A stretch of 29,973 nucleotides of DNA from Candidatus Thorarchaeota archaeon. GTDB taxonomy: Archaea > Asgardarchaeota > Thorarchaeia > Thorarchaeales > Thorarchaeaceae. The DNA lies in NCBI GenBank assembly GCA_048882325.1, contig JBHLRS010000038.1, forward strand, positions 1 to 29,973, in the 5' to 3' direction. This document shows positions 1-29,973 of the stretch, piece by piece. The position numbers and the translations under genes are program-made. The notes beneath the pieces were generated by a model. That model ran no database searches. It worked only from the letters and a program-made list of their open reading frames with translations, and had not been told where the DNA came from. Within the stretch, counting starts at the first letter, position 1, and every line of letters starts with the position of its first letter.

Positions 1-15
1 TCATGATTCTGGTTA

Positions 16-294
16 TTAGTCCACTTCTCTCCGAGATATCCTGTATACGACTTGATGTCGGTAGTCGGGACATCCTGTAGTCATAAAATCGCTTCCATCC
101 CCTTCCTCAGCAAAGCTGCCTCCGGAAAGCATGACCATTATCCAAGGAAACAAGACATAGTATGATGTAGAACACATCTTACCTCTGTCCTCAGGATAGC
201 TGTAACTGTCACCTATCTTCTGGTTCATTGAACAATTACCTTCTCCCTTGATGTCTATCACTTCAATCGTGACCTTGTACCGCTTCAACTTCAT
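16..294 (-). CDS. TIGR04076-family small Cys-containing protein
   Basis: Family-like pattern KVTIEVIDIKGEGNC...KIGD...MC...LFPWI...GCPD...VVYRI. ATG at 294 preferred; the ORF track extends to 303. Confidence 0.75.
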   Translation of the reverse strand: MKLKRYKVTIEVIDIKGEGNCSMNQKIGDSYSYPEDRGKMCSTSYYVLFPWIMVMLSGGSFAEEGDGSDFMTTGCPDYRHQVVYRISRREVD

Positions 295-487
295 CACCAG
301 CATTTGGATGCATCACAATTCAGTATTAGAACTGATTCACAAGCGCAAAAGCATAGACAGGTATTACTGAAAACAGCCTAAACTGAGGTTCAAGACTTCC
401 TTTTGCAGTGCAATTTCTTCTCTGGAATCCCTATCGAGAAATCCTCATATCGCTTCCAGCTTATGCAATGAAGAGGGGTATTCTCGA

Positions 488-1126
488 GTGAAGATTGAGA
501 TTGATGCCACTGATTTGAAGTGGGGGACTTACTACAAGGACGACAGATGTAGTGAAGTAGAGAGAATCCTTCAGAAAATCCCAAGATACAGTGAATGTGA
601 AGTGAAACGTCAGCATTACGATGATGACTTTACGTATGATCCGTATATCCTACAGGACGAAGGAGGGGAGGATATACTCATACTAGAGGGATGGCAGATA
701 GATGCATTGAATGCTTCAGAACTCATCTCGTTTGTCAAAGTGGAACTCAGGAGAGCTCAGTACTCCGACAGAGTGGAAGCTGTGGCACTGCTGGTGATAA
801 TGGCAAGTATACTCGTCGGTGGAACCGATTTAGTAACCATTGGTCTTTCCTTTTTGGCTACATTCGCTAATCCACTATTTCCAGGTGGTGGCACAATACC
901 ACTCATGTCCTTTCTACTCCTGATTGTTTCAGGGACAGTGTATCGCATAAGGAATAAGAGGACAGCTTCGGTAAGGGGAGAGATAGATCGAGAGGCAGCA
1001 AATGAAGACCCACTGTTTCTCGAAGCCCTAAGGAAACTTGCATCTGTACCAGCTGGAGAGTATGTGTATAACGAGGTGTACAAGAAGAGACTTGAGGGTG
1101 TCACAGGTTCTTCACTGGGAGGATAG
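488..1126 (+). CDS. Membrane protein resembling a degenerate M48 (HtpX/Ste24-like) peptidase without HExxH
   Basis: Central hydrophobic hairpin flanked by LNASELISFVKVELRR and GEIDREAANEDPLFLEALRKLA...KRL. Confidence 0.55.
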   Translation: MKIEIDATDLKWGTYYKDDRCSEVERILQKIPRYSECEVKRQHYDDDFTYDPYILQDEGGEDILILEGWQIDALNASELISFVKVELRRAQYSDRVEAVALLVIMASILVGGTDLVTIGLSFLATFANPLFPGGGTIPLMSFLLLIVSGTVYRIRNKRTASVRGEIDREAANEDPLFLEALRKLASVPAGEYVYNEVYKKRLEGVTGSSLGG

Positions 1127-1153
1127 GCGTGCAGGGCCGTTCTCTAAGACTCC

Positions 1154-2149
1154 TCAGCCGTATCCATGTAGGACTTCAGTTATCTTTTCTACGATGTCAT
1201 AGACAAGGTTAGGATGATTGTCACAGAACGCGTGGGAATAGACTGTGTTAGAGGTGATGATCTTTCCATTGCTCTTGGAGATCAAATCCTCAAGACGCAT
1301 TTCTCCCCCATCACGAATTGGCATGACGTGTTGGACCACAATACCAACATCAGCAGCCCCCTGAGACCGTAGCATCTCTGCGGCCCTTAGTAGTGTGTTT
1401 CCACTCTTTACAATGTCATCCAAAAGAATGACATTTTTACCCTTGACATCAAGAGTGCCATTCATCTCTATTGTGAAAGAGTCCGTACGACGCTTACTAA
1501 AGCCAGGAACTCCGAACCTTTTCTGTGATCCCTCATCTGGTGCTGTCAAGATATAGTCATCAAACTGGAAGAATTTTGCTGCGTGACTGATGATTTCCTG
1601 AGTGAGGTCTATCACTTCATATTTCCCCTGAGTAACTAGCTTTTCAGTCCAAGATAGACCTCTGTTCACAACGGGGTCCACAATCCAGAGTTTGTCACAG
1701 AAGTTTGCTATGGACTCCATGGCGCTTCGACTTGATACTGCTTCTCCCGTTTGGAAGGCCTTGTCTTGGAGAGCGAACGGCTGAAATGTTAACACAACCT
1801 CAATGCTACTGGGAGGTTCCAGAGGTTCTGTCTGGTATTCCTTATGTCCAACCTTTTCCACTCTGCAAGGATGTGCTAGAACATCAAGAATGAGAATGAG
1901 TTCTTGAATACGATCAGAGGTTGTGAAGTACTCATTGGCAATTGTTGATCCGGTACAGCTCTGAACAACGACCGCCCTCTGACCTGCAAGTTCCTCGATG
2001 TCTGCAATTCTCACATAGAGGTCTGAGTTTGGAAAAAACCGTTTTCCATCAAAGTTTCTTGCAGAGCAATACACTTGGATTCCGAGATCTGAGAAGCTCG
2101 TCTTTAGATGTTCAGCACCACTCGCCAAGACAACCTTGAACTTGGACAT
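1154..2149 (-). CDS. Divergent ribose-phosphate pyrophosphokinase (PRPP synthase)-like protein
   Basis: FPNSDLYVRI, VVVQS, QDKAFQTGEAVS, APDEG, KRR loop and PRT motif DVKGKNVILLDDIVKSGNTL. Confidence 0.8.
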   Translation of the reverse strand: MSKFKVVLASGAEHLKTSFSDLGIQVYCSARNFDGKRFFPNSDLYVRIADIEELAGQRAVVVQSCTGSTIANEYFTTSDRIQELILILDVLAHPCRVEKVGHKEYQTEPLEPPSSIEVVLTFQPFALQDKAFQTGEAVSSRSAMESIANFCDKLWIVDPVVNRGLSWTEKLVTQGKYEVIDLTQEIISHAAKFFQFDDYILTAPDEGSQKRFGVPGFSKRRTDSFTIEMNGTLDVKGKNVILLDDIVKSGNTLLRAAEMLRSQGAADVGIVVQHVMPIRDGGEMRLEDLISKSNGKIITSNTVYSHAFCDNHPNLVYDIVEKITEVLHGYG

Positions 2150-2245
2150 TTTTGTTCATTTGAGAAAGTGGATTCAAGGAATTTATCTCAGTTGCGGTAA
2201 TCACTCACACTAACTGTTAGGATTAAGGGATAATGCCCAGAGAAT

Positions 2246-3112
2246 TCAAAATACCTTTTCTAGAAGAGTCAACGCCATCATGTCTTCCTCGATTGGTTGA
2301 ATCCAGTGTAGCGAATACAGAGTTTCAATATAGTCCATTTGATATGTCATGAAGATGCTCTTGCATCCACGATCAACAGTCATCCTCAGATGATGTGAGA
2401 GTTGGTCCTGAAAAGCTACTTCATCGCTCGCATAGATTGTGAAACTCCATTGAGGTCCAGTCTGATCCTGGCGGATGAAACCAAGAGAGAAGGACATGAG
2501 CTCTCCTTCTTCTATCTGAATCCAGAATTTTGTTAGCAATCCAATTTTATCCAAAGCTCTACGAGAGACATCGAAAGCCTTCCAGTCATAGACTATTACA
2601 TCGAAAGGCAGAAGTTCTGCATCTATCAAAAGCGGGTGTAAGTCCTCCGCAGAAACTTCTCGAATCGGTCGTACTTTTGAGCTCCATGACACCTCATCGA
2701 TCCTATCCTGCCAATGGAAAGCAAGGTCGAACTTTCTCTTCATTCCCACCTGTTCACCCATATGAAGAGAGGCCTCGTTACTGACAGCGGTGGTAAACCG
2801 AACACGTTCAACTGACAGCTCCTTTGCTACTGCGACAACATGATTGGTGAGAATCATAGCGAGCCCCTGATTTCTATGGTCAGGATGGACTCGAAGACCC
2901 TCCATCCACCCAGTTCGACCATCTTCAATCACCCTCAGGTTCGCTAGAGCAATCACATGATTATCACGTTCAATAGCAACAGTATGTGAGTCCTTGTCAT
3001 TTAGCCAATTTTCAAAGAAGAAGGGAAGATAATCATGTCCGTCCCAAGTGTGTCTAGCAATCTCAAGGATATCATCCCAGTCGGAATCACGGAGAGGTCG
3101 AACGGTTTCCAT
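2246..3112 (-). CDS. GNAT family N-acetyltransferase
   Basis: GWMEGLRVHPDHRNQGLA acetyl-CoA motif A and NEASLHMGEQVG. Confidence 0.9.
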   Translation of the reverse strand: METVRPLRDSDWDDILEIARHTWDGHDYLPFFFENWLNDKDSHTVAIERDNHVIALANLRVIEDGRTGWMEGLRVHPDHRNQGLAMILTNHVVAVAKELSVERVRFTTAVSNEASLHMGEQVGMKRKFDLAFHWQDRIDEVSWSSKVRPIREVSAEDLHPLLIDAELLPFDVIVYDWKAFDVSRRALDKIGLLTKFWIQIEEGELMSFSLGFIRQDQTGPQWSFTIYASDEVAFQDQLSHHLRMTVDRGCKSIFMTYQMDYIETLYSLHWIQPIEEDMMALTLLEKVF

Positions 3113-3169
3113 CGCGCGAATAAAATGGCACAGTATTCTTTTGAATTCGATGTTTACGAGTGTTTGGTG

Positions 3170-3550
3170 CTAATCACCAGTTGGGGTCACTGTTCTCCCT
3201 TCTACCATCAGAATTGCGGTACGTTCTGGAGCCCTAGTCCTATGGAGAACTCCTTTCGGGACCATGAATCCTTGCCCTGGTTGTAGTTCATGCGCCTCTT
3301 CACCAATGTCAATAAGTAGCTGGCCATCAACCACGTAGAAGAACTCGTCTTCATTATCGTGTTTGTGCCAGTGGAACTCTCCATGGATGACACCGAGTCG
3401 GACAACGCAGTCATTCACCTCGCAGAGAGAGAAGTTCTGCCAGTCCTTCTCAGACTTTTCAATCATATCCAGAACATCAATCAGTTGCAAGGGACCAAAC
3501 TCTACCTCTGTACTTATGGAATATCGATCTTCCTGACTGTCCTTTTTCAT
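3170..3550 (-). CDS. Cupin domain protein
   Basis: GEFHWHKHDNEDEFFYVVDG and VPKGVLHRTRA cupin motifs. ATG 3550 preferred over 3580. Confidence 0.9.
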   Translation of the reverse strand: MKKDSQEDRYSISTEVEFGPLQLIDVLDMIEKSEKDWQNFSLCEVNDCVVRLGVIHGEFHWHKHDNEDEFFYVVDGQLLIDIGEEAHELQPGQGFMVPKGVLHRTRAPERTAILMVEGRTVTPTGD

Positions 3551-3692
3551 CGACTTTTCTCCGGGATATTCTATAAACAACCTGATGCCAATTGTCAGGA
3601 CACCTTGTGGTCATAAAATCACTTCCATCAGTAAAAATCAGTTAATCAGACCGATTCTTTAGAACCATGATTAATTCGTTCTCTCACTGATT

Positions 3693-4283
3693 TTACTGAT
3701 CATTTAATCCCTTTCCACTGAGAATTTGCTGGACATATTTTTCAACCCTTGACACCCGAGTTTTGGATTGTTTGGGTTGAGAGAAATAGAGAAGGTATGC
3801 TCTCTGCCGTCCCGGCGTCAATGCGTCAAAAGCAGACTTCAAGGCAGGTATCTCATCTAATTTCTTTTGAAATTCCTCAGGAATTATGTATTCTGTAGTC
3901 TTTTTGAAATCCACTTTCAAACCAGCCTTTTCGACTTCAATGGCTTCATGAATATAGGCTTTCAAGATGGGTTCCATTTCAACTATTTCCCGAACACTGG
4001 TGAACCGAATCTGGCGTGTTGCTTGCGTGTTCTCCGTTTGTGAGATTAGAACGCCATCAGTATCTTTTAGCAGAGCACCTTTGAAAAACAGAAGGGCACA
4101 GTATTCTTTGAATCCATGTATCAAAACTATGTTACTTTTCTGAAACGTGTAACAGGGATTACGCCACTTGAATTCCTCGGTCAATCCACAGTCAAGTGTG
4201 ATCTTCCTCAATTTCCTAAATTCTTCCTGCCACTTTTTGGCTTTACTTAAGAATGCATCAACCTTAGGATTCGTTTCTACCAT
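3693..4283 (-). CDS. YdeI/OmpD-associated family protein (DUF1801 + OmdA-type domain)
   Basis: NPKVDAFL..AKKW, FKW..PCY, GFKEYCALLFFKGALL, AFDALTPGRQRAY, SKTRVSRVEK, GKGLND. Start at ATG 4283 (MVETNPKVD). Confidence 0.9.
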   Translation of the reverse strand: MVETNPKVDAFLSKAKKWQEEFRKLRKITLDCGLTEEFKWRNPCYTFQKSNIVLIHGFKEYCALLFFKGALLKDTDGVLISQTENTQATRQIRFTSVREIVEMEPILKAYIHEAIEVEKAGLKVDFKKTTEYIIPEEFQKKLDEIPALKSAFDALTPGRQRAYLLYFSQPKQSKTRVSRVEKYVQQILSGKGLNDQ

Positions 4284-4372
4284 ATTGTCAAGTTCGCAGC
4301 TTGATGATTTATAGTAATAGATATCGTCACGTCGAAAATCACACAAAAACTTCTAGCTGATTGGGTAGTAGA

Positions 4373-5056
4373 ATGAATTCAGCAACACAGAAGCACAGAC
4401 AAGTAATACTGAAAACGGACGAAACCGTGTTCCAACACATGCCCCCAGAAACCAACGACCACGTTCCTATGACAGTCTGGTGTTCACTGATTCCACCTGG
4501 CGATATTGGCAAACTGACCGAGTTCGAAGATGAGCTACTATCAGTCAATCAAATCTATGAGGATTGGTTGGTTTCAATGAGGGGAAAATCAGTGGTTGGT
4601 ACTGACGTGGGAGTCCTACTTGACAGAATTAGAATGCTGATGATTAACATTGGGATTGCCTGTGCGACAAATCGTGAGCTTGCTGAGGAGATACAGACAA
4701 TCCTATCTACAAATCTGAGAAGTCGCGCTTTGGGCTTGGTTTCCCAGATGCCAGAGGAGCCTCCGGAAAAACTGGCTGTAAAGGAGACACTCTCAACATT
4801 CTTTTCAGAGCTTAGGTTCACACGGGATATATTCCCAGAAGAGGAGATTGGGAAAGCAACCCCTGAGAAAATCAAATCATCTGGAAAGAGTGACGCGAAG
4901 AAGGGCATGTTTGGAAAAATCCTCAAGTCTGTTAGAGGGTCATCCGAAACTGTTGATAAGGAGAAGACTGCGGAAGCTGCAGTTCTTGAAAGCTCCAATA
5001 TTCTAAAACGAATCTACATGCGGCTCTTGAGTCCAGATCCTTGGGGAGAATATTAG
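4373..5056 (+). CDS. Hypothetical, largely helical protein
   Basis: Long ORF filling the space between ydeI and the phosphoesterase; no recognised family motif. Confidence 0.7.
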   Translation: MNSATQKHRQVILKTDETVFQHMPPETNDHVPMTVWCSLIPPGDIGKLTEFEDELLSVNQIYEDWLVSMRGKSVVGTDVGVLLDRIRMLMINIGIACATNRELAEEIQTILSTNLRSRALGLVSQMPEEPPEKLAVKETLSTFFSELRFTRDIFPEEEIGKATPEKIKSSGKSDAKKGMFGKILKSVRGSSETVDKEKTAEAAVLESSNILKRIYMRLLSPDPWGEY

Positions 5057-5628
5057 ATTCGAACAATACGGTTCTCAACCTTCTGAAACTGAGCAGTTGA
5101 TTCTTTCAAAATCTTCCAGTCAGTTAGATATTGCTTTATCAGGAGAGTATCCTCATTTACCTCAAGCTCCATGAAACTAGCATCAGTCCGACCAGCCCAG
5201 CCACCAGTGGCGCCAGAGATAGTGCCAGGATTCAGAAACAGTTTGTCCTTGTGCAGGTCGATGGACACTGTGTGAGTATGTCCATGTATGGCAACATCTG
5301 CGTCAATCTGTTGCGTTATCTCCCAGAGCTGTTTAATGTTACCTCTTGGTCGGAGTTGTGTACCATGGATGAGTAGGACATTGAAACTGTCAAGTTGGAC
5401 CTGTTCATGGAAGTTGTATTGACTGCTATAGTCCATGTTCCCAATGACGATGAAACTTCTGGGTAATGGAGGAAGAGCTTTACGCATCTCAGCCTCTCGA
5501 ACAAGATCTCCTGTGATGAGAGCCATATCGTAGCTGGTCTGTTCTATGCGGTGATAGAACGCCTCAGGGATTGCATCCCTCCGTGACGGGATGTGAGCGT
5601 CTCCAAATACAAGGATTCGTTGACTCAT
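5053..5628 (-). CDS. Vps29/YfcE-like calcineurin-fold metallophosphoesterase
   Basis: GDAHIPSR, TGD, GNMD, HG, HGHTH, NPG motifs. Confidence 0.9.
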   Translation of the reverse strand: MSQRILVFGDAHIPSRRDAIPEAFYHRIEQTSYDMALITGDLVREAEMRKALPPLPRSFIVIGNMDYSSQYNFHEQVQLDSFNVLLIHGTQLRPRGNIKQLWEITQQIDADVAIHGHTHTVSIDLHKDKLFLNPGTISGATGGWAGRTDASFMELEVNEDTLLIKQYLTDWKILKESTAQFQKVENRIVRI

Positions 5629-7913
5629 TTGTTTCGAACTCTGGACAGGTTATCCAATATCTTTGCGTAAACTTCCTTCTTGGGACTTTTGGCTAGTTTT
5701 GAGAGCCGTTCCACGATGAGCTCGGGCGTACTTCGAGCTAGAATGCCAAATTTTGGAGTTCTATCAACGATTAGGTCAAGATTCTCATCTAGTCCCTTTG
5801 CCTCAATTCCATCCACTCTGATTGGGGCATCAGTGACCTCGTCAATCTCTCTGGCAAGATGGCTACAGATGACAGTTGAAGTTTTAGGATCGCTCTGGAG
5901 TATCTCAATAAGCCCTGCAATGACGTTGGCTGCACTTCCAGGCTCTGTGATTGCTTCAACTTCGTCAAATAGTGCTAGCTTTGCCTTGTCAGAAACTACA
6001 ATGTCTGCGAATTGTTTCAAGGTTGTTTCGAAAGCACCCGCACTTACCATACCTCTGCTCTTGTAAAAGAAGTATAACTCTTCAAAGACAGGGAGATATG
6101 CTTTCTTGGCTGGAACGGGAAACCCGGACTGGGCCATTGTGACTATCTGGGCGAGAGTCTGTATCGTGGTTGTCTTTCCACCACTGTTTGCTCCTGAGAG
6201 GATTGCGCAGTTCTCTCCGTTTGTGCCAACAGGCTGGAAGGGAGTCTTTCCAATGCTGTAGTCTATGGGTTCGACTGTCCCGTGCTTGCCTTTTAGGTAG
6301 CTCTCTGTCAGAAAGAGGTTAGTTGCATCCTCTACCCCCACTCCTGTGTACTCTGAAGATATATCAGGTGTGTGTAATTCATAGTCAGCTGAAAAAAGAC
6401 CCACTGCCAAGAACAGGTCAAACTCGAGGAGAGTTTGGACAGCCTGCGTCACAACTGTTTTTAGCTGGTCGAGTTCGTTCGCGAATTTCTTGATGAGTCT
6501 GAATTGTTTATCCGCAAAAATACGCCTGAGCTTGTCCTCAAGGTCGTTAATCTGAGTGGTCACCATTTTAACAGGCAATGAAATCTCTTCGCTGATGATT
6601 CCAGTCACCCAGTCTGCCTCTCGTACAGTTAAGCCAAGCATCTGAACCAGTTTGTCCTCTGCTTCCTGGAGCGTTGTGGTGAAGGTTTCGACAATTTCTG
6701 CAGGTAGCATGTTTCTCAAGGCACTTCCATCTGCGCCTTCCATGTCTGCAGACTGTAGGATGCTGATAATCTGCTGACCGCCCAGTGTCACTTCGCTCTT
6801 AGAGATTCGTGTGGTTATCTCTTCGTTCAACCAAGCTTCGGTTTCAGCTATTGCTGTTGGATATATTCGCACAGCGTTTCGATAACGATCAAGCTCTGCG
6901 TCAATACCCTGAGCCAGGTCCCCATCTTCATCTAGATTCTTGAGAATCTCGCCTACCTTTGTGAGTCTATCAAAGTCCAAACCTGATGTGAAGGTGGACA
7001 CAGATTCATTTGTTGGGATCTCTGAGAATGCCTCCACAATCTGACACGAAGCGTCAATCACACGATAGTTCCGAGCATAGAAGCTAACTGTCTTCTCAGG
7101 TAGTACATCTTCAAGAGACCAGTCCTTCCCGAGAATCTCCACATTGTCAAGCATGTCAATAGATTCATCGTAGATTCCGAGAGGTGAGATGTAGAGGACC
7201 AAGTCATACCCTTGGGCATAGTCTGCTCCGCTTTCACCTTCAGATAGGACATACACAGGACACCATCTGTCAACACCCTCTTTGATGAGTGTATCAAACA
7301 CTTTGTCATCGTTTGTGATGATCACTCTGCCCTCGAGTCGTCGTGGCTTGATCCTGCGATAGAGACCTCTCACCTGACTGAGGAGGCTCTTCAGTTTCTC
7401 TCGCTGCTCTTTACCAAGGCTTCTTGCCATGGAAGCTGCATCAGCGAAATACTTCTGCCTTTCAAGAATGACATCTAGCTTTTCTGGAGGCAAGGGGAAA
7501 TACAAGAATAGCTTGTCTTTAGCATAGGTGGTATTTGCATAGCCCCGAATGATGTCAAGACTGGATTCGTAGATTTTCCGAATGTCCTGGCTGCGAAGTA
7601 GCATGTTGGAGCTTGCACCAAACTCCTTCTCAAAAGCACCTTTTACAAGGTTGACTGCTTGCCTAGATCCAATGCCTGGAACTGCAGCCACAAGATCCAC
7701 CCGCGAGTCATGAATCACCTTGAGTGCCAAAGACTCGCTCCCAAAGTGTTCTATCAGTGCTTGCTTGACTTTCTCACCTACGCCAGGGATATCTGAAAGA
7801 CTTTCTAGGGTCAATGGTTCGTCCCCCGAGTATTGACTGCTTTGTCTGCGTTGATTGTCACTTTCCTTAAAGTCTTGACTCTCTGACTCACTGATGTATA
7901 TTGTACGCTCCAT
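5625..7913 (-). CDS. Archaeal HhH-containing MutS family ATPase (MutS2/MutS5-like)
   Basis: N-terminal HhH motifs IPGVGEK and VPGIGSR; Walker A SGANSGGKTT; AGAFETTL; Walker B LFDEVEAITEPG; SH. ATG 7913 preferred. Confidence 0.9.
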   Translation of the reverse strand: MERTIYISESESQDFKESDNQRRQSSQYSGDEPLTLESLSDIPGVGEKVKQALIEHFGSESLALKVIHDSRVDLVAAVPGIGSRQAVNLVKGAFEKEFGASSNMLLRSQDIRKIYESSLDIIRGYANTTYAKDKLFLYFPLPPEKLDVILERQKYFADAASMARSLGKEQREKLKSLLSQVRGLYRRIKPRRLEGRVIITNDDKVFDTLIKEGVDRWCPVYVLSEGESGADYAQGYDLVLYISPLGIYDESIDMLDNVEILGKDWSLEDVLPEKTVSFYARNYRVIDASCQIVEAFSEIPTNESVSTFTSGLDFDRLTKVGEILKNLDEDGDLAQGIDAELDRYRNAVRIYPTAIAETEAWLNEEITTRISKSEVTLGGQQIISILQSADMEGADGSALRNMLPAEIVETFTTTLQEAEDKLVQMLGLTVREADWVTGIISEEISLPVKMVTTQINDLEDKLRRIFADKQFRLIKKFANELDQLKTVVTQAVQTLLEFDLFLAVGLFSADYELHTPDISSEYTGVGVEDATNLFLTESYLKGKHGTVEPIDYSIGKTPFQPVGTNGENCAILSGANSGGKTTTIQTLAQIVTMAQSGFPVPAKKAYLPVFEELYFFYKSRGMVSAGAFETTLKQFADIVVSDKAKLALFDEVEAITEPGSAANVIAGLIEILQSDPKTSTVICSHLAREIDEVTDAPIRVDGIEAKGLDENLDLIVDRTPKFGILARSTPELIVERLSKLAKSPKKEVYAKILDNLSRVRNK

Positions 7914-7987
7914 GAGACTATACTCCCTATTACAATTCAATGTCTCAGGGGTATTGAAGTACTCCTACATTTTCTGGTTCTTGAGGG

Positions 7988-8971
7988 CTAATATCCTCGT
8001 TCAAGATTTACAATGTTCAGTGGAGTTTCTCCACCAATGAATCGCAGGATGTTCTTCGCAGCAAACAGGAACAGTTCACGTTCAATCTCTGCAGAGTAAG
8101 CAGCTCTGTGAGGTGAAACTACAATATTATCGAGCTCGTGGAATGGTACATCAGATGGTGGGATTGCTGTTCCGCGCCATTGTGAGGGATATCGCCACCA
8201 TACATCAATTCCTGCACCACGAATCCGTTTCTCCTTTAGAGCCTTATAGAGAGCCTGTTCATCAATGATTTGTCCACGAGAGATGTTCACCAGAATTGAG
8301 GTTGGTTTCATCCAGGAGAGAAACTCTTTATCAACAAGACCTGCGGACTCGTCTGTCAGAGGTAGGGATAAGATCACAAAATCTGATTGTTCGACAGATT
8401 GCTTAACTTCACCAATACTGACAACGTGGTCTACAAGACCAGCATTGCTTGAAGTGCCACTCCGAGTCGCAGCCGTAATGGTCACATCAAAGGACTTCAA
8501 TCTCTTTGCTATGTCTACACCTATGTGACCAAACCCAATGATGAGGACATTCTTGTTTCGAATCTCAAGGTTCGGAACCGGACCACCCCATCTATGGACC
8601 CAATTCCCAGATCTAAGCTCTCTGTCGCTGGGAATGAGGTTTTTCGCAACTGCGAGGAGAAGTGATATGGCAAATTCAGCCACCTCTGCAGAGTTGACAT
8701 GATTGTTGCAAAGAATGATGTTGCCACGCTCCTTTACTGCGTCAAGGTCCACTCTGTCGATCCCAGCTCCAAATGTTTGAATCATTCTAAGATTCGAAGA
8801 CTTCTGAATGAACTCTCCGGGTACGATGACAGATGCTACGATTTCTGCGTCACCACCCATTTCAAGCATCGACTCTACTGAACGTTCAGACTGAACTACT
8901 TCAGCCTGCTCACCAATTATGGATTTGAATATCTTGACGAGTTCATCAGGATAGGGAACAAGTACCTTCAA
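7988..8971 (-). CDS. D-isomer specific 2-hydroxyacid dehydrogenase
   Basis: GAGID, VAE, GFGHIG, LPLT, LVNISRG, GAGIDVWW, SPHRA. Confidence 0.92.
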   Translation of the reverse strand: MKVLVPYPDELVKIFKSIIGEQAEVVQSERSVESMLEMGGDAEIVASVIVPGEFIQKSSNLRMIQTFGAGIDRVDLDAVKERGNIILCNNHVNSAEVAEFAISLLLAVAKNLIPSDRELRSGNWVHRWGGPVPNLEIRNKNVLIIGFGHIGVDIAKRLKSFDVTITAATRSGTSSNAGLVDHVVSIGEVKQSVEQSDFVILSLPLTDESAGLVDKEFLSWMKPTSILVNISRGQIIDEQALYKALKEKRIRGAGIDVWWRYPSQWRGTAIPPSDVPFHELDNIVVSPHRAAYSAEIERELFLFAAKNILRFIGGETPLNIVNLERGY

Positions 8972-9039
8972 TCAACCAACTCCAAGCAAGTTGTTCCATG
9001 GCTTCCAGGCGAGTGTCTGGAAAACCATGGTTTGTCACT

Positions 9040-10518
9040 CTAATATGACCGTGCTATGTAAACGACCTCTTTTGCCACCTTACCACATGCGACACATAGA
9101 CCTTCGGGTTCCTCCTCGATATCGATTCGAGTTCCTCGAATCTCGCCCCGGGTATTCTTCTCGACCTGTTCAGCACAGGAATATGCATCCATCTCGATTG
9201 AGCAGAAGGGAACTCGAGCGATTTTACCCTGCTCGAGAAGGTAATCAATCTCACCGAAACGTTCTGCATCAACAACGAGCCCTTCGAACTTGGCCTCAGC
9301 CATCTTGAGAAGGTTCGCATCAATCTCTTTTCCAAGAGATGCAACTCGTTTCTTCAGCTCCTTGAGGTCAATGGTTTCACGCTTCAAGGTGTCACGACGA
9401 AACAATACAACCCTGTTCTTTTTGATGTCTCGGGGACCGGCCTCGATTCGGATGGGGACTCCCTTCATCTCCCAGTAGTTGTACTTCCATCCGGGAGTTT
9501 CGTCACTCTCATCAAGGTTGACACGGAATCCAGCCTTCACTAGCTTCTTTTCGATGTCCTTGCAGTACTTCAAGACTGAATCAACATCCTTTCCCTTGAA
9601 GATAGGTACAATCACTACCTGATAGGGAGCAACCTTGAAGGGTAATCTGAGACCCTTGTTGTCGCCATGGACCGAGATCATCGCACCATAGATTCTCGAG
9701 ATTGCAGGACCATAGCAGGTCTGCCATGCGTAGACTGTTTCGTTGTCCTTGTTCAGATATTTGATGTCAAATGCCCTGGCAAATTTATCACCTAGATCAT
9801 GTGTTGACGGTAGCTGGATTACTTTACCATCAGGCATCAGCGTATCTGCTGCGTAGGTGTCCAGACCTCCAGGGAACTTGTCCCACTGTGGCCTTCTAAA
9901 CACCATAGTAGGGAGCCCAAAGTTGTCTGTACACACTTCCTTTGTAATCTCTAGGTCCTCCATGATCTGTGCTTTGACTTCCTCATACGTGGCAAAGACA
10001 TTATGGCTCTCAACCCAGAGGAACTCTCTTCCCCTTAGAAAAGGACGGGTGCTTTTGGCATCAGACCTGTAGACTGAGCACCGTTGGTATCTTTTCAGAG
10101 GGAGGTCTCTCCAGCTGCGTACCCAAAGTGAGTACATAGGATAGATGGCTGTTTCACTGGTAGGTCTTAACGCTAAGCGTTCCTCCAGTTTTTCTCCTGA
10201 ACCAGTTTCCTCTATCCAGAAGACTTGGGGGGTAAAGCCTTCAACATGTTCAGCCTCCTTTGTTAGATTTCCCTCCGGAATCACAGTAGGGAAGTACATA
10301 GGTAGATGATCCCTCTGTCGGAGAGCTTCATCCAGGATGCCAAACATGAGATCCATGCTCATGAAACTCCAAGGTGGAAATGGTGTGAATCCTTTCACGC
10401 CATATCTAACATCAGCGAGCTCTGCAACTCGACAGATTTCAGTATACCAATCTGGGAAGTTGTTCTCTTTGTCCATGTCAAAGATAACTTGTTTTGTGTC
10501 ATTCTTTTCATTATTCAT
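9040..10518 (-). CDS. proS: Proline--tRNA ligase, archaeal/eukaryotic type
   Basis: EHVEGF, ALRPTSET, FLRGREFLWVESH, PGWKYNYWEMKGVPIRIEAGPRD, C-terminal Zn Cys and terminal ARSY. Confidence 0.97.
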   Translation of the reverse strand: MNNEKNDTKQVIFDMDKENNFPDWYTEICRVAELADVRYGVKGFTPFPPWSFMSMDLMFGILDEALRQRDHLPMYFPTVIPEGNLTKEAEHVEGFTPQVFWIEETGSGEKLEERLALRPTSETAIYPMYSLWVRSWRDLPLKRYQRCSVYRSDAKSTRPFLRGREFLWVESHNVFATYEEVKAQIMEDLEITKEVCTDNFGLPTMVFRRPQWDKFPGGLDTYAADTLMPDGKVIQLPSTHDLGDKFARAFDIKYLNKDNETVYAWQTCYGPAISRIYGAMISVHGDNKGLRLPFKVAPYQVVIVPIFKGKDVDSVLKYCKDIEKKLVKAGFRVNLDESDETPGWKYNYWEMKGVPIRIEAGPRDIKKNRVVLFRRDTLKRETIDLKELKKRVASLGKEIDANLLKMAEAKFEGLVVDAERFGEIDYLLEQGKIARVPFCSIEMDAYSCAEQVEKNTRGEIRGTRIDIEEEPEGLCVACGKVAKEVVYIARSY

Positions 10519-10644
10519 GATGTCATCCTCTGCTTGGTTTGTGATGCATGGAACTGGCTAGGACTGAGAAGAAGTCGGTTAATGAAGTTTCGGAACGCAG
10601 TCACCTAGCATATTGGTTCACCAAATCTTTGTCACTGAAGTTGC

Positions 10645-10652
10645 TATTTAAG
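10645..10652 (-). promoter_or_regulatory. Putative TATA box (CTTAAATA) for proS, implying a leader of about 100 nt
   Basis: Best TATA-like sequence in the nadM-proS spacer. Confidence 0.4.
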
Positions 10653-10669
10653 GAGTTGGACAAGAAAAG

Positions 10670-11194
10670 TTACCTTTTCGTCCGAATGTCACCTACCTCT
10701 CGAATTCTCTCGTCAAGTTTGTGCTTCTTGATGAGCTTTACGACACCATCAGGGACGAGGGATTCCCATTCATTATTCCCCCAGCGTATCAGGTCGCGTA
10801 TGTGGCTTGCACTATAGGTAGAGCGTTCAAGTAACTTGGTTGAGTCAGTCTTGATACCGCTCTCTTCAAGGAGCCTCTTGACTAATGGATTATGGCTGTA
10901 TGCCTTGTCAAAATATGGCACGAAAGACCGCATATGACTGACCCAGAGTGGATGAATGTTGATGTCTGAGAGGGGAACTACCGTGACACGTTCAAGGTCA
11001 ATTTTCTCGTCGCACAGTGCCTGACGAATCAGCATCACTCTCTCGCCACCTGTGAATGGATTGTCCGGGGTGTGAGAGTATTGTGAGCTGCCGACGACCA
11101 TGATTATGTCCTCTTTCTTGGCCAGTATCTGTTTGATCGTGTGGATGTGTCCCTTGTGGATTGGTTGGAAACGACCAATGAATAGTGACTTCAT
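10670..11194 (-). CDS. nadM: Nicotinamide-nucleotide adenylyltransferase
   Basis: FIGRFQPIHKGH, GSSQYSHTPDNPFTGGER, SASHIR. Start ATG 11194. Confidence 0.95.
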   Translation of the reverse strand: MKSLFIGRFQPIHKGHIHTIKQILAKKEDIIMVVGSSQYSHTPDNPFTGGERVMLIRQALCDEKIDLERVTVVPLSDINIHPLWVSHMRSFVPYFDKAYSHNPLVKRLLEESGIKTDSTKLLERSTYSASHIRDLIRWGNNEWESLVPDGVVKLIKKHKLDERIREVGDIRTKR

Positions 11195-11283
11195 CTTTCT
11201 CAGTTCTTGGTGGGCTTCACGGTGCAAATAAGGCTTAGTACTAGGTCAAAAGTTCATAACGGAGTAAATACAGAACTAGTTCT

Positions 11284-12354
11284 ATGCGTAGCATGATTGA
11301 GGTTGATGGTTCATACGGTGAAGGTGGTGGTCAGATCCTCCGAACTGCTGTTTCACTCGCAGCATTGACCATGAAACCGGTTAGAATAAGCAATATACGG
11401 GCAGGTCGACCAAAGCCAGGTCTAAAAAGACAACACATAGCAGGTATTGAGGTCACTGGAAAAATTGTGAATGCTGAAATCGAGGGTCTTGAGGTGGGGA
11501 GTACCACTGTGGAATTCTTCCCACGTGAGAGAGGTGGTGGAGGAATCAGCTATGATGTTGGAACGGCTGGTTCGATCTCACTCGTGCTTCAAGCAGCGCT
11601 CCCTCCAGCGGTTCTATCCCCAGAGCCAATTCATTTTGACCTACGTGGTGGAACTGATGTGAAGTGGAGTCCTCCTGTGGACTACCTTCAAAATGTCTTT
11701 GGGCATATGCTTGAACTTCTGGGGCCTAAGATTGAAATTATCCAAAGGAAACGTGGACACTATCCAAAGGGAGGGGGTGCGGTTACATGTCATGTCACTC
11801 CAGTGGACAACATCAAATCCCTTGAGAATATAGAACTGGGAGAGTTGAGGTCTGTCAAGGGAGTGTCTCATTGTGTACGACTTCCAGGACATATAGCAGA
11901 GAGGCAAGCTGCAACTGCAGAAGACATGATTCTCAAACACCTGAACATCAAACCAGATATTGTGCGTGAGTCTTACCGCAAAGAGGAGGATTCTCATTTG
12001 GGACCAGGAAGTGGGATTGTTGTGTGGGCTGAGTCTGAACACGGTTTAAGAGTGGGTGCGGATTCACTCGGTGAACGAGGAAAAAGTGCAGAACGTGTTG
12101 GAGAGAGTGCAGCTTTACAACTTATCAATGAGGTCTCTACAGGTATGGCAATAGACTCACACCTCTCTGACATGCTGATTCCCTATCTCGCTGTGGCTAA
12201 TGGTAGTAGCAAGATTGGTGTGACAGAGATTACTTCCCATCTAATCACGAACATCTGGGCTGTGGAGCGCTTCCTTGGAATAAAGGTTGAGTTGCAGGGG
12301 AGTATTGGTGAATCAGGAACAGTCTCTGTGAAGGGAGAAGGACTGTCACTCTGA
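11284..12354 (+). CDS. rtcA: RNA 3'-terminal phosphate cyclase
   Basis: DGSYGEGGGQILRTA, RPKPGL, GGTDVKWSP, GHYPKGGG, and the adenylated His in DSHLSDML. Confidence 0.96.
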   Translation: MRSMIEVDGSYGEGGGQILRTAVSLAALTMKPVRISNIRAGRPKPGLKRQHIAGIEVTGKIVNAEIEGLEVGSTTVEFFPRERGGGGISYDVGTAGSISLVLQAALPPAVLSPEPIHFDLRGGTDVKWSPPVDYLQNVFGHMLELLGPKIEIIQRKRGHYPKGGGAVTCHVTPVDNIKSLENIELGELRSVKGVSHCVRLPGHIAERQAATAEDMILKHLNIKPDIVRESYRKEEDSHLGPGSGIVVWAESEHGLRVGADSLGERGKSAERVGESAALQLINEVSTGMAIDSHLSDMLIPYLAVANGSSKIGVTEITSHLITNIWAVERFLGIKVELQGSIGESGTVSVKGEGLSL

Positions 12355-13398
12355 GATTGAGGACAGATAGTCATCAATTGACTCCTGCATAGAAGTCAAG
12401 TCAACCTCCTCAACAGCATCTCTCATCAGTTTCTCAACGCCAGTCCCCTCAATTGCAACAATCTCAAGACTGTCAGGGAGTTTCTCTCGAGCGACAGCGA
12501 GTTTCTCAGGAAGTGTGATGTCTACCTTGTTCAGTACAATCAAGAGTGGATTCAATGGAAACATTTTCCGGACCTCAGTCAGGAGGTTCAACTGTTGGTC
12601 GAAGCTCCACCCACACGTTTCAGATGGATCAATCATGAAAATGATGACATGTGCGAGGTATTTCAGAGCAGCAATTGCTTCACGCTCAATCTCGTTCCGT
12701 TTCGCCATTGGTCTATCGAGGATACCCGGAGTGTCCACTATCTGGACACTATGATTGTCCACTCTCAGATGGCCTATGATTACCTTCTTTGTGGTGAAGG
12801 GATAGTATGCAATCTCTGGCTCAGCTGTAGAGACCGCTCTCACCAGTGTAGACTTTCCTACATTCGGAAACCCTGCGCAGACAATAGTTGGAGAGTTCGG
12901 TGATATACCTGGAAGTTTGGAGAGTGTCTTCTTGGCCTCGATTATGAAGTCAATGTTCTTTGCAGTGGCTCTGATGATTGATGAGATTCTGCCCTTGGCG
13001 GCACTCCTTGATTTCTTCATCTGCTTGAATTCATCAGCCAGTTTGATAGCCTGCAGGTGTTTGTCGGTAATATCATCTATTGGCGGAATACAGTTGTATA
13101 CTGCTCCCAGGGACTGCTTGAGCTTGTCATTACCAACTAGAATCTCCGACAACTCGACATAGAAAGGATGCAACCGTTCTACAGAGGGAAATTGTTCCAC
13201 AGCCTCAGACAGCTTTGTCTTGACCTGTTTTGAAAACTCCTGAAGCCTAGTAATCTCTCTAATGCGAGTCCGTTCAATCTTTTTCATCCTTAACGAGCTC
13301 TTCATGCTGATTCGGACGGACCGATTGTGAGCGAACTCGATGATTTCCTCTGCAGTCATGATAGCTGGAATATTTGCAAAGGGATTGAGTCTACGCAA
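12346..13398 (-). CDS. NOG1-family GTP-binding protein
   Basis: LHPFY, GFPNVGKS, YPFTTK, DTPGILDR, DPSETCG, NKVD. Confidence 0.94.
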   Translation of the reverse strand: MRRLNPFANIPAIMTAEEIIEFAHNRSVRISMKSSLRMKKIERTRIREITRLQEFSKQVKTKLSEAVEQFPSVERLHPFYVELSEILVGNDKLKQSLGAVYNCIPPIDDITDKHLQAIKLADEFKQMKKSRSAAKGRISSIIRATAKNIDFIIEAKKTLSKLPGISPNSPTIVCAGFPNVGKSTLVRAVSTAEPEIAYYPFTTKKVIIGHLRVDNHSVQIVDTPGILDRPMAKRNEIEREAIAALKYLAHVIIFMIDPSETCGWSFDQQLNLLTEVRKMFPLNPLLIVLNKVDITLPEKLAVAREKLPDSLEIVAIEGTGVEKLMRDAVEEVDLTSMQESIDDYLSSISE

Positions 13399-13502
13399 TT
13401 AGGTCAAGCTCCATCAAGGCAAGATAGGACAGTTCGTAAACGTTATTAAACGACCGGACGTGGCCAACATAGAATAACTCCCCTTTTGGAGGCTTATTGA
13501 TA

Positions 13503-14093
13503 ATGTCATTTCCAACTGGTGCAACTGTTGTTGGCATAAAATGCACTGATGGTGTAGTAGTGGCCACTGATTCATTGGTCACATGGGGAACATTTGTCTT
13601 GACCGACAAAGGTATCAAAGCGTTCAAACTCACAGACACAATTGTCATTGCATCTGCAGGTCTAACCTCAGACTACCAGATGCTGGTTAACAGATTGAAG
13701 GCCCAGATCAAGCTCTATGAACTAAATCAGAAGAAAGAGATCACTGTCAAGGCGCTCTCGAAGATGCTGGCCAACACACTCTACTCGAGAAGAATGGCAC
13801 CATTGTATGTCCAAACCGTCGTGGTTGGATTCGATGCTGATGGTCCCCAGCTCTTTACCCTTGATATGGGTGGGTCTTTGATACCAGATGAGTTCACAGC
13901 GACTGGAACAGGAACAGCTTCAGCATACGGTGTTCTTGAGGACCGATACAAGCCAACTTTGACCGTAAAGGAAGCAGAAGAGCTTGCAGCCAATGCTGTG
14001 AGGGCAGGTATCGTAAGAGACGCTCAATCGGGTGGCGAAATCCGTATCATGAGCGTGACCAAGAGCGGAATTGCTGAGAGTGTTATCAACTAG
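13503..14093 (+). CDS. psmB: Proteasome beta subunit, probably non-catalytic type
   Basis: TGATVVGIKCTDGVVVATD, SAGLTSD, ATGTGT..AYGVLE, RDAQSGG. Confidence 0.93.
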   Translation: MSFPTGATVVGIKCTDGVVVATDSLVTWGTFVLTDKGIKAFKLTDTIVIASAGLTSDYQMLVNRLKAQIKLYELNQKKEITVKALSKMLANTLYSRRMAPLYVQTVVVGFDADGPQLFTLDMGGSLIPDEFTATGTGTASAYGVLEDRYKPTLTVKEAEELAANAVRAGIVRDAQSGGEIRIMSVTKSGIAESVIN

Positions 14094-14098
14094 AGCGC

Positions 14099-15355
14099 GT
14101 GCATCACGTGGATTCGCATACTCTCATCTTCAGTGCTCATTCCTCATCGAGGTATAGTCTGGCAGCTCTTGTTGGAACTGTTGAAACTGACCATAGACTC
14201 TCTGAGCTAACAATAGAGGCACCCATCGAGGTGTCATCAGACATAGTACGGAAGAGTATCGCAAGGGGTCACACAATCTTAGCCTTTTCAGTCATGAGCA
14301 CACAGACCGAACGTGTCTATCGAGAGGTCGGGGAAATGAGAGATAAGTTCGGTCAGTCTATCACCATTATTGGAGGAGGAGCTCATGCAAGCATTCGACC
14401 CCTTGAACTCCTTGAAAACGGGTTTGACTTTGTGGTTGTGGGAGAGGGAGAAAGGACGTTCCCTGAACTATTATGGTGTCTGATGAACGATAAGGACCCA
14501 TTGAACATCCCAGGTGTGATTGGAGAGAACTCGGAGGGATGCCCAAAACCAAGAGACTTCGAACCTGTGAATCTTGATGATTACCCTCCATTTGCGCTTG
14601 GAATGAACATTGTGGGTCCTGTCGAGGTCACCAGAGGATGTCCATTCTCATGCAAGTTCTGTTGTACTCCGTATCTCACAGGAGGCAGAGCACGAAATCG
14701 GTCCATAGAAACCATTGTGGACTGGCTAACCAAGGCCGTTGAGCAGAGTGGGTTCGACCGAACATGGTTTCTTTCTCCAAATGCTCTCTCTTATGGAGGT
14801 CGAGGTCGTACCTTGCAACAGGACAAGATTGAGGGGCTATTGAAGGCGGTGACTAAGGTTGAGGGATTAAGAGAGGTCTTCTTTGGTTCCTTTCCATCAG
14901 AGGTCAGACCTGAGTTCGTCACCAAACCAGTTCTTGAGATGATGCGAGGATATGTCGCAAACAAAACGCTTCAGATAGGTCTTCAATCAAGCAGTGACCG
15001 TGTGCTCAAACTAGCAAATCGTCATCACACTGTCGAGGATGGGCTGAAGGCAATTGGAACAGCACTAGACTGCGGGTTCATCCCCCACGTGGACATGATT
15101 TTCGGTCTGCCTGGTGAAACCAAAAACGAGCTTCACGAGAACATTGATCTCTGTTACCTACTAGCAGAGATGGGAGCAAAGGTTCATGGACATGTCTTCA
15201 TGCCACTGCCAGGGAGCGCCTATGAGAATGAGGCTCCTGGGAAACTTGATCCAGAAGGAAGAAGGCTGCTTGGTGAATTGTCCAGGAAAAAGCTCCTGAC
15301 GGGTGCATGGAGCACGCAGGAGAAGATAGCAGAAGCCTTGGCTTCACGAATATGA
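14099..15355 (+). CDS. B12-binding domain/radical SAM protein (TIGR04013-like)
   Basis: GGGAHAS, VVGEGE, EVTRGCPFSCKFC, FGSFPSEVRPEFV, HVFMPLPGS. Confidence 0.88.
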   Translation: MHHVDSHTLIFSAHSSSRYSLAALVGTVETDHRLSELTIEAPIEVSSDIVRKSIARGHTILAFSVMSTQTERVYREVGEMRDKFGQSITIIGGGAHASIRPLELLENGFDFVVVGEGERTFPELLWCLMNDKDPLNIPGVIGENSEGCPKPRDFEPVNLDDYPPFALGMNIVGPVEVTRGCPFSCKFCCTPYLTGGRARNRSIETIVDWLTKAVEQSGFDRTWFLSPNALSYGGRGRTLQQDKIEGLLKAVTKVEGLREVFFGSFPSEVRPEFVTKPVLEMMRGYVANKTLQIGLQSSSDRVLKLANRHHTVEDGLKAIGTALDCGFIPHVDMIFGLPGETKNELHENIDLCYLLAEMGAKVHGHVFMPLPGSAYENEAPGKLDPEGRRLLGELSRKKLLTGAWSTQEKIAEALASRI

Positions 15356-15427
15356 TGATCTTTGACAGGTTTGAACAATGCCAAAACCTGATAAGACACA
15401 CATAGGACAGACCTTCGAATCATTTTG

Positions 15428-16387
15428 ATGTCTGACATGCCAACTGAGCTGAGTGAGAAGCTCGAAAAACAGGGGTATCATCTACTGGGTAAAAGAGGTG
15501 CCTACAAAGCATGTCAGTGGCAAAAGAAGGCTCTACTCCACGACACCTCATGTTACAAACAGAGATTCTATGGTATTGAATCACATCGATGTCTGCAGAT
15601 GACACCAGTGGTTGACAAATGCACTCACAACTGTGAGTTTTGTTGGCGAGTGACACCTTCAGACATTGGAGTTGGCTGGAATCAAGTTGAAGTGTCTGAA
15701 GCAGATGTGATACCGGTGGATGACCTGATGGACGCTGTGCTGATGGCAAACCTGAGGTCTCTTGGAGGCTACAATCCTGAGGCTGGCGCTGCAGTTCCAG
15801 AGAGAAAATACAGAGAGGCAAGAGACCCAAAGCATGTAGCAATATCACTAGCAGGCGAACCTACTCTTCATCCTCTACTCAGTGAGCTCATCGATGAGAT
15901 TCATAGAAGGGGAATGACCTCATTCCTGGTGACTAATGGTACCAGACCTGATGTCCTATCTGCAATGACATTGCCTACTCAGCTCTACGTGACATTGGCT
16001 GCACCCGATGAGGCTACCTACAAGACTTTATGCAGGCCGGGAGTGGAGGAAGGCTGGAGTCGAGTCTTGCAATCACAGGAATCTTTGCGGTCTTTAGACA
16101 CTAGAACCGTCAACAGACTAACAATGGTTTCAGAACGCAACATGCATGATGTCCGGGCATATTCGAAACTCATCGAACTTGGTGAGCCAGATTTCATTGA
16201 GGTGAAAGGGTATATGCATCTGGGATCTTCAAGAGGTAGACTGAGCCAGACCAACTCTCCATCTCACAGGGAGATTCGCGGGTTTTCAGAGAAACTTGCG
16301 GCACTAACTGGTTATTACCCGCTTGACGAGCAGGTTGAGAGTAGGGTAGTACTGCTGTCACGCAACAAACAAATTAAGAAGCTATGA
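15428..16387 (+). CDS. taw1: 4-demethylwyosine synthase (radical SAM TYW1/Taw1)
   Basis: CYKQRFYGIESHRCLQMTP, CTHNCEFCWR, HVAISLAGEPTL, FLVTNG, FIEVKGY, SRVVLL. Confidence 0.95.
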   Translation: MSDMPTELSEKLEKQGYHLLGKRGAYKACQWQKKALLHDTSCYKQRFYGIESHRCLQMTPVVDKCTHNCEFCWRVTPSDIGVGWNQVEVSEADVIPVDDLMDAVLMANLRSLGGYNPEAGAAVPERKYREARDPKHVAISLAGEPTLHPLLSELIDEIHRRGMTSFLVTNGTRPDVLSAMTLPTQLYVTLAAPDEATYKTLCRPGVEEGWSRVLQSQESLRSLDTRTVNRLTMVSERNMHDVRAYSKLIELGEPDFIEVKGYMHLGSSRGRLSQTNSPSHREIRGFSEKLAALTGYYPLDEQVESRVVLLSRNKQIKKL

Positions 16388-16406
16388 CAGAGTGAGGGCG
16401 AACAAG

Positions 16407-17036
16407 ATGAAGCTATCAGATATTCTCGCACCACTTAGGAACGAGATTGATGAGGACGATGTAGTCCGTGAGAAAGTTCTTCCACTTGGGCGAAAAGCGG
16501 TTCGTAAGTGTAGCGAGTCGATTAAAATGACACATCGGGGTGAGTTCGACGAAGCTAGAGACCTGCTGACTGAAGCGCATCAGATAATCACTGAGGCTAC
16601 ACGAGGGACATCCGATAGCGAGTTCATGATACGGTCCAGGGGTCTTGATGTGGCACATCAGGAACTTGCAGAAGCGGTGAACCTTCTCTCTCTCCTAGAG
16701 CACGGCAAATTTACTTCTCCTGATGAGTATAATATCCCTACTAGAGCATACCTCACTGGTCTGGCTGACACGGTTGGAGAACTGAGACGAGCTGCTCTGG
16801 ACCTACTACGCAACGATGATATTGAAAAAGCAGAGAGCCTCTTGGATTTCATGGAGGAGATTCTGGAGGAGCTACAGACGTTTGATTATCCCAACGCGTT
16901 GGTTCCTGAATTGAGGAGGAAATGTGATGTGGCCCGGTCACTGATTGAGCGAACGAGAGGGGACCTAACACGAGCAGTTGGGCAGAGTAAACTGATGAAG
17001 AAGCTTGACGATGTAGGGGAACGATTGAGGAACTGA
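16407..17036 (+). CDS. Translin/Trax family protein (archaeal C3PO-like)
   Basis: QELAEA, YLTGLADTVGELRR, LRRKCD. ATG 16407 preferred. Confidence 0.88.
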   Translation: MKLSDILAPLRNEIDEDDVVREKVLPLGRKAVRKCSESIKMTHRGEFDEARDLLTEAHQIITEATRGTSDSEFMIRSRGLDVAHQELAEAVNLLSLLEHGKFTSPDEYNIPTRAYLTGLADTVGELRRAALDLLRNDDIEKAESLLDFMEEILEELQTFDYPNALVPELRRKCDVARSLIERTRGDLTRAVGQSKLMKKLDDVGERLRN

Positions 17037-17041
17037 TTACG

Positions 17042-17722
17042 ATGGTTGTACCGGATATCTGGTTTACACTATATTCATTGGCCAACAAGGGAGCAATACA
17101 CAATAAGACGACTATAACGACGCGCGAATTAGGGGAGGTCCTCGGAGTCAGCCAGCAGACGGCCTCAAGAAGAATTGCACAATGTGTTGAACAGGGGTAC
17201 CTGAACAGAGTACATACTGCCGACGGAATGCAGCTTCAAATAACTGACAATGGTCGTGGAGAACTACTGTATGTCCGAACAAACTTGGAGATAGCTTTTG
17301 CACCTCCAGAGGATGAGATTGTAATAGAGGGCTCGGTTGTTACAGGATTGGGTGAAGGTGCGTACTATGTGGAGATCTACTCTTCAAAACTGAGGGCTGC
17401 TTTAGGCTTTAAACCTCATCTTGGAACACTGAACGTCAAGATTACAGATGATGAGTCACGCAAGGCAATTGGAAGAATGAAGAACACGCCTCCCTTGGTC
17501 TTGAGCGGGTTCACACATAAGGGACGAACCTTTGGCGATGTCATTTGCTACCGTGTCAAGGTCAACAAGAAGATAGAGGCTGCTGTTGTGATCGCTCAGC
17601 GTACTCATCATAGTGAGGAGATCCTAGAGGTTGTGGCACCTGTCGACATCAGAAATGCCCTTGACCTACAGGATGACGACAATGTCACTTTGACAGTGAT
17701 TCCTCTACACATGGCCACGTGA
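17042..17722 (+). CDS. ribK: CTP-dependent riboflavin kinase with N-terminal winged HTH (RbkR-type)
   Basis: ELGEVLGVSQQTASRR HTH; GSVVTGLGEGAYY, GFKPHLGTLN, RTHH..ILEVVA. Confidence 0.93.
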   Translation: MVVPDIWFTLYSLANKGAIHNKTTITTRELGEVLGVSQQTASRRIAQCVEQGYLNRVHTADGMQLQITDNGRGELLYVRTNLEIAFAPPEDEIVIEGSVVTGLGEGAYYVEIYSSKLRAALGFKPHLGTLNVKITDDESRKAIGRMKNTPPLVLSGFTHKGRTFGDVICYRVKVNKKIEAAVVIAQRTHHSEEILEVVAPVDIRNALDLQDDDNVTLTVIPLHMAT

Positions 17723-17723
17723 T

Positions 17724-18401
17724 CTAATGCCCATACTTCCCGGTAAGAGGCACAAATGCCACTCCACCCCAACGTTTCTGGACAACCCTTCCATCTTCTT
17801 CCTTCTCAACCATCATTAACTCCTGAAAGAAGCCTCTTCCACCAACCGGAATCAACATGATACCACCAAGACTTAGCTGATCGATCAAGGGTTCTGGAAC
17901 AGAAGGCGCAGCTGCTGCAACGAGGATTCTATCAAATGGGGCATATTCAGGTAATCCTATGCCCCCATCAGCATGAATGAGAGTGACTCTGTCATCATAT
18001 CCACTCCTCTCGAGGTTGCCTCTTGCAAACTCAATCAAGCCATCTACAATCTCGAGCGTATAGACATGACCGGGATTCTGTGCTGTTTTTGGCGCAACCA
18101 TTTCTGCACATAGTGCAGCATGATATCCTGAACCAGCACCCACTTCTAAGACCTTGAGCCCTGGTTTCAGTTGAAGTGCCTCGCACATTATTACACACAT
18201 ATGAGGAGCTGAGATTGTCTGACCCAAACCGATTGGCAGAGGGGTGTCGCGATAGGCATGCGTGCGAGTGTCCGGATGTACAAATTCCTCACGAGGAACA
18301 GCTCTAAATGCACGTTCCATCTCATCACTCTTGATGTAACCGTTATTCCGCAGACGGCGAACTAAATCATCAATTGCCCTCTCGAATCGATCCTCAGGCA
18401 T
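17724..18401 (-). CDS. pcm: Protein-L-isoaspartate O-methyltransferase
   Basis: VPREEF, GQTISAPHM, VLEVGAGSGYHAA, APFDRILVAAA, VAFVPL. Start ATG 18401. Confidence 0.95.
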   Translation of the reverse strand: MPEDRFERAIDDLVRRLRNNGYIKSDEMERAFRAVPREEFVHPDTRTHAYRDTPLPIGLGQTISAPHMCVIMCEALQLKPGLKVLEVGAGSGYHAALCAEMVAPKTAQNPGHVYTLEIVDGLIEFARGNLERSGYDDRVTLIHADGGIGLPEYAPFDRILVAAAAPSVPEPLIDQLSLGGIMLIPVGGRGFFQELMMVEKEEDGRVVQKRWGGVAFVPLTGKYGH

Positions 18402-18460
18402 GGGAATCACACATAGAAGGGATATGCATTCATAAAAGGCTTGGGCGCAGTACAAAAACT

Positions 18461-18886
18461 ATGCAGAGAGTCCAGTTCAAAGCATATGGTCACGAAAATA
18501 TCATTGGAGAACATAGGACTACGGTAGAGCTGACTTCAGAAGACCACCTCACAAAACGGGGGACCTGCATCGTGGGCATACGTGCAGGAATTACACTGGA
18601 CCAACTGGATTCTACAATCAAACAGCTGGCTATGTCACCTGACACACAGATAACTCTGAGAATGACTGTGAGTGGTCTGACTGAAGAGGTAACGGGAACT
18701 GGAAGTCATGGACTGACATACACAGATTCAACAAGTATGGTGGCTAGAACAAGCACATACGAGTGTGAACGGACGCTCATGGTGAATGCTGATAAGGCAG
18801 CTTCAGATTTGAGTCGTGAGTTCATTGATAGACTGAAGACTGATGGTGTGCCTATTGAGTGTGAGCTGCTTTTTGTCACTCAATGA
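18461..18886 (+). CDS. DUF371 domain protein
   Basis: AYGHENI..HRTTVELT..HLTKRGTCIVGI, ADKAASDL. Start ATG 18461. Confidence 0.9.
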   Translation: MQRVQFKAYGHENIIGEHRTTVELTSEDHLTKRGTCIVGIRAGITLDQLDSTIKQLAMSPDTQITLRMTVSGLTEEVTGTGSHGLTYTDSTSMVARTSTYECERTLMVNADKAASDLSREFIDRLKTDGVPIECELLFVTQ

Positions 18887-19928
18887 CTGCATCAATCACC
18901 ATCTGGAACTCGTATGGTGCACTATCCCTGACTCTTCTGACAAGATTCACTGTTTCTATGCACCGACCTGATTCCTCTACCAGTTGGGCGAGTTTTCTCG
19001 TGAGTGTGTTCTCTGGATCCTCGCCACCAACAAAATCGTAGTAATGCAGTACTCCGGACGGTTTCAGAATCCGACAAGCTTCAGGTATGAAATCAAAAGC
19101 TCTGGAGGGGTGATTCATTATGACCCGATCTGCAATCTTGTTCTTGGGGTAGTTCTTGACGTCGCCAACAATAGGCTCAATTGTTCCTTGGAGATGGTTC
19201 AGTCTCATGCTCTTGTTGAGGAGAACAATGGCCTCGGAATTGATGTCTATTGCAACGATGTGCGCCTTCCTCTGTCGCGCTATATGAATGGGAAACGGAC
19301 CAACACCACAGAACATGTCAACAACAAACTCATTGTCTTTCACAAGTTGCGCGATTCGATGATGCTCCTCGAGGAGTCTTGGACTGAAATATGCCTTAGA
19401 AAGGTCAACTGCAAGGCGACAGCCATACTCTATGTGAATTGTGTCAGTCTTGTCTTCCCCAGCAAGACACTGGTATTCTCTGACTCTTGTGGTACCAGAG
19501 ATTGCACCTCTCTTTGCGAGGACAGTGGAGAAATTCTTGTGGACTTCATGGAAAGCCAACCCGATTCTTTTGCTATGTTTCAACAGTTCATCGGGAATCT
19601 CCAGCACTGCAATGTCACCAATGAGATCATACGCCCGTGGAATAAGCTCGAGCTCTGCTGGACTAAGGTGGTTCTTGAGAGCATCGGATAGACTCTTTGG
19701 ACCAAGAGAAACAGGTTCAAAGTGCATTTCTCCGGTTTGAAAACTGACTGGGCCAAGGAGTGTTTCAATCTGTTCTCTGTGGATTTCTCGATTTAGTGGC
19801 AGGAACAGTGCTCCATCCAGCGACACAATTTTATGTTCGGTATCGAGAAGATTGTAATCCAATAGTGCCTTCCTTATTCGCTCTCCGTCCACTGCTGAGA
19901 CCTTAAGGAATGGTTTCTTGGATGACAT
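18876..19928 (-). CDS. trm5: tRNA (guanine37-N1)-methyltransferase, Trm5/Tyw2 (Met-10+) family
   Basis: YDLIGDIAV, AYFSPRLLEEH, VVDMFCGVGPF, AIDIN, RVIMNHP. Confidence 0.85.
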   Translation of the reverse strand: MSSKKPFLKVSAVDGERIRKALLDYNLLDTEHKIVSLDGALFLPLNREIHREQIETLLGPVSFQTGEMHFEPVSLGPKSLSDALKNHLSPAELELIPRAYDLIGDIAVLEIPDELLKHSKRIGLAFHEVHKNFSTVLAKRGAISGTTRVREYQCLAGEDKTDTIHIEYGCRLAVDLSKAYFSPRLLEEHHRIAQLVKDNEFVVDMFCGVGPFPIHIARQRKAHIVAIDINSEAIVLLNKSMRLNHLQGTIEPIVGDVKNYPKNKIADRVIMNHPSRAFDFIPEACRILKPSGVLHYYDFVGGEDPENTLTRKLAQLVEESGRCIETVNLVRRVRDSAPYEFQMVIDAVIE

Positions 19929-19952
19929 CGACTTCGAGAGATACCTAGAAAC

Positions 19953-21038
19953 CTAAGACAGTTGTGATTGTGTGCTGGGAAGTAGTCGAATGTACTCTTT
20001 TCCTGCGCCTGATTTGGTCCCTATCATAATCTGAAAGAATTGTGTTTCTCCATCTGTGGAAGTAACTCGTTGTAGAGTACCTGTGACCTCAACCCGGTCA
20101 CCAGTCTGTAAAAGACCGCCAAATGCACCATCATACACCATGATTCGACGTACTGATTCACCGTCGATTGCATCAAGAGGTGGTGAATGACCCTGATACA
20201 ACGCAGGATGAAAGAGACCATAGTCAGCGTTCTCAATATCCATGACCACAGTAGTGAGTTTTTCTGATATTGCAGTATAAGACTCGCTATCATGTTGAAT
20301 CGGTGCCTCACCTGGACGTAATATGGGTGTGATCCCGATACAGACATCTCCCAAACACAGTGCCTTTCGACGCATGAATAGGTTCTGTAAGTCCTCGGAC
20401 TTCATGATGGGGACTCTGTCATGGACTCGCTTCATGGCATGTTTCCAGTCAGCAAGTTCACGTAGTCGTGTATCTTCTCTTCCTTGTGCGAGGGATTCAT
20501 AGTTGTTGTGAAGAGTCCAGGACGTGTCAAAGCCATAGATGTTCATATTGATGTCCGAGCGTTCTAGGCTGTGACCCTTCCACAATATGCTTCCTGCAAC
20601 TCCAATGTTGTCAAATGAAATGCCCAGTGTGTCATGGAGTGTTTCTGCTCCATGTTTCACAAGCTCCTCTAGGGAGTCTTGGGGTCCAACCTTCATGATC
20701 TCCTTCAATCGAAGTTCTGGATTGAAATATTTCCCCACCCTCTCTCTTGGAGGTTCAAGAAGATCTGTGCCAAAGTGTGAGTCGGAAACCACATAGTCAG
20801 GAGGGAGTATGTTCATACCATCAACAGTGGAACTTACACTACCCCAGAATGTTCTCTTGTATTTGATGTCACCAGATTGCCACTCACCGGATGGGTCTGG
20901 AATATATTTGAGAAACGACAGTATCCTATCTGAGGGTTGGATGTATCCAAGAACCACAAAGACTCGACCTTCTACATCATGAAATATGTCTCGGTCTCTC
21001 ACAAGGGCAGGTAATTCAACGCATGCAGGGTCAGCCAA
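19953..21038 (-). CDS. Archaeal predicted nucleotidyltransferase (COG1665-like)
   Basis: RDRD...F.V.GY.QP..ILSFLKY.P N-terminus; GVAGSIL...SDINMNIYG; C-terminal OB-like GDRVEVTGTL. Confidence 0.75.
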   Translation of the reverse strand: MADPACVELPALVRDRDIFHDVEGRVFVVLGYIQPSDRILSFLKYIPDPSGEWQSGDIKYKRTFWGSVSSTVDGMNILPPDYVVSDSHFGTDLLEPPRERVGKYFNPELRLKEIMKVGPQDSLEELVKHGAETLHDTLGISFDNIGVAGSILWKGHSLERSDINMNIYGFDTSWTLHNNYESLAQGREDTRLRELADWKHAMKRVHDRVPIMKSEDLQNLFMRRKALCLGDVCIGITPILRPGEAPIQHDSESYTAISEKLTTVVMDIENADYGLFHPALYQGHSPPLDAIDGESVRRIMVYDGAFGGLLQTGDRVEVTGTLQRVTSTDGETQFFQIMIGTKSGAGKEYIRLLPSTQSQLS

Positions 21039-21119
21039 CTTATCAACCCCATAGTACGCCAGTACTTGATTCGACAGCTAGATAGATTAGATGGTCCACA
21101 TAACATTGTGCGACTGCTG

Positions 21120-22346
21120 ATGAAGATTCTCCATCTATGTGATAGCCTTAATCCTGCCGGTCTTGGTGGCTATGAGTCATATCTGCATTATCTCTCTGAG
21201 CAGTTGGCAGTCAAACACCACGAGTCAATAGTAGTGACTCAAGCAGCAAGACACGATTCACCAAAGTTTGTTGACCATGAGTTCTATAGAATCTATAATC
21301 TTCCAGGAAATCTTCTAGAGGCGAGAAAATGGGAATTCTTCTCCTTGCCTGAGAATGAACGTGACGCAGCTGCTGAGGAGATGTTTCAGGCAGATGATCT
21401 GACTCTGAATGTCGAAGCTCTGGAGCAGCAGTTATCTGACTTGATTCAGTCTGTAGAGCCTGACCTAATTCACGCACACAGTCCATATGTGGTGTTTAAC
21501 CGTGTTCTGGAGAAGATCCGGGAACAGAGGGATTTCAAGAACTTGCCAATGCTCGCAACTATCCATGGGAGACCAAAACCACTAGTGTTACCTGGGGGAG
21601 AACGAACAACGGACTATGACGCGTTCGTTGAGGTGTGCCCATTCGATCTCATCTTGGCAGTCAGTGACAACGTGAGTGAAGTACTGAAGAGATATCTCGA
21701 TGAAAGAGGTAAATCAGTGGCAGTTCAGACTCTGTATCTTGGCGTTGACCTCTCAGTGTTCCATCCCTTGAATAACACCCCAAAACAATGGGATCTAGCA
21801 TTCCTCGGCAGACTTGAGTCAATGAAATCAGTCGATCTCTTCCCTGAGATGCTTGCACTCCTGAAACCAGACTTCCCAGAGCTTAGATTTCTGATGACTG
21901 GTGAGGGGTCTCTGAAAAACCTGGTATTTGACGAATTTCAGCAGAGAGGTGTCGCAGACATAGTTGAGTATCTAGGTGTTGTTGAAACCGAAAGAGTGCC
22001 AGTTCTCCTCAATCAGAGTAGCGTGTTCATCTATCCCTCAAGAGAAGAGCCATTCGGCCTTTCGATTCTAGAAGCAATGGCTTGTGAAACGCCTGTTGTG
22101 ACAACCAATGTCTTCGGGCCCAGCGAGATAATCACGAACAATGTCGACGGACTGACCGTTCCGCCAAATGATGTAAGAGAACTCGTCAACGCAATTGGAA
22201 CATTGCTGACTAATGATAAACTCCGTTCAGAGATAGGTCGAAATGCAAGAACGACAGTTGAAAAAAGGTTCGATATCAAAATGCATTATGATGGACTAAT
22301 TCAAGCTTATATGCAGCTCATCATGGCAAAACAGGATAGAAACTAG
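21120..22346 (+). CDS. Glycosyltransferase family 4
   Basis: GGYESY, PDLIHAH, TIHG, GVD, FLGRL..MK, EPFGLSILEAMACETPVV. Start ATG 21120. Confidence 0.93.
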   Translation: MKILHLCDSLNPAGLGGYESYLHYLSEQLAVKHHESIVVTQAARHDSPKFVDHEFYRIYNLPGNLLEARKWEFFSLPENERDAAAEEMFQADDLTLNVEALEQQLSDLIQSVEPDLIHAHSPYVVFNRVLEKIREQRDFKNLPMLATIHGRPKPLVLPGGERTTDYDAFVEVCPFDLILAVSDNVSEVLKRYLDERGKSVAVQTLYLGVDLSVFHPLNNTPKQWDLAFLGRLESMKSVDLFPEMLALLKPDFPELRFLMTGEGSLKNLVFDEFQQRGVADIVEYLGVVETERVPVLLNQSSVFIYPSREEPFGLSILEAMACETPVVTTNVFGPSEIITNNVDGLTVPPNDVRELVNAIGTLLTNDKLRSEIGRNARTTVEKRFDIKMHYDGLIQAYMQLIMAKQDRN

Positions 22347-22349
22347 GTG

Positions 22350-22937
22350 TTAGGGCATGTCGATGTTCTGACTGAGAACCAGCCATACCCTTGCTAGGAT
22401 GGGGGTTATCAGAATGACAGAAGGTAGACCTGTTGTCAGCAAGGGCAGCAGGATAAACCCAATTCCAGCTAGCGCAGAAGTCTGCTCAACAAAGAGACCA
22501 ATCACAACAAGCAGGAGTGCTGTAAACACAAGTCCAATTGCTGATAGAATGGATAGCTTCCCTAACGATCTGCCCTTGGAGAAGTCATAGGAGGCCAGTC
22601 CTACGACAAAACCTAGTACCCCGTAGGCCATGGCAGGAAGTGTTAGAATGACGACAGTGTTGTAGAGCAGCAGATCATATGTGATCATTCCAAGATAGCC
22701 TGCAAGAAATCCAGCTAGGGGTCCACGTATGCCACCAACCACTGCGATGATAGCCAAAGAGGGTACAAGTCCTAGTTTGATCAACGTGAACATCTTGAAT
22801 GGCATATTGATTGAGTTGACCAGGGCAAAGATACCTGCGCCACCAAGTCCGAATATGACGGTGACAAGGGCAACAGTCCAGTGTTGAACCCTGAATCCTT
22901 CTCTAATGGTGGTTCTTTCATCGTTCTCGTCAGACAT
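22350..22937 (-). CDS. ECF transporter S-component-like membrane protein
   Basis: About 6 hydrophobic segments; PSLAIIAVVGGIRGPLAGFLAGYLG..YDL pattern. Confidence 0.65.
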   Translation of the reverse strand: MSDENDERTTIREGFRVQHWTVALVTVIFGLGGAGIFALVNSINMPFKMFTLIKLGLVPSLAIIAVVGGIRGPLAGFLAGYLGMITYDLLLYNTVVILTLPAMAYGVLGFVVGLASYDFSKGRSLGKLSILSAIGLVFTALLLVVIGLFVEQTSALAGIGFILLPLLTTGLPSVILITPILARVWLVLSQNIDMP

Positions 22938-22939
22938 AT

Positions 22940-24583
22940 TCAAGCACCCTCCATGATCACTAGTTGGTAAGTTCCTGGTTGTAATGACAGAGTATAATCG
23001 CCCCCACCAGCGGCCTCAAGTTGCGCAAACTGACTACCACCACGATAGGCTATGGGAAGTGAGTTGAAGTTACTGAATGTCAAAACGCTAGGGCTGTCTA
23101 CTCTGATGTTCAGAATGAATCCTGACTTGTTGGGGTCCCACTGAGCTTGGTAGACCCAGATGTTGTCATCATCAGCTGCACTGATGTAAGGATAGTCCCA
23201 GAACTCTGTGGATCGAGCATCGGCCAAGTCGCGGACAGTGACTGGAACACCAGACCAGACCGTGAATCCAGAAAGGACAGCTGAAAGGAATGGTTCTAGT
23301 GGGGATGTGTCATAGTACATCTCTCTCCTATCTGGAGACCAGACTATGTTTGCCATGTCCTGCAGTAGGTTACCAAGACGGTTTCTTGTGTTGTAATCAC
23401 CTCTCTGATTTGCCAGGGTCATTGTAAAGACTGTGCCTAGAATTCCGAAGACATCAGCAAATGATGTAGGATGAGCGTATGAACCTAACATATACATCAT
23501 GTCCCCAGACAGATCCCTACTGTAGGCATCGATGAAGGTTGGATACTTTGGGATGGTGATTTCAGGAATCGTGTACTCAAGGAAGGTCAGCGCCCATGCC
23601 GTGCCGTATGAGTTGAGTTTTGGCCCTCCGACCAGGTGGTCAACAGCCTGTCCTGGAATCTCCTGAGGACTCGATTCTGCATTGGGACCATACCCCACAG
23701 GTTGTTGAACAAAATAACCATCGATGTAAAGGCCTAGATCATCCGTGATGTTCTCTTCTATGAAATCTAATCCGTACTCCCACATCCCGCTCTCCATGTA
23801 GCTGGTATCATACATGTTGTCATAGAGTTCAGTTGTGTAGATGGGGATGCTGTTACACTGAACAAATACAACATAGGGCTCGCATGGAATAAGACCTGTA
23901 CCCCAAACCCCTCCCGGCTTTGGATTACCAAATCTGTCTGTCGTCACTGATAACTTCCAATCATTGATGTACCAGTCCAGTTCATCTGTAACTGCTCCTG
24001 TGTTAAAGTTTCTCTCATAGAGTGCCATCATGAGGGCATAATGTCCGGTCCACATGATATTGGCAGGTCCTCTGAAACCCCCTGTATAGATGTCATCAGC
24101 ATCATGATGAGTGGCGTTAGGATAGTAGTAATCAGTGAATCCGGGAATGGAAGCCCACTCATAGTATTCCATGGACTTGTTTCCATATTCATCAATTGTA
24201 GTGTTCATCTTCAAAAGCAGTGTGTATGCATGATTCTTGTATGCCTCTGTTCTATATCCAGGTACTGTTTCGCTGACCGCCGCAAAAGTGTAAGCAACAA
24301 ATGCACTCACGTACTGAATTGCCCACATGTAATTTTCAGCATACCATCCATCCCATAGGTTAACTGGTTGGTCCACTATCAACCTATTGAAGTAATTGAC
24401 AATCCCGAGCTGTTCATGGGTCAGTGCTGAATAATCAGCAAAGTTGAAGGTGATACCATCAATTGTCTGAACACTCATCCTGACTGGTGGTGGCGGCATG
24501 TTACCAAATGTCAGTCCTGCAAAGACAATAGTGATGACAGAAGCGGCGATAACGAACTTGTTCTGTTTGAGTACATGGGACAT
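22940..24583 (-). CDS. Linalool dehydratase/isomerase (LinD)-family protein with N-terminal signal/anchor
   Basis: QYVSAFVAY, KM, NIMWTGHYALMMALY, IPCEPYVVFVQCNS, SYGTAWAL match LinD blocks; hydrophobic N-terminus. Confidence 0.85.
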   Translation of the reverse strand: MSHVLKQNKFVIAASVITIVFAGLTFGNMPPPPVRMSVQTIDGITFNFADYSALTHEQLGIVNYFNRLIVDQPVNLWDGWYAENYMWAIQYVSAFVAYTFAAVSETVPGYRTEAYKNHAYTLLLKMNTTIDEYGNKSMEYYEWASIPGFTDYYYPNATHHDADDIYTGGFRGPANIMWTGHYALMMALYERNFNTGAVTDELDWYINDWKLSVTTDRFGNPKPGGVWGTGLIPCEPYVVFVQCNSIPIYTTELYDNMYDTSYMESGMWEYGLDFIEENITDDLGLYIDGYFVQQPVGYGPNAESSPQEIPGQAVDHLVGGPKLNSYGTAWALTFLEYTIPEITIPKYPTFIDAYSRDLSGDMMYMLGSYAHPTSFADVFGILGTVFTMTLANQRGDYNTRNRLGNLLQDMANIVWSPDRREMYYDTSPLEPFLSAVLSGFTVWSGVPVTVRDLADARSTEFWDYPYISAADDDNIWVYQAQWDPNKSGFILNIRVDSPSVLTFSNFNSLPIAYRGGSQFAQLEAAGGGDYTLSLQPGTYQLVIMEGA

Positions 24584-24643
24584 CGATGATCACCTTACAG
24601 GAATCTATGTTATCAAAGGTGCCAATGAGTTTAGTGTTAGGGC

Positions 24644-24666
24644 TATGTCTGACATAAATAGTTTCT
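24644..24666 (-). promoter_or_regulatory. Putative BRE/TATA for the LinD-like gene, overlapped by inverted repeat TATGTC-T-GACATA
   Basis: Minus strand reads AGAAACTATTTATG; inverted repeat at 24644-24656; AGGTGA Shine-Dalgarno at 24590-24595. Confidence 0.45.
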
Positions 24667-24681
24667 AGCGAACAAAGCGCG

Positions 24682-24701
24682 CTGCCGACATATGTCGGTA
24701 G
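24682..24701. promoter_or_regulatory. Palindromic operator candidate CTGCCGACATATGTCGGTAG
   Basis: Perfect 14-bp core CCGACATATGTCGG (24685-24698) in the divergent intergenic region, just before TATA-like TTCATAAA. Confidence 0.65.
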
Positions 24702-24734
24702 AGTTCATAAATGTTTAATTTCTATAATTTAGTC

Positions 24735-25448
24735 ATGCCATTATTCGAAATCGTGTTTAGAGCTAGGTATGAAAACCCACTTAGTGAGATTACAAGAAAC
24801 AATCCATCGGTCAAGATATTCCAGTGGTGCAATGATGAACATGACATCATGGAACTAATCATGCAGAAGCAGGAGGACTACAGTCAAATTCGCAGTGATA
24901 TGACAAAAGCCGTGGAGATAGTCGATGAGATACACAATGGTGGAAACACGCATGTCATTACAAGAATGTGTGCGTGTGGAGGACCAGGTACAGTGCAGCA
25001 CTACCTCGGTGACCCTAATCTCCTACTTATTCCGCCAATTGCCTATGAAAATGGGTGGGAGCATCTCAGACTGATTGCATTCAAGCATGAGAATGTCAAG
25101 AAGCTAATGGCAAAACTGAGAAAGGACAATTTTGAAGTCGAGATTCTCAGAAAGAAGCCATTCGATGGGTATATCGCCAGTTCTCTGACACTCACAACGG
25201 ATGCACTTTTCTCGGGATTGACCGAAAAACAAGTTCATGCGCTCCTCACAGCATATGCTCAGGGATACTTCAGGTATCCAAGAGGTTCAGATCTTCAGAC
25301 AATTGCCTCTAAGGAGAAGATATCCAGAACTACGTTCTTGGAGCATTTGAAGAAGGCTGAGAACAAGATAATCACCGCGCTCATTCCCCACATTCAACTC
25401 TTCAATCGTATTCCAAAGGACCGAAAAGAGTCTATGGCCATTATCTAG
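24735..25448 (+). CDS. HTH_10 (bacterio-opsin activator-type) transcriptional regulator
   Basis: LTEKQVHALLTAYAQGYFRYPR...IA...ISRTTFLEHLKKAENKI. ATG 24735 preferred. Confidence 0.9.
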   Translation: MPLFEIVFRARYENPLSEITRNNPSVKIFQWCNDEHDIMELIMQKQEDYSQIRSDMTKAVEIVDEIHNGGNTHVITRMCACGGPGTVQHYLGDPNLLLIPPIAYENGWEHLRLIAFKHENVKKLMAKLRKDNFEVEILRKKPFDGYIASSLTLTTDALFSGLTEKQVHALLTAYAQGYFRYPRGSDLQTIASKEKISRTTFLEHLKKAENKIITALIPHIQLFNRIPKDRKESMAII

Positions 25449-25488
25449 AATCGGGTAGATTCATTCTAGTGTTTCAAGAAAATGGATA

Positions 25489-25527
25489 GAGGTGTTTCAC
25501 TATCTGAGTTGATAATAGATACACCTC
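25489..25527. terminator. Imperfect hairpin between convergent genes
   Basis: GAGGTGTTTCACTATC-tgagtt-GATAATAGATACACCTC. Confidence 0.45.
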
Positions 25528-25533
25528 CCTTGT

Positions 25534-25749
25534 CTACCGGATGAGTGACATCACATGAGCTGTCGCCAGCGCTTTTGCTTTTCGCTGTTCCATTAAGCGA
25601 AGAGCTTGCTGCTGTGCTAGATAGCTTCGGTATCTTCTCGAATCTTCATCGTAGACTCCTGCTTTTACCGATTTTCTCACTTCTTTGTGTTCCGTAGTAT
25701 CAGTTGGTTCCATTAACAATGCTGTTTGTTGATTTGCTGTGTAAGCCAT
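25534..25749 (-). CDS. Small hypothetical protein (71 aa)
   Basis: ORF preceded by GTGA SD-like sequence, TATA-like box and palindrome; helical C-terminus. Confidence 0.6.
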   Translation of the reverse strand: MAYTANQQTALLMEPTDTTEHKEVRKSVKAGVYDEDSRRYRSYLAQQQALRLMEQRKAKALATAHVMSLIR

Positions 25750-25793
25750 TTCAATCACAATTAGTAACTACCCAAAAAAGAGCATAACTTTTG

Positions 25794-25811
25794 TACCGAC
25801 ACCTGACGGTA
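25794..25811. promoter_or_regulatory. Second operator-like palindrome TACCGACACCTGACGGTA
   Basis: 14/18 identical to 24683-24700; adjacent to TATA-like AAAAGTTAT (minus strand) of the small ORF. Confidence 0.55.
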
Positions 25812-25821
25812 TAGAATCTTC

Positions 25822-26103
25822 TCACCGACGTACATCAATCATAAGAAACTCTTGAAAACTGTGCATCACTCTAAGGAGACTCTCATGGATCTCAGTCTTT
25901 TCATCTTCTCTTTCACTGAGAAGTTTCTGCAAATCAGGATCCTCCAGCAACGTACCAAGTGCGGTTTCCAGATTTCTACAGAAGAAACGTATAGCAAAGA
26001 GAGTCGGAACTGGAGCTGCTTGAGAGGTGCCACCTTCGAGGTAGGTCACTGGCAACATATTCTCTGTGTTGGTGGGAAAGATTGGGTTTTCCATTTGCAT
26101 CAC
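25822..26103 (-). CDS. Small hypothetical protein
   Basis: 93-aa ORF with GGTGA near its start; fills the intergenic gap. Confidence 0.5.
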   Translation of the reverse strand: MMQMENPIFPTNTENMLPVTYLEGGTSQAAPVPTLFAIRFFCRNLETALGTLLEDPDLQKLLSEREDEKTEIHESLLRVMHSFQEFLMIDVRR

Positions 26104-26300
26104 CAGGAAGAGATGAGATGGATGTCTACGGTTTCAATGGTTCAAACCAGAGTGGGTATTCAGGTTAATAATCCCGTACAAAAGAAAAGATGGTAGTCAG
26201 AAACGGTTCGAACTAAGACCATTATGCTATTGTTCTATCTGATGAGGACATTTATCTAGGAGAACCCAATCAATTGTCAGAAGATGGGTGCGTGAGTCTA

Positions 26301-27275
26301 GTGATAAAGACAAGAGTGACTGAAATGCTAGGTTGCAAATATCCAATCATAGCCGGGACCATGGCTAGAATTTCCAGTCCAGAATTTACTGCCGCAGCAA
26401 GTAATGCTGGAGCCTGTGCTGTATTGGCTAGTGCAAATTTCAAAACACCTGATGATCTGCGTGATGCAATCAAAAGGACCCAATCACTCACAGACAAACC
26501 ATTTGCGGTCAACATCAATCTTTTCCCAGCCCTGATGCCCCAAGACAAGCTGGAAGACTATGTGGATGCCACATTGGACGAGGGAGTAAAGATCATTGAG
26601 ACAAGCGGTCACAAGGCACCAGAGGATTTGGTTCCCAAATTCAGAGATGGAGGTGCTATCTGGATTCACAAGTGTGCGGGGGTACGTTATGCGAAGAAAG
26701 GCGCGTCCTTGGGTGCAGATTTAGTGACTGTTGTTGGATACGAGAATGGGGGAGCCACTGGTATTTTGGATATAGGAACAATGGTAATGACTCCATCTGT
26801 TGTTGATGCCCTAGATGTACCAGTGATTGCTGGAGGGGGAATAACAGATGGCAGAGCGCTTGCTGCAGCCTTAGCACTGGGTGCTGAAGGAGTGATTATG
26901 GGTACAAGACTGATGGCTACGAAGGAATGCCCCATACATGATAATCTCAAACAGGCCTTCGTGGAGGCGACAGAAATTGATACGGCTCTAGCCTTACGTT
27001 CTGTTGGAAACACACACCGGTTCTGGAACAACAAAGCATTACAGAAGTTGCTTGAACTAGAGGCTCAGGAAGCACCTCTTTTCCAACTCATTCAAGTTGC
27101 GTCAGGAGATAAATCAGAAGAGATGTACAGAGAAGGAGATATTGACTATGGGGTTGTCGCCTGTGGTCAAGGCGTAGGTTTGGTCAAAGATATTCCCACT
27201 GTCAAAGAGCTTCTGGATAGAATAATGAATGAGGCTGAGGATGTAATTTCGAAACTTAACAAGATAGCGAATTGA
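26301..27275 (+). CDS. Nitronate monooxygenase / FabK-like FMN oxidoreductase
   Basis: KTRVTEMLGCKYPII, TDKPFAVNI, IHKC, VPVIAGGGITDGR, ALALGAEGVIMGTR, GQGVGLV. Start uncertain (26274 or 26301). Confidence 0.9.
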   Translation: MIKTRVTEMLGCKYPIIAGTMARISSPEFTAAASNAGACAVLASANFKTPDDLRDAIKRTQSLTDKPFAVNINLFPALMPQDKLEDYVDATLDEGVKIIETSGHKAPEDLVPKFRDGGAIWIHKCAGVRYAKKGASLGADLVTVVGYENGGATGILDIGTMVMTPSVVDALDVPVIAGGGITDGRALAAALALGAEGVIMGTRLMATKECPIHDNLKQAFVEATEIDTALALRSVGNTHRFWNNKALQKLLELEAQEAPLFQLIQVASGDKSEEMYREGDIDYGVVACGQGVGLVKDIPTVKELLDRIMNEAEDVISKLNKIAN

Positions 27276-27365
27276 GAAGTTAGAAAGCAAAGACACGGAT
27301 TCAAAGAATGAGTTAAATGCAAAATGTGAGATGACGATACAAACTTTGGGAGATTTTGAAGTCAA

Positions 27366-27593
27366 ATGAAAAAAGGTGTAGCAAAACCTCGGTTTGTTGG
27401 TCAATTAATCATGGGAATTCTGGAAATTGTCTTGATTTTTGCGTTCATACCGTACGTCAATGAGATCGGTGGATCGCTGATCACATCCAGTACATATGCG
27501 AATATGATAATGTGGAGTGCATTAGCATTCGTGGTCGTACACGGTCTGTGGCGAATCATCGATGCATACACAACAATGCGTCATGCGGACTAG
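27366..27593 (+). CDS. Small two-TM membrane protein
   Basis: 75 aa with two hydrophobic segments. Confidence 0.6.
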   Translation: MKKGVAKPRFVGQLIMGILEIVLIFAFIPYVNEIGGSLITSSTYANMIMWSALAFVVVHGLWRIIDAYTTMRHAD

Positions 27594-27622
27594 ATGAACA
27601 ACCAATAGAAACCAAATCCAGA

Positions 27623-27647
27623 AGGGGGTGTCGATATGACACCCCCT
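27623..27647. terminator. Perfect GC-rich hairpin between convergent genes
   Basis: AGGGGGTGTC-GATAT-GACACCCCCT: 10-bp stem, 5-nt loop. Confidence 0.6.
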
Positions 27648-27692
27648 CTCATATTGTCCACAGCGACAGGTCAGGAAATTATCACAATTATT

Positions 27693-28478
27693 TCAATACA
27701 AAATAGTTGAACCAGTTTTGGTTGAAGCCTGTTTTCTTCCAATCGGACAGACCTCCATGCATCTTGCACACTCGATATAGCTGTTCTCTGTCGGTCGCGG
27801 GACTAGTTTCTTCTCCATCTCACGTACATGGGGAGAAACATCCGATGAACCTGGGGACTCAGCTGAGTAAGTCATACACTTCTCGATTGTGATTGTGTAC
27901 GGTGCAAGTGCCTTTGTTGGACACGCTGTCACACATAGATTGCAGTCTCCGCAAAGATCCTCCTCAAAGGGTGTGTCTGGCTCTAGTTCTGCGTTTGTGA
28001 GTATCGAGATCAGGCTCACTCTAGGTCCATGTCTTGGTGTGACCAATAATGTGCTCTTTCCCTGACCACCCAGACCACACTTGATGGCAGCAGTCTTCAT
28101 TGGGATTCTCAAGGAGTATCTGGCCTCATATCCTTCTCTATGGAGATAGTCAACAATCTCCCAAGCTTTGTTCTTCATAATCTCGTATGGGAGGTAATAA
28201 CTCTCAAACTCCTCGTCGGGAGAGTGAAGTCCGTAACCACGCCACTCTGGTGAGTCCACTGTGAGACTGAACATTTTGTCCCATGTATGAAACACCAAGA
28301 GTATGACCGATTTCACATCATGTAGCTCCTGTATTGGTGATAGCAGGGTTGTGACCTTACCAACCGGTCCATAAGGAAGATCTTCAAGCAGCTCAGGGGT
28401 TGATATGCCAACTGATGCAAAACCAACTTTCAAGGCTCGTTGTTTCAGATTTTCTGTCAGAGAAATCATTCTCATCAT
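27693..28478 (-). CDS. Epoxyqueuosine reductase (QueG)/reductive dehalogenase-like cobalamin 2x[4Fe-4S] protein
   Basis: KTAAIKCGLGGQGKSTLLVTPRHGPRV, CGDCNLCVTACP, KC, CARCMEVCP. Confidence 0.85.
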   Translation of the reverse strand: MMRMISLTENLKQRALKVGFASVGISTPELLEDLPYGPVGKVTTLLSPIQELHDVKSVILLVFHTWDKMFSLTVDSPEWRGYGLHSPDEEFESYYLPYEIMKNKAWEIVDYLHREGYEARYSLRIPMKTAAIKCGLGGQGKSTLLVTPRHGPRVSLISILTNAELEPDTPFEEDLCGDCNLCVTACPTKALAPYTITIEKCMTYSAESPGSSDVSPHVREMEKKLVPRPTENSYIECARCMEVCPIGRKQASTKTGSTILY

Positions 28479-28634
28479 CACACCTTTTTTCAGTGAACTG
28501 AAGATGGAACAGAAATTCATTTGGCTCTATAACCGTCATATGATGGTAGGTCCTAATACTCTACATCAATGATTGACGAAAAGGTATGCAAGTTTAAGAC
28601 CAAAAAGAAAAAAAACGAAACCAAAAAGTTGTGG

Positions 28635-29300
28635 ATGGATGATCGTGTGGCAACAATTCTGATGAAACTCTCTGAGGGTACTGCTTCACATCAATACGAC
28701 CGTTGGATAGGGATTCTAACTTTTTGGCAAAATAAAGCAATGAGGGATTATATTATCAAGGAACTTCTGCCAAGAGGAAGTAGAGTTCTTGATGTTGGCT
28801 GCGGAACAGGAGAGTTGTTAATCGAGGCTGGTCGGAGAGGTGTCAGGGGACTTGGCATAGATACCAATGAAGCAATGCTAGCGATTGCTCAGGAAAAGAG
28901 CAAGAAAAGGAACCTTGGTCGACGAGTAGAGTTTAAACTTGGAGATGCATTGAGTTTCAGTTTCGCAAAGAGTCCTTTTGATATAGTTGTCAGCACACTA
29001 ATGATTAGCGAGCTTCAAGAGGATGAGGTACAGAAGTTTGTGTATGCCACATTGAATCATGTAAAATCAGGTGGGACTGTCATCATTGGAGGCGAAGGTG
29101 AACCTCGTGGTATATTCTTCGCGCGCATAATCAATCTGATAAGACGGGTTAGCTACTGGATTGTTGGAAAGCTGACAGGATTAAGATATCACCCATATCA
29201 TAAGGTTGCAGCCGCAATGAGAAACGCAGGGCTGTTACTCAAGTACAAAGTCAGATTCATGGGTGGACTATTGGTGCTCTATGTAGCGGAGGCGAGCTGA
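28635..29300 (+). CDS. Class I SAM-dependent methyltransferase, CpaM-like (corrinoid protein-associated)
   Basis: ILMKLSE....YDRWIGILT N-terminus; VLDVGCGTG; FDIVVSTLMISEL. Start 28635 or GTG 28647. Confidence 0.85.
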   Translation: MDDRVATILMKLSEGTASHQYDRWIGILTFWQNKAMRDYIIKELLPRGSRVLDVGCGTGELLIEAGRRGVRGLGIDTNEAMLAIAQEKSKKRNLGRRVEFKLGDALSFSFAKSPFDIVVSTLMISELQEDEVQKFVYATLNHVKSGGTVIIGGEGEPRGIFFARIINLIRRVSYWIVGKLTGLRYHPYHKVAAAMRNAGLLLKYKVRFMGGLLVLYVAEAS

Positions 29301-29973
29301 TTGAAGAAAGGTCTGAAGTATTATCTATGCATTATTTTTAGTGAACTCATGTGGCCAGGCCTTGCGTTGAGGTGGGACCCAGGAATCTACTCCTTCAACG
29401 GAGCTGATTCTGAGGCGCCTGTTCTGGTCACCGTGAATTACTATCTCACTGTTCACCGTGTCATTCAGTCAATTGAACAACAGAAACTGAAGTGTCATCT
29501 CCTAGTTGCTGACTCCCATGGCATAAATGCATGGTGCGGTAGTCGTGGTGGTCATGTTGATACAGACTCAGTTCTAAATGCAATTGAGAGCTCTGGGCTT
29601 GAGAACAAGGTTTCTCATAGACGACTGATACTTCCTCAACTCGTTGCTAGTTCTGTTTCCAAATCAGTTCTGTCAAGCCATGGATGGAGAGCCGAGTTTG
29701 GACCTGTTGAGATAGATGATGTTGGTCAGTTCGTTGAGAGTGACTATAAAAAGACTCCAGAGCAGAGTCTTGTAACATTTGATTTGAAACATCGTCTTGA
29801 GGAGAACATCGGTCATCTGGTGTTCGAAACTGCGATTTTTCTGATAGTGACACCCATATTCTGGTTACTCGCCTTTTTGGGTGGCCCATTGTCATCATGG
29901 TTCTCCTACTGGCTATCAAATCTGGTCTTCATTATCGGTGGGACATATCTCGTTGGAACCTTCATGTCGCTGG
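29301..29973 (+). CDS. HgcA-like (CdhD/CFeSP-fold) corrinoid membrane protein, partial (runs off window)
   Basis: Hand translation from TTG 29301 is open to the window end: ...DPGIY...APVLVTVNYYLTV...LLVADSHGINAWCGSRGGH...SGLENKVSHRRLILPQL...GWRAEFGPVE...VTFDLKHRLE, then TM helices. Confidence 0.88.
   Translation, partial: MKKGLKYYLCIIFSELMWPGLALRWDPGIYSFNGADSEAPVLVTVNYYLTVHRVIQSIEQQKLKCHLLVADSHGINAWCGSRGGHVDTDSVLNAIESSGLENKVSHRRLILPQLVASSVSKSVLSSHGWRAEFGPVEIDDVGQFVESDYKKTPEQSLVTFDLKHRLEENIGHLVFETAIFLIVTPIFWLLAFLGGPLSSWFSYWLSNLVFIIGGTYLVGTFMSL

Follow-up and report, generated by a model that had tools for sequence, protein, structure and literature searches.

The linalool dehydratase/isomerase LinD of Castellaniella defragrans 65Phen (EC 4.2.1.127; PDB 5G1U, 5HLR and 5I3T) interconverts myrcene, (S)-linalool and geraniol. 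It is a cyclic homopentamer in which Y45 and, from the neighbouring subunit, D39' lie in the active site, while the C49-C102 disulfide caps the substrate channel. To our knowledge, no members other than LinD and the linalool isomerase Lis have been characterised in this small family, which adds or removes water at unactivated C=C bonds without a cofactor, a chemistry valued in biocatalysis. LinD acts on isoprenoid allyl systems, with its active site at the pentamer interface (PMC6013536), and has been proposed to serve in periplasmic defence (PMC4791888). Lis from Thauera linaloolentis 47Lol (EC 5.4.4.4) is membrane-anchored and requires a reductant (PMC4791888). It is a single chain of 644 aa, in which four N-terminal membrane helices are fused to a catalytic domain that lies in the cytoplasm.

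S-components of ECF systems (RibU, ThiT, FolT, PanT and BioY; PF07155/PF12822) and the solitary BtuM share a six-helix membrane fold, whose outward loops cap the ligand pocket. In group II ECF systems one energising module serves several S-components. As far as we know, S-components function with no protein partner outside the cell.

Here we describe an Asgard locus in which a LinD-related gene is directly followed by a gene for an S-component-like protein. The window, i.e. the whole stretch of DNA that was analysed, covers positions 1 to 29,973 of contig JBHLRS010000038.1 (Candidatus Thorarchaeota archaeon, an Asgard archaeon; assembly GCA_048882325.1) and its relevant features are collected in Table 1. 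A preliminary description of this DNA had placed the three open reading frames correctly, with the Ldi-like stop abutting the S-component-like gene and an HTH_10 regulator transcribed divergently; the intergenic spacer is 127 nt long and Pfam recognises both an HVO_A0563_N and an HTH_10 domain in the regulator. The partner frame spans 22350-22943 on the minus strand, its likely true start being the ATG at 22937. Our literature search found no paper that joins linalool dehydratase with archaea or Asgard lineages, nor any on a pair of Ldi and S-fold proteins.

Table 1. Features of the Ldi-like locus, in positions of the window.
Feature	Position	Strand	Basis
Ldi-like gene, 547 aa (LinD superfamily, Asgard subfamily)	22940..24583	-	ORF; Pfam PF18566; AF2 model
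Partner gene, 195 aa, membrane protein of ECF S-component fold	22350..22937	-	Weak PF07155 score and fold match
HTH_10 / HVO_A0563_N regulator gene (neighbour, outside the conserved unit)	24711..25448	+	245-aa ORF; Pfam
Gene junction: GGAGG, Ldi TGA stop, 2 nt, partner ATG	22935..22955	-	Sequence
TATA-like box AAACTATTTAT, about 70 nt 5' of the Ldi start	24654..24664	-	Candidate promoter, sequence only
Perfect 14-nt palindrome CCGACATATGTCGG	24685..24698	.	Sequence and conservation
N-terminal transmembrane helix, aa 8-26, N-side Lys-rich	24506..24562	-	AF2 helix 9-26; homologs
(alpha/alpha)6 barrel catalytic domain, aa ~50-463	23195..24436	-	AF2 model, LinD superposition
NIMWTGH motif; M177, H181 = LinD M125, H129	24041..24061	-	Alignments to LinD
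C-E-P-x6-C motif; C234, E235, C243 = LinD C171, E172, C180	23855..23884	-	Alignments to LinD
C-terminal beta-sandwich domain, aa 466-545, absent from LinD	22949..23188	-	Strands, pLDDT >90

The Ldi-like protein

The 547-aa protein matched the Pfam family Ldi (PF18566) with 58.4 bits, for a cut-off of 26.1 (E 1.1e-15), and the LinD chains of the PDB with E 1.5e-7 as a single sequence and 3e-14 as a family profile; the NCBIfam search gave no match. Homology to LinD had already been read from four motifs in the preliminary description. All four are present, the stretch at 23849-23890 corresponding exactly to I232-S245, and the LinD strings given there for comparison recur in HMMER alignments to the PDB LinD chains. 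More than 200 full-length homologs were found, which puts the features of this open reading frame far beyond chance.

The AF2 model (pLDDT 90.5) had LinD as its top structural match, with Z = 39.9 and an rmsd of 2.2 Å over 342/363 residues at 22% identity. Foldseek gave E 7.8e-14 and a TM score of 0.78 (normalised to LinD), and the next-best folds (GH105, GH76 and epimerases) reached Z ~21 only. The (alpha/alpha)6 barrel anticipated for this protein is thus predicted by the model and superposes on that of LinD. M125, H129, C171, E172, C180 and Y66 of LinD are kept together with the C-x8-C spacing, and the active-site Cys pair, His and Glu that had been pointed out earlier do align, C171/C180 with C234/C243. 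These two cysteines are the sole ones of the protein. M177, H181, C234, C243 and Y91 were invariant in 37/37 Asgard sequences and in 22/22 sequences across the superfamily, while position 235 was E in 33 and Q in 4 of the 37 Asgard homologs. Like LinD, the Asgard protein would be cofactor-free, thiol-dependent and oxygen-independent. The motifs are common to the whole superfamily and therefore say nothing about the substrate.

In a tree of the superfamily, an Asgard clade (SH-aLRT 100) stood apart from the LinD-like clade, which contains P0203 (635 bits to 5I3T). By its position in this tree, the 547-aa protein belongs to a separate, Asgard-only clade and is not a LinD ortholog. The substrate-shaping residues D39', Y45 and C49-C102 of LinD are not conserved. 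Y45 falls inside a LinD-specific insertion; D39 aligns with N66 or R67 depending on the alignment, in a weakly aligned segment where, of 37 sequences, 15 have N and 14 have D in that column; and the residues aligned with C49 and C102 are N75 and T128.

Every Asgard member has one hydrophobic segment. The region of the N-terminal helix is conserved at K9, T25, N28 and P30, and the helix looks uncleaved, whereas LinD carries a Sec signal peptide; it is probably an anchor. The lysines before this single helix (positive-inside rule) and the conservation of glycosylation-type sequons suggest that the enzyme probably faces outward: the protein has five N-x-S/T sequons, one of which, N127-T-T, is kept in 37/37 homologs. 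LinD is likewise exported from the cytoplasm. The location outside the cell that had been predicted earlier gains support from these features, and the hydrophobic N-terminus (aa 8-26), the PPPP stretch (aa 30-33), the sequons and the beta-rich C-terminal extension (aa 466-545) listed in the same description are all real. This extension is an addition with respect to LinD, and many distant relatives align as far as residues ~496-514. Lis also has a LinD-family domain attached to the membrane, but the Asgard system differs from it by a single helix, a catalytic domain predicted to face outward and a separate six-helix partner.

Exported Ldi domains with both motifs also occur in presumably bacterial proteins, such as Desulfomonilia lipoproteins of 640 aa and MYXO-CTERM proteins of ~600 aa, although few sequences of this type carry organism names. 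In many of them the alignment extends into the first part of the C-terminal beta domain. They differ from the Asgard protein in carrying either a lipoprotein signal or a sorting tag at the C-terminus and, in a group of 640-668 aa, an FN3-like N-terminal domain. The members of this group were considered as partner-Ldi fusions and rejected, since they are lipoproteins with that FN3-like domain. No fusion of Ldi and S-fold was present among 388 fetched proteins, and a database search for longer ones found none, which is weak evidence. No S-component gene neighboured the bacterial-type Ldi gene at the one locus inspected. LinD and its bacterial relatives lack an S-component-fold partner, which for the Asgard protein is obligate. 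Its different architecture and dedicated membrane partner define a third, archaeal branch of the family.

The partner and the predicted complex

We surveyed 400 Asgard genomes and counted linkage for Ldi genes whose 3' end is on the contig. The partner gene lay directly downstream on the same strand in all 59 cases (59/59 Ldi genes with an intact 3' end, in four Asgard families) and it also adjoined Ldi in the 7/7 distant loci that were fetched, so that the synteny of Ldi and S-component put forward for checking in the preliminary description proved to be conserved. Within the genus, both genes were carried by the same 12 of 27 genomes. Roughly half of the genus lacked the pair, some genomes of over 90% completeness among them, and in Ldi-negative genomes it was cleanly missing from an otherwise conserved backbone; in one genome (G381) both genes contain stop codons. 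The link between Ldi and its partner is obligate, and the two genes are gained and lost jointly. At their junction, the GGAGG about 10 nt upstream of the partner ATG and the 2 nt that separate this ATG from the Ldi TGA suggest translational coupling.

The genes around the pair are retained in Ldi-lacking genomes and their presence is therefore backbone synteny. An eight-helix membrane protein without any family match and a second isopentenyl-phosphate kinase near Ldi loci (IPK by NCBIfam, 177 bits vs 120) were considered as a salvage pathway with Ldi and rejected, since they fill the same slot in 4/4 Ldi-negative genomes. The Ldi-positive genome of the window lacks this eight-helix protein/IPK pair: it encodes a single IPK and, in place of the membrane protein, just a paralog with 31% identity to it.

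The partner of the window scored 22.8 bits against PF07155 (ECF-ribofla_trS), below the cut-off of 26.7, and orthologs from three other lineages exceeded it with 35.1 (Helarchaeota), 26.9 (Hodarchaeales) and 28.8 (526-aa clade). Its model (pLDDT 86.4) best matched the S-component 4hzu_S, with Z = 16.5 and an rmsd of 3.1 Å over 162/164 residues. The top 15 of 48,161 chains were all S-components (Z from 16.5 to 9.1) and the first unrelated chain had Z = 7.8. As modelled, the partner is a six-helix protein of S-component fold. Unlike the known S-components, it is part of a separate subfamily restricted to Asgard archaea, with a gene that invariably comes right after that of an extracytoplasmic enzyme, to which the protein is predicted to bind.

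Prediction of the enzyme-partner complex yielded ipSAE values of 0.66, 0.70 and 0.74, compared to 0.00 for the best control; ipSAE is the model's own confidence and no measurement, and there is no comparable solved complex. Of 80 solved complexes 58 attained the ipSAE mark, as did 2 of 110 mismatched pairs; these counts are rough, since our own alignments were used. The runs shared at least 91% of their contacts, with a partner pLDDT of at least 84. In the complex model the N-terminal helix of the enzyme packs along the last helix and the outer loops of the partner. The interface has a self-consistent membrane topology and holds five of the 13 invariant partner residues (P46, G122, L125, P165 and P179). 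The Ldi-like enzyme is thus predicted to bind its S-fold partner. Judging from helix order alone, its active-site face would point at the partner.

Proposed mechanism and alternatives

We propose, with a probability of roughly 0.55, that the two genes encode a fixed complex of an ectoenzyme and an S-fold protein that performs LinD-type chemistry on a hydrophobic alkene or alcohol. The self-contained operon would produce a membrane complex in which one N-terminal helix holds the enzyme in the membrane, the barrel and the beta-sandwich being displayed on the outer face and the barrel resting on the outward loops of the six-helix partner. The reduced Cys pair together with the His, Met, Glu and Tyr residues would act as in LinD, and at the enzyme an unactivated alkene or allylic/tertiary alcohol would gain or lose water or have its hydroxyl shifted, with neither cofactor nor oxygen. 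The hydrophobic ligand would pass directly between the active site and the partner pocket, and the product would most likely enter the cell. By analogy with LinD, an isoprenoid substrate is plausible. In a wider interpretation, which we advance tentatively and whose odds fall somewhat short of even, the S-component fold would have been recruited by an extracytoplasmic LinD-type enzyme as its obligate membrane subunit, giving a machine for catalysis-coupled uptake or hand-over of hydrophobic alkenes and alcohols that is apparently confined to Asgard archaea. Such an arrangement would be new both to the LinD family and to ECF-type proteins, which are defined by the lack of a partner outside the cell. 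Should the complex prove real, the partner would be the first S-component-fold protein to act together with an extracellular enzyme, and anaerobic sediment archaea would have a new way of handling hydrophobic and possibly isoprenoid compounds at their surface. As the pair is compact, with clear catalytic residues and a testable predicted interface, its function is directly addressable by heterologous expression.

Alternatively, the enzyme could convert a compound and transiently feed a normal S-component, which would dock on a shared EcfAA'T module encoded at another locus and topple with ATP to release the product into the cytoplasm. The true S-component fold of the partner agrees with this import scheme, as do the module sharing established for group II ECF systems and the EcfT/CbiQ genes found in trans in the genome of the window and in 5/5 other pair-bearing genomes. 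However, no EcfT adjoined the pair in any inspected locus, and finding EcfT is not diagnostic, given that a canonical RibU-type S-component is also encoded in the genome of the window; EcfT was rejected as a means to distinguish an ECF-dependent from a stand-alone partner, since it occurs in every genome checked. The packing of the enzyme helix along the last helix and outer loops of the partner, as predicted, also speaks against a transient encounter, and a tethered ectodomain of ~60 kDa should hinder both docking and toppling. We consider ECF-driven import unlikely.

The complex might also modify lipids at the surface: the S-fold would lift an outer-leaflet isoprenoid (polyprenol/dolichol, a quinone or an unsaturated archaeal lipid) to the enzyme, where a double bond would be hydrated or isomerised without import. 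In the model the enzyme is tethered to a membrane protein at the surface of the membrane, which fits such a role, and so do the action of LinD on isoprenoid allyl systems (PMC6013536), the membrane anchoring of Lis, the other characterised relative (PMC4791888), and the glycosylation and lipid genes nearby (GT4; STT3 ~5 kb away in loci L001 and L003). But an accessory pair missing in about half of the genus would be odd for a core lipid step, and the neighbouring genes stay in place when Ldi is lacking, as expected for backbone synteny, which makes lipid modification improbable as well.

The divergent regulator

Orthologs of the regulator are 237-238 aa long and align from residues 8-9, suggesting that its real start is probably M9 (ATG at 24735). 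The CCGACATATGTCGG palindrome was conserved 5' of the regulator gene at 5/5 loci, one of them L019 with NMO as the neighbour, and probably serves as the operator in the promoter of the regulator itself. Another palindrome, TATGTCTGACATA (24644-24656), was considered as a shared operator and rejected, being conserved in neither L017 nor L025. Both palindrome motifs showed no excess over chance within the window. The TATA-like box might be the Ldi promoter; the same AAACTATTTA box is found upstream of Ldi in L017 and L025.

The preliminary description had proposed a regulated system for an isoprenoid alkene or tertiary alcohol, which would amount to an inducible terpene-catabolic or detoxifying module controlled by this regulator. 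In the window, L017 and L025 the spacer between the two genes indeed contains the operator, at ~20 nt from the TATA-like box of Ldi, so that local co-regulation could occur, and a detoxifying role would recall the periplasmic defence suggested for LinD (PMC4791888). Against this, the regulator was found at none of the 7 distant Ldi loci and, within the genus, 5' of Ldi at just 5 of 12 loci. It is carried by 7/13 Ldi-positive and 7/15 Ldi-negative genomes of the genus, its operator stays with it where NMO adjoins, and no genes for downstream terpene oxidation were found nearby. With no association with Ldi and an operator that travels with the regulator, its membership in the module was rejected: the HTH_10 regulator is a backbone neighbour outside the Ldi unit. 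The regulated module as first described is highly unlikely.

Least probable of all is a protein devoid of hydratase or isomerase activity, i.e. a binding protein or pseudoenzyme capturing a ligand for the S-fold, a role conceivable in that ECF systems otherwise have no extracellular binding protein, or an (alpha/alpha)6 carbohydrate-active enzyme, glycosidases and epimerases being the next structural neighbours (Z ~21); yet the LinD score is nearly double that of any glycosidase, and the LinD Cys pair, His, Met and Tyr have stayed invariant in a protein that has otherwise diverged to ~26% identity, which argues for retained LinD-type catalysis.

Fold, catalytic residues and family of the enzyme

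The window's host genome, that of a Thorarchaeota (Asgard) member, measures 3.6 Mb and is 93% complete. The three open reading frames announced in the preliminary description are present in an ORF listing of the window, as is every motif quoted for the 547-aa Ldi protein; the motif coordinates 23849-23890 are exactly residues I232-S245, and the LinD strings set beside them are those printed in the HMMER alignments to PDB chains. The LinD domain expected from these motifs was recovered with Pfam Ldi PF18566 (58.4 bits, cut-off 26.1), and PDB LinD chains were matched with E values of 1.5e-7 (single sequence) and 3e-14 (family profile). The model computed from 37 homologs was confident (pLDDT 90.5, pTM 0.89) and LinD was by far its nearest solved structure (Foldseek E 7.8e-14, TM 0.78). 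The superposition on LinD proposed earlier gave, with VIA-align, Z = 39.9 and an rmsd of 2.2 Å over 342/363 residues at 22% identity, the next structural neighbours being GH105, GH76 and epimerase barrels at Z of about 21.

Key residues of LinD are H129, Y45, D39', C171 and C180 (PMC12455561, where numbering is one lower), and PDB entry 6THM has M125 as target. LinD is a pentamer whose active site is located at the subunit interface and whose substrate channel is capped by a disulfide (PMC6013536). In the alignment, M125, H129, C171, E172 and C180 of LinD correspond to M177, H181, C234, E235 and C243 of Ldi. M177, H181, C234 and C243 are invariant in 37 Asgard homologs, and the E235 column contains E in 33 of them and Q in 4. 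Ldi has no other cysteines. It differs from LinD at other positions: Y45 sits inside a LinD-specific insertion without Ldi counterpart, D39 aligns with a variable N/D column in Ldi homologs, and the positions of the C49-C102 disulfide are occupied by N75 and T128. Because the motifs N(I/V)M(Y/W)xGH and CEPx6CN are common to most of about 90 distant relatives, they are best read as a marker of superfamily chemistry and not of a substrate.

Only 115 relatives came out of an exhaustive profile search covering 1.84 billion representatives; the close ones that bear names come from Thorarchaeota, Hodarchaeales and Helarchaeota, and the named distant ones are bacterial MAG proteins. A tree built from 85 sequences placed the 14 Asgard rows in one clade (SH-aLRT 100) and 10 short proteins in a separate one (SH-aLRT 100), which contains P0203, the stand-in for characterised LinD (635 bits to 5I3T). 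Given these separate clades, the kinship with LinD holds at the level of the superfamily but not of the LinD clade, and the Ldi protein is classed as a superfamily member, not a LinD ortholog. Some Asgard Ldi proteins carry the NCBI label 'linalool dehydratase/isomerase domain-containing'; no paper on them was found. Three distant Ldi-domain proteins (P0174, P0173 and P0141) either are lipoproteins that begin with an FN3-like domain or are MYXO-CTERM-tagged, one of the lipoproteins being named Desulfomonilia, and they probably represent a surface-exposed bacterial LinD-family set.

The partner protein and its coupling to Ldi

The partner most likely starts at ATG 22937, 2 nt past the Ldi TGA stop, and GGAGG lies about 10 nt upstream. 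Its score is slightly below the Pfam S-component threshold (22.8 against 26.7), which orthologs of three other lineages exceed (35.1, 26.9 and 28.8). The partner model (pLDDT 86.4) matched ECF S-components only: in an unbiased structure search against 48,161 chains, S-components took each of the first 15 places (Z 16.5 to 9.1), led by 4hzu_S (Z 16.5, rmsd 3.1 Å, 162/164 residues), the first unrelated chain appeared at Z 7.8, and a Foldseek search was concordant. Weak partner-profile matches (49-52 bits) were seen within longer ORFs of 359-384 aa in three genomes from f22, an Asgard family without Ldi; these ORFs may encode a different S-fold protein plus an extra domain.

The claimed synteny of Ldi with the S-component gene was borne out among 400 Asgard genomes, where all 59 Ldi matches whose 3' end is on the contig are directly followed by the partner on the same strand. 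Ldi was detected in 53 genomes, the partner in 54 (three weak matches left out) and both in 52. At seven loci of distant relatives, with Ldi identity down to 26-35%, the partner gene begins 10-13 nt after Ldi. No S-component-type neighbour was present at the single bacterial Ldi locus inspected, and no fused form was found among 388 fetched proteins or, as weak evidence, in a database search for longer forms. Within the window's genus (27 genomes) the same 12 genomes possess both genes and 15 possess neither; several of the latter are 90-95% complete, which makes the pair an accessory unit. Where Ldi is missing within the genus, the flanking backbone is retained, minus only the pair. Tandem pairs in three Thorarchaeota genomes indicate that the unit duplicates as a whole. 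In genome G381 the copy on contig C157 is intact, and a second copy has in-frame stops (one TAA in Ldi, two TGA and one TAG in the partner), both genes appearing to decay together.

Features of the window and of related loci
Feature	Location	Remark
Ldi	window 22940-24583(-)	547 aa
Ldi membrane helix	residues 9-26	predicted model
Ldi (alpha/alpha)6 barrel	up to about residue 463	predicted model
Ldi beta-sandwich	residues 466-545	predicted model
Partner	window 22350-22937(-)	195 aa
Regulator	window 24711-25448(+)	HTH_10/HVO_A0563_N
361-aa protein	window 19953-21038(-)
Tandem pairs	G365:C16:214043-219949; G376:C361:7236-11892; G395:C335:8421-11138	Thorarchaeota
Second pair copy	G381:C373:2959-5183	in-frame stops
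Retained backbone		regulator, FUR, peroxiredoxin, eight-helix membrane protein, IPK, GT4, 361-aa protein, Trm5
Eight-helix protein + second IPK	L001:8505-10145; L038:9007-10710; other loci
Weak partner-profile matches	G170:C10:636883-637416; G230:C7:46802-47392; G252:C519:1606-2139	family f22
330-aa protein	L008:9774-10766	526-aa Asgard clade
STT3	L001:1-20; L003:1-229	oligosaccharyltransferase

Predicted enzyme-partner complex

Three runs of complex prediction yielded ipSAE values of 0.66, 0.70 and 0.74, against 0.00 for the best control. The same mark was attained by 58/80 solved complexes and 2/110 mismatched pairs, counts that are only roughly valid because our own alignments were used. 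The runs share at least 91% of contacts, with partner pLDDT of at least 84. No solved complex similar to the pair was found, so that the pass is not attributable to a remembered structure. The prediction thus supports binding of enzyme and partner to each other.

In the complex model the enzyme membrane helix (7-30) lies along the last helix (172-183) and the L1 hairpin (44-57) of the partner, and barrel loops 356-376, 398-412 and 425-429 rest on its outward loops. This arrangement is consistent with the topology accepted for S-components and with an enzyme helix in N-in orientation, and its interface takes in 5 of the 13 invariant partner residues. Judging from helix order, the contacting loops would share the barrel face with the N-termini of the catalytic helices. 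The unusually well conserved helix sequence and the invariant N127-T-T sequon suggest that the helix is a retained outward-facing anchor and not a cleaved signal peptide.

Folds, conserved residues and the coupling of the two genes are shown, and their binding is predicted; the reading best supported by all this is that a LinD-type enzyme, probably facing outward, and a membrane protein of S-component fold form a fixed complex. As to chemistry, orientation and direction of hand-over, we infer that such a complex would hydrate or dehydrate a hydrophobic alkene or alcohol, or shift its hydroxyl, in a thiol-dependent reaction, the ligand being handed over directly between enzyme pocket and partner pocket.

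The divergent regulator and the wider neighbourhood

The regulator gene is divergent from Ldi, with 127 nt between them, and had been counted as a member of the module. This was rejected: it is missing at 7/7 distant loci and, within the genus, occurs in 7/13 Ldi-positive versus 7/15 Ldi-negative genomes. Of 12 same-genus loci, no more than 5 have an ortholog of it (81-88% identity) upstream of Ldi, in one of them with NMO in between. A perfect palindrome, CCGACATATGTCGG, just upstream of the regulator is kept beside it in 5/5 loci, irrespective of the neighbour. We read the regulator as a backbone gene with its own putative operator; local co-regulation of Ldi in this genome is possible, but not as a property of the module. 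Regulator orthologs are 237-238 aa long and their alignment begins at residue 8-9; the start is probably M9 (ATG 24735), not 24711, and TTCATAAATG around 24711, directly downstream of the palindrome, looks like the regulator TATA box.

Genes around the pair in the window are housekeeping genes (tRNA modification, PCMT, GT4, NMO). The 361-aa protein, without Pfam match, is found next to Trm5/TYW2 across Thorarchaeota loci (41-81% identity) and is best regarded as a backbone gene of the tRNA-modification neighbourhood. In about half of Thorarchaeota loci, Ldi adjoins a membrane-protein gene and a kinase gene, the latter identified through NCBIfam (177 bits versus cut-off 120) as encoding an isopentenyl phosphate kinase. 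A functional link of these two genes to Ldi was rejected, since they stay in 4/4 Ldi-negative genomes and are absent from the window's Ldi-positive genome; the two units are independent, and the proximity of IPK points to isoprenoids only weakly, if at all. The window's genome has a single IPK (contig C9) and a membrane-protein paralog only 31% identical (contig C10). The eight-helix membrane protein, for which no family match was found, and the second IPK form their own conserved pair at this slot in many Thorarchaeota, with or without Ldi.

At the Thorarchaeota loci L001 and L003, STT3 is found upstream at a distance of about 5 kb, with ribosomal-protein, Sec61-beta and SHMT genes between it and the pair and no sign of a functional link. 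At locus L008, about 2.5 kb downstream of the pair, a 330-aa protein has a squalene-hopene-cyclase C-terminal / prenyltransferase alpha-alpha toroid domain (32 bits); this other terpenoid-type barrel near the pair may be a coincidence.
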